Shown: one piece after another, positions 1 to 64,000 of the stretch | Numbering within the stretch: the first letter of the stretch is position 1 | Layout: the number at the start of each line of letters is the position of its first letter | From: Arcobacteraceae bacterium | Lineage (GTDB): Bacteria; Campylobacterota; Campylobacteria; Campylobacterales; Arcobacteraceae | DNA: 64,000 nt | Assembly: GCA_963662945.1 (NCBI GenBank) | Contig: OY759974.1 | Coordinates: 2,400,001 to 2,464,000, forward strand | Direction of reading: 5' to 3' | Translations under genes and position numbers: made by a program | The notes under the pieces: generated by a model | What the model saw: only the letters and a program-made list of their open reading frames with translations | Told to the model about the DNA's origin: nothing | Databases searched by the model: none

Positions 1-1
1 T

Positions 2-373
2 GCTGCTGGTGCTTCATTTGTAGCAAGAGAAACTATGCTTGATCCTAAAAAACTAGAAAGAACTTTAGTTAAAGGTTTTGAACATAGAGGATTTAGTTTC
101 TTTGATGTTATGTCTAACTGTCATATTAATCTTGGTAGAAAAAATAAAATGCAATCAGCTATGGAAAACTTAGACTGGATTGATTCTATTACAACTCCAT
201 TAAGTAAATATGAACAATTATCTCCTGAAGAGCAATTAAATATGTTCCCAACAGGTGTTTTAAAACATGATACAAATGTAAGAGAATACTGTGATATGTA
301 CGAAGATATTAAAGCTGTACAACAAGGTAAACGAAAAGTTATTACTCAAGATGACTTTGAGAAAAAAATATAA
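2..373 (+). CDS. oorB: 2-oxoglutarate:acceptor oxidoreductase beta subunit (5'-truncated by window edge)
   Basis: Frame is open from base 2 (AAGASFVARET...). The C-terminal beta-subunit motif GFSFFDVMSNCHINLGRKN is present, directly upstream of the gamma subunit. Confidence 0.88.
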   Translation, partial: AAGASFVARETMLDPKKLERTLVKGFEHRGFSFFDVMSNCHINLGRKNKMQSAMENLDWIDSITTPLSKYEQLSPEEQLNMFPTGVLKHDTNVREYCDMYEDIKAVQQGKRKVITQDDFEKKI

Positions 374-382
374 GGAGACACT

Positions 383-946
383 ATGGCTAGAACATTAATG
401 AGATTTACAGGTGTTGGTGGACAAGGTGTTCTTCTTGCTGGTGAGATTTTTGCAGCTGCAAAAATCAAAACTGGTGGACACGGACTAAAAACAGCTACAT
501 ATACATCACAAGTAAGAGGTGGACCAACTGTTGTTGATATCACTTTAGATGATGAAGAGATTTTTTACCCTTATGCAAATGATGGAGAGATTGACTTTAT
601 GCTTTCTGTTGCACAAGTAAGTTTTGACCTGTTTAAAGGTGGGGTATCTGAGGGTGGTACAATTGTTATTGAACCAAACCTTGTAAAAGCTACAGAAGAA
701 GATAGAAAAAAATGGAATATCGTAGAGATACCAATTATTACTATAGCAAAAGAAGAGGTTGGTAATGTTATTACTCAATCTGTTATTGCTCTTGCTATTG
801 CTAATAACTTTATGAGTGCTATTGATAAAGACGTTCTTAGAGAAGTTATGCTTTCTAAAGTACCTGCAAAAGTACATGATGTAAATATTAAAGCGTATGA
901 TTTAGGATATAAATATTCTGATGAAGCAAAAGCTGCAATGAAATAA
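383..946 (+). CDS. oorC: 2-oxoglutarate:acceptor oxidoreductase gamma subunit
   Basis: N-terminal RFTGVGGQGVLLAG and TYTSQVRGG motifs; RBS AAGGAG. Confidence 0.92.
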   Translation: MARTLMRFTGVGGQGVLLAGEIFAAAKIKTGGHGLKTATYTSQVRGGPTVVDITLDDEEIFYPYANDGEIDFMLSVAQVSFDLFKGGVSEGGTIVIEPNLVKATEEDRKKWNIVEIPIITIAKEEVGNVITQSVIALAIANNFMSAIDKDVLREVMLSKVPAKVHDVNIKAYDLGYKYSDEAKAAMK

Positions 947-963
947 TTTTCTTTTATAGATAT

Positions 964-998
964 AAAAAAAGGGTGCTATGTTTATAGCACCCTTTTTT
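964..998. terminator. Bidirectional rho-independent terminator
   Basis: A7-GGGTGCTAT-gttt-ATAGCACCC-T6, between convergent oorC and the acidic small ORF. Confidence 0.85.
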
Positions 999-1013
999 AT
1001 TGTTTGCTAGTAG

Positions 1014-1154
1014 TTAATTATCATTTTCATAAAAATCTTCGTCATCATCCTCATTTTCATCGTCAAAACCATTAATCCCATATAAATCATCTTCGTAGTC
1101 TGGGAAATAATCGTCTAAAATATCATCTTCATCTTCAAAATCATCATCATACAT
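1014..1154 (-). CDS. 46-aa hyperacidic small protein (not in ORF track)
   Basis: Manual translation MYDDDFEDEDDILDDYFPDYEDDLYGINGFDDENEDDDEDFYENDN*. RBS AAGGAG 6 nt upstream of ATG; terminator follows. Confidence 0.75.
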   Translation of the reverse strand: MYDDDFEDEDDILDDYFPDYEDDLYGINGFDDENEDDDEDFYENDN

Positions 1155-1275
1155 AGGTTACTCCTTTGAGGTTATAATTTAATATTCAAAATATATCATT
1201 TTTGAGATAAAAAAAGAGTCTGTATGATGTTTAATATTAATACCCAAAAATCTTCATAAGTATTTTTGATATACA

Positions 1276-1372
1276 CCCAAACTGCAAGTTGGGGATGAGG
1301 GAAGTATTTGTGTTTGGTTGGAGTGATGAGTTTTTAGTATGTATCCCCAACTACAAGTTGGGAACGAGGGAA
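1276..1372. repeat. Two degenerate 28-bp direct repeats with internal palindrome (REP-like)
   Basis: cccaaactgcaagttggggatgagggaa (1276-1303) and ccccaactacaagttgggaacgagggaa (1345-1372) are 24/28 identical. Copy 2 contains the hairpin CCCAAC-tacaa-GTTGGG. Confidence 0.6.
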
Positions 1373-1392
1373 ATATGAGGGAGAATATTTAA

Positions 1393-2274
1393 TTATATTC
1401 CTTCATTGTCAAAAAAATCATTATCTAATATTTTAACTTCGTAATAACTTTGAACTTGTACACCTACATTGTACTTATGCATTAAATCTACTAGTTTAGA
1501 GCCACTAATTAAAATAATTGTATGGTGTGCTTCTTTTGCTTTAATTTTAGCATTTTCATCAAAAGAAGATGTTGTAACAAAAATACCTTTTCTTGTGTCT
1601 CCGCTCATTGCACCAATAAAGTTTCTTATATCAGTTTCTCTTACTTTATTTTCACTATATCTTTTAGCTTGAATATATATTTTTTCTAATCCTAGTTGAT
1701 CTTCGTTAATTATACCATCAATTCCACCATCTCTTGATTTAGTTGTTTCAACAAAATCTCCATACCCCATTTTTTTCAAAAGTATTAAAATGATTTTTTC
1801 AAAGGCATAAGGATCCACCTCTTTAAGTTTTGTAAGTAATTCATCTTTAATTTCACTTTCAATTTTAGCAATTCCTGAATCAATTAAATCTTGAGGAGTA
1901 GCATTGTTTTGAACATCTATATTTGAAGTATTACTTGGTTGCTCTGGTTCATAAAATGATATAACATTTGATTCAATTTGTTGTAAAGATAAATTGTTAG
2001 GATTAACCTTTTTACCTTTTTCAGTAATTTGAATGTGCCCTCTTTGCGGATAATGAACTAGTCCACCTTTTTTTAAATAAGATTTCCCCCAAGCTATTCT
2101 ATTTTCAATTAATCTACCACCACTCTTTGTCGTTTGTGATAATAATTCACTAGGTAAATTTTTATAGTATTTTTCTTCAACTTTTTTAATTAAATCTCTA
2201 CTTTTTAATATTTGACCATCTTTTAAGATTTCAAGTATAGGTAAAAAAGTTTCATTAAATTTTGGTATTTCCAT
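1393..2274 (-). CDS. mrr: Mrr-family type IV restriction endonuclease
   Basis: Mrr N-terminal wHTH (ENRIAWGKSYLKKGGL) and catalytic motifs DGGIDG...YIQAKRY...GIFVTTSSF. Confidence 0.92.
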   Translation of the reverse strand: MEIPKFNETFLPILEILKDGQILKSRDLIKKVEEKYYKNLPSELLSQTTKSGGRLIENRIAWGKSYLKKGGLVHYPQRGHIQITEKGKKVNPNNLSLQQIESNVISFYEPEQPSNTSNIDVQNNATPQDLIDSGIAKIESEIKDELLTKLKEVDPYAFEKIILILLKKMGYGDFVETTKSRDGGIDGIINEDQLGLEKIYIQAKRYSENKVRETDIRNFIGAMSGDTRKGIFVTTSSFDENAKIKAKEAHHTIILISGSKLVDLMHKYNVGVQVQSYYEVKILDNDFFDNEGI

Positions 2275-2314
2275 TATTTCTCCGATATTTATTATTTGTG
2301 CAATAATTTATATT

Positions 2315-4129
2315 TTATACAATTCCCCAATAATCAATAAACTCATCATCCACATCTATAATCTTTCTCTTTCTCAAATCCTCAATCACACTTGTTGTAC
2401 ACACAACATCATCTGGCCATCTTCGCTGAAAGTTATCATGTGAGTTTTTATTTGTAGCATCTATACTTATTGTATGCCCATCTATATAGATATCTCTATT
2501 GCTATCTATATTGTTTACAACTCTCCATACTAGCATATATGGATTGTCTAAAGTATTGTTTTTCTCATCTACTATTGCTAATATTTTGATATGTGAGAAT
2601 AGGGGTTTTAGTTCCTCTATGAGGTACTTTTGACTTCTGTTTTTTTCTACACTTATTACTACTATTGGATTCTTTGTATTTGTGTAGTATTGTTTTAAAC
2701 CTTTGATATCTTTTGAGATATTTTGCATCTTTTCTAAGAGTAGGGTATCTTCTAAAACGTCAATACCAAGTTCCTCTATCTCATCCCCTGTACAATCAAC
2801 TCCAAGCTTTCCACCAATAGCAAACTTAGGACTACTATGGTCAAGTGCATCTACTACACCTTTTGTGATAAGGAGTTCTTCTGCATTTACTCTATTTAAG
2901 ATATATGGGATAATCTCATCACTAGATAACTCTGGTGCATCTTGATTTACGAAAATTGCATGTTTTACAAAACTCATCTGACCTACACCCCAAAATGCAT
3001 GCATAATTTGTTGTGCGTGACCTGGGTAGGCTGTTTTTATTTTTCCTAAGATAAGGTTGTGAAATACACCATTTTCAGGCATATAGTAATCACATAAATC
3101 AGGGGCTGTAGTTTGAAGTAGTGGAAGGAATATTCTCTCTGTAGCATGACCCATATATTTATCTTCTAAAAGCGGTTTCCCTACAACAGTTGCTGCAAAT
3201 ACTGGGTTTTTCTTAGATGTGATGGCTGTTACTTCTAAAAATGGATACTCCTCTTCTAGGGTATAATATCCAGTATGATCTCCAAAAGGTCCTTCAATTC
3301 GCATATTCTCAACATCTACAAACCCCTCTATTACAAAGTCCACATCGTGTGGTACATAGATGTCATTAGTTATAGATTTTACAAGTTTTGCATTTTCTTT
3401 TTTTACAAAACCATAAAGCATGAGTTCAAATACACCAATAGGAAGTGGAGCTTGTCCACACCAAATATACATAGGATCACCACCGATACCAATACTTACA
3501 GGCATTTTTTTGCCAGCTTTTTTATACTCGTGGAAGAAGTGGTTTGAGTCTTTATGGATTTGCCAATGCATCCCTAAAGTTTGGTCATCATACACTTGCA
3601 GTCTATACATCCCTACATTGTGCATCTTTCCATCTAAGCTTGTTGTATACACTTGCCCCATAGTGATGAATGGACCTCCATCTTGCTCCCAAGTAGTAAG
3701 GATTGGTAAGTCACTAAGTTTTGCTTCACTTCCTGTTTTTATAATCTGTTGACATTCCCCTTTCCCACTTAATCTTTTTGGAAATACCGATTTGAGATTG
3801 AAAAGTTGCCCAAACATAGAGAGCTTATCCATAAAACCACTTGGTGGTTTCATCTTCAATAGGCTTTGAATCTCAGCTGCTATTGTATCCCCATCTCCTA
3901 TGAAAAGCTCTACCGCTTCTTCATTACAAAAAACATTCATTAAAACAGGTGTTGTAAACTCTTTATGATTTTTTTTATCTATAGGATTTGTAAAAAGAAG
4001 CGCTTTGCTATCCTCTTTTTTTACTTCTATATAGGCAATATGTGGAATCTCTAAGTAAATATCAAGAGGTTCATCGATAACTTTTAGTAAATTGTGTTGT
4101 TTTAATTGTTTTATTATTTTATCTTCCAT
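2315..4129 (-). CDS. Menaquinone biosynthesis decarboxylase (UbiD family, futalosine pathway)
   Basis: UbiD motifs NVGMYRLQV, EGPFGDHTGYY and VVGKP..ED. Start moved to ATG 4129 (MEDKII), which follows a TATAAT box. Confidence 0.88.
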   Translation of the reverse strand: MEDKIIKQLKQHNLLKVIDEPLDIYLEIPHIAYIEVKKEDSKALLFTNPIDKKNHKEFTTPVLMNVFCNEEAVELFIGDGDTIAAEIQSLLKMKPPSGFMDKLSMFGQLFNLKSVFPKRLSGKGECQQIIKTGSEAKLSDLPILTTWEQDGGPFITMGQVYTTSLDGKMHNVGMYRLQVYDDQTLGMHWQIHKDSNHFFHEYKKAGKKMPVSIGIGGDPMYIWCGQAPLPIGVFELMLYGFVKKENAKLVKSITNDIYVPHDVDFVIEGFVDVENMRIEGPFGDHTGYYTLEEEYPFLEVTAITSKKNPVFAATVVGKPLLEDKYMGHATERIFLPLLQTTAPDLCDYYMPENGVFHNLILGKIKTAYPGHAQQIMHAFWGVGQMSFVKHAIFVNQDAPELSSDEIIPYILNRVNAEELLITKGVVDALDHSSPKFAIGGKLGVDCTGDEIEELGIDVLEDTLLLEKMQNISKDIKGLKQYYTNTKNPIVVISVEKNRSQKYLIEELKPLFSHIKILAIVDEKNNTLDNPYMLVWRVVNNIDSNRDIYIDGHTISIDATNKNSHDNFQRRWPDDVVCTTSVIEDLRKRKIIDVDDEFIDYWGIV

Positions 4130-4365
4130 GGAAATTATTATATCAAAGTGAGGCACGAAACTTCCTGAAAACGAGCTGGAATTTTCCTGAAAAACAACTA
4201 TAAATTAATATGATTTTAGTATCTCTTAATAGTATTTTTTGACAAATTCAAAAAAAGAAAACAATTCAGATTAACTCAGTAGTACCTAACAATGAATATG
4301 TAATAATATTCGAAAGTAAATAGTATTCATTATGGCGTAAAATTAGAAATAAGGTTTTTTTAGGT

Positions 4366-6342
4366 ATGATAGATAGGATAAATAAGTTACATGTAGATTC
4401 TGCAGATATTAAGATGTTGTATGTAGAAGATGACTTAGTAGCACAAGAACAAACTTTAGAATTTCTAAAAAAAATATTTGATAATCTTTATATTGCCAAT
4501 GATGGAAAAGAGGGTTTAAATAAATTCCAAGATAATGAAATAGATATGGTTATTACAGCCATAGATATACCAAAATTAAATGGAATGGAGATGCTCAAAA
4601 AGATAAAAAAGCAGAATCAAAACTGTCATACTATAGTTTTATCCAAACACAATGAAGCTGATATATTACTTCAATCTATCCAACTTAATGTAGATGGATA
4701 TATTTTAAAACCTCTTGATTTTGAGCAACTCCTTGATACTATAGAAAAAGTGGTTGAAAAATTTAAATTTGAATACGAAGCAAAAAATCACGAATATTAC
4801 CTTGAACAATATTTATCGCTTCTTGATAAAAGTGGTGTTATCTCTAAAACAGATACAGAAGGTGTTATCACTTATGTAAATGATAGTTTTTGTAAGATAA
4901 GTGGATATAAAAGAGAGGAACTCATAGGGCAAAAACATAGTATCACAAGACATCATGAAAATACAAATGACATATATGAAGAGATGTGGAATAATATAAA
5001 AATTAAAGAGGAGCCTTGGGAAGGGGTTGTTAAAAATAAATCAAAAAGTGGAAGTTCCTACTATGTAAGAACCATTATTACCCCTATTAAAGATATTAAA
5101 GGTGAAGTTGTAGAGTATGTGGCTGTTAGAGATAATTTAAATGCTATTATAGATGATAAAAAATACCTTTTTGAACAAATAGAGGAAAATCACCTCTCAA
5201 TTTTAGTTTTACTCCAAATAGATGAATTTGATATGCTAGAAAAATTTTATAATGCTGCGACAGTTGATCAAGTGGAGAAAAATTTTGCACTTAACCTTTT
5301 GTCGTATCTTCCTCAAGAATATAGATTTGAAAATGTTTATGCAATGGGGAATGGGGCTTTCGCTTTATTGACAGAGTTTAATGATTTTCATGATACGAAA
5401 CTTAATATTGATGAGTATCTTAATAAATTTGTGGATAATGTAAAAAATTCTCATTTAGAATTTGATGATATAGAGTTTGATATTCATATTACTGTAAGCT
5501 ATGCTATTGGGAAGTTTATGCTTTATGAAGATGCAAAAGAGGGACTAGATAATGCTTTAAAAGCAAAAACAAAAGTGAATTTTTCAAATGACTCTTCTAT
5601 TGTTGCTTCACAAGAAGCAAAAGAAAATTTAGAGATGATTAGAACTGTAAAAATTGCACTGGATAACTATAATGTAGTCTCATACTTTCAACCAATTATA
5701 AATAACAAAACAAAAGAAGTTGAAAAATATGAATCATTGGTGAGACTGATTGATGAAAGTGGGGAGATACTTTCTCCATTTCATTTTTTACATATCTCTA
5801 AAAAAGGGAACTATTACAGTAAAATAACCCAAAGGGTGTTAGAAAATTCTTTTAAAATTTTACATACTATAAATACAAAACTTTCTATAAATATCTCAGC
5901 TAAGGATATAGAAAAAGAGCAAACTAGGATACAAATATTTGCCCTTTTAGAGCAATATAAAGATGATGCACATAGAATAGTTTTTGAACTTTTAGAAGAT
6001 GAAAATGTAACTGATTTAAAGATGATCAAAGATTTTATTTACGAGGTAAAAAGCAAAGGGGTTCAAATAGCTATTGATGATTTTGGTGCAGGATATTCTA
6101 ATTTTGAAAGAATCCTTGAATTTGACCCAGATATAGTTAAAATAGATGGCTCTTTGGTAAAAAACATAGAAAATGATACTTTTAGTAGAAATATAGTTGA
6201 GACAATAGTTCTTTTTGCTAAAAAACAGAATATTGAAACTATTGCAGAATATGTGGAAAATGAAACAATTTTTAATATTCTAAATGAGATAGGAGTTGAT
6301 TATTCACAAGGATATTATTTTGGAAAGCCAGAAGAGTTATAG
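4366..6342 (+). CDS. REC-PAS-(degenerate GGDEF)-EAL c-di-GMP phosphodiesterase
   Basis: Receiver (LYVEDD...KP), PAS (ITYVNDSFCKISGY), EAL domain (YESLVR, IDDFGAGYS, IVKIDG, AEYVE, QGYYFGKP). No intact GGDEF motif. Confidence 0.88.
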   Translation: MIDRINKLHVDSADIKMLYVEDDLVAQEQTLEFLKKIFDNLYIANDGKEGLNKFQDNEIDMVITAIDIPKLNGMEMLKKIKKQNQNCHTIVLSKHNEADILLQSIQLNVDGYILKPLDFEQLLDTIEKVVEKFKFEYEAKNHEYYLEQYLSLLDKSGVISKTDTEGVITYVNDSFCKISGYKREELIGQKHSITRHHENTNDIYEEMWNNIKIKEEPWEGVVKNKSKSGSSYYVRTIITPIKDIKGEVVEYVAVRDNLNAIIDDKKYLFEQIEENHLSILVLLQIDEFDMLEKFYNAATVDQVEKNFALNLLSYLPQEYRFENVYAMGNGAFALLTEFNDFHDTKLNIDEYLNKFVDNVKNSHLEFDDIEFDIHITVSYAIGKFMLYEDAKEGLDNALKAKTKVNFSNDSSIVASQEAKENLEMIRTVKIALDNYNVVSYFQPIINNKTKEVEKYESLVRLIDESGEILSPFHFLHISKKGNYYSKITQRVLENSFKILHTINTKLSINISAKDIEKEQTRIQIFALLEQYKDDAHRIVFELLEDENVTDLKMIKDFIYEVKSKGVQIAIDDFGAGYSNFERILEFDPDIVKIDGSLVKNIENDTFSRNIVETIVLFAKKQNIETIAEYVENETIFNILNEIGVDYSQGYYFGKPEEL

Positions 6343-6351
6343 CTATTCTGG

Positions 6352-7626
6352 TTAGATATTTCTTTCAATTTTTTTTTCTAATAACTCAAGATGAACAATA
6401 AGATTATAATATTCTCCTTTGTATGAAAGAGGAACTTGTGTTTTTGTTTGTATTTCATCTTTTAAAGTTTCTATCTCTTTTTTTATTTCATCTCGATTTT
6501 CATTATTGTTTATTTTTCTGTTAAGTATGTCTAGTTTTTCATACCATCGATATATTTTAGCACGTGTAGTTATAACATATAAAGGGATGATACTTTTAAA
6601 TAGAGGAATAATAAGCCAAATAAGTGGGATGATAAGAAGTTTTAGTCTATCAATATTTGAAGCCACCCAATATGGAAATATCTTTTCAAGCCAAGATTCT
6701 CCATTGAGCAAGTAAAGTTCTGCATCATCATTTATAACAGTATCTATATGTTTTGAATTTAAAAATTCATCTGCATTTTGGAAAAATGTTTTTCCTCCAT
6801 GGATTTGTTGTACTTTTTTTAAGAAGATTCTTATAAGTTCACCAGGTAGATCTGGATTACACACAAGGTTTTGTGTTGTACTTAATAGATTTACATCTTT
6901 TGATGGAAGATTTTTGTATAAATCAATACTTCCCTCATACAGTTTTAATGCAATAAGATAATCAAATTTTTGTGTATAAGCATTGATCCGTTTTAAACTC
7001 ATTAGTTCTATATCAGGGTCTGCAAGAAGTGCTTGAATATTTGGATTGTCTTTTGTAGCAAGTGTTATAAAAATATCTATTTTTTTATTTTTAAGTTGTT
7101 TTAATGCATCTTCATCATAGATATAAGTTGTATTTACATTCTCTATTAAACCATTTGATAGAGAAAGTTTTTGTGCTAAATCATAGGTACCATCATTTGT
7201 CATACTGATACCTAAATTTTTTCCTGTAGCTTCAATAAGATAATTTAAACTATAACCATCATTTCTATAAAATATCCAAAGTGGTTCATAATATACACTA
7301 GCTAGAGATTCAAAGTTATATTCTCTTTTGTTTATAAGTAATCCACTATGTACAAATCCTATATCAGCTTTTTTTGTATCTAGATATCCAATAGTGTCTA
7401 AACTACCAAGAGTAGGTATCACTTCAAGATCAACACCTTCTGGTTCTAGAAGTGCCTTATAAGAGATGGCATAAGCATAGCTATCACTCCCCACAGCACC
7501 AGTTGCAATTCTAAGTGTTTTTTTAGCTACTGGGGCAGTAAGTTGAATATATACAAAAGAGATTATTAATAAGATAATAAATATGATAATCCAAACTTTT
7601 GAAATATTGTCAAATATTTTTTTCAT
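6352..7626 (-). CDS. TAXI-family TRAP solute-binding protein with C-terminal TM and coiled coil
   Basis: LRIATGAVGSDSY, TLGSLD and SVYYEPLWIFYR motifs. Confidence 0.75.
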   Translation of the reverse strand: MKKIFDNISKVWIIIFIILLIISFVYIQLTAPVAKKTLRIATGAVGSDSYAYAISYKALLEPEGVDLEVIPTLGSLDTIGYLDTKKADIGFVHSGLLINKREYNFESLASVYYEPLWIFYRNDGYSLNYLIEATGKNLGISMTNDGTYDLAQKLSLSNGLIENVNTTYIYDEDALKQLKNKKIDIFITLATKDNPNIQALLADPDIELMSLKRINAYTQKFDYLIALKLYEGSIDLYKNLPSKDVNLLSTTQNLVCNPDLPGELIRIFLKKVQQIHGGKTFFQNADEFLNSKHIDTVINDDAELYLLNGESWLEKIFPYWVASNIDRLKLLIIPLIWLIIPLFKSIIPLYVITTRAKIYRWYEKLDILNRKINNNENRDEIKKEIETLKDEIQTKTQVPLSYKGEYYNLIVHLELLEKKIERNI

Positions 7627-7787
7627 AATAGTACCTTTTGTATATATAAATCGTTACAATAAAGAGAAACTATTGTACTATAATTGAATTAAATTTGATA
7701 TTAGTAATAAAATAAATGCTACAATATTTAGAAGTGAAGGTAGGTTTGAGAATAAACTTTAATATATAGTTAAGAAGGAAAATATTT

Positions 7788-9815
7788 ATGGGTGAGATGT
7801 CTATTGCAACAAAAATATTTGTTGTTGTTTTAGTTGAAATTATTATATCAACTGTTATTCTAACAACACAGTCTACGCATACCATAAAAAATATGGCAAA
7901 TGATGATATTCAAAGATATGAAACACAAGTGATTGAAGCAAAGAAACTGTCTCTTCAAAACTATGTTGAACTTGCCAAAGATGTACTTCAGTTATATAAA
8001 AATAAAGTAACTTCTACTACAACAGAAGAACAATTACTGCAAATAAAGAATGATGCAGTAAAAGCTATAGACTCAATGTTATATGGGGATGATACTGGAT
8101 ATATTTTTGTATGGACATTTGATGGTGTACCTTTAGCATACAATACACGACCAGATTTAGTTGGTAAAAATCTTTTGAATATTCAAGGGGGTGGCGGTAA
8201 ATTTGTTATAAAAGATCTTATAAAAATTGCTAAAGAAACAGATGGTGGTTTTTATGAATATCAGTGGAGAACTGTTAAAGATAGTCCTTATCAAAGAAAA
8301 ATTTCTTATGTTTATGGAGATAAAGATTGGAAATGGATGATAGGTACAGGGGAATATTTAGCCAATGAAGAATTAGAGATAGCCTATAAGAAAGAACAAA
8401 TACTGACTAATACAAAACATTTGGTTAATACAACTTTATTGAGTGCTCTAGCACTTATTTTAATAGTAGCACTTATTTTATTTATAGTAATGAAAAGTAT
8501 TATAAATAAACCACTTCAAAATTTACAAAATGGATTAGATAATTTTTTTGCATTTTTAAAGAATAAAGAAAAAAAGATTTTGCCCATAAAAATCATTTCA
8601 AATGATGAAATAGGCAATATGACACAATCAATCAATGAAAACATAAGTGTAAGTGCACAACTACATAAAGATATAGAAGAACAAAAGTTACGATTTCAAC
8701 TAGCAATAGAAGGTTCTAATGACGGTTTGTTTGACTGGGATGTGGCACATGATACTATTTATTTTTCTTCAAGATGGAAGTCTATGTTGGGATATGAAAA
8801 AGAGGAGATAGAAGATAGTTTCAATGAATGGTTAAAAAGAGTACATATTGATGATAAAGAAACTTTACAAAATGATATTACGGCACATTTTGAAGGTAAA
8901 ACAGAAGTATATGAAAATACACATAGATTACAACATAAGAATGGAAGTTGGGTATGGATACTTTCAAGAGGAAAAGCTCATAGAGATAATACAGGTAAAG
9001 TTATTCGAATGGTTGGTTCTCATTCTGATGTAACAGAGATCACAAATTATAGAAACTCTTTACAACAAAAAGTACAAGAACAATTAGAAATTATACGCTC
9101 TCAAGATCATCAATTACTCGAACAAGCAAAACTGGCATCACTTGGAGGTATGCTTTCTAATATAGCGCATCAATGGAGTCAGCCACTTCATATTATCTCA
9201 ACAAGCGTATCAAATATTATGCTTCAAAAGGAATTTGATGAATTAACGTTAGATGAAGTAGTTGAACATATGGAAATAATCACAAAACAGATTGAGTATT
9301 TATCTAATACAATAGAAACATTTAGAGGTTTTGTAAGTGAAGATGAAAATTTTAAGGAGCTTAATCTTCAAAAAGCAATAACATCAACTTTAGATATTGT
9401 TCGTTCCTCTTTTGAAAATGATTCTATAGAGATTCAAGATATGTTGGATTATAAACAAAATACGATATTAGAGTTAAGTGAAAGTGGTTTATCTCAAGTA
9501 CTTTTAAATATTTTTACAAATGCCAAAGATATTTTGATAAAAAATAAAATTAAAAATCCTTGGGTGAAAATAATCTTAGAAGATAATGAAGATGAAATAA
9601 TTCTTTCTATAGAAGATAATGGTGGTGGTATTGCACAAAATGATATTAAAAAAGTATTTGAGCCATATTTTACTACAAAACATAAGGCACAAGGTATTGG
9701 TCTTAGTCTTCATACAAGTTATAAAATAGTAACGGAAAGTTTTCATGGAAAACTTTATGTAAAAAATACAGAAAATGGAGCAAAGTTTTTTATAGAGTTA
9801 CCTAGAAAAAGATAA
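7788..9815 (+). CDS. Cache/HAMP/PAS sensor histidine kinase
   Basis: Cache (GYIFVW...WMIGTGEY), PAS (DGLFDWD), H-box IAHQW, HATPase boxes DNGGGI, FEPYFTTK and GIGL. Confidence 0.9.
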   Translation: MGEMSIATKIFVVVLVEIIISTVILTTQSTHTIKNMANDDIQRYETQVIEAKKLSLQNYVELAKDVLQLYKNKVTSTTTEEQLLQIKNDAVKAIDSMLYGDDTGYIFVWTFDGVPLAYNTRPDLVGKNLLNIQGGGGKFVIKDLIKIAKETDGGFYEYQWRTVKDSPYQRKISYVYGDKDWKWMIGTGEYLANEELEIAYKKEQILTNTKHLVNTTLLSALALILIVALILFIVMKSIINKPLQNLQNGLDNFFAFLKNKEKKILPIKIISNDEIGNMTQSINENISVSAQLHKDIEEQKLRFQLAIEGSNDGLFDWDVAHDTIYFSSRWKSMLGYEKEEIEDSFNEWLKRVHIDDKETLQNDITAHFEGKTEVYENTHRLQHKNGSWVWILSRGKAHRDNTGKVIRMVGSHSDVTEITNYRNSLQQKVQEQLEIIRSQDHQLLEQAKLASLGGMLSNIAHQWSQPLHIISTSVSNIMLQKEFDELTLDEVVEHMEIITKQIEYLSNTIETFRGFVSEDENFKELNLQKAITSTLDIVRSSFENDSIEIQDMLDYKQNTILELSESGLSQVLLNIFTNAKDILIKNKIKNPWVKIILEDNEDEIILSIEDNGGGIAQNDIKKVFEPYFTTKHKAQGIGLSLHTSYKIVTESFHGKLYVKNTENGAKFFIELPRKR

Positions 9816-9817
9816 CT

Positions 9818-10255
9818 TTATATACCAATATCTTCATTCCATAGTGCAGGATTATTTTTGATAAATGTTTCCATAAGTTGGCAACATTCACTGTTATTTA
9901 CTACAGATATTTCTACACCTCTTGATTTTACATATTCTTCTGGTCCACGAAAAGTGTGGTTTTCGCCTATAATTACTTTAGGAATACCATATAGTAAAAT
10001 TGCACCACTACACATATCACAGGGAGATAATGTAGAGTAGAGTGTTGCTTTTTGATAATCAGAGGCACTAAGACGTCCAGCATTTTCTAAACAATCTATT
10101 TCGGCGTGTAGTATGGAACTTCCATTTTGTACTCGTTTATTATGTCCTCGTCCTACTATTTTATTGTCAATTACAAGTACAGCCCCAATAGGTATACCAC
10201 CTTCTTGTAACCCTTTTTTTGCTTCTTCTATGGCAGCATCTAAATATTTATCCAT
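9818..10255 (-). CDS. Cytosine/nucleoside deaminase (Fcy1-like)
   Basis: HAE...SPCDMC zinc motifs; C-terminal WNEDIG. Confidence 0.85.
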   Translation of the reverse strand: MDKYLDAAIEEAKKGLQEGGIPIGAVLVIDNKIVGRGHNKRVQNGSSILHAEIDCLENAGRLSASDYQKATLYSTLSPCDMCSGAILLYGIPKVIIGENHTFRGPEEYVKSRGVEISVVNNSECCQLMETFIKNNPALWNEDIGI

Positions 10256-10523
10256 ATTTGTCTCCTAAACTAGTAAAATAATATTGTGAAATATAAGCTA
10301 TTTATACCACTTTACAGAATAAAAGCTTAAATTTATTCAAATAGCTTTCTTTTTAGAAATAATTGTGATATACTCCATTTACAAAAAGATGGTTCGAGTT
10401 ACATCTTTAGTCTGCATTATATTGTTTACTTTTCAGTTACAGTACATTCATCCTAAAAGAAAATCTCATATTATATTTTTACAGCCTTAGAAATTTGGCA
10501 TATTTAACAACAAAGGAATTACA

Positions 10524-10742
10524 ATGGCAACATTAGTAAACGGAACAGTAAAATGGTTCAACAGTGAAAAAGGTTTCGGTTTTATCGAACAAAAAGATGG
10601 TGGAAAAGATGTATTTGTACATTTTAGACAAATTAATAGCAATGGATATGAAAGAGCTTCATTAAATGAAGGTCAAGAGGTAACTTTTGAAATTGGTGAA
10701 GGTCAAAAAGGGCCACAAGCAGAAAACGTTACAGGTTTATAA
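10524..10742 (+). CDS. cspA: Cold-shock protein
   Basis: [12 protein letters not shown] and DVFVHF. Extended -10 TGaTATACT near 10366-10374 implies a roughly 140-nt 5' UTR, typical of csp genes. Confidence 0.93.
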
Positions 10743-10762
10743 TAACTATTTTATTTAGACAT

Positions 10763-10797
10763 AAAAAAAGGGTGATGTTAAAACATCACCCTTTTTT
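10763..10797. terminator. Bidirectional rho-independent terminator
   Basis: A7-GGGTGATGTT-aa-AACATCACCC-T6 between convergent csp and valS. Confidence 0.85.
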
Positions 10798-10814
10798 ATT
10801 AGATTTATTCAATT

Positions 10815-13430
<2,616 letters not shown>

Positions 13431-13515
13431 ATTTTCCCTAAGTGTGTTTATTTAATCGCGATTATACTGTAAAGTCACTTATTATTCACAAAAATGCAAA
13501 TGGAGTTCATGGTAC

Positions 13516-13544
13516 TTGACATTATTACTAATTAGTAATATAAT
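13516..13544 (+). promoter_or_regulatory. Consensus sigma70 promoter with palindromic operator in its spacer
   Basis: TTGACA(13516-21)-N17-TATAAT(13539-44); perfect palindrome TATTACTAATTAGTAATA at 13523-13540. Confidence 0.85.
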
Positions 13545-13562
13545 TTTATTAGGAGTTTGAAA

Positions 13563-14015
13563 ATGAAAGTAAAAACAACAAAGACATATGGAAAAACAGC
13601 TGATAAATCAATGCAAACATGGATGCAGATTTTTAGAACTTATAATAAAATAAGAGCTAAAGAAACAGCATATATTCAAGCATTTGATTTAACAATGAAT
13701 CAGTTTCAAGTTTTGGAAGTATTGTATCATCGAGGTGATTTAAATATTGGTTCCATAACACAACTTACCATGAGTACACCAGGAAATATTACAGTTGTTG
13801 TAAGAAATCTTAAAAGAGATGGGTATATTACTGCTATTGCTGATAGTAAGGATAAAAGAGCTTCAATACTTTCACTTACACAAAAAGGGAAAGATGTTAT
13901 TGAAAAGTTGTTTCCAAATCATGCCAAAAATTTTGAAAAATATTTTGAAATATTGAGTGAAGAAGAAACGGATACTTTATTTAGAATTTTAAGAAAGTTA
14001 CATAAAGCACAGTAG
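13563..14015 (+). CDS. MarR-family transcriptional regulator
   Basis: LTMNQFQVLEVLYHRG...DKRA..LSLTQKG. ATG 13563 lies 7 nt after AGGAG (ORF track start 13557). Confidence 0.9.
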   Translation: MKVKTTKTYGKTADKSMQTWMQIFRTYNKIRAKETAYIQAFDLTMNQFQVLEVLYHRGDLNIGSITQLTMSTPGNITVVVRNLKRDGYITAIADSKDKRASILSLTQKGKDVIEKLFPNHAKNFEKYFEILSEEETDTLFRILRKLHKAQ

Positions 14016-14031
14016 CTTTTTTTTCAATAAG

Positions 14032-14049
14032 TAATACTAATTAGTAATA
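14032..14049. promoter_or_regulatory. Second copy of the putative MarR operator
   Basis: TAATACTAATTAGTAATA, 17/18 identical to 13523-13540, just before the dioxygenase RBS. Confidence 0.75.
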
Positions 14050-14064
14050 AAGGATAGTATAAAA

Positions 14065-14841
14065 ATGTTACCAAGTTTATTTATATCACATGGAAGTCCA
14101 GCTTTAGTTTTAATGGAAAATGATACTACTAAGTTTTTCCAGGAGTTGTCATCTTTATTTGATAGACCTAAGTATATATTAGTAATATCTGCTCATTGGA
14201 CAACAAAAGAATTGAAAATATTGGCAAATGATGAACCTTTTTTGATATATGATTTTTATAATTTTCCAAAAGAGATGTATGAGATGGAATATCCAGCATT
14301 AAATTCTATGAAAAAAGTAGATGATATTGTAAGTTTGTTGAAAAAAAATAATATATCTATAACAAAAGATGAGGATAGATCAGGATATGATCATGGTGTT
14401 TGGTCTCCTTTAAAATTAATTTATCCAAAGGCTGATATCCCAGTTATACAACTCTCTTTACCAATGAACTATACACCAAGGGAATTAATAAAATTAGGGG
14501 AAGTTTTATTTAAACTCAGAGAAGATACTCTTATTTTGGGTAGTGGAAATATGACACATAATCTTGGTGGAGTGAATTGGAGAGATATAGAAGCTAAACC
14601 AGTAGCTTATGCACAAAAATTTAGAAATTGGGTAGTAGAAAAACTACAAATAGGTGATAAAAAGAGTTTGGAAGATTATATGAAGCAAGCTCCTTATGTA
14701 AGAGAAAATCACCCAACAACAGAGCATTTTTTACCATTGTTAGTAACTTTGGGTGCATCCAAAGATGGTATTGGAAAATCTTTGCATGATAGTTATATGT
14801 TTGGAAACTTATCTATGGATAGTATAATATTTAGGAGTTAA
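14065..14841 (+). CDS. DODA/LigB-type extradiol ring-cleavage dioxygenase (YgiD-like)
   Basis: FISHGSP, SAHW, DHGVW, GSGNMTHNL and HPTTEHFLPL. Confidence 0.9.
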   Translation: MLPSLFISHGSPALVLMENDTTKFFQELSSLFDRPKYILVISAHWTTKELKILANDEPFLIYDFYNFPKEMYEMEYPALNSMKKVDDIVSLLKKNNISITKDEDRSGYDHGVWSPLKLIYPKADIPVIQLSLPMNYTPRELIKLGEVLFKLREDTLILGSGNMTHNLGGVNWRDIEAKPVAYAQKFRNWVVEKLQIGDKKSLEDYMKQAPYVRENHPTTEHFLPLLVTLGASKDGIGKSLHDSYMFGNLSMDSIIFRS

Positions 14842-14843
14842 AT

Positions 14844-15548
14844 ATGTTGAAAAAATTACCAAAAGAAAATATGGGAACATCAAATTTAGGTTGGTTAGAG
14901 AGTAGGTTTCATTTCTCATTTGCAGATTATGTAAACTATGACAATATGAATTTTGGAGTGTTAAGAGTTTTAAATGATGATATTATTCATCCTCAAAGTG
15001 GTTTTGATACACATCCACACAGAGATATGGAAATTATCTCTTATGTGGTGCAAGGAGAGATTACTCATAAAGATTCTATGGGAAATGCAGAAACATTAAA
15101 AAGGGGAGAAGTGCAATATATGAGTGCAGGCACAGGCGTTAGGCACAGTGAACATAATTTGCATCCCAATAAAGATTTAAGACTATTGCAAATATGGATA
15201 GTTCCATCCCAAAAAGGTTTAGAGCCTGTGTACGGTTCACATAAATTTGATGAATCAGAATCAAAAAATAAACTTCTAAATATAGTATCTTCAGATGAAG
15301 GAGATGCTAAAATTAAAATCCACCAAGATGTAAATATCTATGTATCTAAGTTAGAAAAATCGAGAAGTTTAGATTTTACTGTAAAAAAAGGGAGACAAAT
15401 ATATTTTGTTCAAATTGAGGGAATATCTAATATTAATGGTGTAATATTAGAAGATGGCGATGGAATGGAGATAGTGAATGAAACAAAACTAGATATACAA
15501 GCTTTAGAAAATTCCCATTTTTTATTTATCGAAATGAGTGATTCCTAA
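14844..15548 (+). CDS. Pirin-family protein (YhhW-like)
   Basis: GFDTHPHRDMEI, HKDSMGN, MSAGTGVRHSE and LQIWI. Confidence 0.92.
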   Translation: MLKKLPKENMGTSNLGWLESRFHFSFADYVNYDNMNFGVLRVLNDDIIHPQSGFDTHPHRDMEIISYVVQGEITHKDSMGNAETLKRGEVQYMSAGTGVRHSEHNLHPNKDLRLLQIWIVPSQKGLEPVYGSHKFDESESKNKLLNIVSSDEGDAKIKIHQDVNIYVSKLEKSRSLDFTVKKGRQIYFVQIEGISNINGVILEDGDGMEIVNETKLDIQALENSHFLFIEMSDS

Positions 15549-15550
15549 TC

Positions 15551-16480
15551 TTATTGTATAGTATCTAGAACTATAAGATATTTTCCAGCTAAATTATAAT
15601 ATGCTGGATAATCTGGTGCTTTTGCATATTTATGAAGCCATTTTGAGCCTTTGAGTACATTTTTATGAAGTACTAGATTGTTATCTAAAAATCTATTAAG
15701 TTCATCTGTTGTACGTACACAGCCATGAGAATTTGGTATTCCCATTGGCATTGATGATTTATGTGAATGTAAAGCAAAGTCTAACTTATCTCTTATAAGT
15801 CTCCATTTATCAGGATTTTGGATTTTATTTCCTTCTTTATCAAAAGTATTGTATCTTACTGTTGTATGTTTCCCAAAATAAAAAACATATCTATCTTTTT
15901 CTCCATAGCCTAAAGTAATATTATCTTCATTTTTTTTCCCATCAGAACGCCAACCAAGTTGTGTTTCAAATACTCCAGCAGGTGTTTTTAAATAATGGTT
16001 GTCTCCATATTGGATTTCTGCTTCTCTTTTAATATTTCCACTTGATATTAAATCTCTTCCAATGTATTCATATTGTTTTGATTGATTATCCCAAAGAGCA
16101 ATGATAAAATATTGATTTTCTAAGTCAATAATACTTACAAATTGACTCTCTTCAAAAGATATTTTTTTTGTCTCTAGTTTTGCTAAAATTTTATCCCAAT
16201 ACTCTTTGTCATAAAGTGTTTTAGATAGTTTTTGTTTTAGTATTCTTTGTAGTTTTTTATCTTTTTGAACACTTTCCCACGTTTTTAGTCTTTTGATTTG
16301 TTTTTTTAAACACTCATACTCTTCTTGACAATTTTTTTCAAGAAAATGGGAAAACCTTTGTTTATAACTGTTGAGTTCTAATACATTTTCTTTAAATTCA
16401 TCTTGAAGTTGTTTTACATCTATATCATTAGAAAACAGAAAATTTACAACTAAACTTATTATTAATATCAATCTTATCAT
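15551..16480 (-). CDS. Putative L,D-transpeptidase family protein
   Basis: Signal peptide, TPAGVF and the ALH...SHGCVR catalytic motif. Confidence 0.7.
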   Translation of the reverse strand: MIRLILIISLVVNFLFSNDIDVKQLQDEFKENVLELNSYKQRFSHFLEKNCQEEYECLKKQIKRLKTWESVQKDKKLQRILKQKLSKTLYDKEYWDKILAKLETKKISFEESQFVSIIDLENQYFIIALWDNQSKQYEYIGRDLISSGNIKREAEIQYGDNHYLKTPAGVFETQLGWRSDGKKNEDNITLGYGEKDRYVFYFGKHTTVRYNTFDKEGNKIQNPDKWRLIRDKLDFALHSHKSSMPMGIPNSHGCVRTTDELNRFLDNNLVLHKNVLKGSKWLHKYAKAPDYPAYYNLAGKYLIVLDTIQ

Positions 16481-16559
16481 AATCTTATTTTATACAATTT
16501 AAACTAAAGATATGATATTATCGCGACTATATGAATAAATTATAATAAAAGAGAGTTGA

Positions 16560-17393
16560 ATGAAAGAATATAGATTACTTATTGAGACAAGTGATACAAA
16601 AGGTTTAGTATATAATATTTCTAAGGTATTATTTGAACACAATTTAAATATTGTAAACAATTCAGAATTTGTTGATAATGAAACAGAAGAGTTTTTTATG
16701 AGAACTGTTATTACAGGTAGTTTTGATGAAAAAGTTTTAATCGATGATTTAAGAGGTGTATTACCACAAAATGCAAATATTAAGCTAACAAATAGTGATA
16801 AAAAAGATATAGTAATACTTGCAACAAAAGAGATGCATTGTTTAGGAGATCTGCTTATAAAATATATGGCAGGCGAATTAGATGCAAATATTACAGCAGT
16901 TGTATCAAATCATGATAGTTTAAGAGCATTAGTTGAAAAATTTGATATTCCATTTGAATATGTATCTCATGAAAACTTAAGTAGAGAAGACCATGAAAAC
17001 TTAATTATAAAAGCTATTAAAAAATATGATTATGAACTCATAGTATTAGCAAAATATATGAGAATTCTTACACCTAATTTTGTAAGAACATTTCCAAAAC
17101 AAGTTTTAAATATACATCATTCTTTTTTACCTGCATTTATTGGAGCAAATCCATATAAACAAGCACATGAAAGAGGTGTAAAGATTATAGGTGCTACGAG
17201 TCACTGGGTAACTGATGATTTAGATGAAGGGCCGATTATCGCTCAAGATATTACAAGAGTTGATCATAATTACTCGTGGGAAGATATGAGAGATGCTGGA
17301 AGAAATGTAGAAAAAGTTGTGTTATCAAATGCTTTGGATTTAGTTTTAAAAGACAAAGTTTTTATCTATGGTAATAGAACAGTTATTTTATAG
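16560..17393 (+). CDS. purU: Formyltetrahydrofolate deformylase
   Basis: ACT domain plus LAKYMRIL, NIHHSFLPAFIGANPY and LDEGPII. Confidence 0.95.
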   Translation: MKEYRLLIETSDTKGLVYNISKVLFEHNLNIVNNSEFVDNETEEFFMRTVITGSFDEKVLIDDLRGVLPQNANIKLTNSDKKDIVILATKEMHCLGDLLIKYMAGELDANITAVVSNHDSLRALVEKFDIPFEYVSHENLSREDHENLIIKAIKKYDYELIVLAKYMRILTPNFVRTFPKQVLNIHHSFLPAFIGANPYKQAHERGVKIIGATSHWVTDDLDEGPIIAQDITRVDHNYSWEDMRDAGRNVEKVVLSNALDLVLKDKVFIYGNRTVIL

Positions 17394-17404
17394 GTTTCAA
17401 GCTT

Positions 17405-17875
17405 ATGTTTAATATAGTTTTATTAGAACCAAGAATGCCTGGAAATGTGGGAACTATTGGAAGACTTGCTTATGTAACTGCTTCAAAACTTCATCTTATA
17501 AAACCTTATGGTTTTGGTGAAATTACAGAAAAAGAAGTAAGACGAGCAGGACTTGATTATTGGGAACATTTAGAAGTATTTGAATATGAAAATATAGAAG
17601 AATTTTGGGAAAAGAATCCAAAGACAGATAGACATTTTTTTGCCACAACAAAAACAGATAAACTCTATTTTGATGCACAGTATCAACCTGAAGATTATTT
17701 TTATTTTGGTCGAGAAGATGCAGGACTCCCTGAAGAATTATTAGAGAATAATAAAGAAACTTGCATCAATATCCCAATGACAAACAATGCTAGAAGTATC
17801 AATATCGCAAATAGTGTTTCAATAGTTGTTTATGATGCAATACGACAAAACTATGAAGCGTTTTCGAAACTTTAA
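17405..17875 (+). CDS. trmL: tRNA (cytidine34-2'-O)-methyltransferase
   Basis: SPOUT motifs PRMPGNVG, RRAGLDYW, FGREDAGLP and IPM...RSINIANS. Confidence 0.92.
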   Translation: MFNIVLLEPRMPGNVGTIGRLAYVTASKLHLIKPYGFGEITEKEVRRAGLDYWEHLEVFEYENIEEFWEKNPKTDRHFFATTKTDKLYFDAQYQPEDYFYFGREDAGLPEELLENNKETCINIPMTNNARSINIANSVSIVVYDAIRQNYEAFSKL

Positions 17876-17885
17876 AGGATAAGTA

Positions 17886-18551
17886 TTGATAAATATTTTA
17901 CTACTAGAAGATGACGAACTTTTTAGCCTTTCTTTGATTGATTATTTAGAAGAATTTGGTGACTTTAATGTAACTCATGTAAATACATCTACTAAACTTT
18001 TAGAACTTACTTTTGAAAATAGATATGATTTATATTTACTTGACATAAATTTACCTGATATAAGTGGATTAGATTTACTAAAAGAGTTACGTTCTAGTAG
18101 TGATGAAACACCAGCAATATTTTTAACTTCTTATAAAGATAAAGAAACTTTAAAAGATGGTTTTCATAGTGGTGCAGATGATTTTTTAACTAAACCTTTT
18201 GATATGGATGAGTTGGTTTTACGAATTAACTCTTTAATCAAAAGATTTAAAAAACACTCTATAGTAAATATAGGAAATATTGAATTTAATTTTGATAATA
18301 AAACTGTCAAAAAAAATGGTGAAATTATCAAGTTTAGTTTAAAAGCTTTAGACTTATTTGAATTATTTTATCAAAATAATAATTCAATTGTTTCAAAAGA
18401 GATGATCATCAATAAGCTGTGGAATGTAAGTGAAGAGTATAGTGAAGGTTCTATTCGTGTTTATGTAAACAATATTAAAAAGCTGTTTGAAGATGAAGAG
18501 CTTTTTAATATATCAAATTTAAAAAATATTGGATATAAGATTGAATATTAA
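17886..18551 (+). CDS. OmpR-family response regulator
   Basis: LLEDD, LLDINLP, GADDFLTKPF and C-terminal wHTH. Confidence 0.9.
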   Translation: MINILLLEDDELFSLSLIDYLEEFGDFNVTHVNTSTKLLELTFENRYDLYLLDINLPDISGLDLLKELRSSSDETPAIFLTSYKDKETLKDGFHSGADDFLTKPFDMDELVLRINSLIKRFKKHSIVNIGNIEFNFDNKTVKKNGEIIKFSLKALDLFELFYQNNNSIVSKEMIINKLWNVSEEYSEGSIRVYVNNIKKLFEDEELFNISNLKNIGYKIEY

Positions 18552-19404
18552 ACAAAGAGATTTTTTAATATCAAATACAATAGTAGTAGTATTTACAGTA
18601 TTACTTACTTTGATAATATATAATTTTCTTACAGTAAAGTTTGGATTCAACCAAGATACATTTTATCCTATCACTTTTGTTTTACTTTTATTTGCAACAG
18701 TCTTTTATTATTTCTTGAGTAAATCCCTTTTACAACCATTATTTAAAAGTGAAAAAGAGATACAAAATCTTATAAAAGAGACACTTCATGAGATAAATAC
18801 ACCTGTTGCAACAATTAAGATGAATACAAAAATGTTGCAAAAAAAAGAGGAAAATCCGAAAAATCTTGAAAGATTAGAGAGAATTGAAACCTCTTGTGAT
18901 AATCTACTGAATCTTTATACTCAGATGGAATATTCACTTAAAGAAAAGATAGATAGTGTGACAGTTGAGAGTTTTGATATCAATGAGATAATCACAAAAT
19001 CTATTGAAAAATTTAAAGATATAAAAAAAGATATACAAATAAATTATCAACCACAATCATTGATGATAGAAACCGATAAAAATGGGTTTGAAAGAGTAAT
19101 AGATAATCTTATTTCAAATGGGATTAAATACAATAAACCAAATGGAAAAATAAATATATTTTTAGAAAATTATACATTAAAAATAAGTGATACAGGAATA
19201 GGAATAGACACAAAAAATCTTTTTCATGTGTTTGATAAATATTATCAAGAAAATAGTTTAAATAGTGGAATAGGGCTTGGACTTAATATAGTAAAAGCAT
19301 ATTGTGATAAGTATAAAATTGATTTAAAAATAGACTCTACAAAAGATGTAGGAAGTGAGTTTAGTTTAGATTTAAAAGGGATAATTTGGCAACAAAACAA
19401 ATAG
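18529..19404 (+). CDS. Sensor histidine kinase
   Basis: Two TM segments, LHEINTP, NLISNGIKYN, DTGIGI and GIGLGL. The start may be TTG 18541. Confidence 0.88.
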   Translation: MDIRLNIKQRDFLISNTIVVVFTVLLTLIIYNFLTVKFGFNQDTFYPITFVLLLFATVFYYFLSKSLLQPLFKSEKEIQNLIKETLHEINTPVATIKMNTKMLQKKEENPKNLERLERIETSCDNLLNLYTQMEYSLKEKIDSVTVESFDINEIITKSIEKFKDIKKDIQINYQPQSLMIETDKNGFERVIDNLISNGIKYNKPNGKINIFLENYTLKISDTGIGIDTKNLFHVFDKYYQENSLNSGIGLGLNIVKAYCDKYKIDLKIDSTKDVGSEFSLDLKGIIWQQNK

Positions 19405-20117
19405 ACTACTTTGATAAAAGTTTTCATATCAATTATGAGATAGTAAACAATGATAAATCAGAAGTGATAGTTTTTCTTCATGGTTGGGGAAGTAATAAAG
19501 AGATTATGAAACAAGCTTTTGGAGAGAAACTAAAAGAGTTTAAACATATCTATATAGATATGCCAGGGTTTGGGAAAAGTGATAATAACTATATCTTAAC
19601 AACGATAGATTATGCAAATATCGTAAAAATATTTTTAAACAATCTGAATATAAATCCAAATGATGTAACTATAGCTGGACACTCTTTTGGTGGAAAAGTT
19701 GCAACTACACTTATGCCAAAACTTCTTGTGTTGATGAGTAGTGCTGGAATTGTTGAAGAAAAATCTGCAAAAACTCTTCTTACAATTCGTATGGCAAAAG
19801 TTTTTAATAGATTTGGACTAGGAAAAATTACAAAGATGTTTAGAAGCAATGATGTTAATGGGATGCCTCAAAATATGTATGAGACATTTAAAAATGTAGT
19901 TGATGAAGATTTTTCTGAATATTTTAAAGGGTTTTATAAAGAGGCGTTAATATTTTGGGGAGAAAATGATACTGCAACTTCTTTAGAATCTGGAAAAACT
20001 ATCCACAGTTTTATAAAAAATAGTTTTTTCAAATCCTATGATGCAGACCATTATTTCTTTTTAAAGTATAGTGACGATATCTCTAAAGAGATAGAAAATA
20101 AACTAATAAATACTTAG
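19386..20117 (+). CDS. Alpha/beta hydrolase
   Basis: FLHGWG, DMPGFGKS and GHSFGG nucleophile elbow. Confidence 0.88.
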   Translation: MATKQIDYFDKSFHINYEIVNNDKSEVIVFLHGWGSNKEIMKQAFGEKLKEFKHIYIDMPGFGKSDNNYILTTIDYANIVKIFLNNLNINPNDVTIAGHSFGGKVATTLMPKLLVLMSSAGIVEEKSAKTLLTIRMAKVFNRFGLGKITKMFRSNDVNGMPQNMYETFKNVVDEDFSEYFKGFYKEALIFWGENDTATSLESGKTIHSFIKNSFFKSYDADHYFFLKYSDDISKEIENKLINT

Positions 20118-20198
20118 ATGTAAAGGAAAAATTAAAGTTTTAATAACTTTTAATTCATTATATAAGTTCATTTAAATAAAGTAAAGATATTATACATA

Positions 20199-21626
20199 AT
20201 GGTTAAAAACTCAGATATACTAAAAAATATTCCTAAAACAATTATTCTAGAATTGAAAAATAATACAATAATTGAGTGCTATGGCGATAAAAAAAACTTG
20301 TCAGATTTAAAGAACAAAAAACTACAAGATATATTTAAAAAACAAACATATGACAGTTTAAAAAAGCTTCTTGACAAAAAGTATGACAACATTTTAATCA
20401 CATGGGACAATAAAGAGTATGAGGTACATTTTAAAAATAGGATACTCTATTTTCATGATATTACACAGTATAGTAATGTTGAGTTAAAATTAAAACAAAG
20501 TTTAACTGACTTAAGATCAAAAAAAGAGGAATTACAAGCTGTATTTGATCTTGCTGCAAATGGTATATCTATTTTAGATAGAAATGGTATGTTTTTATAT
20601 GCTAATAAATTTTTTCAAAATATGATGGAATATACTATGGAAGAACTTTACAACGAATCGTGTATTTCTCTTTCTGCTCCTGAATATGCAAAACCTTCAC
20701 AAACAGCAGTGCAAAAAGCTATTCAATATGGAGCTATTGAAAAGTTTAAAAAAGTGTGTATTACAAAATCAGGTGTTCATCTTAATGCTAGTATGTCTTT
20801 ATCTTATCTAGAAAGTAGAGATGAAATTCTTATGATTACCTCGGATATAACAGAAGATATTCAATATCAAGATAAATTAAAAAAACAAGTAGAGATTGAA
20901 GTAGCTAAAAGAAGTGAACAACACGAAGTTATGTGTCATCAGTCAAGACTTGCAGCAATGGGAGAGATGATAGACTCTATTGCACATCAGTGGAGACAAC
21001 CTCTTAATAGCTTGGGAATTATTATTCAAGGCTTAAGACATATCTCTACTCAAAAAAATATCGATGTTAAATTTTTAAAAGAGATTGAAGTTGAGATTAT
21101 GGAGAAAGTAAACTATATGTCTCAAACAATTGATGATTTTAGTATGTTCTTTAGAATATCTAAACAAAAAGAGAAATTTAATGTTTTAAAAAGTATTCAA
21201 GATGCAATAAGACTTATAGATATTCAATTGAAAAATAATCATATAGTTTTTGATATAAATGTAGATGATAATCTTGATTTAAATGTACTGGGTTTTGTGA
21301 ATGAATTTCGTCAAGTAGTATTAAATATGATTCATAATGCAATGATGGCAATTGTCTCAACAAAAAAAGAAAATGGAAAGATAGAGATAATTATTAAAAG
21401 TAATAGAAAAAATTTACATATAGAGATTAGTGATAATGGTGGTGGAATTTCAAAAGAAAATATGCCAAAAATATTTAATCCATACTTTACAACAAAAGAT
21501 AAAGGGAGTGGAATAGGGCTTTATATGTCAAAAGTGATTATTGAAAATCATATGGATGGATTATTAGCAGTAAAAAATAAAAAAGATGGTGCACAGTTTA
21601 CCATTATGTTACCACAAGGAAAATAG
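20199..21626 (+). CDS. Cytoplasmic PAS sensor histidine kinase
   Basis: PAS, IAHQWRQPL, DNGGGI, FNPYFTTK and GSGIGL; no TM segment. Confidence 0.9.
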   Translation: MVKNSDILKNIPKTIILELKNNTIIECYGDKKNLSDLKNKKLQDIFKKQTYDSLKKLLDKKYDNILITWDNKEYEVHFKNRILYFHDITQYSNVELKLKQSLTDLRSKKEELQAVFDLAANGISILDRNGMFLYANKFFQNMMEYTMEELYNESCISLSAPEYAKPSQTAVQKAIQYGAIEKFKKVCITKSGVHLNASMSLSYLESRDEILMITSDITEDIQYQDKLKKQVEIEVAKRSEQHEVMCHQSRLAAMGEMIDSIAHQWRQPLNSLGIIIQGLRHISTQKNIDVKFLKEIEVEIMEKVNYMSQTIDDFSMFFRISKQKEKFNVLKSIQDAIRLIDIQLKNNHIVFDINVDDNLDLNVLGFVNEFRQVVLNMIHNAMMAIVSTKKENGKIEIIIKSNRKNLHIEISDNGGGISKENMPKIFNPYFTTKDKGSGIGLYMSKVIIENHMDGLLAVKNKKDGAQFTIMLPQGK

Positions 21627-22322
21627 ATGGAAGCGATACATAAAAGATTACAATCCTTAACTTTACTAATAGCAGAAGATGATGAGAGTACTTTAAAATG
21701 GTTGAGTAGAGTTTTATCACTTTATTTTAAAGAGGTAAGAGGTGCAAAAGATGCTATGGAAGCATTAGAGCTTTTCAATGAAAAACCATCGGATGTGATT
21801 ATATCAGATATTCAAATGCCACAAGTTGATGGATTGCATCTATTACAAAAAATTGCATCAATTTCACCAAAAACTATTCGAGTTGTTATGACAGCTTTCA
21901 ATACTCCTGAATATATTAATAGAGCTGTGGAATCAGAGGTGCATTTTTATCTTAAAAAGCCAATAGATATAGATGAATTTTTGGTTGCAATTGCATCAAA
22001 TATCCCAAAAGAAGTTATAAAAGAGACTTTAGTATCCTTAGGTAAGGGTTATTTTTATGATACTTTACAAAAGTTAGTGGTAAAAGAAGATGCAATGATT
22101 AGACTTACTAAAAAAGAGATTTTATTTATTGAATTATTATTACAAAATAAAAAATCAATTGTAAGTATAGAACAGATTGAAAATAGTATTTGGGAAGAAC
22201 CTGTAACAGCAGATGCTATTAGAATGGTTGTTGTTGGAATACGAAAAAAACTTTACCAAGATATTATTGAAAATATAAAAGGTCTTGGATATAGACTGAA
22301 TTTAGAACAAAATCTTATATAA
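21627..22322 (+). CDS. OmpR-family response regulator
   Basis: AEDD, SDIQMP, KP and wHTH ending GLGYRL. Confidence 0.9.
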   Translation: MEAIHKRLQSLTLLIAEDDESTLKWLSRVLSLYFKEVRGAKDAMEALELFNEKPSDVIISDIQMPQVDGLHLLQKIASISPKTIRVVMTAFNTPEYINRAVESEVHFYLKKPIDIDEFLVAIASNIPKEVIKETLVSLGKGYFYDTLQKLVVKEDAMIRLTKKEILFIELLLQNKKSIVSIEQIENSIWEEPVTADAIRMVVVGIRKKLYQDIIENIKGLGYRLNLEQNLI

Positions 22323-22395
22323 ACCTTATTAATCTCTTATAGTAATCTTTTTATTTTTAGTTACGATTGTTATGTAACTAAAAAAGGAGATACAT

Positions 22396-23586
22396 ATGAA
22401 GAAAAAAATTCTTATAGTTGGTGGTGGTACTGCTGGTACTATGACTGCAAATAATCTTGCAAAAAAATTGATGCCTGAAATTGATAGAGATGAAATAGAG
22501 ATTACAATGATTTCTAATTCAAAATATCACTATTATAGACCAGGTGCTATGTATGTTGCTTTTCATAAAGCTGAAGGACATGAGTTTGTTCGAGAACAAA
22601 GAACACTTTTAATGTCTGAAATTAACTTTGATGTAGAAGAAGCTACTGAAATTAATACAAATAATAATTTTGTAAAAACTAAAAGTGGTAAAAAATATGA
22701 TTATGATTTTTTAGTACTGGCAACAGGTTGTGAAGCTGCACCCCAAAGAATTCCTGGATTAAAAGAGGGAGGAGATTGGTTTTATACGTACGAAGGAGCT
22801 AGAAAACTTGCTGAAAAGTTTCAAAATATAAAAAGTGGAAAAGTATTAATTACGGTAAATTTCCCAAAAACACCAAATATTCCACATCAATGTGGTATTG
22901 CACCTGTTGAAACAACTATAATGCTTCATGATTATTTAACTGAAAAAGGGGTTAGAGATAATGTTGAAATAATTTATACATATCCAACAGAAGCACAAAG
23001 TGTAAAAAATGGATTATTTTTACAAGAACCAACTTCTAATGTTTTACCAGCTATTTTTGATGGAGTTGGTATAAAACATAAAACTGGTTTTACATTAAAT
23101 AAGGTTGATCCTCGAAATAAAGTAGCATATTCAGAAGAGGGTGAAGAGATTCAATTTGATATTTTAATGTCAACACCACCTTTTATAGCTACAAAACTTA
23201 TACGAGAATCTGGAATCTCAGAAGCTTTAGATGATGAAGGATGGCTTCCTACTGATAGAAAAACCTTAAAAGTAAAAGGTTTAAAGAATGTGTATACATT
23301 AGGTGATACTGTAGATTTACCCGTATCAAAAGCAGGTGGAACAATACATAACCAAACAGATATTGTTGCTGATAATATTGCTGCTGAGTTACGATATGGT
23401 TATCCAACAGAAAGTTATGATGGGCTTGTTATAGCTATAGCGCAAATGGGGCTATCTTGTGGTATGCCACTTTGGTATGATTATGAGGAAGATGTTCAAC
23501 CAACACCTTGTAGTAAGTTAGGTAGTTTTGTAAGAAAAGGTTTTAATAAAGGTATCTACTGGGCAGCTGCTCGTGGAATGGTATAG
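22396..23586 (+). CDS. FAD-dependent oxidoreductase, sulfide:quinone oxidoreductase (type III)-like
   Basis: GGGTAG FAD motif, LVLATG, C-G-I-A-P-V-E, GDTVDLPVSKAG; followed by a DUF1641-like gene. Confidence 0.75.
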   Translation: MKKKILIVGGGTAGTMTANNLAKKLMPEIDRDEIEITMISNSKYHYYRPGAMYVAFHKAEGHEFVREQRTLLMSEINFDVEEATEINTNNNFVKTKSGKKYDYDFLVLATGCEAAPQRIPGLKEGGDWFYTYEGARKLAEKFQNIKSGKVLITVNFPKTPNIPHQCGIAPVETTIMLHDYLTEKGVRDNVEIIYTYPTEAQSVKNGLFLQEPTSNVLPAIFDGVGIKHKTGFTLNKVDPRNKVAYSEEGEEIQFDILMSTPPFIATKLIRESGISEALDDEGWLPTDRKTLKVKGLKNVYTLGDTVDLPVSKAGGTIHNQTDIVADNIAAELRYGYPTESYDGLVIAIAQMGLSCGMPLWYDYEEDVQPTPCSKLGSFVRKGFNKGIYWAAARGMV

Positions 23587-23595
23587 GAGAAAATT

Positions 23596-23949
23596 ATGAG
23601 TGAAAAAGTAGAAGTTTTAAAAACTAAAGAGATGCAAGAGTTAGAAGCTAAAATGACAATGTTGGTTCAAACAGGACGAATAGATAATCTAATTGACCTT
23701 ATGGCAGTTGTATCAGATAACATAGAGATGACAACACAACCAATGGTTGAAAAAATGATTGGAACTGTAGATAATTTGGCAACAGCAGGATTTATAACAG
23801 AAAATGCGGTACGGTATGCAAAAAGAGAAACGGCAAAAAATCCAACACCTACACTGTTTGGTATATTAAAACTGATGAAAGATGAAGAAACAAGAAAAGG
23901 TCTTAGTTTTATGCTTAATCTTACAAAAGGAATTGGTAGACAGCTTTAA
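23596..23949 (+). CDS. DUF1641-like protein
   Basis: C-terminal PTLFGILKLMKDEETRKGLSFML..KGIG. Confidence 0.75.
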   Translation: MSEKVEVLKTKEMQELEAKMTMLVQTGRIDNLIDLMAVVSDNIEMTTQPMVEKMIGTVDNLATAGFITENAVRYAKRETAKNPTPTLFGILKLMKDEETRKGLSFMLNLTKGIGRQL

Positions 23950-24018
23950 ATTAAGTTAATGTTTTGTTAATAAATTCTTGATACTATATAATTATTTTAT
24001 TCAGTTAGGAGTGTAAAA

Positions 24019-24477
24019 ATGTGTAGTATAGAAAACAAACTTAGCACGTGTTTAAATGAAGATATAGGAAAACTTCTTTTACGATTAAGTGTAGCGGTTT
24101 TGATGTTGTTTCATGGTGTAAGTAAAGCAATTAATGGAATTGATGGAATTAAATTTTTAGTTGATAGAGCAGGTTTGCCAGAGTTTGTAGCTTATGGGGT
24201 ATATTTTGGTGAGATTGTTGTTCCTTTATTATTGATTTTTGGATTATATACTCGAATTAGTGCTTTAGTTTTTGTTATTAATATGGTGTTTGCAATTCTT
24301 TTAGCGCATAGTGCAGATTTATTTGCTTTAGGGAAAACTGGTGGACTTGTGATTGAATTGCCATTATTTTATCTTTTAGGTGCATTAGTTATCTTTTTTA
24401 TAGGTGCTGGAAAATACAGCTTGGATAATAAATTAAATGTTCAAATGAGTGAAAATAAGAAGGAAAATCTTGAATAA
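24019..24477 (+). CDS. DoxX-family membrane protein
   Basis: LLLRL...HG..K, GE...GLYTR and GAGKYSLD. Confidence 0.88.
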   Translation: MCSIENKLSTCLNEDIGKLLLRLSVAVLMLFHGVSKAINGIDGIKFLVDRAGLPEFVAYGVYFGEIVVPLLLIFGLYTRISALVFVINMVFAILLAHSADLFALGKTGGLVIELPLFYLLGALVIFFIGAGKYSLDNKLNVQMSENKKENLE

Positions 24478-24934
24478 AATAGTGAATAAACTGATTTTTT
24501 TATTTTTGATTTCAATTGTCTCTGTACAAGCAGAGACAATGTTTTTACTAACAAAAGTACCAAAAGTATATCTTGTAGTTGAAAACTATAGTAGTAAAGT
24601 TTCTATGGATGTTAAAAAAGAGATACTTGATGAGATGAAAACGGTTACTGATGAATTAAAAATAGATACTTCAGGATATTCACACAGAACACTTGGTTTT
24701 ATGCTTTATGATACAACTATCGATAATCACTTGACATTAAATATTGATTTAGTTTTAGGTGAAGAGGTGAAAAGATTAGATGATAATCAAGAGGTATATG
24801 CTTTAACTTATGAAAAACGAAAACAGATAAGTTTAGATAACAAAACAAAAGATGAAGTTCAAGAACAGTTACTTGATAATATATATTTACTTCTTACTGA
24901 GTTTACAGAACAATATAGAGGGGATAATATATGA
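24449..24934 (+). CDS. Hypothetical exported protein
   Basis: 161-aa ORF in an operon, with signal-peptide-like segment (LFLISIVSVQA). Confidence 0.6.
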   Translation: MKIRRKILNKIVNKLIFLFLISIVSVQAETMFLLTKVPKVYLVVENYSSKVSMDVKKEILDEMKTVTDELKIDTSGYSHRTLGFMLYDTTIDNHLTLNIDLVLGEEVKRLDDNQEVYALTYEKRKQISLDNKTKDEVQEQLLDNIYLLLTEFTEQYRGDNI

Positions 24935-25332
24935 AGTTCTTATTTTTAATTATGCTGTTGTTTTCTCAAATATTTGCAAAAAGTTATACTGAATTTGGCA
25001 AAGAATTTTCTTATGAGTTACACTATAAAGAAGCAGTAGAAAAAGCTAAAAAAGAGAAAAAAGATATAATGCTTCTGATGGTGTCGAACTTTTGTCCTTG
25101 GTGTCAAAAACTAGAAAAAGTTGTTTTATCAAAAGAAAAAATCAATACTCAAATTCATACAAAATATATCCCATTGATTTTAAATAAAGATGAGGGTAAC
25201 TATCCAAAGCAGTTTGAAACACCAATGGTTCCTACAGTATATTTTATAGATTATAAAACTGAACAAATCAAAACGAAAGTTATAGGATATAACAATAGAC
25301 AAGATATGATAAATACAATAAATAATCCATAA
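24931..25332 (+). CDS. Periplasmic thioredoxin-fold protein (SoxW-like)
   Basis: Signal peptide, CPWC and VPTVYFID. Confidence 0.8.
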   Translation: MKFLFLIMLLFSQIFAKSYTEFGKEFSYELHYKEAVEKAKKEKKDIMLLMVSNFCPWCQKLEKVVLSKEKINTQIHTKYIPLILNKDEGNYPKQFETPMVPTVYFIDYKTEQIKTKVIGYNNRQDMINTINNP

Positions 25333-25383
25333 TAATAAAACAACATACTTTTTGATATAATATCAAAAAATTATAGGTTAGTT

Positions 25384-26817
25384 ATGGAATATTTTGAAAT
25401 ATTTACACATGTAGTAGTCGTTATGAGTTTAGGTTGGTATATGATTACCAACCTTCAATGGTACAATTATAAACTTCAAAGAGTTATACTTAAACATCAC
25501 AAACAACAATGGCATATAGTATATTTTGCAACACCATTTGTTCTTTTTTATCTTTTACCTTTTTTATATTTTAGTATCTATTTTTATCTTTTATATCTTA
25601 CTAGTTTTGTAATGTGGAATAGAAATTTAGATAGACCACTTGTATTAACTCATAGAGTAAAAAGATTTTTAGGAATACTACTTTTTACTACATTTGCTAT
25701 AGATGCTCTTGTAATGGCTAGTACAACTAACTTTTATGGATTATTTTTACCTTTATTTTTGACATACGTTATCACTACTATTTTAGAAAAAATATTTTTT
25801 ATTGCATATAAGCAAAAAGCAAAAGGGCGACTTCATACAATTATGGGGCTTCAAACTATTGCTATTACAGCATCTTATGGAAAAACATCTATTAAAAATT
25901 ATTTGTATCAAGTATTAGATAAAAAATTCAATGTCTATATGACTCCACGAAGTGTCAATACAATGGCAGGAATTATGAAAGATGTAAATGATGATTTACC
26001 ATTAGATACACAAATCTATATTGCAGAAGCGGGAGCTAGAGAAACTGGTGATATAGAAGAGATAGTAAATTTCCTAGAACCACAGTATGCTATTATAGGA
26101 AGTGTTGGAGAGCAACATATTGAATATTTTAAAACCTTAGATAATATTATCCATACTAAAATGGAGATATTAAAATCTCCAAAACTAGTACATGGTTTTG
26201 TGCATGATAGTGTGCCTATTTTACAATATGACACTATCACAAAATATCCAAACAATTTAAACATCACACGAAGTGACTTAAATGGTATTTGGTTTGATAT
26301 AAACCTTGATGGAACAACAGAACATTTTCACGCTCCAGTTCTTGGAAGTTTTAATGCTATAAATCTAACATCAGTAATACTAATGGCAAAAAAACTTGGT
26401 ATGAGTGTAGATGATATTAAAGTAGCATTGCATAACTTAAAGCCAGTAGAACACAGACTTCATCTTAGCCGTGCAGGTGGTAAACTTATCCTTGATGATA
26501 GTTTTAATGGAAATCTTGAAGGGATGTTGGAAGCTATTCAAATAGCTTCAACACATGAGGGTAGAAAAGTTATCGTAACACCTGGTTTAGTTGAATCAAA
26601 TATGGAATCAAATGTAGAGTTAGCTCATGCTATTGAGAAAATTTTTGATTTAGTGATTATAACAGGGAGTTTAAATGCAAAACTTTTTGATAAAGTGATT
26701 AAACACACAAAACCAATTATTCTTGAAGATAAATCAAAGTTGCAAGAAGTTTTAGCAAAAGAGACACATATTGGTGATCTTATACTTTTTGCAAATGATG
26801 CACCAAACTTTATATAG
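25384..26817 (+). CDS. murF: Mur ligase (MurF-like, membrane-anchored Campylobacterota type)
   Basis: N-terminal TMs (TNLQWYNYK), ITASYGKTS, TPRSVNT, DDSFNGN and VTPGLVE. Confidence 0.82.
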   Translation: MEYFEIFTHVVVVMSLGWYMITNLQWYNYKLQRVILKHHKQQWHIVYFATPFVLFYLLPFLYFSIYFYLLYLTSFVMWNRNLDRPLVLTHRVKRFLGILLFTTFAIDALVMASTTNFYGLFLPLFLTYVITTILEKIFFIAYKQKAKGRLHTIMGLQTIAITASYGKTSIKNYLYQVLDKKFNVYMTPRSVNTMAGIMKDVNDDLPLDTQIYIAEAGARETGDIEEIVNFLEPQYAIIGSVGEQHIEYFKTLDNIIHTKMEILKSPKLVHGFVHDSVPILQYDTITKYPNNLNITRSDLNGIWFDINLDGTTEHFHAPVLGSFNAINLTSVILMAKKLGMSVDDIKVALHNLKPVEHRLHLSRAGGKLILDDSFNGNLEGMLEAIQIASTHEGRKVIVTPGLVESNMESNVELAHAIEKIFDLVIITGSLNAKLFDKVIKHTKPIILEDKSKLQEVLAKETHIGDLILFANDAPNFI

Positions 26818-26821
26818 GAGA

Positions 26822-26845
26822 AGACTATAAACTAGTTTATAGTCT
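26822..26845. terminator. Palindrome between convergent murF and metE (probable terminator)
   Basis: Perfect 24-bp palindrome AGACTATAAACTAGTTTATAGTCT. Confidence 0.6.
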
Positions 26846-26856
26846 CCCTTTATCTT

Positions 26857-29172
26857 TTATTGTAACTCTTCTCTTACAATCTTTACAGCTTTCACCATAT
26901 TTTCTAAACTTGGTTTTACCTCTTCCCATTTTCTTGTTTTTAGTCCACAATCTGGATTTATCCATAATTGTTCTTTTGGTAATACTTCAAGAAGTAGTTT
27001 AATTTGTTTTACAATTTCATCTACACTTGGAACTCTTGGACTATGGATATCATAAACACCTGGTCCAACTTCTTGTTTGTAACCAACCTCTTTAAATACT
27101 TTTAGAAGTTCATTTCCACTTCGTGCTGTTTCTATAGAAATAACATCAGCATCCATAGCTTCTATAGTTTTTATAATATCATTAAACTCACTATAACACA
27201 TATGTGTATGTATCTGTGTCTCTTTATTGGCACTACTTACAGAGATTTTAAAATCTCTAACAGCCCAATCTTCATAGATTTTAATTTTTTGAGTTCTTAA
27301 TGGATAGCCTTCTTTAAATGCTGCTTCATCTACTTGAATGATTTTAATACCAGCTTTTTGTAAGTCATCAATCTCATCACTTAAAGCAACTGCAATTTGT
27401 TTTGATACTTCATCTCTTGGTTTATCATCTCTTACAAAAGACCAGTTTAGAATAGTAACAGGACCTGTTAACATCCCTTTCATGATTCTTTGTGTTTTAC
27501 TTTGTGCATAAGTTATCCAATCTACAGTCATAGGTTTTGGTCTGCTAATATCTCCATAGATAAAAGGTGGTTTTACACATCTACTTCCATAGCTTTGTAC
27601 CCAACCATTTTGACTAAAACCATATCCATCTAGTTGTTCACCAAAGTATTCAACCATATCATTTCTTTCAGGTTCTCCATGAACTAATATCTCTAAATCA
27701 CATTTTTCTTGAAACTCAACACAATCATCAATATAGAGTTTCATTTGTTTTTCATACTCTTCTTGTGTAATTTGTTTGTTTTTGAAATCTTTTCTAGCTT
27801 TTCTTACTTCTTGTGTTTGCGGAAATGAACCTATGGTAGTTGTTGCTAAATCTTCATATTTTAAAATCTCTTTTTGGATTTTGATTCTCTCTTCATATAT
27901 ACCATCTCTTTGAAGTTTTGTATGGTTTTCAACTCTTGTTTGAACCTCTTTATTATGGATACGCAAAGAAGTTTTTCTACTGTGATTCGCTTTTTTATTT
28001 TCTTCATATTCTATTTTTTCATCTGAATTTAATCTCTCGATACCATCAAAAAATATTTTTGATACAAGGGAAATCTCATCAAGTTTTTCGTATGCATAAC
28101 TTAACCAGTTTTTGATTTCTAAATCCATCTTTTCTTCATATTGTAAAGTAAAAGGTGTATGTAAAAGGCTACAAGATGAACTGATGATGATATTGTTTTT
28201 ATCTACAGACTTAGCAATTTTCTCTAAAAGCTTCACTGTTTGTTCAATATCATTTTTCCAGATATTTCTTCCATCAACAACACCAGCTATGAGTTTTTTA
28301 TCACTAGAAGCAACTGTCTGCAGTGATTCTAGATTTTCAACTCCATATAAAAAGTCTAAACCAATTCCCCAAATAGGTGTATTTACCAATACTTTTGTAG
28401 CTTCATTTGAGTGTTCAAAATATGTTGTTACTATGATTTTGATATTTTGACTTACAGTTGCTAATCTATCATATGTAAGTTTTATAAGACTTAACACTTT
28501 TGGTTCATTATCTTTTACAAAGATTGGTTCATCAATTTGTAGTGTGATATTCTCATCAAGTTGTGAAATCTCTTCTAATAACTCTTCATAAATAGGTAAA
28601 ATTTTATTTAAAAGCTCAAAAGTATCTCCTCTATCAATTCGTTTTGAAAGTGCTAAAAATGTAATAGGACCTATAATATTGATTTTTGTTTTTATCCCTT
28701 GATTTTTTGCCTCTTTATATTCTTCAATTATTTTTTTACTATTAAGTTTATATTGATCTTCTTTTGATAACTCAGGTACTATATAATGATAGTTTGTATT
28801 AAACCATTTTGTCATCTCCATAGCTACATTTGACTTATCTCCTCTTGCCATAGAAAAATACAATTCCTCATCACACAGATGTTGAAATCTTTTAGGGATA
28901 GCACCTAACATAACGATAGTATCAAGCATATTGTCATACAGACTAAAGTCATTTGAACTAATATATTCTATTCCAGCATTTTTTTGGTATTCCCAATGTC
29001 TTTTTTTGAGTTCACTTGCAACTCTTTTTACCTCTTCAAATGAACATTTTTTTGCCCAAAAACTTTCTAATACTTGTTTTAACTCTCTTTGTTCTCCAAT
29101 TCTTGGAAATCCTACGATGTAATTTTTTCGAGGAAAAATTTCTTCGAAACCGCTATTCACTTTTTTTGACAT
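26857..29172 (-). CDS. metE: Cobalamin-independent methionine synthase
   Basis: GFPRIG, EMTKWFNTNYHY, HGEPERNDMVEYF, HTHMCY and WINPDCGLKTR. Confidence 0.97.
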   Translation of the reverse strand: MSKKVNSGFEEIFPRKNYIVGFPRIGEQRELKQVLESFWAKKCSFEEVKRVASELKKRHWEYQKNAGIEYISSNDFSLYDNMLDTIVMLGAIPKRFQHLCDEELYFSMARGDKSNVAMEMTKWFNTNYHYIVPELSKEDQYKLNSKKIIEEYKEAKNQGIKTKINIIGPITFLALSKRIDRGDTFELLNKILPIYEELLEEISQLDENITLQIDEPIFVKDNEPKVLSLIKLTYDRLATVSQNIKIIVTTYFEHSNEATKVLVNTPIWGIGLDFLYGVENLESLQTVASSDKKLIAGVVDGRNIWKNDIEQTVKLLEKIAKSVDKNNIIISSSCSLLHTPFTLQYEEKMDLEIKNWLSYAYEKLDEISLVSKIFFDGIERLNSDEKIEYEENKKANHSRKTSLRIHNKEVQTRVENHTKLQRDGIYEERIKIQKEILKYEDLATTTIGSFPQTQEVRKARKDFKNKQITQEEYEKQMKLYIDDCVEFQEKCDLEILVHGEPERNDMVEYFGEQLDGYGFSQNGWVQSYGSRCVKPPFIYGDISRPKPMTVDWITYAQSKTQRIMKGMLTGPVTILNWSFVRDDKPRDEVSKQIAVALSDEIDDLQKAGIKIIQVDEAAFKEGYPLRTQKIKIYEDWAVRDFKISVSSANKETQIHTHMCYSEFNDIIKTIEAMDADVISIETARSGNELLKVFKEVGYKQEVGPGVYDIHSPRVPSVDEIVKQIKLLLEVLPKEQLWINPDCGLKTRKWEEVKPSLENMVKAVKIVREELQ

Positions 29173-29232
29173 TACTAATCCTTTAGTTTTATTATTGTTA
29201 TTATTGTTTTGAAATGATTTTATTTGTTTGAA

Positions 29233-29574
29233 TTAAAGTTGTAGTAGAGGTGGATGAACACCAGTTCTTCTAAATGCGAAGTAAGTTGTATAGTATGGAC
29301 ATCTTGGGATATAGTGATAACTAAGAAGTGCAAGTCTTGTTTTAAGTTTGTAAAAACAATTACAATGACAAGGTTTATTTTTTAGAGTAGAAGTGACTAA
29401 TAAAAGCTCACAAGGTGGTTCTTCCTCTTCCAACTCTTTTTCTTCTTGAGATATGTTTTTATGAAGTAGAGAAAATAGAGATGATACTTGACTTTGTAGT
29501 TTTTGTTCTACAGATGATGCAAGTATGGCACTTAGTGTAAAGTAGTTTTTCCCAAAACCTTTTAATAACTTCAT
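29233..29574 (-). CDS. Cys-rich small protein upstream of metE, candidate regulatory leader
   Basis: 113 aa with an acidic patch, CHCNC and C-terminal RRTGVHPPLLQL. Co-oriented, ending 60 bp before metE. Confidence 0.6.
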   Translation of the reverse strand: MKLLKGFGKNYFTLSAILASSVEQKLQSQVSSLFSLLHKNISQEEKELEEEEPPCELLLVTSTLKNKPCHCNCFYKLKTRLALLSYHYIPRCPYYTTYFAFRRTGVHPPLLQL

Positions 29575-29625
29575 TTCTCTATTTTTCCTTTGATTTTTGG
29601 AATTTTATTCCTTTTATCCTTAAAT

Positions 29626-29808
29626 TTATTTAAGAGGATTGAGCTTTTGTTTAACTTTCTTTGGTATTTGTGCCATTTTTAAAGTAGTTTTTTTGATAAA
29701 ATTATCATTTTTATCAAATTGGTTTACTTCTAAAGAGTTATTTTTTTTATCAAAAGAGATAGCTTTATAGATAAAGCCATTCTCTTCAAATACAATATTT
29801 TTCAACAC
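29626..29808 (-). CDS. Small hypothetical protein downstream of topA
   Basis: 60-aa ORF whose GTG start overlaps the topA stop; ends KKVKQKLNPLK. Confidence 0.6.
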   Translation of the reverse strand: MLKNIVFEENGFIYKAISFDKKNNSLEVNQFDKNDNFIKKTTLKMAQIPKKVKQKLNPLK

Positions 29809-32192
29809 TATTTTGTTTCTGTTTTCTTTTTAGTTGTAGTTGTTTTTTTTGCCGTAGTTTTTTTTGCAGGCACTTTTTTTGTTGTTGTTTTGCTTGCAGT
29901 TTTCTTTGCAGGTGCTTTTCGTCCACCTTTAGTTGGTTGATTTTTGATAATCTCTTGTATCTCTTTAAAATTTAAAGCTTTGATATCTTGTTCATCAAGC
30001 TCTTTAGGAAGTTTGTAGTTCTTTTTCTTTGATTTGATATAAGGACCATATCTTCCCACAAGTATTTGAGTATCTTCTTCTGGAAAGTCTTTAATTAAAG
30101 ATTTTGCTTTTGCTTCTTGAAGTTCTTTGATTACCTCTAATGCTCTTGAGTGTGTTATGGTATATGGATCATCTTCTTTTAAACTAAAAAATTCACTTTT
30201 TACTTGTAAATATGGACCAAATCTTCCAATATTTACTTTTATCTCATTCCCATTTTCATCATTTCCCAAAGCTTTAGGAAGTGTTAATAATGTTTGTGCT
30301 TCTTCAAGTGTAATACTATTTACACTTATATTTGCAGGAATTGAAGCTATTTTTGGTTTTTCTTCATCTTCTTTGTCACCTAGTTGGACATAAGGACCAT
30401 ATTGACCAACTCGTGCAGTTACAGGTTTTCCTGTTTTTTCATCAATACCAAGTTCTCGAATATCTGAAAATTTAGCACGAGGAGCATTTTCCTCTTTATC
30501 TTCAATATTTTTTACAAAAGGTTGATAAAACTCTTTCATAACATCTTCCCAAGCTATTTTACCTTCAGCTATTTGGTCAAATTCTTCTTCAATATGAGCA
30601 GTAAAACCTAAATCAACAATATGTTCAAAATGTTCCACTAAAAAGTCATTTACCACTGTACCTATCAAAGTAGGTGCAAGTTTTTTATCTTCTGTTTTGA
30701 TGATATATTCTCTTGCTTGTATAGTAGCAATTGTTGGTGCATACGTAGAAGGTCTTCCAATTCCCTCAGCTTCCATTTTCTTAACTAAACTAGCTTCTGT
30801 ATATCTTGCAGGTGGTTTTGTGAAGTTTTGTTCACAAGTTAAACTTTCAAGATTTAACACAGTTCCTTTTTTGACTGTTGGAAGGATTACATCTTGATTA
30901 TCTAAAGCTGCTTCTGGATCATCACTTCCTTCTGTATAAGCTTTCATAAATCCAGCAAATACTATTCTTGTTCCTTTAGCTTGAAATTCATATTCTTTAT
31001 TTTTTCCAGCACTGATTTTATACGTTGTATTTGCTACAACAGCTTGTGCCATTTGTGTTGCTATAGTTCTTTTCCAAATAAGACTATAAAGTCTATATTG
31101 GGCATTATCAAGATAAGGTCTTACATCACTTGGTTTTAAAGCAAGATTTACAGGTCTGATTGCTTCGTGAGCTTCTTGTGCACCTTTTGCTTTGCTTTTG
31201 TAGTGTCGTGGGCTTCCTAGTGCATACTCTTTTCCATATTCACTTGAAATCACCTCTTTTGCCATAGATGTAGCAAATGTCGAAAGATTAACACTATCTG
31301 TTCTCATATACGTAATAAGACCACCAGTATGTCCTGGAACATTTACGCTACCTTCATAAAGCTGTTGAGCCACTATCATAGTTTGTTTTACACCAAAACC
31401 AGCTTTTCTACTTGCTTCTTGTTGCAATGTTGAAGTTGTAAAAGGAGGAGCAGGGTTTCTTTTGCTTTCTTTTTCTTCTATATCTTCTAGGATATATTGT
31501 CCTTGTTTACAACTATTTTCTACAACTCTTGCTTCTGCTTCATTATTTACTTTTGCTGTTTTACCATCAATTTTTGCTAATTCTGCTCTAAATTCTGGAG
31601 TATTAAATTCTGTTTTTATTTTCCAAAATTCAACAGGGATGAAAGCTTCAATCTCTCTTTCTCTATCAACAATAATTCTAACTGCAACACTTTGAACTCT
31701 TCCAGCACTTAATCCGTATCGTACTTTTTTCCATAATAGAGGAGAAAGTTTGTATCCAACTGCTCTATCTAAAATTCTTCTTGCTTGTTGTGCATCTACA
31801 AGATGTTGATCCACATCTCTTGGGTTTTCTAGTGCTTCAAGAATTGCATTTTTTGTAATTTCGTGAAAAACGATTCTTTTTATTGGATTTTTTTGTATTT
31901 TAAGTGCTGGGATAAGATGCCATGCAATAGCTTCTCCCTCTCTATCCTCATCGGCCGCGAGGTAGATAACTGTATCTTTTGTGATCTGTTTCTTTAAGTC
32001 GGCAATAACTTTAGTTTTATCTCTTGAAATCATATATTGCGGTTCAAAATTATTCTCTGGATCAAATCCAAGTTTTGATTTAGGTAAGTCTCTAACATGC
32101 CCCATAGAAGCCATAACTTTATAGTCATTTCCTAAGAATTTTGAGATTGTCCGTGCTTTTGCAGGTGACTCCACGATCACTAAGTTTTTCAT
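29808..32192 (-). CDS. topA: DNA topoisomerase I
   Basis: LVIVESPAKA, DEDREGEAI, SAGRVQS, ITYMRTDS, AHEAIRP and GIGRPSTY. Confidence 0.96.
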   Translation of the reverse strand: MKNLVIVESPAKARTISKFLGNDYKVMASMGHVRDLPKSKLGFDPENNFEPQYMISRDKTKVIADLKKQITKDTVIYLAADEDREGEAIAWHLIPALKIQKNPIKRIVFHEITKNAILEALENPRDVDQHLVDAQQARRILDRAVGYKLSPLLWKKVRYGLSAGRVQSVAVRIIVDREREIEAFIPVEFWKIKTEFNTPEFRAELAKIDGKTAKVNNEAEARVVENSCKQGQYILEDIEEKESKRNPAPPFTTSTLQQEASRKAGFGVKQTMIVAQQLYEGSVNVPGHTGGLITYMRTDSVNLSTFATSMAKEVISSEYGKEYALGSPRHYKSKAKGAQEAHEAIRPVNLALKPSDVRPYLDNAQYRLYSLIWKRTIATQMAQAVVANTTYKISAGKNKEYEFQAKGTRIVFAGFMKAYTEGSDDPEAALDNQDVILPTVKKGTVLNLESLTCEQNFTKPPARYTEASLVKKMEAEGIGRPSTYAPTIATIQAREYIIKTEDKKLAPTLIGTVVNDFLVEHFEHIVDLGFTAHIEEEFDQIAEGKIAWEDVMKEFYQPFVKNIEDKEENAPRAKFSDIRELGIDEKTGKPVTARVGQYGPYVQLGDKEDEEKPKIASIPANISVNSITLEEAQTLLTLPKALGNDENGNEIKVNIGRFGPYLQVKSEFFSLKEDDPYTITHSRALEVIKELQEAKAKSLIKDFPEEDTQILVGRYGPYIKSKKKNYKLPKELDEQDIKALNFKEIQEIIKNQPTKGGRKAPAKKTASKTTTKKVPAKKTTAKKTTTTKKKTETK

Positions 32193-32362
32193 TGATTGCC
32201 TTTTGTTGCAACTCTATATTATTATGTTGCAATAAATTTTGTGAAGCGAATAGTAACATAAAAATATTTAATAGAAATTAATCCATCAAAATAATCCCTT
32301 TTAGTGTCTATTTACTAAAGATTAGATATAATTGCCTAAAATTACACAACATAGGATTAAAA

Positions 32363-34303
32363 TTGTCACAACAATTACTACAAAAACAAGCGGATACAAT
32401 TAGATTTTTAGCAGCTGATATGGTACAAGCTGCGAATAGTGGGCATCCTGGTGCTCCAATGGGATTAGCAGATATAGCTACAGTTTTAAGTAAGCATTTA
32501 AGACTTGACCCAAATAACACACAATGGTTAAATAGAGACAGATTAGTTTTTTCAGGTGGTCATGCTTCATCACTTGTTTACTCTTTATTACATCTTTGGG
32601 GATTTGATGTAACTTTAGAAGATTTAAAACAATTTAGACAAACAGGAAGTAAAACTCCAGGACATCCAGAATATGGACATACAAGTGGTGTAGAGATTAC
32701 AACTGGACCATTAGGGCAGGGTATCGCAAATGCTGTTGGTTTTGCAATGGCAAGTGCTTATGCAAAACATTGTTTAAATAGTGAAACAGCGCAAGTTATC
32801 GATCATCATGTATATTGTTTATGTGGTGATGGAGATTTACAAGAGGGTATCTCTTATGAAGCGTGTGCTACTTTAGGACACCAAGGAATTTCAAACTTTA
32901 CACTTATTTATGATTCAAATGATATTACTATTGAGGGTGATATCTCTATTGCTTGGTCTGAGGATGTTGCAAAAAGATTTGAAGCTATTAACTTCAATGC
33001 TGTGACAATTGATGGGCATGATTTTGATGCTATTGATAAAGCTATAACTGATTCAAAAAACAGTTCAAAACCTACAATTATCATAGCGAAAACTGCTATT
33101 GGAAAAGGTGCTGCTACATTAGAGGGAAGTCATCATACACATGGTGCACCACTTGGAGCTGAAGAGTTAGCTGCTTCTAAAACAAAAGCTGGTTTTGATC
33201 CTGAAAAATCATTTTTTATACCAGAAGATGTAAAAGCAGCATTTGATAAAACAGAGTCAGGTGCTTTACAAAGTAAAGCTTGGGAAAAACTAGTTAAAAA
33301 AGACTTACCATTAAGTGAGCAAAATGAAGCATTAAATGCACTTTTAAATCCAGATTTTTCTAAAGTAAATTATCCAGATTTTAGTGATGTAGATTCTATG
33401 GCAACAAGAGATTCAAATCACAAAATATTAAATGCAATTGCTGGTGCAGTTCCATCATTTTTAGGTGGAAGTGCAGATTTAGCACCATCAAATAAAACTG
33501 AGTTGATGGGACTTGGTGATTTCCCAAGAGGAAGAAATATCCACTTTGGTATCAAAGAACACTCAATGGCAGCTATTACAAATGCTATGAATATTTATGG
33601 ATTATTTAGAGTATTTAGTGCAACATTCTTTATCTTTAGTGATTATTTAAAACCAGCTGCAAGAGTAGCTGCACTTTCAAGTATCCCACAACATTTTGTA
33701 TGGACACATGATAGTATTGGAGTAGGGGAAGATGGTGCAACTCATCAACCTATCGAGCAACTAAGCCAATTTAGAGCATTACCAAACTTTTATACATTTA
33801 GACCTGCTGATGCTACTGAAAATATTGAGTGTTGGAAAACTGCATTTACACTAAATGCACCTACAGCTTTTGTATGTTCTAGACAAAAGTTAACTAACTT
33901 AAAAGGGCAAAAAGTAGTTGGAGATGTTTCAAAAGGTGGATATCTTGTAACAAAACACGATAAAGCAGATGTAACATTTATGGCAAGTGGGAGTGAAGTA
34001 TCACTTTGTCTTGAAGCTGCTAAGTTATTAGAAAAAGCAGGAGTATATGCAAATGTTGTATCTGTTCCTTGTTTTGATTTACTTGTAGAGCAAGATATAG
34101 ATTATATTGATGAAATCATTGATATGAACAATACTTTTGTAGTAGCTGTAGAAGCTGCAACTGCTATGGAATACTACAAATTTGCTGATGTGGTTATCGG
34201 TATGACTGGATTTGGAGAGAGTGGACCTGCTGAGGAACTTTTTGAAAAATTTGGTTTCACACCAGAAAAAATCGCTGCTAGAGTTCAAGAGATAGTAGCG
34301 TAA
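32363..34303 (+). CDS. tkt: Transketolase
   Basis: SGHPGAPMG, TPGHPE, GDGDLQEG and THDSIGVGEDGATHQP; TTG start after AGGA. Confidence 0.97.
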   Translation: MSQQLLQKQADTIRFLAADMVQAANSGHPGAPMGLADIATVLSKHLRLDPNNTQWLNRDRLVFSGGHASSLVYSLLHLWGFDVTLEDLKQFRQTGSKTPGHPEYGHTSGVEITTGPLGQGIANAVGFAMASAYAKHCLNSETAQVIDHHVYCLCGDGDLQEGISYEACATLGHQGISNFTLIYDSNDITIEGDISIAWSEDVAKRFEAINFNAVTIDGHDFDAIDKAITDSKNSSKPTIIIAKTAIGKGAATLEGSHHTHGAPLGAEELAASKTKAGFDPEKSFFIPEDVKAAFDKTESGALQSKAWEKLVKKDLPLSEQNEALNALLNPDFSKVNYPDFSDVDSMATRDSNHKILNAIAGAVPSFLGGSADLAPSNKTELMGLGDFPRGRNIHFGIKEHSMAAITNAMNIYGLFRVFSATFFIFSDYLKPAARVAALSSIPQHFVWTHDSIGVGEDGATHQPIEQLSQFRALPNFYTFRPADATENIECWKTAFTLNAPTAFVCSRQKLTNLKGQKVVGDVSKGGYLVTKHDKADVTFMASGSEVSLCLEAAKLLEKAGVYANVVSVPCFDLLVEQDIDYIDEIIDMNNTFVVAVEAATAMEYYKFADVVIGMTGFGESGPAEELFEKFGFTPEKIAARVQEIVA

Positions 34304-34319
34304 CTCTTAAAATGGCAGA

Positions 34320-34374
34320 TATCAATAATGCAGTTGTGATTGTCTCAATCGCTGCGTTATTGATAGGCTTTTTT
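34320..34374 (+). terminator. Probable tkt terminator
   Basis: TATCAATAATGCAG...CTGCGTTATTGATA stem followed by a T run. Confidence 0.6.
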
Positions 34375-34404
34375 CTTTATATTATTTTTTAACTTATTAA
34401 AATA

Positions 34405-34938
34405 TCACTTTGGTCTAAATCCTATTAAATTATCATTTGTCTTTTGAGTATCTTGTAAGATTTGATGTAAGAGTTCAAAAGCTTCATCTATTCTATGAGT
34501 ATTGTAGTTTTGATGTTGTTGGTCAATTTTAATCGTTTTTTCTATCTCTTCTATTCTCTGTGCTATATCTTTATAGTTTAAAGCAAATTCTCTCATTTTT
34601 GTAAATGTTCGCATGATAGTAAGAGTCACTTCTGTAGCAACTTGACTTTTTAACACCGTTGCCAACATATACACTCCCTGTTCTGTAAAAACTTTAGGTA
34701 AATATTTTCTATCTTTTAAGCTTTCTTTAAAGGTCGCATTTTGCGACCTTAAGATATCTACTTCTTCCTTTGTCATCTCAAAAAATAAATCGCAAGGAAA
34801 TCTTTCAGGATTTCTTTTAACAGCTTCATTTATCCTTTTTGTTTCTACATTGTATAAATTTGCTAAATCACTATCTAACATAATATTGAGATTACGAACT
34901 TTATATATCTTTGTTTCTATATTATTTACAATTTCCAT
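34405..34938 (-). CDS. ORF6N-domain DNA-binding protein
   Basis: MLDSDLANLYNVETKRINEAVKRNPERFP, FTEQGVYMLATVLKS and C-terminal IGF. Confidence 0.88.
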   Translation of the reverse strand: MEIVNNIETKIYKVRNLNIMLDSDLANLYNVETKRINEAVKRNPERFPCDLFFEMTKEEVDILRSQNATFKESLKDRKYLPKVFTEQGVYMLATVLKSQVATEVTLTIMRTFTKMREFALNYKDIAQRIEEIEKTIKIDQQHQNYNTHRIDEAFELLHQILQDTQKTNDNLIGFRPK

Positions 34939-35025
34939 ATCTGATACTCCTATTTTTTCTAAAGTATCTTATCATCTTTTTTAATTTGAGATTGAAAATA
35001 TGGCATATTGTAATATTTATGTTTT

Positions 35026-35259
35026 TTAGCAGAGTGTTTTTTGTCTGTTTATTTTTTCTTCTATAGTTTTAGTTGTATTATTAATATTGTCGTATAATGA
35101 TTTTCTTTGGTCATGTGTAATATCTTCTGATAGTAAATATTCTAATATGTTTAATGTTGTTTCAACAAGTATATAATCCTCTTGAAGGTCTTTTTTATAT
35201 TTTTCAATTCTTTGTATTGATGATTTTATTTTATCTTTCAAAATCATTCTTTTTCTCAA
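35026..35259 (-). CDS. Small hypothetical protein
   Basis: Helical 73-77 aa ORF overlapping the upstream ORF; start uncertain. Confidence 0.45.
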   Translation of the reverse strand: MRKRMILKDKIKSSIQRIEKYKKDLQEDYILVETTLNILEYLLSEDITHDQRKSLYDNINNTTKTIEEKINRQKTLC

Positions 35260-35458
35260 TTTCTTTTAAGTAGTATTCAAGTACAAAAATTACATTATCA
35301 TTTTTTTCTAACCATTTATGTATCTCTTTATTTGAAGCATTTGTATTTAGTAAAATATTTATCTTTTTTAATAATATTTTAGTGAATAGATATTTTTCTT
35401 GGATTGTTTCATAATTTTTATCTATTCTTTGTTTTAGGTTTATTATTGTTTGTTGCAA
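35231..35458 (-). CDS. Small hypothetical protein
   Basis: 75-aa ORF, TTG start after AAGG, divergent from the XRE gene. Confidence 0.5.
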   Translation of the reverse strand: MQQTIINLKQRIDKNYETIQEKYLFTKILLKKINILLNTNASNKEIHKWLEKNDNVIFVLEYYLKEIEKKNDFER

Positions 35459-35485
35459 ATTTTAGCCTTTGAAAAATATTTCAAA

Positions 35486-35559
35486 TTTATCCTATAGGAT
35501 AAAGATTTTTTAATTATATAACTATAAAGTTTAATTTTAAATTAACTCTATAGGATAAA
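35486..35559. promoter_or_regulatory. Pair of operator-like sites in divergent promoter region
   Basis: Perfect palindrome TTTATCCTATAGGATAAA (35486-35503) and a 15/18 copy TTAACTCTATAGGATAAA (35542-35559) overlapping the XRE gene RBS. Confidence 0.7.
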
Positions 35560-35563
35560 TAAG

Positions 35564-35815
35564 ATGGAAACCGATTTTAGTAACTCAACAAAAGAAGAAA
35601 TAAAAAAGTTTTATGAAAATATTTCAAAAAAAGTAAAGTTTTTTCGAGAAAGTAAAAATATAACTCAATTGGATTTAGCTTTGGATATAGGGATAAAGTC
35701 TGTAGCCTTTTATTCAAATTGTGAAAATAATAAATATGATAAACATTTTAATTTAGAACACTTGTATAAAATTGCCAAGTCTTTGAAGGTAGATATTAAT
35801 GAGTTTTTTAATTAA
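35564..35815 (+). CDS. XRE-family helix-turn-helix regulator
   Basis: VKFFRESKNITQLDLA...YSNCEN...LYKIAKSL. Confidence 0.85.
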   Translation: METDFSNSTKEEIKKFYENISKKVKFFRESKNITQLDLALDIGIKSVAFYSNCENNKYDKHFNLEHLYKIAKSLKVDINEFFN

Positions 35816-35835
35816 ATGTTATGATTATTTAGTAG

Positions 35836-35970
35836 GTATAACGTCTGAACTGAAGGACGATGACCCCATCAATATGTTTGCTGGCTTCTTTTTTAACTAA
35901 TACATAAAAGCTAATTTAGGCTTAAATATTTGCAGGGGTCACGCGTTCTTTTTCCTGTATTTTGTTATAT
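35836..35970 (-). other. attC site of cassette 4 (135 bp)
   Basis: Minus strand: ATATAAC-aaaat-ACAGGAAA...GTGACCCC...GGGGTCAT...tcagac-GTTATAC. Confidence 0.75.
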
Positions 35971-35992
35971 CTTATATAGTTTATGCTAATTA

Positions 35993-36349
35993 TTACAGTC
36001 TATCTGCATAACAAGTCCCATTGTCTTTTTTACCCCATTTATTCTCAATATAAATATATTCTCTATCCTCAGGTTCATAGTGATGAAATTTATAAGTGTA
36101 ACTATCATTTTTATATATAATGATTTCAGTTTTGAAATCATCATATTCTGATAATTTCTTTGAAAATGAATCAACTTTCCAAACGGTATATTTATTGTTA
36201 ACAAGAATTTTATTACTATCTAAATATCTACCAAATACTTTTATAGTGATATTGTCACCACTTTTCATTTTACATTCTAAATTATATATAAATGCCTTTG
36301 CATTTGTAAAAATTCCAAAGATTAATAATATGCTTAATAAGAACTTCAT
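35993..36349 (-). CDS. Cassette 4: small exported protein of unknown function
   Basis: Signal peptide MKFLLSILLIFGIFTNAKA, two Cys near the mature termini, purine-rich RBS. Confidence 0.75.
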   Translation of the reverse strand: MKFLLSILLIFGIFTNAKAFIYNLECKMKSGDNITIKVFGRYLDSNKILVNNKYTVWKVDSFSKKLSEYDDFKTEIIIYKNDSYTYKFHHYEPEDREYIYIENKWGKKDNGTCYADRL

Positions 36350-36389
36350 TTGAATATATCCTTTTATAAAGTAAATAGCTATTTTGTAG

Positions 36390-36522
36390 ATATAACGACC
36401 GAGTTGAAAAACAAGGTGTTATTTTTAATAAGATGTTCAAATCTTCATCTAAGTAATTTTACAAGATAAAGCTTAAATAATTGTAGTGTAACCTTGTTTT
36501 TCTTTCCAACGATTTGTTAGAT
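36390..36522 (-). other. attC site of cassette 3 (133 bp)
   Basis: Minus strand: ATCTAAC-aaatc-GTTGGAAA-GAAAAACAAGGT...ACCTTGTTTTTCAAC-tcggtc-GTTATAT. Confidence 0.82.
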
Positions 36523-36523
36523 T

Positions 36524-37006
36524 TTATAATATCTCAATATATGAATTATCTTTTTTTATTTCTTGTCTTAAATTTAGAATAAATTCAAGTTTTAATTTTC
36601 TGACATATTGTTTTAAATATTTTTTTGGCAAAAACTTAGTCCACATAGGTAAATCAAATTTATCATTTAAATAATATTTATCAAAATATATTTTAACAAT
36701 TTTTAAATTTTTTCCTTTTGTGTTTGTTGGAATAAAACATCTCCATGGTTTTTGATTATATAATATATTATTTTTAAAAGGTGTTGATTCATTCATACTA
36801 ATTTGTTGAACTTTTCCAGACCATTTAAATACAAGAACTACACCTTGATTTTGAAATTCCTGTCCGTAGTTATACCCTTGCTTTATAGAACAAAAACAAT
36901 TTAAACAAGAATCACCATTATAAATATTTCTTGAAAAAGGTATAAATTGTTTGCTTTTAATAATATTTAATGCAGAAGTTAAATTTGTAATATGATAAAT
37001 ATACAA
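36524..37006 (-). CDS. Cassette 3: protein with ADP-ribosyltransferase-like N-terminal YHxT motif
   Basis: The ORF-track start (37090) lies inside an attC. A better start is TTG 37006 after AAGGA, giving MYIYHITNLTSALNIIKSKQF (160 aa). The stop abuts attC R''. Confidence 0.7.
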   Translation of the reverse strand: MYIYHITNLTSALNIIKSKQFIPFSRNIYNGDSCLNCFCSIKQGYNYGQEFQNQGVVLVFKWSGKVQQISMNESTPFKNNILYNQKPWRCFIPTNTKGKNLKIVKIYFDKYYLNDKFDLPMWTKFLPKKYLKQYVRKLKLEFILNLRQEIKKDNSYIEIL

Positions 37007-37047
37007 TGATAGTCCTTTTTTATTACATAGTAAAATTTGATTTATAA

Positions 37048-37117
37048 ATCTAACGTTTGACTTGAGAAATAGTTGTGCCCGCAGGGTCAACTATTTCTCT
37101 CCAAGGTTTTGTTAGAC
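37048..37117 (-). other. attC site of cassette 2 (70 bp)
   Basis: Minus strand: GTCTAAC-aaaac-CTTGGAGA-GAAATAGTTGACCCTGCGGGCACAACTATT-TCTCAAG-tcaaac-GTTAGAT. Confidence 0.9.
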
Positions 37118-37128
37118 TTTTAATACAA

Positions 37129-37923
37129 CTATCCAATGTATAAATCATTCACCATTAATGGTACTTTGTGTAATTTATAATCAAGTTTTTTCATTAATTT
37201 TTCTTGCTCGTTTTGAATAAAAGGTTCTTGTCTTCTTTGAGTATCTTGTTTATATGTCCTAATTTCTTGTAGCATCTCTCGATTATGCTCTTCTTGTCCT
37301 CTTATCATTTCTCTTAATTGACGCTGATTATGTCTAATTTCATCTTGACCATTTAATAAATCAATGTGAGTTGGTTGCTCATTATGTATATGTATCTCTT
37401 GATTTATATTTATAATTTGTCTATCTTGAGCAAAGATAGAATCTAATGATGTATTAAGTCCATATATGATAACTCCTTCTGCCAAAATAGCTAACACTTT
37501 TTTTCCATTCAAGTGATACTTGTGTGGCGAATTTAATTCAATTTTTGTAAAGGACAATGCTTGTTCATCAACATAAATTGGTTCATACTTTCCATGACTA
37601 TTCCCACACATAATAATTGGTCTTTGGAGGCTGTGAAATTTTTTCCAAAATGATTTAGCATCTCTCTCTTTACTTTCAAGAAATACAAAATCATTATAGT
37701 TTTCAATAGTGTATTTTTCAGCTTCTTTTGGAACTGTTGAATATAAATCAAAAGAACGAGTAGCAATGATAAAATCTGAATCATGTGCACCATCTGCATA
37801 TAGTTTTTCCATGCTTTCAAGCATAGATAATTTCATATAATATTCACCAAGGAAAGTAACTGTATGTCCCATCATCCAGTGAGGTTGAATTGTTGGTGAT
37901 TGGAAAACTGTATTAATATTCAT
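37129..37923 (-). CDS. Cassette 2: hypothetical protein (hydrophobic segment + coiled coil)
   Basis: 264-aa ORF filling the space between two attC sites; RBS AAGGA. Confidence 0.8.
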   Translation of the reverse strand: MNINTVFQSPTIQPHWMMGHTVTFLGEYYMKLSMLESMEKLYADGAHDSDFIIATRSFDLYSTVPKEAEKYTIENYNDFVFLESKERDAKSFWKKFHSLQRPIIMCGNSHGKYEPIYVDEQALSFTKIELNSPHKYHLNGKKVLAILAEGVIIYGLNTSLDSIFAQDRQIININQEIHIHNEQPTHIDLLNGQDEIRHNQRQLREMIRGQEEHNREMLQEIRTYKQDTQRRQEPFIQNEQEKLMKKLDYKLHKVPLMVNDLYIG

Positions 37924-37941
37924 TTATTATGTCCTTTTGTA

Positions 37942-38010
37942 GTCTAACGGTTGAAGTGAGCTAATAAATTGCCCGCAGGGTAATTTATTAGCTCCTCTGA
38001 TTTGTTAGAC
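37942..38010 (-). other. attC site of cassette 1 (69 bp)
   Basis: Minus strand: GTCTAAC-aaatc-AGAGGAGC-TAATAAATTACCCTGCGGGCAATTTATTA-GCTCACT-tcaacc-GTTAGAC. Confidence 0.9.
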
Positions 38011-38048
38011 ATTAGTAAAATTTTTCTATATCTATAATTCATTAAGTT

Positions 38049-38972
38049 TTATAGAATTTTTTCTCTATTGATTTTTTCTTGATTTAAAGTAAAACCTTTG
38101 TTATTAAACACAGTTATTTGTAAATAATCATTAGATTGGTCATCAATATAGTCTCTAAAATTAATAAAATTATTTTCTTCAATAATTTTAAAATCATTAC
38201 TTATAATTTTTGAACTATTATTAGACTCTAAAACTATAGATAAACTTTTAATTAAAAAATATGTAAGTGATTCAGTTATTTTAATTACTGTATTAACCAT
38301 AGGGTATTCATATACATCAGAATCTATGAGTAGTATATTATCTTCTGTATCTTTAAAGCATGAAAAACAACATTGAATGTATGGTTCAACAGATGATAAG
38401 TGGGTAAGTATGTTTCTAAAGCTTTTTTTATTTCCTTTTTCAAGTAAATTAAATATATGTGATTTTAATTCATCTATTTCTTTTTGGAGTAATTTTATAT
38501 TATCCTTTGAATGATTTTTAACATATGATTCAAATAATTCAAAGTCTGATTGCTTTGGCTTTTTTAATTTTCTAGCAGGTTTTCCAAAATTTTTATAAAC
38601 AAAGTTGAAAAAGATATCTAAAGTGGATTTAGAATGCATAATAAAAGATCCAAAATCAGATGCAATTGTTACTTCATTAAATAATAATAATTCATTGTTC
38701 TCTTTATCTTTTATTGTTGTTGTGTTATGAGATTGTTTTATTAAATTAATAGATTTTTGTCTGATTTGATAAGAATAATATAGGATAGTAAACATTTTTT
38801 CTTTAAATGAGTTAGTGTCTTGTAAGCTAGAACTATCTAATTCTTTATGTACTTCTTTGTACATATTTAATGCATTTTCATTAGCAAAACCTTCAAAATA
38901 TGGATATAGTAAGCTTCTATTATAACTCGTATAGTTTTCACCATTTTTATTAAAATATAAATTCAAGTTCAT
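38049..38972 (-). CDS. Cassette 1: putative HEPN-domain protein
   Basis: Helical 307-aa protein with Rx4H motif (FRNILTH) and upstream SFIMHSKSTLD segment. Confidence 0.7.
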   Translation of the reverse strand: MNLNLYFNKNGENYTSYNRSLLYPYFEGFANENALNMYKEVHKELDSSSLQDTNSFKEKMFTILYYSYQIRQKSINLIKQSHNTTTIKDKENNELLLFNEVTIASDFGSFIMHSKSTLDIFFNFVYKNFGKPARKLKKPKQSDFELFESYVKNHSKDNIKLLQKEIDELKSHIFNLLEKGNKKSFRNILTHLSSVEPYIQCCFSCFKDTEDNILLIDSDVYEYPMVNTVIKITESLTYFLIKSLSIVLESNNSSKIISNDFKIIEENNFINFRDYIDDQSNDYLQITVFNNKGFTLNQEKINREKIL

Positions 38973-38977
38973 CCTTT

Positions 38978-38998
38978 GTCTAACTCTTTATTGAAGAT
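38978..38998 (-). other. attI-like recombination site
   Basis: Minus strand ...CTTCAATAAAGA-GTTAGAC-AAAGG-ATG. The core site has no inverted partner and lies directly before cassette 1. Confidence 0.65.
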
Positions 38999-39000
38999 AC

Positions 39001-39028
39001 ATTATATATAAAACACCCTGAAAATCAA
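39001..39028 (-). promoter_or_regulatory. Pc-like cassette promoter
   Basis: Minus strand TTGATT-N16-TATAAT, pointing into the array, 16 bp before the GTT core. Confidence 0.6.
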
Positions 39029-39410
39029 TAAATAACATACATAAAAAATGTTGTTTTATTTATTCGTTATAAAGCCTTTAAATAAAAGTCTTCTTACACA
39101 TTTTACTGTAAAAAACATTGCAATTTAAGATATTTTTTAAATAAATTTTAAGTTTTTGCTACAATTTTTATGTATGTTTAATGTCGATATTTCGATGATA
39201 ATAGTACATAATGTATGTATATTAAGACAATATCGTAATAAACCTGCATTATGTTAAATATATTGGGAGAGATATTATAAGTAAATAAAATCGAATGAAC
39301 TGTAACCAAACTTTACAAAAATATTCTCTTATAATCAATCTAAATCCTTATTAGCAACACTTTATCTCTCTATGCTATAATATCTCATAATTAACTATTA
39401 GGAGAGCAGA

Positions 39411-39923
39411 ATGATGGGATTTACAAAATTTAAAGGTACAGATGTAACATTAGAGGGAACACAACTAGAAGTTGGGGATATGGCTCCTGTTGTTACTATA
39501 GTTGGGGCTGATTTAGAAGATATTGAAGTTGGTGGTTCAAATGACCAAATACAACTTATCATCTCAGTACCATCTCTTGATACAGCAACTTGTGCAGCTG
39601 AAACTCGAAGATTCAATGAAGAGGTTGGGGCACTTGATATTTGTACAACAACTGTTATCTCTATGGATTTACCATTTGCAAGTGCAAAGTTCTGTACAAC
39701 AGAAGGTATAGATAACCTTGAAGTTGGAAGTGATTATGTTGATAAAGAGTTTGGAAAAGCTTATGGTGTATTGATGACTGACAATAAACTAAAAGGTTTA
39801 CTTGCTAGAACAGTTTTTGTAGTAGATAGAAATGGTATCATAGTATATAAACAAATAGTTCCAGAAGTTACAGCTGAACCAGATTATGAAGAGGTTTTAG
39901 AAGCGATTAAAGGGGCAAGATAA
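39411..39923 (+). CDS. tpx: Thiol peroxidase
   Basis: VPSLDTATC, SMDLPFA..FC and LLARTVFV. Confidence 0.93.
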   Translation: MMGFTKFKGTDVTLEGTQLEVGDMAPVVTIVGADLEDIEVGGSNDQIQLIISVPSLDTATCAAETRRFNEEVGALDICTTTVISMDLPFASAKFCTTEGIDNLEVGSDYVDKEFGKAYGVLMTDNKLKGLLARTVFVVDRNGIIVYKQIVPEVTAEPDYEEVLEAIKGAR

Positions 39924-39924
39924 G

Positions 39925-40314
39925 GTGTCTTATCAGTCTTGGCACCAAGAACACGCCCAAAAGCATAAAAAGCTTCTAGAGAAGCTAAAAGATTTAAGTG
40001 ACAATGAGATTATAGAGTATTTTAGTTTTGAAAATATGGTTATCAAAGAACCAGATTTTTGCCCTTTATACAAAGAGAATAGAAAATGTCACAATATGGA
40101 AAATCTGAATTGCTATTTTTGTGCTTGTCCAAACTTTAGAGTAGAGGAAAAACAAAGCACTTGTTCCATAAAAAGTAAAGATGGTGGAAGTATAAAGTCT
40201 CCTGATGGTTTTATCCATCAGGATTGCTCAAAGTGTACAGTTCCCCATAAAGTAGAATATGTCAAAAAACATTTTGATAGAGATTGGTTAAAAGTTATGA
40301 AGAATAACTTTTAA
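39925..40314 (+). CDS. Cysteine-rich small domain protein
   Basis: FCPLY..KCH..LNCYFCACP...DCSKCTVPH. Confidence 0.75.
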   Translation: MSYQSWHQEHAQKHKKLLEKLKDLSDNEIIEYFSFENMVIKEPDFCPLYKENRKCHNMENLNCYFCACPNFRVEEKQSTCSIKSKDGGSIKSPDGFIHQDCSKCTVPHKVEYVKKHFDRDWLKVMKNNF

Positions 40315-40926
40315 CTATTTCTGTACTTCCCAAGTAACTTCAACTAAAAGCTTTGTATCTTCATAGATTTTTCCAGTAAAGATATCCCCAATACTATAAG
40401 TTCCTACACCTTTTGGAGTACCACTCATAATAATATCTCCATCTTCAAAGCTCATAAATGTTTGAATCTCTTCTAACATCTCTAAAGGTTTATATATCAT
40501 CAGATCATAGTTTGCGTATTGGACAAGTTTATCATTGATAAAAAGTTCTAGTCTTAGTTTTGTAAGATCACCATTAAACGTCACAAAATCACTTAAAACA
40601 GCACTTCCATCAAAAGCTTTTGCTCGCTCCCAAGGCCAGCCTTTCTCTTTAATCTTATTTTGTATATTGGCTTTTGTTAAATCAAGTCCAAATCCTATAC
40701 CAGAGATTTGCTTGTTTTGAATGAGAAAACAAATTTCCCCCTCAAATCTTGTATCTGGTGTGAAGTAGTGTAGTTGATTTGTTATAGCAGAGTTTGGTTT
40801 GTTGAATACTACCATTGTATCAGGTGTTTCATTGTTTAACTCCTTTATGTGTTCTACATAGTTTCTCCCTATGCAGATTACTTTTGATGGTGTTATACAA
40901 CTATCGTTAAATACTAGGGTTTTCAT
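40315..40926 (-). CDS. Fumarylacetoacetate hydrolase family protein
   Basis: CIGRNYVEH, FEGE, WERAKAFD and GDIIMSGTPKGVG. Confidence 0.92.
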   Translation of the reverse strand: MKTLVFNDSCITPSKVICIGRNYVEHIKELNNETPDTMVVFNKPNSAITNQLHYFTPDTRFEGEICFLIQNKQISGIGFGLDLTKANIQNKIKEKGWPWERAKAFDGSAVLSDFVTFNGDLTKLRLELFINDKLVQYANYDLMIYKPLEMLEEIQTFMSFEDGDIIMSGTPKGVGTYSIGDIFTGKIYEDTKLLVEVTWEVQK

Positions 40927-41028
40927 ACTTTATACATCCTTTTAGGTTACCATATTGTATAATGGTAACCATATTTTTAGTATTATACTATAGTTAAGAT
41001 GTATATTTGTTATAGATGATTATCACTT

Positions 41029-42741
41029 TTACCACTGTTTATCTTCCTCTTTTTTCTCTTCATCATCTTCATTAGATATATCAGTTGGTTGATTGTATTT
41101 TCCACTTTTCATAGTATCAATTCTTTGTTGTATTGCATCTAACTTTGATTCAAAACTCATACCACTAGCTGTTGCAGAATCTGTATCATTTTGTGAAGAA
41201 TCTTCTTCTCCTACTTCAATTACTGCTTGTCCATTGAGTCTTTTTTCCAGCTGTAATAGTGCTTTTTCTATAGTTTTTATTTGTTTGTTTATATCTTCAT
41301 CTGAAATATCTGAATTTCCATTGTTTTTCTCTCTAAGAAGTTTTCTAATCTCTTCAAGTAGTTGTTCTATGTATTCTAATTCTGAAACTGTATAACCAGT
41401 TTTTAAAACAGAAACAATATCTTCAACCAATTCTCGTAATTTTGCAAGTGGATCTTCATCATTGAGGCTTTCTCCATTGAGTGATAGATAGGTTTTATTT
41501 AAACCATTGTACATATTGAGTATCTCTTGATAATACTCTTTTGTCTCTTCATCTGGTGCTGTATCTACTTTGATTTGATAGCTTGCAATCTGTTTTTGAA
41601 CAAATTGTCCAGCATCTTCTTCACTGTAATCCATAACTTGTAATTCAGGATAAGCTATAAGTTTCTCACTATGTTCAGTACCTGTTAAATCATACATAAA
41701 AGTATTTAAAACTTTTTCATCATCGATTTTCTTTACTGTGTTAAATATCGCTTTATTAAAGTTTGTATTTTCACTAATAGCTGTAGTACTCATCAAAATA
41801 CCAGCTTTTCTATCACTTTTCATCAATGTTTGTTTTATATAGTTGCCATCTTCATCTTTTTGCATTACAAAATCTTTGAGTTGGACAATTTGATCATAAG
41901 AAAGGTTTTCTATCTCTTCATAAGTAACGTATTTGTCCTTTACTATGGATTCATAAATTGCTCTATCTCTTTCACTTATTTCATTTGTAGTGTTTTTAAC
42001 TTCTGTGAGAGTATTTGTATCTTCCACAGGAGGTAATTCTGTATTTGTTGTATTATTAGCAGGTGTTGTAGTATTTGTTCTTGTATAGCTAGATAGAGTT
42101 GCTTCATTTTCTTTGATCTTATTATAATTTTTTGTTAGTAGTTCAAAAAAACTACTTATAGTATTTTTAAACTCAGTAGTTGAATGGGTTTTATTTTTTG
42201 GGTCAAGTATAGTTTCAACACTGTTTTTAATATCTTCATAGGTGTAGTTTTGATATGAGTATACAATCTCTCCATCAACTATTTTAATATTTTTTGGAAA
42301 CATTGTAATTGAAGCCATCATAACTTCTCCAAAATCCATAGAGTTAAAGGTTTCTACAAGGGCTTGTTTTGTTGTACTATCCATAGATTGAGGTATCAAA
42401 CTTTGTGTTTTCCCAATGCCATCTTCTACTATTCCATCTTTATTAAAATCATATTTTTCATAGTGATGTACAAGTAGGTTGTATGCACCTTCATCGCTTA
42501 AAGAATCTACATCTATCTCATTTACAAGTCGTGTATAGTTTTGTAATGTTGAGAGTTCATCTTTTGATAGAGAATTTAAAAACTCTTTTGCATTTGAAAC
42601 AGTGACATTTTGTGATTGGGCTTCTTCATATATCTTTTCAAAACTTTCTTTAAACGGTTCTCTCACTTCATAAAAGCTATCCGCCATTTTGAGATTTTTC
42701 ATAATAGATACATGTTCAGAATAATTTGTATTTGTAGTCAT
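41029..42741 (-). CDS. Large acidic hypothetical protein
   Basis: 570-aa ORF, RBS AAGGAG, EF-hand-like DFNKDGIVE and a Thr/Asn-rich linker. Confidence 0.75.
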   Translation of the reverse strand: MTTNTNYSEHVSIMKNLKMADSFYEVREPFKESFEKIYEEAQSQNVTVSNAKEFLNSLSKDELSTLQNYTRLVNEIDVDSLSDEGAYNLLVHHYEKYDFNKDGIVEDGIGKTQSLIPQSMDSTTKQALVETFNSMDFGEVMMASITMFPKNIKIVDGEIVYSYQNYTYEDIKNSVETILDPKNKTHSTTEFKNTISSFFELLTKNYNKIKENEATLSSYTRTNTTTPANNTTNTELPPVEDTNTLTEVKNTTNEISERDRAIYESIVKDKYVTYEEIENLSYDQIVQLKDFVMQKDEDGNYIKQTLMKSDRKAGILMSTTAISENTNFNKAIFNTVKKIDDEKVLNTFMYDLTGTEHSEKLIAYPELQVMDYSEEDAGQFVQKQIASYQIKVDTAPDEETKEYYQEILNMYNGLNKTYLSLNGESLNDEDPLAKLRELVEDIVSVLKTGYTVSELEYIEQLLEEIRKLLREKNNGNSDISDEDINKQIKTIEKALLQLEKRLNGQAVIEVGEEDSSQNDTDSATASGMSFESKLDAIQQRIDTMKSGKYNQPTDISNEDDEEKKEEDKQW

Positions 42742-42771
42742 AGATTTACTCCTTTAATTTTATATAATAAA

Positions 42772-42818
42772 ATCATATCAAAAAGATGTCACAGTTGTGT
42801 CACAGTTGTGTCACAGTT
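42772..42818 (-). promoter_or_regulatory. Three 11-bp direct repeats (OmpR/PhoB-type box) plus extended -10
   Basis: TGTCACAGTT(G) x3 at 42787, 42798 and 42809. The minus strand continues ATCTTTT-TGa-TATGAT. Confidence 0.75.
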
Positions 42819-42820
42819 TT

Positions 42821-43504
42821 TTATTTTAGTTTACAACCTGTTAGAGGAATAGTTTCTATAAGTTTATATTCTAGCTTACTTCTAAGACGATAGATTAAAG
42901 TTCGTAAAGTACTGTTTGATACTGTATTATATTCCCAAAGGTGATGTTCTATAGTTTCAAATGGTACAGTTTTACCTTTATTTTTATATAAAATATATAA
43001 AAGTGAAGATTCTTTTGTACTTAATTTAATAGGGTTATCTTTGTAGTATAATGTTTGATTTTTTTCATCATAGTAATAATTATTACCCAAACTTTTATAC
43101 TCTTTATTTCTTATTTTATTTTGTTTGTTTTTTGATTTAAAAATACCTAAAAGGATGGTAGATTTAAGTTCATCAATTTTAAATGGTTTGAGTAAATATC
43201 CTACAGGATTTGTTTCTATAGCTCTATTGATGGTTTCATCATCACAAAATGCTGTAAGATATATGATAGGAATATCATTTGTTTTTTTGATTTCATAAGC
43301 TATGGTGATACCATCAATACTATTTTCTAAGTTAATATCCATCAAAATAATATCTGGTGTATTTTCTTTGACACAAGCTATTGCTTCTTCAAAAGTTGTA
43401 ACAGTATTAGTGACTTCAAAACCTAGATTTTGTATTGCTCTTTTGATATCAAGAGCAACTATTGTTTCATCTTCTACTATTAAAACTTTTGTTTTTAATT
43501 CCAC
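42821..43504 (-). CDS. Response regulator (REC + wHTH)
   Basis: IVEDE, LMDINL, YLLKPF and TLRTLIYRLRSKL. Confidence 0.9.
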   Translation of the reverse strand: MELKTKVLIVEDETIVALDIKRAIQNLGFEVTNTVTTFEEAIACVKENTPDIILMDINLENSIDGITIAYEIKKTNDIPIIYLTAFCDDETINRAIETNPVGYLLKPFKIDELKSTILLGIFKSKNKQNKIRNKEYKSLGNNYYYDEKNQTLYYKDNPIKLSTKESSLLYILYKNKGKTVPFETIEHHLWEYNTVSNSTLRTLIYRLRSKLEYKLIETIPLTGCKLK

Positions 43505-45324
43505 GATATCACCACCTTTACCCCATCTTGTGTATTATGTTGAAATTTTCCTTTAAGTTGTTTTGTTGCAAGTGTTTCAACAAGAATTAATCCTAAAGTA
43601 TTAGCATTGTTTTGTTGTTCATATCCTATCCCATCATCACTAATTGAGAGTAGATAGTTTTCATTTTCTTTTTTAAGGCTAATATTTATGGTTCCATTTC
43701 CATCTACAAAAGCGTATTTAAAAGCATTGGTAATAAGTTCATTGACAATAAGTCCACAATATACAGCTTGTTCTGCTTTTATATTAACATTTATGTCAAA
43801 TTCTATTTTTATATCTTGTGTTTCAAAACTCTCTTTTAGTTCATCTACAAGTTTTTCAAAATAATCATAAGCATTGACATACGAGGGATTTTCTTGGTTA
43901 TAAAGAAGTTCATGAAGTGAACTCATAGCACTAATTCGATTTTGAATAGTTTGAAACATACTTTTAATTTTCTTTTCTTCTATCTCTTGACTTTGAAGTC
44001 TTATAAGAGAGATGATAGTTTGCATATTATTTTTTACTCTGTGATTGAGTTCTTTTAAAAGAAGATTTTTTTCATCGTAGGCTTTTTTTAAAGCTTTTGT
44101 TTTTTCTTTTACTTGATATTCTAATCTTTGTTTTTCAAATTGTTGATTAAGAATTAGTTCCATATTTGCTTCATTTTTCTTTTGTTCTAGTTGATTTATC
44201 TTGTCTGCTAAAGCAACAGAAAATACTAATGCTTCAAGGATTAAAGTGCTTTCTACAAAATATTTAAAATCATCAAAAATATAAAAAATACCTAGACTGG
44301 AAAAATACATACAAAAAGCAGCCATCGCAAATAAAAACCAACCAAACATTACAAAATAAGCTTGTCTATTTTTTTTGAGAGTTGCATAGATTGTGATACT
44401 TATTAAAAAAAGTAGTAATATCACTGAAAAGAAACTTCTATATTGGTTAAATCGATCTGTTATAAGAAATACAAAAGATAATATGATAAAAATTAATAAG
44501 TAAATGTTTAAAGTATTATTCCATTTTGGATATTGTGAAAGTTTTAAAAATGACTTTACTAGAAGTGCCAACATAAATACAGGGAAAGCCACTAAAATAC
44601 TTGCATATTTGACTAATAATATAGTGATATCTTGATTAAAAATATAAATTGAACCAAAGCCAGTATAGACAAGTTGATGAACAATAATACCTATCATATA
44701 AAGAATATAGAATAGATAGTTTTTATCATTTGTAATAAAGTATATAAAGAGATTGTAAATTGTGAGTATTAACATAGAAGCAAAAAACATAGCTAGTATC
44801 ATATTGTGTTTTTCTACTTGCTTTTCAAAACTATTTATATCCCAAAGATTTAGTTTCACTATCAGGGTTGTTATATAAGAAGATGCTTTTATATAGTATG
44901 TTTTTGTTTGATTTGGATTTAAAAAGATTTCAAAACTGGGGTTGAGACTTTCTCTTATATAATTTATTTGAAAAAGTCCATCTTCTAAATGGTTTGTATC
45001 ATAATATAATTCTACATTTGTAGTTAAAGGATTCCCATATTCTAATACTTTTTTTATAGGTTGATTTGACTGATTTGTGAGTGTAAATTTTACCCATAGA
45101 GTCAAATATGGAGAATATCCAAAACTTAATGTTTCGCTATTGTTTTTTTGAAAACTTTTTGTTTTGATTTCTTCAAAAGAAAGCTTTTGTGTATTATCTA
45201 TAAATATCTCACTCTGTGTCAAAATCTCTTGGTTTGAAGTAGTTTGAGTGATAGAAATTGTTTCATTTGAAAACATAAAACTAAATAAAGATAATAGTAA
45301 AAAAAGTGATTGCATAAAATTCAT
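43495..45324 (-). CDS. 7TM-DISM sensor histidine kinase (HisKA_2 type)
   Basis: Periplasmic DISM domain, about 7 TMs, ELNHRVKNNMQ, NELITNAFKYAF and DDGIG. Confidence 0.9.
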   Translation of the reverse strand: MNFMQSLFLLLSLFSFMFSNETISITQTTSNQEILTQSEIFIDNTQKLSFEEIKTKSFQKNNSETLSFGYSPYLTLWVKFTLTNQSNQPIKKVLEYGNPLTTNVELYYDTNHLEDGLFQINYIRESLNPSFEIFLNPNQTKTYYIKASSYITTLIVKLNLWDINSFEKQVEKHNMILAMFFASMLILTIYNLFIYFITNDKNYLFYILYMIGIIVHQLVYTGFGSIYIFNQDITILLVKYASILVAFPVFMLALLVKSFLKLSQYPKWNNTLNIYLLIFIILSFVFLITDRFNQYRSFFSVILLLFLISITIYATLKKNRQAYFVMFGWFLFAMAAFCMYFSSLGIFYIFDDFKYFVESTLILEALVFSVALADKINQLEQKKNEANMELILNQQFEKQRLEYQVKEKTKALKKAYDEKNLLLKELNHRVKNNMQTIISLIRLQSQEIEEKKIKSMFQTIQNRISAMSSLHELLYNQENPSYVNAYDYFEKLVDELKESFETQDIKIEFDINVNIKAEQAVYCGLIVNELITNAFKYAFVDGNGTINISLKKENENYLLSISDDGIGYEQQNNANTLGLILVETLATKQLKGKFQHNTQDGVKVVISWN

Positions 45325-45329
45325 AAGTT

Positions 45330-45366
45330 ATTTTACCAAAAAGATGTCACAATTGCGTCACAGTTT
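45330..45366 (-). promoter_or_regulatory. Two 11-bp direct repeats plus extended -10 (same module as 42772-42818)
   Basis: TGTCACAATTG-CGTCACAGTTT. The minus strand continues ATCTTTT-TGg-TAAAAT. Confidence 0.7.
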
Positions 45367-45434
45367 TGTTATAAGTAGATATAAATAATATAAATATATA
45401 ATACACAATTAAAAATATTTGGCAAAGGGCAGGG

Positions 45435-45644
45435 ATGTTCAATAATACTTATTGGGCTTTGGGTAACGAGGGTTACTATCGAGTAAATGATGGAAAACTA
45501 TTGTATGCACCTGCAAATAATGTTGATTATTCTGTTGATGAAGATTATGAAACAGAAGTAGAGATTGTAACACCGCAGCAACTTGAAGAGATAAATAGGA
45601 TTTTAGGTACACATTACACCATAGATGAGATTAATTCTTTATAA
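45435..45644 (+). CDS. Small acidic hypothetical protein
   Basis: 69-aa ORF with AAGGG RBS. Confidence 0.6.
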   Translation: MFNNTYWALGNEGYYRVNDGKLLYAPANNVDYSVDEDYETEVEIVTPQQLEEINRILGTHYTIDEINSL

Positions 45645-45695
45645 TTTAATTCTTTTTAGTTAAAATACAAAATCAAAATAATATAAGAGTAATCA

Positions 45696-46340
45696 ATGAA
45701 AAATAAAATAGCCAATTTCTTTACAACATCTTTACAAGGATTCTTTTGGTTAATACCAATTGTAGCGATAGGGATAATTCTTGTAGTTGTGTTTGAGAAG
45801 TTAGCTTCAATAAATGCTATTATTGCAAGTTTTTTAGGAATTCAAGCTAGTTCAAATAGTATCTTATTTGTATTGTGTGGTTTAGTATGTATTGTAATAG
45901 TATGTTATATAGCAGGACATATTCTCAATACTTTTTTAGGAGAATGGTTTAATAAAATTATCCATAAAATACCATACTATAAAAATATAGCAGATTTTTT
46001 TGAACTGTTTAATTCTGCCAAATCAGGTGATCAAGATGTCCTTGTAGTTGCTATAAAAGGTTTTGGAGTAAATAGTTACAATATAGGACTTATGTACAAT
46101 ACAAATGAATCACTTATAAAAGGTCACTATTCTGTAGTATTAAGTCATATGCCACTACAAGGTGGATTTATCTTTGAAGTACCAGGTGATGAGATATATG
46201 TGATAAAAGAGGCAAAATTCAATCATAATTTAGAATATCTTCTAACATCAGCTAGTCGTTCAATGGCAGATATACTAAAAATAGAACCAACAGAAATAGA
46301 TTCTTTGATAACATTAGTAAATTATAAAAAAGGAAAGTAA
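45696..46340 (+). CDS. DUF502-like membrane protein
   Basis: Two TMs, KIPYYKNI and P..GGFIF.VP; coupled to the TRAP genes. Confidence 0.65.
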   Translation: MKNKIANFFTTSLQGFFWLIPIVAIGIILVVVFEKLASINAIIASFLGIQASSNSILFVLCGLVCIVIVCYIAGHILNTFLGEWFNKIIHKIPYYKNIADFFELFNSAKSGDQDVLVVAIKGFGVNSYNIGLMYNTNESLIKGHYSVVLSHMPLQGGFIFEVPGDEIYVIKEAKFNHNLEYLLTSASRSMADILKIEPTEIDSLITLVNYKKGK

Positions 46341-47410
46341 TGAATAGATTTATAAAATTGATGATACTCGTGAGTATTACATCTTTATTTGCAACATCAT
46401 CGTTTGGAGCAAAAAAAGTCAAATGGAAACTTGCGATGACATGGCCAAGTACTTTAGCACCACTTGCAACGTCACCACAAAAGTTAGCAAAACTCCTAGA
46501 AGAGATGAGTGGAGGTAATTTTATTATTGAAGTGCATGGAAAAGAGAAACATAAAGCAGCTCTTTCTATTTTAGATATGGTAAAAAATAAACAATATGAG
46601 ATGGGACATACTTCTTCTTACTACTACAAAGGTAAGAGTATAAGTACAGCACTTCTGACAACTACACCTTTTGGTATGACAAGTAGTGAACAGTATGCTT
46701 GGTATTATTATGGTGGAGGAGAAGCTTTGACAAAAAAAGTGTATGATCCATTTAAAGTAGATTGTTACCCAGGTGGAAACACTGGAGTTCAAATGGGTGG
46801 ATGGTTTAGAAAAGAGATTAAGTCACTTGCAGATTTACAAGGACTTAAGATGAGAATACCAGGTATGGCTGGAGAAGTTTTTGCTAAACTTGGAGTTAAT
46901 GTGACAAATATTCCAGCAGGTGAACTTTATACAGCACTAGATAGAGGGACTATAGATGCACTAGAATGGGTTGGACCTGGTATGGATATTAAAATGGGAT
47001 TTCATAAAGTAGCTTCTTTTTATTACACAGGATGGCATGAACCAGCTTCAGAGATGCATTATTTTGTAAATCAAAGAGCATTTACAAAATTGCCACCAGA
47101 ATATCAAACAATGTTAAAAACTGCTATTAGAGCGGTAGCAGCAGATATGACTTATGATAATTTTGCTATGAGTGTTGATGCGTGGGAAAAAATGAAAAAA
47201 GAGTATCCCGATATTAAAGTGAAAACATTTCCAGTAGAAGTTCTAAAGGCTATGAAAAAAGCAACTGATGATGTTATGAACTCTTATGCTAAAAAAGATA
47301 AGTTATTTGATGAGGTGTACACTTCACAAATAAATTATATGAAGAAAGCTAGAGAGTGGACAAAAATATCAGAGTATGATTATATTACCACTACAGAAAA
47401 GGTAAAATAA
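46340..47410 (+). CDS. dctP: TRAP transporter substrate-binding protein (DctP/TakP-like)
   Basis: GNTGVQMGGWF, GLKMRIPG, DALEWVGP and YYTGWHEP. Confidence 0.9.
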   Translation: MNRFIKLMILVSITSLFATSSFGAKKVKWKLAMTWPSTLAPLATSPQKLAKLLEEMSGGNFIIEVHGKEKHKAALSILDMVKNKQYEMGHTSSYYYKGKSISTALLTTTPFGMTSSEQYAWYYYGGGEALTKKVYDPFKVDCYPGGNTGVQMGGWFRKEIKSLADLQGLKMRIPGMAGEVFAKLGVNVTNIPAGELYTALDRGTIDALEWVGPGMDIKMGFHKVASFYYTGWHEPASEMHYFVNQRAFTKLPPEYQTMLKTAIRAVAADMTYDNFAMSVDAWEKMKKEYPDIKVKTFPVEVLKAMKKATDDVMNSYAKKDKLFDEVYTSQINYMKKAREWTKISEYDYITTTEKVK

Positions 47411-47411
47411 A

Positions 47412-47945
47412 TTGCATCACGATAAACCAAATATTGCTAGGTTAAAAAGGGTTGAAAGTTTTTTCAACTCTTTTATTGATATTATAGGAAGAGTAATGGG
47501 AATATTGTTACTTCTTATGATATTTAATGTTTTATTTGATGTGCTTATGAGATATTCCTTTCATAATTCTTCTGTTGGAATGCAAGAGTTAGAATGGCAC
47601 CTTTTTTCAGTAATAACACTTTTTGGACTAGGGTATGCACTTAAAGAAGAAGCTCATGTAAGAGTTGATTTTTTGTATGATAATTTTTCTAAAAAAACAA
47701 AAGCGTATATCAATATTTTTGGTACAGTTTTATTTTTATTTCCTCTAGCATTATTAATCATTTTTGGTTCTTACGAATATGTGATGGACTCTTATAGTAT
47801 GAATGAGATTAGTCCAGATCCAGGTGGATTAACTCATAGATGGATTATAAAAGCTATGATACCTTTTGGATTTATATTTCTTATTTTAAGTGGATTAGTG
47901 TATATATTAAAAAATATTATCGTATTAAAAGAGTTAAAAAAATGA
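47412..47945 (+). CDS. dctQ: TRAP transporter small permease
   Basis: QELEWHL, HVRVD and SPDPGGL; 4 TMs. Confidence 0.9.
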   Translation: MHHDKPNIARLKRVESFFNSFIDIIGRVMGILLLLMIFNVLFDVLMRYSFHNSSVGMQELEWHLFSVITLFGLGYALKEEAHVRVDFLYDNFSKKTKAYINIFGTVLFLFPLALLIIFGSYEYVMDSYSMNEISPDPGGLTHRWIIKAMIPFGFIFLILSGLVYILKNIIVLKELKK

Positions 47946-49270
47946 TAGGTATATATATGTTTTTTACTGCACTGCTACTTTTAGCAGTTGGTTATCCAGT
48001 TGCTTTTAGTTTTGGGGCTATATCTGTTATTTTTGGATTTATCGCTGCTTTTTTTGCAATATTTCCAGATGGTGGGACACTTGTAGAAGTTGGTGAAGAG
48101 TTTTTCTCTATGTTTTCTATGATGCCTTTTAGAATTTATTCTACTATGACAAATAAACTTCTAATGGCAATACCACTTTTTATATTTATGGGAATAGTTT
48201 TAGAAAAATCAGGTCTTGCTGCACGACTTTTAGAGTCTATGGGAACACTTTTTGGAAAAGTAAGAGGTGGATTGGCTATAAGTACCGTTTTAGTTGGTTC
48301 ATTATTAGCTGCTTCAACTGGTGTTGTGGGTGCAAGTGTAGTAGCTATGGGTATTATAAGTTTACCAGTGATGTTAAAATATGGGTACTGTAAAAAACTA
48401 GCAACTGGAACTATTTGTGCTTCAGGAACTTTAGGGCAAATAATACCACCATCAATCATACTTATTATTTTAAGTGATGTATTTGGACAGGCAGCTGGAG
48501 ATATGTTTAAAGCGGCTATTATTCCAAGTGCTATTTTGGTTGGGGCTTATATTGTATATATATTAGTGATAGCAAATTTAAAAAAAGAGTTAGCACCTAT
48601 TATTGAAGCTCCAATTTCAGATCATGCAATCAGAGATGCAATATTTGCCATAATTCCTCCTTTATTGCTTGTATTAGTTGTTTTAGGTTCTATTTTTGCA
48701 GGTATAGCAACACCTACAGAATCTGCATCTGTAGGTTCTGTTGGTGCAATTGTTTTGGCAATAATGTATAAATCATTTAGTTGGAAACTTTTAGAAGAAG
48801 CTGCACTTGAAACTGTTAAAGTAACTGCTATGGTTATAGCTATTCTTATAGGTGCAACAGCTTTTTCTATGGTTTTTGTATATACAGGTGCTGATGCTCT
48901 TGTAGAAGAGTTTATGCTTGGACTTCCTGGAGAGAAATGGGGATTCTTGATTTTATCTATGGCTGTTATTATGATTCTTGGATTTTTTATTGATTTTTTT
49001 GAGATATCATATATTGTTGTACCTATTTTAATACCTATAGCAAATACAATCGGCATTGATCCAATTTGGTTTGCAATATTAATTGCTATGAATCTACAAA
49101 CCTCATTTTTAACTCCACCTTTTGGATTTAGTTTATTTTATCTTAAAGGTGTGGCACATAAGGGTGTAAAAACTATAGATATTTATAAAGGTGTTGTGCC
49201 ATTTATTTTAATACAAATTGCTGTTTTAGCTTCTATTATTATCTTTCCAGAAGTTTACGGTTTTGGTTAA
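47942..49270 (+). CDS. dctM: TRAP transporter large permease
   Basis: AIPLFIFMG, SGTLGQIIPPS, TPTE and LTPPFG. Start set at ATG 47942 (ATGA overlap with dctQ). Confidence 0.92.
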   Translation: MIGIYMFFTALLLLAVGYPVAFSFGAISVIFGFIAAFFAIFPDGGTLVEVGEEFFSMFSMMPFRIYSTMTNKLLMAIPLFIFMGIVLEKSGLAARLLESMGTLFGKVRGGLAISTVLVGSLLAASTGVVGASVVAMGIISLPVMLKYGYCKKLATGTICASGTLGQIIPPSIILIILSDVFGQAAGDMFKAAIIPSAILVGAYIVYILVIANLKKELAPIIEAPISDHAIRDAIFAIIPPLLLVLVVLGSIFAGIATPTESASVGSVGAIVLAIMYKSFSWKLLEEAALETVKVTAMVIAILIGATAFSMVFVYTGADALVEEFMLGLPGEKWGFLILSMAVIMILGFFIDFFEISYIVVPILIPIANTIGIDPIWFAILIAMNLQTSFLTPPFGFSLFYLKGVAHKGVKTIDIYKGVVPFILIQIAVLASIIIFPEVYGFG

Positions 49271-50153
49271 GACATATTTTTTTTTAATACTATGTGTATT
49301 GTTTTGGTCTGGTAATTTTGTATTAGGCAGATTTGTTAAAGATGATATATCTCCACTTGAATTAGCATTTTTTCGGTGGTTTTTTGTATTAGTTATAGTA
49401 ATGCCAATTTTAGTATTGAATTTTTCAAAACTTTTAAAAATAGTAAAAGAAAAATTTGGAATACTTTTAGTTTTAGCATTATTGGGAATTAGTGGGTTTA
49501 ATACTATACTCTATGTTGGTTTGACTATGACTACATCAACGAACGCTTTGATTATAAACTCTAGCGTACCAATTCTAATACTTCTAATGGCTTTTCTTAT
49601 TCTTAAACAAAATATCACGAGAAATCAAATACTTGGAATATTACTTTCAACATTTGGAGTAGTTTTTTTAATCCTTCATGGAAAGATAGAAAATATTTTA
49701 TTATTAGAGTTTAATAAAGGAGATCTTTGGATTATTTTCTCTTGTATTGTTTGGGCTTTATACTCAGTATTAATGAGATTTAAACCAAAAGAATTAAATG
49801 ATATTGAGTTTTTTGCAGTGATTGTTTTGATTGGTTTTATAGCACTTGTACCTTTATATCTTTCTCAAGGATATACTGTACAAAAAGAGATAGCACTTTT
49901 AAAGTCAAATTATTATATTTTTATTTATGTATCAGTTTTTGCTTCTACACTTTCATTTTATTTCTGGCATTATGGAATAGATAAAATAGGTGCGACAAAA
50001 ACTGGGCAATTTACTCATCTTATGCCAATATTTGGAAGCTTTTTGGCGTATGTATTTTTAGATGAAGTATTACAGATTTATCATATTATAGGAATGATTT
50101 TAATTTTTATTGGAATATATCTTTCATTATTTTATAAACCACAAACAAATTAG
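49263..50153 (+). CDS. DMT/EamA-family transporter
   Basis: FWSGNF, 10 TMs and duplicated EamA pattern. Confidence 0.88.
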   Translation: MVKTYFFLILCVLFWSGNFVLGRFVKDDISPLELAFFRWFFVLVIVMPILVLNFSKLLKIVKEKFGILLVLALLGISGFNTILYVGLTMTTSTNALIINSSVPILILLMAFLILKQNITRNQILGILLSTFGVVFLILHGKIENILLLEFNKGDLWIIFSCIVWALYSVLMRFKPKELNDIEFFAVIVLIGFIALVPLYLSQGYTVQKEIALLKSNYYIFIYVSVFASTLSFYFWHYGIDKIGATKTGQFTHLMPIFGSFLAYVFLDEVLQIYHIIGMILIFIGIYLSLFYKPQTN

Positions 50154-50941
50154 TTGTTTTCTAATTGTTGTAGTTTTGTAAAATATACATGCCCTAAATA
50201 AATAATATAAAATACAGAGATAAAAAAAGCTACAAATGGAATAAGAGAGATTACATATAAAAATATTGTACGAAGTCTCATACTCCCTTTATCATTATAA
50301 TAAATTTGAATAAACTGCTCTTTTGATGTGATAGTAGAAGCTATATCAAAATGAAGCATCTTGTGAAAAAAGTAATAAAAAGGTAGATTGATAGCGATAA
50401 TATTTACTAATGGTATAAAATAAAATGGTATTAAAACAATAAGTAAAAGTATCATCACTAAAGCTGTTTTTATAATCTTTCCTATACCATCTATGATACT
50501 AAAATTTGATTCAACTTCTAAATTCTCATAATGTCGTTTATGGATGATTGCTAATATTCTTGGAGTTAAAAATCCTATAATGATAAGTGAAACAAAAATA
50601 GAAAGATACCCTATGGCAAAAAGTCCAACAGTATAAACTAAAAAGCTTACTATCCAAGATGTGACAGTATATTTCAGTAAAAAGTCTAAGATATTATTCC
50701 CTGTGTAACTTTCATGAGTACTTGATTCTATCACTTCAGCATTTTGTACTTGAGTTTGGTGTTGTTCTATTTGTATTTGTGCATTTTCTAAAGCATCAAG
50801 TCCAAAACTTGCTGCTGAGAAAAATACTATATATAAGACCAATGCACTTCCAAGAAGTGGATAGAGTATCATTGTGAGCATCTCTTTTGTTAAATAGTCT
50901 TCTATACTTTTATTAAATATTTTAATTTCACTCATTATCAA
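50150..50941 (-). CDS. EI24/CysZ-like membrane protein
   Basis: Multi-TM protein with IIGFLTP and LIPFYFIPLVN. Confidence 0.7.
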   Translation of the reverse strand: MIMSEIKIFNKSIEDYLTKEMLTMILYPLLGSALVLYIVFFSAASFGLDALENAQIQIEQHQTQVQNAEVIESSTHESYTGNNILDFLLKYTVTSWIVSFLVYTVGLFAIGYLSIFVSLIIIGFLTPRILAIIHKRHYENLEVESNFSIIDGIGKIIKTALVMILLLIVLIPFYFIPLVNIIAINLPFYYFFHKMLHFDIASTITSKEQFIQIYYNDKGSMRLRTIFLYVISLIPFVAFFISVFYIIYLGHVYFTKLQQLENN

Positions 50942-50949
50942 CCTTAATA

Positions 50950-51615
50950 TTATTGATGAAAAGTTGCAAAATCATCTAAAGATATTCTAGGTGTTCTGTA
51001 ATTATTGATTATATTATTTGTATCTTCATAACCTAAAGCCATACCACAAAGTAGTATTTTATTATTTGGTATATTGAGTTCTTCTTTTACAATATCAGGA
51101 TATTGGGCAAGTGCAGCTTGTGTACAAGTTCCAAGTCCAAGTTCTACAGCACTTAACATAACAGATTGTAAAAACATTCCATAGTCTAAATAAGAACCTT
51201 TTTCTAAGAAATCATCAATAAAAAAATACAAAACAACAGGTGCATCAAAAGCTCTATAGTTTTTAAGCCATTGATTGAATTGTTTTTCTTTATCTTCTCT
51301 TTTAATATCTAAAGTTGAATACATCAAAAGACCAGTTTCTTTTCTACGTGTTTTATAAGGTTCTTCCCATTTTAAAGGATAGTAATTATAATCCATTCTT
51401 TCAGGTTCATTTTGCGTAAAAGCTTCAACCATTTTATTTTCAATAGTTTTCTTTTTATCTCCACTTACTATTGCTACTTGCCATGGTTGCATATTTACCC
51501 CTGATGGAGCGTGTTTTGCAGTTTTAAGAATTGTGTTGATTTTCTCTTGCTCAACATCTTTTTTTAAAAATGCTCGTACAGATTTTCTTTGTTTAATTGT
51601 TTCTAATATGTTCAT
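50950..51615 (-). CDS. Nitroreductase family protein
   Basis: RKSVRAF, APSGVNMQPW, FDAPV and GLGTC. Confidence 0.92.
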   Translation of the reverse strand: MNILETIKQRKSVRAFLKKDVEQEKINTILKTAKHAPSGVNMQPWQVAIVSGDKKKTIENKMVEAFTQNEPERMDYNYYPLKWEEPYKTRRKETGLLMYSTLDIKREDKEKQFNQWLKNYRAFDAPVVLYFFIDDFLEKGSYLDYGMFLQSVMLSAVELGLGTCTQAALAQYPDIVKEELNIPNNKILLCGMALGYEDTNNIINNYRTPRISLDDFATFHQ

Positions 51616-51693
51616 GGTGAGTATTATACCTAAAATTCATTTTCATTTCATTTAGATTTAATAAAATCCATTTTTTTAAGATTAGGAGAAAAA

Positions 51694-53301
51694 TTGAGAA
51701 ACATATCACAAGGAAAACTAGTATTTCTAGTTGCTTTATTTTTAGTTATTTTTGATAATGTATCATTTTTTACAAATGTTACAGAAGTGTATCCATTGAG
51801 TGGAAATAACATATATTTTATTGGTTCATTAGTAGTTGTTTTATTATTCTTTACCAATATATTATTAACATTGTTAAGTTCAAAATATACAACGAAATTA
51901 TTCTTAATACTAATAGTTTTAATTTCAGCGTTTACAAATTATTTTATGAATACCTATAGTGTTGTTATTGATGATAGTATGATACAAAATTCATTGCAAA
52001 CAAACTTTGCAGAGTCTTTAGATTTGTTTAGTTTACAGCTTCTTGCGTATGCCTTTTTTCTAGGAGTAATTCCCGCATATATTATATATAAGCTTCCAAT
52101 TGAATATAAAAGTTTTAAACAAGAAAGTTATGCAAAATTCAAATCAATTATACTCTCTTTGATCATTATAGTGATATTGGTATTGAGTTTTAGTAAATAC
52201 TATACTTCATTTTTTAGAGAACATAAAACACTAAGATACCATACAAATCCTACTTACTGGATGTATAGTTTGGGAAAATATATTAATACAACTTTTAACA
52301 GTGCACCAACAGTAGTACAATCAATTGGAGATGATGCAAAAATTTCAGAAACAATGAATGAAAAAAAAGAATTAGTTATTCTTGTTGTTGGGGAAGCAGC
52401 CCGTGCTGATAGATTTTCATTAAATGGTTATGAAAAAGAGACAAATCCATTATTGAAAAAAGAAGATATCATAAATTTCTCAAATGTCTCATCATGCGGA
52501 ACTTCTACAGCTGTATCAGTGCCTTGTATGTTTTCAATTTTTGGAAAAGATGATTATGATTATAAAAAAGGAATTGGTACACAAAATATTTTAGATGTGA
52601 TTTCAAAATCTGGAGTTGAAGTACTTTGGAGAGATAATAATTCAGATTCAAAGGGTGTAGCTTTAAGAGTTTCGTTTGAAGATTATAGAACACCCCAACG
52701 AAATACTATTTGTGTAGATGGAGAGTGTAGAGATATAGGTATGCTTGTGGGACTTGATAAGTTTATTGAAAAAAATAAAGGGAAAGATATTCTCATAGTC
52801 TTACACCAAATGGGAAATCACGGACCAGCATATTATAAAAGATATCCAAAAGAGTTTGAAAAATTTACGCCAGTTTGTAAAACAAATCAGTTAGAACAGT
52901 GTACAAAAGAGGAATTGAGTAATGCTTATGATAACGCAATACTCTATACAGATTATTTTCTTTCTCATGTGATTAATTTTTTAAAACCTTATGGAAATAC
53001 ACATGAAACGGCAATGATATACTTAAGTGATCATGGAGAGAGTTTAGGTGAAAATGGATTATATTTACATGGTATGCCATATTTTATGGCTCCTGAGTCT
53101 CAAACAAAAGTTGGAGCAATGATGTGGTTTGGTAGTGAAGATATAAAAGAAGATGTGAATGTAGATAAATTAAAAACATATAGAGATAAACCTTTTTCTC
53201 AGGATTATTTATTTAGTACTTTATTAAATATTTTTGAAGTTGATACAAAACTTTATGATAAAAAGTTAGATATATTATATGACGCTACAAAATCTCAATA
53301 A
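51694..53301 (+). CDS. eptA: Lipid A phosphoethanolamine transferase
   Basis: 5 TMs plus VVGEAARAD, SCGTSTAVSVPCMFS, LHQMGNHGP and SDHGESLGE..YLHG. Confidence 0.93.
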   Translation: MRNISQGKLVFLVALFLVIFDNVSFFTNVTEVYPLSGNNIYFIGSLVVVLLFFTNILLTLLSSKYTTKLFLILIVLISAFTNYFMNTYSVVIDDSMIQNSLQTNFAESLDLFSLQLLAYAFFLGVIPAYIIYKLPIEYKSFKQESYAKFKSIILSLIIIVILVLSFSKYYTSFFREHKTLRYHTNPTYWMYSLGKYINTTFNSAPTVVQSIGDDAKISETMNEKKELVILVVGEAARADRFSLNGYEKETNPLLKKEDIINFSNVSSCGTSTAVSVPCMFSIFGKDDYDYKKGIGTQNILDVISKSGVEVLWRDNNSDSKGVALRVSFEDYRTPQRNTICVDGECRDIGMLVGLDKFIEKNKGKDILIVLHQMGNHGPAYYKRYPKEFEKFTPVCKTNQLEQCTKEELSNAYDNAILYTDYFLSHVINFLKPYGNTHETAMIYLSDHGESLGENGLYLHGMPYFMAPESQTKVGAMMWFGSEDIKEDVNVDKLKTYRDKPFSQDYLFSTLLNIFEVDTKLYDKKLDILYDATKSQ

Positions 53302-53986
53302 ACAGATACTTATAACTTTTATTGTTTTAGTATTTATTATTATATTATTTGGTATAACCAACATTGATGAGATTGTACAAGATAGTTTTTATAATTTTAG
53401 TACAAATCAATGGATTTTAGATAGAGAGTTACAACCATATAAGTTTGTATTTTATGATGGAATTAAAAAGTTTTTAATTTTTATAGTGGTTATATTAATT
53501 ACTGTATCTTTATTATTTTGGAAAACAAAATTAATACAAGAGTATAAAAAAGGTATTTTTGTGGTTGTATTATCTTCAATTTTTATTCCACTTATAGTGG
53601 GTGGATTAAAAAAATGTACAAATATGCCTTGTCCAAAACATCTAGTAACATATGGTGGTGAGTATCCTAAAACAAAAGTATGGGAAACATATCCTGACTC
53701 ATTTCAAATAGAAAAAAAAGTGAAATGTTGGCCAGCAGGACATGCAAGTGGTGGATTTGCATTATTGAGTTTATTCTTTTTATTTAAAAGTAGAAAAAAT
53801 AAATTGCTATCATTAATCTTTGCATTAGGTATAGGATGGAGTATGGGAACTTACAAAATGCTCATCGGTGATCACTTTTTAAGTCATACTATTTTAACTA
53901 TGATTATTGCTTGGTTAATTATACTATGTATTGTAACCATTACAGAAAAGTTCAATAGAAAAAATATGAAGGAATCAAATGAATAA
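53279..53986 (+). CDS. PAP2-family phosphatase
   Basis: K..TNMPCP, CWPAGHAS and GDHFLSH. Confidence 0.88.
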   Translation: MTLQNLNKQILITFIVLVFIIILFGITNIDEIVQDSFYNFSTNQWILDRELQPYKFVFYDGIKKFLIFIVVILITVSLLFWKTKLIQEYKKGIFVVVLSSIFIPLIVGGLKKCTNMPCPKHLVTYGGEYPKTKVWETYPDSFQIEKKVKCWPAGHASGGFALLSLFFLFKSRKNKLLSLIFALGIGWSMGTYKMLIGDHFLSHTILTMIIAWLIILCIVTITEKFNRKNMKESNE

Positions 53987-54329
53987 TAAACCAAAATACC
54001 ATTTATTTAAAAATACACAATATGCACTCGATGGTTTAAAACATATTTTAAAAACAGAGAACTCTTTTAAACTAGAACTAATACTGGGTATTTTTATATT
54101 TAGTGCAATATATATTATTGACATAGCATTGATTTACAAATTAGTGTTGGTTGTAACTGCATTTATTGTTTTGATAACAGAATTATTAAATAGTGCAATT
54201 GAAAATGTCGTAGATTTGGTTACAAAAGATATACATCCACTTGCTAAAACTTCGAAAGATATAGGTTCAACTGCTGTTATGTTTAGTATTATCTTACATC
54301 TTTTATGTTGGTTTTTTATTTTAATATAA
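53979..54329 (+). CDS. dgkA: Diacylglycerol kinase
   Basis: ELLNSAIENVVD and AKTSKDIGS. Confidence 0.9.
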   Translation: MNNKPKYHLFKNTQYALDGLKHILKTENSFKLELILGIFIFSAIYIIDIALIYKLVLVVTAFIVLITELLNSAIENVVDLVTKDIHPLAKTSKDIGSTAVMFSIILHLLCWFFILI

Positions 54330-54377
54330 TCATTAAGCTAATTTAGATAGTATAAGTAATTATTATACTTTAAGGAT

Positions 54378-54773
54378 ATGATTATGAAAAAACTATTTAT
54401 ATTACTAATGTTAAGTTTACCTTTTCTAGTAGCAAATGCCAATGAAGATGCCGCAATTGCAAACTATAAAAAAACCTGTAAAAAATGTCACGGTAGTGCT
54501 TATTATGTTGCTAAAGAAAGAACAACGCAGGAGTGGAAAGAATTATTTGATAATAATGGTAAAAAACTTTATGAGGCACATTTTAAAGATAAAAAAGCTA
54601 CTCAAAAACTCAATTCAAATTATTTTATTAAACGAAGAGAAGATTTACAAGAATTTCTTATGAAAAATGGGAAAGATAGTGGAGTAGTTCCTCCTTGTAA
54701 TAGTACAACTTGTGGTTTTTATGTTAAAGTCCCACCAAAAGATAAAAAGCCAACACCTGGACTTTTTAAATAG
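54378..54773 (+). CDS. Periplasmic monoheme cytochrome c
   Basis: Signal peptide, CKKCH and DSGVVPPC. Confidence 0.8.
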   Translation: MIMKKLFILLMLSLPFLVANANEDAAIANYKKTCKKCHGSAYYVAKERTTQEWKELFDNNGKKLYEAHFKDKKATQKLNSNYFIKRREDLQEFLMKNGKDSGVVPPCNSTTCGFYVKVPPKDKKPTPGLFK

Positions 54774-54788
54774 ATAAAATTAAAATAA

Positions 54789-54815
54789 TTAGCACTTGAA
54801 TTACAAAAGTGCCAA
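54789..54815. promoter_or_regulatory. CIRCE-like (HrcA) operator upstream of htpG
   Basis: TTAGCACTT-N9-AAGTGCCAA versus consensus TTAGCACTC-N9-GAGTGCTAA. Confidence 0.7.
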
Positions 54816-54909
54816 TTATTTTTAAAACTTTAGCTTTCTTTTATAAACTTATGTTAATATTTCAGTTCAATAATTTAAAATATTAATTAAGTAATAAAGG
54901 AAAAATAAT

Positions 54910-56814
54910 ATGGCAAAACATGAATTTCAAACTGAAGTAGGGCAGTTGTTACAACTTATGACTCACTCTTTATACTCAAATAAAGAAATTTTCATAAGAG
55001 AGTTAGTATCAAATGCAAGTGATGCTATTGATAAACTAAACTATTTAAGACTAACAGAAGATAATTTAAAAGAAAAATACGCGGACTTTAAAGGTCAAAT
55101 CAATATTAAACTTGATGAAGAAGACAACTCTATAACTATTGCAGATAATGGTTTAGGGATGAATGAAGAAGATTTAATTGCTTCTATTGGTACTATTGCA
55201 AAATCTGGTACAAAATCATTTGTTGAAGCTTTAAGTGGAGATGCTAAAAAAGATAGTAACTTAATCGGTCAATTTGGTGTTGGTTTTTACTCTGTATTTA
55301 TGGTAGCAGATAAAGTTGATGTTATCTCTAAAAAAGCGGGAGAAGAACAAGCTTACAAATGGACAAGTGATGGAACAGGAAGTTATGACTTAAATCCTTG
55401 TGTAAAAGATGAATCAGGTACTGTAATTTACATCAAGTTAAAAGAAGAAGAAAGAAGTGATTATACTTCAAAATACAGAGTTGAATCTGTAGTTAAAAAA
55501 TACTCAAATCATATTGCATACCCAATTTTCTTGAACTACAACGAAGAGGTAACTGAAGAGTTAAGTGAAGAGGATAAAAAAGCTGGTAAAGAGGCTAAAA
55601 AATCTATTGAGAAAAAAAGAGAACAAATCAATGAAGCTACAGCACTTTGGACACAACCAAAAGCTAACTTAAAAGCTGAGGATTACAACGAATTCTATAA
55701 AACAATCTCTCATGATAGCGATGAGCCACTTGTTTATGTACACACAAAAGCAGAAGGTGTAAGTGAATATACAACATTATTTTATATTCCTAAAAAAGCA
55801 CCAATGGATATGTATAGAGTAGATTTCCAACCAGGTGTTAAACTCTATGTAAAAAGAGTATTTATCACAGATAGTGAGAAAGAGTTATTACCTACATATT
55901 TAAGATTTGTTAGAGGTATTATTGATAGTGAAGATTTACCATTAAATGTTTCAAGAGAGTTATTACAAGAAAACAGAGTTATGGCAAATATCAAACAATC
56001 TTCAGTGAAAAAGATCCTTTCAGAGATTAAAAAGCTAGCTAAAGATGAAGAAAAATATAAAGATTTTATAAAAGAATACAATAGACCTTTAAAAGAGGGT
56101 GTTTACCAAGATTATACAAATAAAGATGCAATTTTAGAACTTCTAAGATATAAATCTACAAATGATACAGAAGCTATGACTTCACTAGCTGCATATAAAG
56201 AGAGAGCCAATAGTGAACAAAAAGCTATTTACTATATTATTGGAGATAATGAAAAAGTTCTTAGAAATTCACCATTACTTGAAAGTTACAAGAAAAACAA
56301 TATAGAAGTTTTAATTCTTGATGACAAAGAAATCGATGAGATTATCACACCATCGATTGGTGCATATCAAGAGTGGGATTTAAAAGATATTACATCTTGT
56401 GAAGCTCCAAAAACAGAGCAAACAGAAGAAGAGAAAAAAGAGGTTGAAGAAAAATTTAAATCAATCATCGAAAAAATCAAAGGTGTATTAGGTGAAGCAG
56501 TAAAAGAGGTAAAAACAACTACTAGACTTTCTGATTCTCCATCGTGTGTAGTAAAAGATCCTAATGATCCTATGGCTTCAATGGCACATATGTTTAGACA
56601 AATGGGACAAGAGATTCCAGAATCTGCACCAATTCTTGAAATTAACCCAGACCATGCAATTGTACAGTCTTTAAACGGTTGTGCAGATGATGCAATGATT
56701 GAAGATGTTTCTTGGTTACTGTTAGACCAAGCAAAAATGTCTGAAGGAATGGAGATAAAAGATTCCGTTGCATTTACTCAAAGATTAAATAGAGTTATGG
56801 CTAAAGCTTTCTAA
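54910..56814 (+). CDS. htpG: Chaperone HtpG (Hsp90)
   Basis: YSNKEIFIRELVSNASDA, IGQFGVGFYS and LPLNVSRE. Confidence 0.97.
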   Translation: MAKHEFQTEVGQLLQLMTHSLYSNKEIFIRELVSNASDAIDKLNYLRLTEDNLKEKYADFKGQINIKLDEEDNSITIADNGLGMNEEDLIASIGTIAKSGTKSFVEALSGDAKKDSNLIGQFGVGFYSVFMVADKVDVISKKAGEEQAYKWTSDGTGSYDLNPCVKDESGTVIYIKLKEEERSDYTSKYRVESVVKKYSNHIAYPIFLNYNEEVTEELSEEDKKAGKEAKKSIEKKREQINEATALWTQPKANLKAEDYNEFYKTISHDSDEPLVYVHTKAEGVSEYTTLFYIPKKAPMDMYRVDFQPGVKLYVKRVFITDSEKELLPTYLRFVRGIIDSEDLPLNVSRELLQENRVMANIKQSSVKKILSEIKKLAKDEEKYKDFIKEYNRPLKEGVYQDYTNKDAILELLRYKSTNDTEAMTSLAAYKERANSEQKAIYYIIGDNEKVLRNSPLLESYKKNNIEVLILDDKEIDEIITPSIGAYQEWDLKDITSCEAPKTEQTEEEKKEVEEKFKSIIEKIKGVLGEAVKEVKTTTRLSDSPSCVVKDPNDPMASMAHMFRQMGQEIPESAPILEINPDHAIVQSLNGCADDAMIEDVSWLLLDQAKMSEGMEIKDSVAFTQRLNRVMAKAF

Positions 56815-56836
56815 GGGAAGATTTAACTAATCTTAT

Positions 56837-56873
56837 AAAGGGTTTCTAATATTTATTTAGAAGCCCTTTTTTT
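56837..56873 (+). terminator. htpG terminator
   Basis: AAAGGGTTTCTAA...TTAGAAGCCC followed by T7. Confidence 0.75.
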
Positions 56874-56912
56874 ATGCACCAAAGAGTAAAATTCAATAAA
56901 AAAGGATTTGTC

Positions 56913-57485
56913 ATGGTTAAATATATTTTGTATATCTCTACTCTTCTTATATTGTCTGGTTGTGTAAAACCTTATTTAGAACATACACAAGAGCATCAAC
57001 TGACTATTAATAATGATAATAAATCATTCAATATTCCAATTACAAATCAAAAAAAGCATAAGTTTAATTACGCAGTCTCAGATGGTTTTACTTTGAGTGA
57101 AAAAACATTTCATTTAGAATATATTGAGTTAAGAAGCGGATATGATTGGGCTGGTTTGGCAGATGGGTATTATCAAGACTTATTAAGAAAAAGAATCAAA
57201 GGGTTAAAAAAAGTATCTCATGAAGTAGTTGATCTAGCAGATATTTTTTTATTTACAAAAGATGGAAAATATTTCTATCTAGTAACTTTATATGGTGGGA
57301 GTAGTAATACTTTTATTATAGACTACACTGGGGATATTGTTACAAAAATAGTAGGAAAAGATAAATATATTGCAAAAAGTGAACAATTTGATACACGATT
57401 TGAAGAAAGTATGATTGATAATGATATAATTGCTCATTATTTTAAAAGTAATGATGGCAGTGAACAAGATGGCGTATTACCATAA
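56913..57485 (+). CDS. Hypothetical lipoprotein
   Basis: ATG 56913 after AAGGA; lipobox LSGC. Confidence 0.7.
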   Translation: MVKYILYISTLLILSGCVKPYLEHTQEHQLTINNDNKSFNIPITNQKKHKFNYAVSDGFTLSEKTFHLEYIELRSGYDWAGLADGYYQDLLRKRIKGLKKVSHEVVDLADIFLFTKDGKYFYLVTLYGGSSNTFIIDYTGDIVTKIVGKDKYIAKSEQFDTRFEESMIDNDIIAHYFKSNDGSEQDGVLP

Positions 57486-57500
57486 TAGGGAGAAAAAGTA

Positions 57501-57884
57501 TTGAAAAAAGTTGAAATAGAGAAGCCAGAAGAATATCTAGCTTTAGTTGCACAAAAAGCAAAAGAGTATTTATATCATGATCATCCAACGGAAGGGATTG
57601 ATTTTTTTTGTGATGATGAATTAGAAGATATTGGTTGGCACTCTAGTGTTTTTGAGTTTATAACATATCGAGATATTGCAGAGTTTATAGAAGAAAACTG
57701 TGAGGGTACACTTACTTTTAATGACCATCCAATGGGATTTAACGGTTTTGTAGAAGTTGATAATATCGAAGATGTACGGCAAAAAGTAAAACAATTTGTT
57801 GTTGAAAAAATAAAAAGTAATAAACTAGATGAATATGATGATGATCAACAAGAGTCGTTACAGTTTTTTGGTATTGCGATTTAA
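57501..57884 (+). CDS. Acidic hypothetical protein
   Basis: 127-aa ORF, TTG start after GGGAG. Confidence 0.65.
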   Translation: MKKVEIEKPEEYLALVAQKAKEYLYHDHPTEGIDFFCDDELEDIGWHSSVFEFITYRDIAEFIEENCEGTLTFNDHPMGFNGFVEVDNIEDVRQKVKQFVVEKIKSNKLDEYDDDQQESLQFFGIAI

Positions 57885-57927
57885 TTGGTTTGAATTACTA
57901 GTTTAATTAGAATTTGAAGGGGAAGAA

Positions 57928-58134
57928 ATGAAATCAACAAAAAAATATTCAGACAAAGAAAAAAGTTCTATTTTTGATAAGATAATAGATCCCAAAGACA
58001 AAGATAGAAGTTTAAAAATATTTGCAATAAGTTCAGTTGCTATTTTAGTGTTGCTTGTATTGATATCTTTATTATTTGGGAATGGTGGTTTTTCTGGTGA
58101 CTTTGGAACTATTGTAAATACTTATAAAGAATAG
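57928..58134 (+). CDS. Small membrane protein
   Basis: 68 aa, one TM, purine-rich RBS. Confidence 0.6.
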   Translation: MKSTKKYSDKEKSSIFDKIIDPKDKDRSLKIFAISSVAILVLLVLISLLFGNGGFSGDFGTIVNTYKE

Positions 58135-58212
58135 AATTTTATTTTACAGATAAACTTTAAAAAACAGTATCAAGTTAAATGCATCGTGTTATTATAAAGT
58201 AAAACAGAAGGA

Positions 58213-59424
58213 TTAAAAATCCTCTATTTTTATAGTTGTTTCTTCTTGAGTAGTTAAGTTTTTTACCCAAATAGTGTTATTTGAAATTTCTGTCTCTCCT
58301 ACTAGAGCAACAGTTGTGGCACCTTGTTTTTGTGCGTTGTTTAAGTGTTTTGAAAAGCCTCTACTTTTATAATCTGTTATTACTTTACCTTGTGCTCTTT
58401 TTGTATTTACTAAAGAAAATACTCTATCAAGTGCTTCTTCACTCATAGCACCTATGTATAAAACTTCTTCTTGTGTTTGTTTCATCACGATAAGTTCAAG
58501 AAGTCTTTCAATTCCTATAGCAAACCCAACAGCAGGTGTTGTTTGTCCACCTAAAAACTCTACAAGTCTATCATATCTTCCACCACCAGCTATGGCACTT
58601 TGGGCTCCAATATTATCACTTACAAACTCAAAAGCTGTTTTTGTATAGTAATCAAGTCCACGAACTAAATTTGAGTCAATTTGATAAGCTACACCATTTG
58701 TATCTAAAATCTTTTTGAGTTTTTCAAAATCAGCATCACAAACACCACATAAATTATCTGTGATTTTTGGTGCATCTGTTAAGTTTGTTTGACAATTTTC
58801 ATTTTTACAATCAAGTACTCGTATAGGATTTAATGATTTTCTTCGTACACAATCATCACATAAATCAAGTGTATCTAAATGTTCTACTAAACTATCTCTA
58901 TATGCAGGCATACACTCTTTACATCCAAGAGAATTTAACTGTAGTTTGTATCCTATTTCAAAGAATTTTAACATCTCATCTATCATCAAAATAATTGAAG
59001 CATCTTCATAAACGCTAGCTTCTCCAAATGATTCACAACCAAATTGGTGAAACTCTCGAAGTCTTCCTTTTTGTGGTCTTTCATATCGAAACATTGGTCC
59101 TGTGTAATAAACTCTTTGTATACCACCAGCTCTGTCTTTTTTGTTTTGTACGAACCATCTTACAACCCCAGCAGTTCCCTCTGGTCGTAAACAAACATCG
59201 TTTTCACCTTTGTCTATAAACTGATACATCTCTTTTGAAACGATATCACTACTTTCTCCAACACTTCTTTTAAAAAGTGCTGTCTCTTCTAAAATTGGTG
59301 TTTCGATATAACTATATCCATATTTTTTTGCAATTCTTGAACAGTTTTCTATAAAATATGTAAATAGTTCACTTTCATTGTCTATAATATCTTTCATACC
59401 TCGTAGGCTTTGAATATTTGCCAT
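58213..59424 (-). CDS. hisS: Histidine--tRNA ligase
   Basis: LRPEGTA, FRYERPQKGRLREFHQ, RGLDYY and GGGRYD. Confidence 0.97.
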   Translation of the reverse strand: MANIQSLRGMKDIIDNESELFTYFIENCSRIAKKYGYSYIETPILEETALFKRSVGESSDIVSKEMYQFIDKGENDVCLRPEGTAGVVRWFVQNKKDRAGGIQRVYYTGPMFRYERPQKGRLREFHQFGCESFGEASVYEDASIILMIDEMLKFFEIGYKLQLNSLGCKECMPAYRDSLVEHLDTLDLCDDCVRRKSLNPIRVLDCKNENCQTNLTDAPKITDNLCGVCDADFEKLKKILDTNGVAYQIDSNLVRGLDYYTKTAFEFVSDNIGAQSAIAGGGRYDRLVEFLGGQTTPAVGFAIGIERLLELIVMKQTQEEVLYIGAMSEEALDRVFSLVNTKRAQGKVITDYKSRGFSKHLNNAQKQGATTVALVGETEISNNTIWVKNLTTQEETTIKIEDF

Positions 59425-59479
59425 CAGTCTCTATTCCTTACTTTGTTATTTCTAGTGCTTATTATATTTTGGAAGGGTA

Positions 59480-60274
59480 TCACAAACTTGCTTTTAAGTT
59501 GATATAATGGCTTTTTAATTCATCATTTCCATGTTTGATAGCACCATTTATCAAAATATCACATCTTTTTATGACTTCTTGTTTCACTTCGTTTTTATAG
59601 TTACTTTGAAGATGTTTTAGTAATGCTTGGATTCTATAACTATCCATAAGAGGTGTTTCAAATGAAAGTTGTCCACTATGACCTGCTATTTTTGTGATAA
59701 GTTTTTCATTGATTAAGCCTAGCTCATACTTATCAAGTATTCTAAGCCACAAATCATAATCTTCACAAGCTTTTAACGCTTCATCAAATAATCCAACATC
59801 ATCAAAAATAGATTTATGACACATCACAGTTGATGCACCTATAAGTGTATTTAGTATATTTTCTTTAAAGCAAAATCCACTAGGTTTAAGCTGGTGTTTT
59901 TTTTGTTTGATGATTTTGTTATTAAATAGCCAAAGTTCATCAGTGTGTGAGAAAAGAATGTGTGAATTGGTTTTATGAAAAGCTATTTGTTTTTCTATCT
60001 TATTTGACTCCCAAATATCATCACTATCTAAAAAACATATCCAATCATTTTGTGCTTTTTGTATCCCTTGGTTTCTAGCACTGCTTACCCCTTGATTTTC
60101 TTGGTAAATATATTTGACTGGATATTTGTCTACAAGTTGCTTTGTATTATCTGTTGAACCATCATCTACAACTATAATTTCATCCACTTTTACAGTTTGA
60201 TGAAGGGCTGAAAGTAGGGTGGTTTCTAAATGTGTTGCACGATTATAGGTTGGAATTATAAGTGATATTTTCAT
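59480..60274 (-). CDS. Glycosyltransferase family 2
   Basis: IIPTYNR, VVDDGSTD, FLDSDD and EDYDLWLR. Confidence 0.92.
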   Translation of the reverse strand: MKISLIIPTYNRATHLETTLLSALHQTVKVDEIIVVDDGSTDNTKQLVDKYPVKYIYQENQGVSSARNQGIQKAQNDWICFLDSDDIWESNKIEKQIAFHKTNSHILFSHTDELWLFNNKIIKQKKHQLKPSGFCFKENILNTLIGASTVMCHKSIFDDVGLFDEALKACEDYDLWLRILDKYELGLINEKLITKIAGHSGQLSFETPLMDSYRIQALLKHLQSNYKNEVKQEVIKRCDILINGAIKHGNDELKSHYINLKASL

Positions 60275-61086
60275 TAGTATAAGATATATCTTACATATAT
60301 TTTTATTTGTGTAGGTTCTGTAGGTCGTGGATAATCTTTATAGGCTAATTGAATAGTTTCTACAGTATTTTGGTCAAGTGCTGTATAGTTTGAACTATCA
60401 GTTATTCGCACATTTGAGATATCTCCATTTGGATGGAGAATAAATTCAATGACATTTATACCACTTTGTCTTGTTTTGATAGAAAGTCCAGGATATACAA
60501 GATATCTTTGTGTTATCATACCGATACGGCTTAGGTTGTTTTTAATATATGTTTTTTGCTCTTTAGAGAAAGTAAAATAAGTATCTCCATAAAGTTTAAT
60601 ATAGTTTTGTGTTATTTGGTCAAGTTGTTTTATCTCTTGTATCTCTTTGTAAATCTCTTGATTTTGTTTCTCTCGCTCTTTTTTTTCCTCTTCCATTCGT
60701 TTTAAATCCTCTTTAGAAACAGTAAAAAAACTTTTTAAGTCTGGTTGTTGTGTTTTAGGAACTTGTATAGCTTTTGGCTTTGAAGTTTTTTGTGCAATAG
60801 GCTTTTTTACTGGCTTTTCAATTGGTTGTAAAATTTTCTTAACCTCTTTATTTATAGTTGGCTTTTGTTTTACAATAGGTTTTTCTTTTGGAGTTTCTGG
60901 TTTTAGTTTCACAAACTTTACACTTGAAAAACCTTTTTTTGGAGATGATTTTTTTTGTACATTTGTAGTAGGATATGTTAATTTCATATTTGCTATTTTT
61001 TTATTTATCAAATCAAATGCAATAAAATGGATGATAAGTGATATTATAAAAGCTGCTATAAGTGTGATAAAAATATTTTTTTTCAT
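60274..61086 (-). CDS. TonB-family energy transducer
   Basis: N-terminal TM with S..IH, K/P-rich linker and TonB_C (YP...SSNYTALD). Confidence 0.8.
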   Translation of the reverse strand: MKKNIFITLIAAFIISLIIHFIAFDLINKKIANMKLTYPTTNVQKKSSPKKGFSSVKFVKLKPETPKEKPIVKQKPTINKEVKKILQPIEKPVKKPIAQKTSKPKAIQVPKTQQPDLKSFFTVSKEDLKRMEEEKKEREKQNQEIYKEIQEIKQLDQITQNYIKLYGDTYFTFSKEQKTYIKNNLSRIGMITQRYLVYPGLSIKTRQSGINVIEFILHPNGDISNVRITDSSNYTALDQNTVETIQLAYKDYPRPTEPTQIKIYVRYILY

Positions 61087-61187
61087 ATTTGGTATTTTAT
61101 TGAAAACTAGATTAAAACACTATGTTTTAATTTTGATTTTGTAATGTTTTGATATAATCGCCTCAAATAAAATAGATAGGAAATATA

Positions 61188-62468
61188 ATGTTCGAAAAAA
61201 GTATACAAGCTTATGAAGATGCAAAAAAAGTTATTCCAGGAGGTGTTGATTCTCCAGTGCGAGCTTTTGGAGGAGTTATTGGAACACCAGCTTTTATAAA
61301 AAGAGGAGAGGGAAGTTTCATGTATGATATTGATGGGAATAAATATCTAGATTTCGTACAAAGCTGGGGACCACTTATATTTGGACATTGTGATAAAGAT
61401 ATAGAAAATTCTGTATTAGAAACAGTGAAAAATGGTCTTTCATTTGGAGCACCAACAGAACTTGAAACACAACTATCAAACGAAATAGTAGAGATGTTTG
61501 ATAACATCGACAAAGTAAGATTTGTATCAAGTGGAACTGAAGCAGTTATGAGTGCCATTAGATTAGCACGAGGTGTTACTGGGAAAAATGACATCGTAAA
61601 ATTTGAGGGAAATTATCATGGTCATAGTGATAGTTTACTAGTTGCAGCAGGAAGTGGTATGGCTACATTTGGTGCTCCTAGTTCTCCAGGTGTTCCAGCT
61701 GATTTAACAAAACATACACTACTTACAGAATACAATAATATTGCACAACTAGAAAAATGTTTTTCAGAGTCTAGTGATATAGCGTGTATCATCATAGAAC
61801 CAATAGCTGGAAATATGGGACTAGTTCCAGCAACGCAAGAGTTTTTAGCTAAGTGTAGAGAGCTATGTGATGCAAATGGTGCATTACTTATCTTTGATGA
61901 AGTTATGAGTGGATTTAGAGCTTCTTTAAAAGGTGCACAAGGGATAGTTTCTACTGTTCCAGATATTGTAACATTTGGTAAAGTTATCGGTGCTGGTATG
62001 CCTGTAGGTGCATTTGCTTCACGGCAAGAGATTATGTCACAACTAAGCCCAGAAGGGAAAATCTACCAAGCAGGAACACTAAGTGGAAATCCAGTAGCTA
62101 TGGCAGCTGGGTTAACAAGTCTAAAGAAACTAAAAGCAGATAAAGATATCTATACAAGACTCAATGCAAAAGCGGTCAAACTAACATCTGGACTAAAAGA
62201 GGTAGCTACAAAACACAACATCCCACTTCAAGTAGATACAAGAGGAAGTATGTTTGGATTTTTCTTCTGTGAAGATGCTCCATCAAATATGAAAGAGGTT
62301 GGGAAATGTGATTTTCCTAGATTTGCAAAGTTTCACAATGAGATGTTAAAAAGAGGTTTTTACTTCGCTTGTAGTCAATATGAAGCAGGATTTATTTGTG
62401 ATAGTATGACAGATGGGGATATTGACGCTACTATTAAAGCAGCTGATGAAGTTATGAAAAAATTATAG
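61188..62468 (+). CDS. hemL: Glutamate-1-semialdehyde 2,1-aminomutase
   Basis: [31 protein letters not shown] and AGTLSGNP. Confidence 0.97.
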
Positions 62469-62517
62469 AAAGTTCGTCAAGAATTATAGATAGTTTATTT
62501 AAAAAGAGGAAAGATAA

Positions 62518-63132
62518 TTGTATAAAAAGTTAGTGTTAAAGTCAGTTTCACTTTTTAGTATAATATTCTTATTCTCAGGGTGTTTTAACATAGGTGTTTC
62601 TACGGTAGAAACAGAATATCATATTTTAAAATATGAAGAATTATCTTCATTTTCATTATTGGATGATGTAGTTATTCCTAAAAATAGTTTTTTGCTCCCT
62701 AGGTGTTGTACTGCAAAACCTTTACAAAATAAAAAAGGTTATTTTAGATCAAATTATCCACCTAAAAAACATTATACAAAACAAGAATTTATTTCTTTTT
62801 GGGGATTGCCTGATAAAAAAGAGATAAAAGGAAAACTTGAATATTGGATTTATAATAGGGGATTGTCTTGGAATGGATTAACAGTTTGGTTAGTTTTACC
62901 TATTCCTATTTTAGTTCCTACAGGTTATAGAAAAACAACACTTATTTTTGAAAAAGATATTGCGAAATATAGTATTTTCGAAACAAGTAGAACACCTTTT
63001 TTAGGTTTGTTTATTCCTTTTGGATATAAGGCAGAGCTTGGTTTTGTTGATAGAATGGATCATGTATTTCGTAAAAAGTTTGAATTAAAATATGAAGATT
63101 CTTCAGATTATAAGATAGAGAAGATAAAATAA
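62518..63132 (+). CDS. Hypothetical lipoprotein
   Basis: Lipobox FSGC; SmpA-like WGLPD segment. Confidence 0.65.
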   Translation: MYKKLVLKSVSLFSIIFLFSGCFNIGVSTVETEYHILKYEELSSFSLLDDVVIPKNSFLLPRCCTAKPLQNKKGYFRSNYPPKKHYTKQEFISFWGLPDKKEIKGKLEYWIYNRGLSWNGLTVWLVLPIPILVPTGYRKTTLIFEKDIAKYSIFETSRTPFLGLFIPFGYKAELGFVDRMDHVFRKKFELKYEDSSDYKIEKIK

Positions 63133-63345
63133 GATAATAATTTTAAAAGGTTCCATCAAGTATTTCTAACTAAAAAAAGGGGACAGGTACAATAAAATAA
63201 AAAACCTTTCCTTATTCTACTCATTTTCTAAAATATGATGAATACTAAAAACTCATCACTTTAAACAAACACAACTAACCCACTTAAAGAAACAATATAT
63301 ATCATTTTGATAAAATAATGTATATTTTAAATATTGGAGTTTATT

Positions 63346-63396
63346 ATGACAGCACCAAAACAAGAGGCAAAAAAAATCATTGATTCATTTTTTTAG
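63346..63396 (+). pseudogene. Truncated N-terminus of a small antitoxin-like gene
   Basis: RBS GGAG, then MTAPKQEAKKIIDSFF*. It resembles the K.E...I.D.LP start of ParE-associated antitoxins but stops after 16 codons. Confidence 0.4.
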
Positions 63397-63411
63397 GTAT
63401 ATAAATTTCTA

Positions 63412-63480
63412 TTACTTCGGAATTGCAATAGTAAAACATACACCATCTTTCATATTCTCAACTGATAGTTTTCCATATAT
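63412..63480 (-). pseudogene. Remnant C-terminus of a histidine kinase (HATPase_c)
   Basis: Reads YGKLSVENMKDGVCFTIAIPK*, like the ends of intact kinases here (HGKLYVKNTENGAKFFIELP). In-frame stop upstream at 63493-95. Confidence 0.6.
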
Positions 63481-63606
63481 GTACAAGATACTTTATAATA
63501 AAAGATTTAAAATAAAATAGGATTAGGCATAAATTATCTATAAATTAACTGGTTAAAAAGAAATTTTTCTTATATACTTTTTCTATAAAATAAAAAGGAA
63601 AATATT

Positions 63607-64000
63607 ATGAGTCAACAAATAGATAGTAAGGTAGCCATAGTGACTGGTGCATCAAAAGGAATAGGAAAGCAAGTTGTTATTCAATTAGGAAGATTGGGAA
63701 TAACTACAGTTATAAATTATAATTCAAATGAAAAAGAAGCCCAAGAAATAGTAGATGAAATTATTTTTGATGGTGGGAAAGCTCTAGCTTTACAAGCAGA
63801 TATATCTAAAATTAATGCACTAGAAAAACTTTTTGAGCAAACAATTAAAATCTATGGAAAAGTAAATATTCTTATTAATAATGCAGGATTAATGATAAAT
63901 CATCCAATAGCAAATGTTAGCGAAGAAGAGTTTGATAGACAAATTGCAGTCAATGTAAAAGGGACTTTTTTTGCCTGTCAACAAGCTATGAAACATATGG
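63607..64000 (+). CDS. Short-chain dehydrogenase/reductase (3'-truncated by window edge)
   Basis: MSQQIDSKVAIVTGASKGIG...LINNAG; not in the ORF track because it lacks a stop. Confidence 0.9.
   Translation, partial: MSQQIDSKVAIVTGASKGIGKQVVIQLGRLGITTVINYNSNEKEAQEIVDEIIFDGGKALALQADISKINALEKLFEQTIKIYGKVNILINNAGLMINHPIANVSEEEFDRQIAVNVKGTFFACQQAMKHM

Follow-up and report, generated by a model that had tools for sequence, protein, structure and literature searches.

We conclude that the minus strand at 35027-39276 very likely holds a chromosomal integron platform without an integrase gene, that is, a CALIN which retains its attI site. The term CALIN denotes clustered attC sites without an integron integrase, in the sense of Cury et al. 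(2016, PMC4889954). The genome under study is that of an Arcobacteraceae bacterium (G000 below), and array coordinates are minus-strand positions of the window, by which we mean the whole stretch of 64,000 nucleotides that was analysed. The platform opens with a module of about 290 nt, which contains a promoter-like site and attI, and continues with four cassettes that have attC sites and a fifth that has none. In our opinion it is probably a decapitated chromosomal integron that is still served in trans. Its parts and flanks, in the order of the array, are the following (a caret marks the crossover).

39411..39923, plus strand: tpx, a thiol peroxidase-like redoxin gene (Pfam Redoxin, 2.6e-22), the left flanking core gene, which occupies the position expected for intI.
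38984..39276, minus strand: attI-plus-promoter module, putatively a former intI-attI spacer; its 3' limit is the crossover G of AG^TTA at 38984.
39001..39028, minus strand: candidate cassette promoter Pc, TTGATT-N16-TATAAT, 17 nt upstream of the crossover, with 10/12 matches in a consensus scan.
37948..38983, minus strand: cassette 1, with an ORF at 38972..38049 (307 aa, no family match) and attC1 at 38010..37942 (69 nt; covariance model score 86.5 bits).
37054..37947, minus strand: cassette 2, with an ORF at 37923..37129 (264 aa, no family match) and attC2 at 37117..37048 (70 nt; 82.5 bits).
36396..37053, minus strand: cassette 3, with an ORF at about 37006..36524 (160 aa, TTG start behind AAGGA, no family match) and attC3 at 36522..36390 (133 nt; 51.3 bits).
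35842..36395, minus strand: cassette 4, with an ORF at 36349..35993 (118 aa) and attC4 at 35970..35836 (135 nt; 57.7 bits).
35027..35841, minus strand: cassette 5, without attC, with an HTH_3/XRE gene at 35564..35815 (plus strand, antisense to the array) and two small ORFs (35458..35231, 35259..35026).
34938..34405, minus strand: ORF6N-domain gene of the right flank, preceded by a conserved leader of about 80 nt (35026..34943); the flank as a whole spans 34405..35026.

Crossover between G and TT in integron recombination produces a cassette whose 5' end matches its own R'' box. Here the core sites, counted at the G of GTT, lie at 38984, 37948, 37054, 36396 and 35842, and the R'' boxes end (..AAC) at 38004, 37111, 36516 and 35964, all on the minus strand. 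The first-pass annotation had claimed that every cassette start is the reverse complement of its own R''. Indeed, the contiguous match amounts to 8, 8, 9 and 9 nt for cassettes 1-4, and the matched strings at the cassette starts (GTTAGACA, GTTAGACT, GTTAGATTT and GTTATATCT) are identical to those it gave; the two ends of a single in-array attC, as it had also stated, match less well (7, 6, 4 and 6 nt between R'' and R'). It might be objected that such matches arise by chance among similar GTTA-rich sites, given that GTTA is common to all of them and that the context is of low complexity and AT-rich. We consider this practically out of the question. In the 4x5 match matrix the unique maximum of each row is the site one step upstream, and by inspection the observed assignment of R'' boxes to starts is the single best among 120 possible ones. 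Among 15 cassettes, taken from six arrays and two genomes, 14 match better at their own 5' start than at the in-array R', one is tied and none is reversed. Moreover, an attC rejoined with its own 5' end folds more stably on the bottom strand than the in-array hybrid in all four cases (-19.1 vs -18.2, -16.6 vs -14.2, -18.1 vs -13.5 and -15.7 vs -13.3 kcal/mol).

The explanation that we favour is that each cassette entered as a circle, whose folded attC would have been joined to attI by the integron integrase with the crossover falling between G and TT. The final bases of the R' box of the circular attC would then end up at the cassette's 5' end, and for that reason the 5' end complements the cassette's own R'', and less so that of its neighbour. 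The earlier view that the pattern comes from circular cassettes recombining at G^TT is therefore upheld, as a footprint of site-specific recombination. The proposed test, that boundaries elsewhere should also fall at GTT, was run on a sister array in G000 and gave the expected result. Over 335 nt the first cassette at 1981780 shares 97.6% identity with one in G011; between core genes of these genomes identity is some 79-80%. The homology has its first base precisely at the G of G^TT, a base that is part of attI in G000 and of an attC in G011. The boundary pattern itself is the ordinary textbook scar of integron recombination and thus not new.

All four sites fold as attC-like hairpins, with Z-scores of -7.9 and -5.3 for the two short ones and about -2 for the two long ones. 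Their lengths (69, 70, 133 and 135 nt) lie within the range of 57-141 nt, and they share one orientation, as is required of an array. In the predicted folds the R box is paired and the central spacer unpaired, with bulges in attC2 only. The R'' boxes of attC1-3 fit the consensus RYYYAAC, while a departure from consensus at one position is seen in the R'' box of attC4 (ATATAAC) as well as in either R' box GTTATAT or GTTATAC; related sites across the genus show similar one-position departures in their R boxes. A crude regex and stem scanner returned 194 matches, mostly spurious, and a covariance model was used in its place. This model was built from six sites, these very ones included, so that its scores for them are not independent. 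Across the G000 genome it gave 10 matches at E<=10, nine of them at E<=0.021: four in the window, two directly downstream of intI, two at 964-2305 and one at 1980948. The sites group into few sequence families that are lineage-wide, and attC2 is 90-93% identical to attC sites of the intI-linked array and of G013. An Rfam scan of 34000-40000 returned only a chance snoRNA match below threshold. A hairpin element that follows the last attC of two arrays occurs only once in G000.

The left boundary of the array consists of the module of about 290 nt, whose homolog in relatives that have true integrons is the intI-attI spacer. It is 81% identical to the copy in G008 and 83% to that in G043, in both of which an intact intI adjoins the module. 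Identity to the copy linked to G000's own intI is 62% overall, with 28/30 matches by eye in the last 30 nt or so; given only 62%, the integrase of G000 is no more than a candidate for recognising the attI at the tpx locus. Six copies of the module are present in G000, each ending at AG^TTA, and five of these (at the tpx, aspS, PhoH, MatE and M23 loci) have no integrase. Over 19 module copies conservation amounts to 1.45 bits at -30..0, 1.84 bits at +1..+3 and 0.38 bits at +4..+25, i.e. it collapses past G^TTA, and the sequence beyond is different every time. By its sequence, the boundary at 38984 would be an attI site, an assignment that derives from homology to the relatives and not from the tpx locus itself. 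Promoter-like sites in the region are at chance level (38 found vs 39.2 expected), so that what speaks for Pc is solely the conservation of TATATAATGTAT and TTGATTTT among the module copies; this candidate promoter may drive expression of the cassettes. The array at 1876593 and cassette 1 have the first 20 nt or so after attI in common; the cassette-1 protein and the 517-aa protein of that array are unrelated (E 1.3).

Instead, a GTT of no special kind in the genome (a secondary, or attG, site) could have received the cassettes one by one. Insertions of this kind are documented in 10.1101/2022.09.11.507474, and there is no intI nearby. The first-pass annotation pointed in a similar direction when it predicted that removal of the four cassettes leaves an empty site ...AATAAAGAG^TTATACCTACT. 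This prediction is supported on neither side, the left half being the conserved attI module and TTATACCTACT the start of the fifth cassette. In G011 and G020 copies of cassette 5 lie inside arrays directly after attC and end with an R''-like AGGTATAAC, the complement of that start; a homolog in G015 is 82% identical. Since the sequence past attC4 is a cassette without attC, the predicted empty site is not ancestral. The 20-nt junction, for which a search had been suggested, is absent at up to 2 mismatches from the G000 genome and from 181 fetched loci (887 kb). Neither a non-att target nor an empty site in relatives, by which an attG insertion is recognised, was found, and the left boundary resembles spacers that adjoin intact intI genes over its 290 nt or so. 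Hence we hold insertion at a generic GTT to be very improbable and return to the platform with its own attI.

Cassette 5 comprises the HTH gene (Pfam HTH_3, E 5e-8) and two small ORFs, has a palindrome ATCCTATAGGAT at 35500..35489 and is variable relative to G013. Proteins of cassettes 1-4 match no family in Pfam, NCBIfam or PADLOC, and those of cassettes 2 and 3 have no meaningful match in PDB sequence searches. The cassette 4 protein has a hydrophobic N-terminus, which looks like a signal peptide by eye. A fragment of the ORF6N gene of the right flank is also found behind the attC of the G000 array at 1981780.

Where, then, is the integrase? With the TIGR02249 profile no integron integrase is found in the window, and no IntI match at E<=0.01 lies within 1.5 kb of the module, the interval between tpx and the module included. 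Neither intI nor a pseudogene of it is adjacent, which makes the array a CALIN and not a complete integron. In the whole of G000 a single TIGR02249 match exceeds the cut-off (403 bits vs 265), at C1:545688-546632, in an open frame about 605 kb from the array. It aligns in full length to the IntI4 structure 2a3v (E 4e-83), including the inserted segment and the ..IYTH.. tyrosine motif. Judged by the IntI-specific extra segment and the curated threshold, its predicted product is an integron integrase, the only one of this genome.

Relatives display the stages through which such a gene may disappear. Intact intI adjoins the module in G008, G043, G023 and G001, pseudogenes do so in G024 (two copies) and G007, and a remnant of 17 aa does so in G006. 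At the aspS locus intI is intact in G013, a pseudogene in G009, a 31-aa remnant in G008 and deleted in G000; G006 has a truncated module there and G043 nothing. By analogy with this locus, intI would also have been lost next to tpx. Modules or arrays are present in G006, G011, G015 and G020, yet no intI is found there at E<=1e-30, and therefore arrays do persist without integrase. Once intI was gone, the orphan attI may have been served in trans by the integrase that is encoded some 605 kb off, or by a foreign one that was present for a time. Going further, and only tentatively, we may speak of a "distributed integron", in which one integrase would serve at least five pads of attI and promoter that lack intI and are spread over the chromosome; each pad would be kept as a separate first-position expression site and would still exchange cassettes after the loss of its own intI.

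A comparison with the sister species G013 bears on turnover. From tpx across the junction that lacks intI and along the module, the two genomes are collinear at 87% identity. Similarity ends at AGTTA, not more than 3 nt from the G^TT crossover, and homology starts again at 35026, with the right flank; between these points G013 has five entirely different cassettes, so that turnover was complete. None of cassette ORFs 1-4 was found by DNA search in the other 27 genomes of the genus. The first-pass annotation had suggested recent activity and a lack of decay. The first suggestion is weakly supported: turnover is dated only to after the split from G013, and no excision joint appears in the contigs. 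The second does not stand: the fifth cassette lost its attC and the locus lost its intI, so decay is present. Contigs of four runs (X15, X17, X18 and X19, from three samples and two studies) carry an identical array, and in none of them are the two sides of a cassette joined at G^TT. Since rare variants are lost from contigs, this check, from which the small-share metagenome rows X1-X14 were left out, is silent on excision. Joints that are listed in contigs have short sides or 761 letters in between, and fit paralogous copies of attI and attC, for instance those of the one-cassette array at 1981780.

Against our reading it counts that ongoing recombination has left no direct sign, and that species could differ through homologous replacement of entire arrays. 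One may imagine the same structure as inert since the loss of intI, with no integrase acting on it in trans. The difference from G013 and the cassette nearly identical to one of G011 would then have arisen when imported arrays recombined homologously, with attI modules and attC families as repeated homology arms. Such modules and families are indeed repeated, with 75-93% identity across loci and species; four genomes with modules have no intI, and the contigs have no excision joints. However, the junctions are too exact for homologous exchange. Divergence from G013 sets in within 3 nt of the crossover, homology of the shared cassette starts exactly at the G though the partners are attI and attC, and sequence past G^TTA differs at all 19 copies. 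We therefore consider an inert array unlikely, and keep to a decapitated integron that is probably still served in trans.

Compared with known systems, the array shares with the CALINs described in PMC4889954 at least two attC sites, one orientation and no intI nearby, and the genome encodes IntI elsewhere, as is the case for about half of the CALINs reported there. The aspS series from intact to deleted intI fits the proposal made in the same article that CALINs arise by integrase loss. Unlike the CALINs in that account, the present ones retain the attI and promoter module, in several copies; attI was detected there by exact match and for classes 1-3 only, and intI pseudogenes were reported near 15/279 CALINs. 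The likeness to sedentary chromosomal integrons of the Vibrio superintegron type includes an integrase that aligns to IntI4, homogeneous attC families, cassettes mostly without annotated function and defence-like genes in a sister array. In contrast to one long array, however, there are tiny arrays of 1-5 cassettes over at least six loci, each with its own attI. The XRE-type regulator and small ORFs of cassette 5 are, in sequence terms, reminiscent of toxin-antitoxin cassettes. As in the attG/SALIN insertions that Loot et al. present (10.1101/2022.09.11.507474), cassettes lie away from the integrase and the crossover is at GTT, but the target is a conserved attI homolog rather than the generic genomic site of their description. 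The Xanthomonas ilvD integrons, in the account of 10.1101/2025.06.18.660453, are similar in that intI was progressively inactivated across the genus and CALINs remain at conserved loci; mobilisation of CALINs in trans is possible according to the same text. The present case differs in its phylum (Campylobacterota, Arcobacteraceae), in the recognisable attI-promoter modules kept at orphan loci, and in a first cassette that differs between species. The literature searched contains no description of attI-bearing CALINs in Arcobacteraceae, which does not prove that none exists.

As a kind the array is nothing unusual, and its details are of modest interest. Its surroundings show the origin of CALINs in a clean natural example: attI and promoter are kept in recognisable form, intI occurs at orthologous loci in all stages of decay, and first cassettes still differ between species that have the same integrase-less junction. 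Recent reports indicate that chromosomal integrons store anti-phage genes, and the SIR2- and TIR-domain cassettes carried by a sister array are in line with this. Should several orphan attI sites be acted on in trans by an integrase, the expressed "first position" would be multiplied, and CALINs would be functional components of the system and more than debris.

No integrase gene lies beside the array in the window; the neighbour is a redoxin (tpx-like) gene at 39411-39923, divergent from the array. The sole integron integrase of the genome, with an open frame, is found at C1:545688-546632 (C1 being the contig), about 605 kb away if the contig is circular; its TIGR02249 score of 403 bits exceeds the cut-off of 265, and it can be aligned over its full length to the solved structure of IntI4, 2a3v (E 4e-83). 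The DNA just upstream of cassette 1 is not ordinary chromosome, given its homology from 39276 to 38984 (~290 nt) to the spacer between this intI and its first cassette (score 179 vs 106 +/- 10.5 when shuffled). Further copies of this module occur in the genome.

Copies of the module in the genome (contig position), with identity to the window copy
3450: 86%
1876593: 76%
1981780: 80%
1431294: 73%
intI-linked copy: 62%

All six copies, that of the window included, end in AG|TTA, and the sequences diverge beyond it. In relatives the module adjoins intact intI (G008, G043, G023, G001), frameshifted intI fragments (two copies in G024; G007) or a 17-aa N-terminal intI remnant (G006). A conservation profile of 19 copies from 11 genomes, anchored on the G (4/23 copies were dropped, for variant cores missed by the regular expression or a contig end), gives, in bits per position, 1.45 for -30 to 0, 1.84 for +1 to +3 and 0.38 for +4 to +25. 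Such a fixed left arm with an ever-changing right arm has the signature of a recombination site, which judging by sequence would be attI; the IntegronFinder 2 paper (PMC9024848), where it treats these sites, calls attI poorly described beyond class 1. A TTGATT-N16-TATAAT match at 39028-39001, 17 nt upstream of the crossover, is conserved among module copies, but we only infer a promoter role for it, because the region as a whole holds no more promoter-like matches than chance would give.

The only intI-linked module of the genome (C1:546658-546930) is the most divergent of the six copies (62% vs 73-86%). In G008 and G043 the intI-linked modules share 81-90% identity with orphan copies, i.e. 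those without adjoining intI. At the thrC locus G009 carries an orphan-type module where this genome carries intI. These comparisons suggest a separate history for the thrC integron of our genome. Elsewhere in the window, DNA orthologous to about 2318-2840 and 1056-1303 adjoins an intact integron in G043 and an attI module with a cassette in G009; our genome has no module at about 1056-2840.

How an attI may become an orphan is illustrated by the aspS locus, where every stage of the process is present across genomes.

Stages at the aspS locus
G013 (sister species): intact intI, tail-to-tail with aspS
G009: intI split over three frames
G008: 31-aa intI remnant
Own genome: module about 19 nt past aspS, intI absent (array at 3450)
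G006: module truncated
G043: nothing

The platform at the tpx locus would likewise have arisen through intI loss; because no significant intI remnant is found there, this origin rests on analogy.

Boundary features of the array (window coordinates, minus strand)
GTT core sites, five, with G at 38984, 37948, 37054, 36396, 35842
R'' boxes of attC sites, four, ending at 38004, 37111, 36516, 35964

The first-pass annotation had claimed that each cassette start matches its own R'', and the strings it quoted are identical to ours: the start and the R'' reverse complement share 8, 8, 9 and 9 contiguous bases in cassettes 1-4, versus only 7, 6, 4 and 6 between the latter and the R' that closes the same attC as it stands in the array. 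In the pairwise R''/start matrix every row has its unique maximum at the next site upstream, and by inspection the observed pairing is the single best among 120 possible assignments. All four attC sites fold into hairpins with the R box paired (DNA-fold z-scores: -7.9 at 69 nt, -5.3 at 70 nt, about -2 for both longer sites, of 133 and 135 nt). Rejoining each attC by script to its own cassette's 5' bases, the arrangement of the excised circle, gives a more stable bottom strand in 4/4. The original papers on cassette recombination are reportedly those of Hall, Stokes and Recchia. Reading the match as a footprint of integration is right, but it is textbook knowledge: PMC11014356, in the parts dealing with recombination, already places the crossover at G|TTRRRY and has the inserted cassette carry the distal R' bases at its 5' end, joined to the preceding attC, and the corresponding part of Cury et al. 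2016 (PMC4889954) deals with the attI/attC and attC/attC chimeras that this produces.

The rule is not peculiar to this array. Among 15 cassettes from six arrays, including the G013 array at the same locus (five attC sites), the own 5' start outmatched the in-array R' in 14, with R'' and R' located by regular expression; there were no reversals, and the one tie is a G013 site whose R'' has AGC in place of AAC. A covariance model made from the four window attC sites and two look-alikes elsewhere in the genome gave 10 matches at E<=10, of which 9 reach E<=0.021, among the 150 of 3577 first-look candidates scored.

Matches of the attC model in the own genome
Four window sites
Two directly downstream of the integrase gene
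Two at 964-2305
One at 1980948
One weak, at window 6763-6817, minus strand (18.3 bits, E about 9), probably by chance

We disagree with the first-pass annotation regarding the empty site that removal of four cassettes would leave. Window and G013 are collinear, with 87% identity, over tpx, the intI-less junction and the module; homology stops at AGTTA and is back only at 35026, ahead of an ORF6N-domain gene, and therefore the 815 nt past the fourth attC are also variable. This unit combines an XRE-type HTH gene, encoded on the opposite strand, with a palindrome and two small ORFs, and it has a homolog in G015 (82% identity). Other homologs sit inside the G011 and G020 arrays, where they start with GTTATACCTA directly after an attC and end, in three of four copies, with its complement AGGTATAAC (the fourth has AGATATAAC). 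By this comparison the unit is a fifth cassette that in the window lacks its attC; the predicted junction therefore fuses the attI left arm with the start of another cassette and is not ancestral. A search with the script-built junction sequence gave no match in the own genome or in the 181 loci fetched. In G006 and G009 the genes between tpx and tkt are unrelated, and the interval contains neither module nor attC.

The fifth-cassette homolog of G015 is preceded by a GC-richer, structured-looking stretch that is not an attC (locus L045, about 2330-2560, minus strand); one idea, formed by eye, is the end of a group II intron. ORF6N-domain genes stand at the distal end of two arrays, at window 34405-34938 and in the 1981780 array (L017 9649-9972), the latter a truncated fragment starting within an attC. 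In G006 and G009 the corresponding place is taken by an unrelated gene of 287-290 aa, likewise preceded by a conserved leader of ~60-80 nt (window 34943-35026).

For recent activity, also proposed earlier, the support is indirect only. Of the array, the 27 other genomes of the genus share only the attC families and the fifth cassette; they contain no DNA homolog of cassette ORFs 1-4. Our genome and G013 have the intI-less junction in common but no cassette; hence either the loss of intI there was followed by a change of content, or entire arrays were exchanged. Where orphan platforms are orthologous by synteny (PhoH, MatE and aspS loci), the bases past G|TTA differ between species. The array at 1981780 provides the clearest case: it has 97.6% identity to a G011 cassette over its first 335 nt, core genes of the two genomes being 79-80% identical; the match starts exactly at the G, which belongs to attI here and to attC in G011. 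Against recent activity of the window array itself, this array is unchanged and no G|TT joint is present in the contigs of four runs (three samples, two studies), contigs being blind to rare circles.

Several other arrays deserve mention. The orphan aspS array (C1:1029-3425, L041, minus strand) encodes, in adjacent cassettes with an attC at 2169-2305 between them, proteins of 379 aa (SIR2/ThsA-like) and 371 aa (with a TIR domain); the two have the appearance of a Thoeris-like defence pair divided between cassettes. In the intI-linked integron (L016 5153-5490, C1:549153-549490) an R''/L''-like start, AAAGACTAACAAAACGTTGGAAA, follows the third ORF (a 171-aa lipoprotein-like protein) and has no matching 3' arm over about 330 nt downstream; possibly the array ends here in an attC that is degenerate or interrupted. 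In two unrelated arrays the last attC is trailed by a hairpin element of ~40 nt, TTTTCC.CGTT.CACCTCTCC.GAGGTG.AATGCAT: this one (L016 5229-5268, its single occurrence in the genome) and that at tpx in G013 (L038, about 5921-5884, minus strand). Beside lysA (L043 4294-4970, C1:1431294-1431970) an orphan attI is followed by a 198-aa lipoprotein-like ORF and a decayed-looking short attC (...TTCAATTCAACCGTCCAAAG) in which GTC replaces the R' GTT; the whole would be a decaying array of one cassette.

That CALINs, attC clusters with no integron integrase, can be mobilised in trans is already stated in the part of a Xanthomonas preprint that concerns them (10.1101/2025.06.18.660453); our literature search returned no description of attI-bearing CALINs in Arcobacteraceae. 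The locus is probably a decapitated chromosomal integron, that is, a CALIN retaining attI and a promoter-like site, and as such counts among five platforms of this kind in a genome that has just one integrase. As to whether the orphan attI platform continues to be served in trans, we consider this a real possibility, to which we would give slightly less than an even chance.

Follow-up and report, generated by a model that had tools for sequence, protein, structure and literature searches.

An integron cassette array in an Arcobacteraceae genome that has lost its own integrase and is most likely acted on in trans

Results

An integron without its integrase gene

The stretch of DNA analysed here (64,000 nucleotides, positions 2,400,001 to 2,464,000; hereafter the window) carries a genuine integron gene-cassette array, with promoter and insertion site, that has lost its own integrase. 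The host is a member of the Arcobacteraceae with a genome of 2.50 Mb. We consider it most likely, with a probability of about 0.7, that this integron is acted on in trans by the single integron integrase (IntI) of the genome. The insert occupies 34.4-39.3 kb of the window, between tkt (32363..34303, plus strand), which flanks its far side, and tpx (39411..39923, plus strand) on the side of the insertion site. An earlier note had described, on the minus strand, a promoter, a lone GTTAGAC core and four open reading frames (ORFs), each followed by an attC site; every one of these parts was found again in the sequence and with a covariance model, R1.

The region upstream of the array, the promoter-attI module (38981..39288, minus strand), corresponds to a former intI-attI intergenic region. 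It matched the intI-attI spacer of the complete integron in a relative (G008) at 81% identity over 309 nt, with the homology ending at the intI start codon. On this comparison the window locus derives from a complete integron by deletion of intI. A decayed 5′ end of intI is still discernible at 39265..39300 on the plus strand. It consists of a ribosome binding site (RBS), GGGAGA (39265-39270), and about four recognisable codons, and aligns with the intact intI of G008 at its RBS (GGGAGG) and GTG start. In a complete integron intI adjoins attI and the array, and here these roughly four codons are all that is left of it. The gap between ORF1 and tpx comprises 438 bp of non-coding DNA, in agreement with the earlier estimate of about 400 bp. 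The window likewise proved to be free of an integrase, as had been claimed: none of the seven PF00589 (tyrosine recombinase) matches of the genome fell within 2400001-2464000, and tblastn with the genome's IntI gave no match there with an E value below 1.2. IntI-like sequence was also absent from all eight platform loci compared.

A genome-wide search for intI, which the earlier note had proposed, revealed one intact gene at 545688-546632, about 0.6 Mb from the window. Its product scored 403.1 bits against TIGR02249 (cut-off 265), covering model positions 1-313 of 315 without stops; the cut-off was exceeded in none of 14 control genomes. By this score it is a tyrosine recombinase with the extra domain specific to IntI. 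The intI locus has its own attI and three cassettes. In total, six copies of the promoter-attI module are present in this genome, and the window locus is one of five integrase-less platforms. The proposal of a satellite platform thus holds in that a landing site without an integrase is present, but not in that it stands alone. The six arrays are small, with one to four or five cassettes each (about 13 in all by our count), and one of them adjoins intI. The module of the window was 86% identical to the copy at genome positions 3447-3741, 76% to that at 1876333-1876612, and 72% over 119 nt to the spacer adjoining the genome's own intI. Modules of the integrase-less platforms belong to a different sequence lineage from the intI-adjacent one (64% over 261 aligned nt, separate clades), having only a 28-nt core in common with it. 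Of 24 genus relatives sampled, 12 also carry the module, as do seven Aliarcobacter/Arcobacter plasmids.

Cassette contents differ between orthologous platforms

The tkt-tpx interval was compared among relatives for variable content, a check that the earlier note had suggested, and its content did vary. It was empty in G015 and G020, where the two genes lie 105 bp apart, and held other genes without a module in G006. In G013 it contained the module and the same integrase-less junction as in the window (87.5% over 481 nt), followed by five other ORFs with three attC matches at E≤3.4e-4 and one weak match. The two arrays had only attC-sized matches in common, and no cassette. Two other platforms of this genome gave similar results: the flanks of the 1981k platform are orthologous to those in G013 and the flanks of the 1876k platform to those in G006, with different cassettes in each case. 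A platform of the 1876k type in G009 (L112), compared by flank and module, was orthologous in both.

Conversely, individual cassettes recurred in distant backgrounds. The ORF2 cassette was found in a metagenome contig (locus L133) with 95.6% identity over 941 nt, in first position directly after an attI-like core, among backbone genes only 69-73% identical to those of this genome. It was present with 86% identity in a further locus, L134, there after a different attC. In both, homology began at GTTAGAC, with the boundary between G and TT. Similarly, the first cassette of the integrase-less 1981k platform was 98% identical (327/335) to a cassette standing five positions into an array of G011; this homology started at GTTATATTT in both, after attI here and after an attC in G011. 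Since the flank of the G011 platform is only 79% identical to this genome, the cassette is much younger than the platform. Read as sequence history, these comparisons show cassette turnover after integrase loss at such platforms, and the five integrase-less platforms and the intI-linked array appear to draw on one cassette pool.

We also considered that the locus might be a frozen relic, an ordinary CALIN (a cluster of attC sites without an integron integrase; Cury et al. 2016, PMC4889954) in which no recombination has occurred since the deletion of intI, and regard this as unlikely. Differences between species would then predate the deletion or reflect homologous replacement. Such replacement could exchange the whole array between the module and the end carrying an ORF6N-domain gene, after DNA uptake. 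The conserved flanks would permit it, as the module is 87.5% and the ORF6N side 77% identical to G013. Signs of decay also fit a relic: both the intI-linked array and the 3k platform end in a truncated attC, the 1431k platform has a degenerate attC, and a gene in the block after attC4 in the window carries a frameshift. In addition, no intI was detected at E≤1e-40 in five genus relatives that are 99% complete and have modules and attC arrays (G006, G009, G011, G015 and G020), nor in the module-bearing G004 (93% complete) and G005 (84%). Platforms thus endure in genomes without an integrase of their own, as would suit relics and transient servicing alike. Against a relic, this genome and G013 have the same integrase-less junction yet no common cassette, and the attI-adjacent cassette of the 1981k platform has a 98%-identical counterpart in a backbone of 79% identity. 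Moreover, the 28-nt core is nearly invariant in 23 copies across species, occurring also on plasmids, and an intact IntI is encoded in this genome. Servicing in trans, which had been raised as a possibility, is well though indirectly supported by these sequence comparisons.

The promoter-attI module

We aligned 23 copies of the module from this genome and 12 others. Column conservation was near-maximal through AGTTA and fell to background at the next base, and unrelated cassettes followed GTTA in each copy. In the window, the core GTTAGAC (38978..38984, minus strand; presumed crossover between G and TT) lies 5 nt before the start of ORF1 at 38972. The site had been called attI-like, and can now be named with more confidence, as 26 of the 28 core nucleotides are identical to the site adjoining this genome's intI and the 300-bp module corresponds to the intI-attI spacer of G008. 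The same core stands between intI and the first cassette both here and in G008, which identifies the position of attI by homology. The crossover point is marked by the break in conservation after AGTTA and by cassettes that begin at the same base after attI or attC. In the classes studied, attI recognition is integrase-specific (PMC2095811), which, with the separate module lineage of the integrase-less platforms, speaks against servicing by the resident IntI.

The proposed promoter was recovered as a candidate Pc at 39001..39028 on the minus strand, consisting of TTGATT, a spacer of 16 nt and TATAAT (10/12 consensus matches). The hexamers were kept in most of the 23 copies; the -35 part is absent from the intI-adjacent copy of this genome. 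Promoter-like hexamers are not enriched here (36 against 33.7±5.6 in shuffles), and the assignment of Pc consequently rests on conservation rather than on the consensus match.

The module exists in multiple copies, some of them on plasmids, and has a good promoter match. These properties would also be expected of a mobile element with a promoter or regulatory role and no relation to attI, next to which attC-bounded genes were inserted at secondary, attG-type sites. Integrase-driven insertion outside att sites has indeed been described (10.1101/2022.09.11.507474). We nevertheless judge this explanation highly improbable. In two complete integrons, that of this genome and that of G008, the module is what separates intI from the first cassette; its homology ends at GTTA in 23 of 23 copies, and the cassettes are always on one side and in one orientation. 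Among 18 module loci searched in relatives, eight had attC matches at a distance of no more than 1.5 kb, in every case downstream of the module and on its strand. Insertion at a secondary site would also not bring along the RBS and first codons of intI.

attC sites and cassettes

R1 was built from four integrase-adjacent attC sites, of which three belong to other genomes and the fourth to this genome's own intI locus, and is a purpose-built model distinct from that of IntegronFinder. A covariance model had been named beforehand as a check on the array, and R1 recovered all four window sites at full length, with ends identical to those read from the sequence. These are, on the minus strand, attC1 (37942-38010, 69 bp, GTCTAAC...GTTAGAC; 62.8 bits, E 1.3e-13), attC2 (37048-37117, 70 bp; 78.7 bits, E 8.3e-18) and two sites of a long-loop type, attC3 (36390-36522, 133 bp; 24.6 bits, E 0.0015) and attC4 (35836-35970, 135 bp; 22.5 bits, E 0.0054). 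All share the coding-strand orientation and directly follow an ORF; the opposite strand of attC1 scored only 28 bits. Both long-loop sites fitted the arms of the model with loop insertions of the 69-nt class (69 nt in attC3). The R''/R' pairs were GTCTAAC/GTTAGAC, GTCTAAC/GTTAGAT, ATCTAAC/GTTATAT and ATATAAC/GTTATAC, with 0 or 1 mismatch per pair. The R' boxes of attC3 (GTTATAT) and attC4 (GTTATAC) deviate from GTTRRRY by a T in place of R, and a strict motif scan missed both sites for this reason. attC1 and attC2 fold into imperfect DNA hairpins (z -5.3 to -5.6; 0/200 shuffles as stable) with R pairing of 5-7 bp, spacers of 4-5 nt, and an asymmetry of 2-3 nt in the R''-side arm followed by a stem of 13-17 bp. 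Three features expected of attC sites, namely complementary inverted cores, an imperfect hairpin and recognition by a covariance model, are found in the window.

The notion that these are chance AT-rich intergenic palindromes is refuted: although attC3 and attC4 have modest E values and are not set apart from shuffles by folding energy (z -0.8 to -2.3), all four sites are full-length with the expected ends, attC1 and attC2 reach E 1e-13 and 8e-18, attC4 matches the first attC of the intI-linked array at 81% identity over 134 nt and attC2 the second at 90%, and genome-wide R1 matches (E≤1) are confined to the intI locus, the window and two other cassette loci (7 matches, 5 sites).

The cassette ORFs all lie on the minus strand. 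ORF1 (38049..38972) encodes 307 residues of no known family with an Rx4H motif (RNILTH) and had no relative among 120 family genomes; a language model suggested a resemblance to Cthe_2314-like HEPN proteins, which we take as a lead only. ORF2 (37129..37923; 264 residues, no family) had four close relatives among 5.8 billion proteins. ORF3 (36524..37006; about 160 residues, no family) most likely starts at TTG 37006, 6 nt upstream of which lies AAGGA, and not at the longest-ORF start within attC2; the language model hinted faintly at ADP-ribosyltransferase-like proteins. ORF4 (35993..36349) encodes 118 residues with an N-terminal hydrophobic leader. ORF1, ORF3 and ORF4 had no relatives among the genomes searched, and no resistance genes were seen.

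The array probably continues past 35836. The block after attC4 (35026..35835) contains an HTH_3 gene (35564-35815, plus strand) and a frameshifted gene present as two short ORFs (35231-35458 and 35026-35259, minus strand). A block in G015 matches it at 82% identity over 770 nt and has a single 124-residue ORF in place of the two short ones, and the same block comes after the last attC in arrays of G011 and G020. It probably represents a fifth cassette that lacks a closing attC. The ORF6N-domain gene (34405..34938, minus strand; Pfam ORF6N 1.2e-31, PADLOC PDC-S05 1.5e-60) stands at the far end of the insert and also ends the array of G013 at tkt-tpx; an N-truncated copy directly follows an attC at genome positions 1980667-1980807.

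Discussion

In the explanation that we favour, an integron acted on in trans, the parts remaining at the window locus are a former intI-attI spacer with a candidate promoter directed into the array and attI (crossover after the G of GTTAGAC, at 38984), four cassettes of one ORF each closed by an attC hairpin, and a distal block with the HTH gene, the frameshifted small gene and the ORF6N gene. The genome's IntI, about 0.6 Mb distant, would act on this attI; circular cassettes would enter by attI x attC recombination between G and TT and leave by attC x attC recombination, and the promoter would express whichever cassette stands first. Recognition of the window attI by the resident IntI, continued recombination and promoter firing are what we infer from the comparisons above. 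A broader interpretation, to which we give somewhat less than even odds, is that the Arcobacteraceae possess a distributed integron, in which heritable, integrase-less promoter-attI pads, both chromosomal and plasmid-borne, draw on a common cassette pool and on a single integrase supplied in trans. That integrase may be resident or only transiently present, and the pads may be mobile in their own right, with plasmids as one possible vehicle.

In the usual picture, an integron has a single integrase, a single attI and a single array, of which just the promoter-near cassettes are expressed, and CALINs are treated as debris. The integrase-less loci described here keep a recognisable insertion site and promoter, in several copies and at conserved loci. 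If the resident integrase services these pads, integrons would function as a unit at the level of the genome and not of the single locus, and several cassettes could simultaneously occupy an expressed first position, each behind one of several identical promoters. The 28-nt core and 300-bp module also provide an attI model for a Campylobacterota integron family, making attI searchable outside classes 1-3. Platforms are found as well on plasmids of Aliarcobacter species that occur in food and animals; a cassette on one of these is annotated as encoding a Shedu defence nuclease.

By the usual test (at least two clustered attC sites, no integron integrase within 4 kb) the window locus is a CALIN, with four attC sites in 2.2 kb and the nearest intI about 0.6 Mb away; four sites also place it below the size of sedentary chromosomal integrons (>19 attC sites, Cury et al. 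2016). In the part of that survey concerned with CALINs, about half lie in genomes encoding IntI elsewhere, as here, and integrase loss is one proposed origin (PMC4889954). Unlike the CALINs described there, the window locus keeps a recognisable attI, a promoter and the intI RBS, and such platforms number five per genome, lie at loci conserved between species and occur also on plasmids. Within the integron literature consulted we found no survey of attI retention among CALINs, because IntegronFinder detects attI in class 1 only (PMC9024848).

The sections of a Xanthomonas study that bear on this question describe a chromosomal integron at ilvD with an inactivated intI and CALINs at conserved loci, state that CALINs are mobilisable in trans, and report identical, stable arrays in lineages with a dead intI (10.1101/2025.06.18.660453). 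Platforms inherited at fixed chromosomal sites, repeated integrase loss and CALINs away from intI are features in common. Compared with what is described there, orthologous integrase-less platforms of the Arcobacteraceae differ in holding unrelated cassette sets, and near-identical cassettes recur in distant backgrounds.

With the mobile integrons of classes 1-3 the system shares a divergent intI, a promoter into the array and an attI with crossover in GTT, followed by cassettes. It differs from them in its integrase, only 45.5% identical to the class 3 IntI on plasmids; among the best 5000 records, no plasmid-borne IntI reached 60% identity to it. The sedentary chromosomal integron (superintegron) of Vibrio forms one large array adjoining intI. 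Like it, the arrays described here are chromosomal, carry mostly ORFs of unknown function together with toxin-antitoxin cassettes, and have attC sites in lineage-specific sequence families. Unlike it, they are six small arrays, only one of which adjoins intI.

The cassette array between tkt and tpx

Between ORF1 and the divergent start of tpx (39411) lies a non-coding stretch of 438 bp, in which the minus strand carries a match to the promoter consensus (TTGATT-16-TATAAT, 39028-39001) and the heptamer GTTAGAC (38984-38978). A consensus scan for the promoter hexamers gave no enrichment over shuffles. Four ORFs follow on the minus strand, ORF1 (38972-38049), ORF2 (37923-37129), ORF3 (about 37006-36524) and ORF4 (36349-35993), and each is followed by an inverted-repeat site (attC1 to attC4) with ..TAAC at its start and GTTA.. 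at its end. The lengths reported for these sites in an earlier note, 69, 70, 133 and 135 bp, were found again in the sequence. Rfam searches of window 34000-39500 and of the intI locus gave no relevant family, and Pfam and PADLOC gave no match for the four ORFs. A language-model search (Atlas) covered ORF1 and ORF3. ORF1 (38049-38972, minus) contains an Rx4H motif (RNILTH), and Cthe_2314-like HEPN proteins were among its nearest clusters; for ORF3 (36524-37006, minus), the nearest named clusters were ADP-ribosyltransferase-like (DarT, Arr, Tox-ART-HYD1), with low shared-feature counts. Taken as leads only, these results hint at defence or toxin cassettes.

Identification of the attC sites

A strict motif scan (RYYYAAC...GTTRRRY plus a stem) recovered only attC1 and attC2, together with two chance palindromes; the R' boxes of attC3 and attC4 kept both from being detected. 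The scan was replaced by arm patterns and by a covariance model (R1) constructed from four integrase-adjacent attC sites, three from other Campylobacterota assemblies and one from the intI locus of the source genome (G000), with no window sequence in the training set. The covariance-model check that the earlier note had proposed matched all four window sites over their full length on the minus strand: attC2 (37048-37117; 78.7 bits, E 8.3e-18), attC1 (37942-38010; 62.8 bits, E 1.3e-13), attC3 (36390-36522; 24.6 bits, E 0.0015) and attC4 (35836-35970; 22.5 bits, E 0.0054). The reverse strand of attC1 scored only 28 bits. The best match elsewhere in the 64 kb had an E value of 1.3, and in the whole 2.50-Mb genome, matches at E≤1 were confined to cassette loci. 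The folds of attC1 and attC2 are imperfect hairpins with stabilities far above those of shuffles (z about -5.5), and the folding energies of the long sites attC3 and attC4 were not distinct from shuffles. attC4 and attC2 are 81% and 90% identical, respectively, to attC sites of the array beside intI in G000.

The integrase is encoded elsewhere on the genome

None of the seven PF00589 matches of the genome falls in the window, and tblastn with the G000 IntI detected no intI pseudogene there (best E 1.2), confirming the absence of an integrase from the window as noted earlier. A profile search of the full genome identified exactly one integron-integrase family match above the curated cut-off (545688-546632; TIGR02249, 403 bits against a cut-off of 265), full length and without stops. 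On the contig of 2,497,315 bp, some 0.6 Mb separate it from the window array. Upstream of this intI are a spacer, then the core sequence TATATAATGTATATTCAATAAATAGTTAG, and then three cassettes. Relatives of IntI (60-88% identity) are often encoded in assemblies of Arcobacteraceae, Sulfurimonas and Sulfurovum, and we therefore regard the organism as a member of the Arcobacteraceae with a native integron family. At the end of the intI-linked array (L016 9155-9500, corresponding to genome 549155-549500), the last attC is reduced to its R''/L'' half, and two short palindromes lie in the roughly 330 bp that come next. This stretch, which interrupts the third attC, was considered as a repeated element and rejected, as it is unique in the genome.

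Origin of the promoter-attI module

The 28-nt core occurs six times in G000, with one copy next to intI, one in the window and the others at about 3.4, 1431, 1876 and 1981 kb. The window core differs from the intI-adjacent core at 2 of 28 positions. The window, 3.4k and 1876k copies have about 290 bp upstream of the core in common, and the other two copies share about 140-160 bp. We compared the window copy with the complete intI-attI spacer of a relative, G008, in which the core is located 280 bp from an intact intI. The two are 81% identical over 309 nt, and the homology reaches the G008 ribosome-binding site and GTG start, and then ends. A remnant of intI is left in the window (GGGAGA and about four decayed codons, 39265-39300), and about six codons are left at the 3.4k copy. 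The homology up to the start of intI, together with the remnant, indicates that the window platform is an integron from which intI has been deleted, and rules out a promoter lying near attC sites by chance. We put the probability that the locus is an integrase-deleted integron platform with genuine cassettes at about 0.95.

Within the module, an inverted repeat is formed by ACATAATG and CATTATGT, 33 nt apart (39206-39254, minus; an inverted BLAST self-match of 49 nt, 77.5%). The same repeat is present in the intI-attI spacer of G008, and is a candidate operator between two divergent promoters.

The module beside the G000 intI falls into another lineage, which is more diverged (64% over 261 aligned nt), forming a separate clade with G017, G012 and G018 in the module tree. 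The tree resolved the two lineages and the 1876k orthologues, and left the tkt-tpx orthologues unseparated (85.5% to orthologue and to paralogue alike); orthology at tkt-tpx is judged from the flanks. Between G000 and the relative G013, module identity was 0.87 against third-position identities of 0.73-0.86, a comparison that gave no clear sign of constraint on the module as a whole. When 23 module copies were aligned (6 from G000, the remaining 17 from a further 12 genomes), conservation by column was near-maximal through AGTTA and dropped to background from the next base, precisely where a G|TT crossover would set the cassette boundary.

All six core copies in G000 have ORFs and attC sites downstream in the same orientation. 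The 3.4k platform carries three cassettes, with the last attC (genome about 400-650, minus) again truncated to the R''/L'' half. A single cassette with a 55-bp attC is present at the 1876k platform, a single two-gene cassette at the 1981k platform, and one ORF with a degenerate attC at the 1431k platform. Among relatives, R1 attC sites were found within 1.5 kb in 8 of the 18 module loci searched, all downstream and on the strand of the module.

Cassette content at orthologous platforms

Comparison of the tkt-tpx interval among relatives, as the earlier note had suggested, revealed that its content varies. In G015 and G020 (tkt 83-84% identical), the site is empty: only 105 bp separate tkt and tpx, holding a 26-codon ORF. 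The G013 interval (tkt 95%) spans 4.6 kb. G013 and the window share the new upstream region of tpx, the intI remnant and the module in one uninterrupted alignment (87.5% over 481 nt), as well as an ORF6N gene at the far end (77%). As this integrase-less junction is common to both genomes, deletion of intI predates their split. Between the shared ends, G013 harbours five other ORFs (224, 251, 190, 148 and 71 aa), with three R1 attC matches at E≤3.4e-4 and one weak match, and its cassettes gave only attC-sized matches to the window. Judging from these alignments, replacement of the cassette sets took place after G000 and G013 split. In G006 (tkt 94%), the interval is occupied by different genes and by ORF6N remnants, without a module. 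Empty and filled sites were compared for a target-site signature, and the tpx side proved too diverged for the junction to be located.

Other platforms show the same pattern. By flanks, the 1981k platform is orthologous to the 1530k platform of G013, and both G006 and G009 have an orthologue of the 1876k platform. Cassettes were compared for G013 and G006, and no match of at least 150 nt to G000 was found in the cassette regions of these orthologous loci.

The 26-codon ORF MADINNAVVIVSIAALLIGFFLYIIF is located directly 3' of tkt in the window (34312-34392, plus). It is kept in G013, G006, G015 and G020, lies 10 nt before tpx in the empty-site genomes, and looks like a tiny membrane peptide rather than a terminator.

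Beyond attC4, the opposite strand carries an HTH_3 gene, which is accompanied by two short ORFs of 75 and 77 aa that overlap (35026-35458, minus). The latter correspond to a single 124-aa ORF in G015, and the gene is therefore frameshifted in the window. The block with the divergent HTH gene is 82% identical to G015 over 770 nt, and also closes the arrays of G011 and G020 past their last attC. The insert ends with the ORF6N gene (34405-34938, minus; PADLOC candidate PDC-S05, E 1.5e-60). This gene is multi-copy in the genus and terminates several arrays, in a manner loosely reminiscent of a 3' conserved segment; copies also end the G013 array at tkt-tpx and the 1981k array, where the gene (genome 1980667-1980807) is N-terminally truncated right at the attC.

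A 293-aa ORF of apparently Mrr-like restriction-endonuclease type occupies the gap behind a 613-aa gene at window 1393-2274 (minus). At this position, G009 has a promoter-attI module and one cassette (L099), and the region is evidently a second variable spot within the window.

Mobility of individual cassettes

A metagenome locus (L133) carries the ORF2 cassette (from GTTAGAC at 37948 to the end of attC2) with 95.6% identity over 941 nt. There the cassette lies directly 3' of an attI-like core (…ATATAATGTAGTTGAATAAATAGTTAG|AC…); the backbone genes of that locus are only 69-73% identical to G000. In another metagenome contig (L134), an 86% identical copy follows a different attC. ORF2 relatives in G072 and G023 had no R1 attC match nearby.

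The first cassette of the 1981k platform is 98% identical (327/335) to a cassette in an array of G011 at another locus, and the gene flanking the G011 platform is 79% identical to G000. The shared cassette follows an attC in G011, and homology starts at GTTATATTT in both genomes. intI is absent from the 1981k platform in both G000 and G013, and IntI-like sequence was found in none of the eight platform loci compared. Of all the observations, the presence of so young a cassette at the attI of this intI-less platform argues most strongly that an integrase inserted it in trans.

The 1981k cassette (genome 1980950-1981776, minus) encodes proteins of 96 and 146 aa, the latter resembling a GNAT acetyltransferase; the two are probably a toxin-antitoxin pair. 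The G011 copy (L132 3730-4097) is without the second gene, whose start ATGAATAT there runs straight into the attC.

In four public sequencing runs, examined as contigs only, one X1 contig covers 34581-39194 with zero differences. Apparent array joints turned out to be contigs of paralogous platforms (for example, 761 letters between attC1-like and module-like parts), and a half share in X7 reflected patchy low-depth cover.

Distribution among relatives and plasmids

The core (≤2 mismatches) was detected in 12 of 24 sampled genus relatives. G006 and G009 have six copies apiece, G013 has three, and G015, G018 and G020 have two apiece. A reversed-pattern control gave none in all 41 genomes. In the same 24 relatives, intI was found at E≤1e-40 in ten. 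The module is also present on seven Aliarcobacter/Arcobacter plasmids (77-80% identical), in up to five places per plasmid. On pACRY43158 of Aliarcobacter cryaerophilus (NZ_CP032824.1 39093-49385), a cassette region comes after the module; its annotation includes a Shedu immune nuclease gene, and R1 gave two attC matches there. No integron integrase was found on this plasmid above the family cut-off.

Probable service in trans and comparison with known systems

The anatomy of the locus and the comparisons agree with an integron that lost intI, retained its promoter (Pc) and attI, and went on exchanging cassettes. The simplest mechanism would be that the single resident IntI acts in trans on the integrase-less platforms. 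Cassette turnover could be mimicked by homologous replacement between conserved flanks. Doubt about service in trans also comes from decay at several arrays, from the satellites' module lineage, which differs from the module beside the resident intI, and from relatives that keep platforms without any intI: in G006, G009, G011, G015 and G020 (each 99% complete), modules and attC arrays are present, with intI not found at E≤1e-40. We regard service of the window platform in trans, whether current or recent, as probable. Of the satellite platform proposed in the earlier note, the retained attI and promoter stand, and comparison adds cassette turnover; no event was observed.

Cumulative GC skew over the whole genome is lowest near 1.275 Mb and highest near 0.095 Mb. 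Should these extremes correspond to origin and terminus, transcription runs against replication in four arrays out of six, the window's included, which would place attC bottom strands on the lagging-strand template.

Among the results listed in our literature searches, there was no paper on native chromosomal Arcobacteraceae integrons or on multiple or orphan attI sites. attI detection by IntegronFinder is described as limited to class 1 (PMC9024848). CALINs have been described, with loss of the integrase as a possible origin, and about half of them lie in genomes with IntI elsewhere (PMC4889954). In Xanthomonas, inherited platforms with repeated intI inactivation and CALINs at conserved loci are reported in a preprint, which notes in its introduction that mobilisation of CALINs in trans is possible (10.1101/2025.06.18.660453). 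What is new in the present case is a recognisable attI-promoter module kept without intI, its multiplicity (five per genome, and on plasmids) and its conservation across genera, along with comparative evidence that points to cassette insertion at orphan attI sites.
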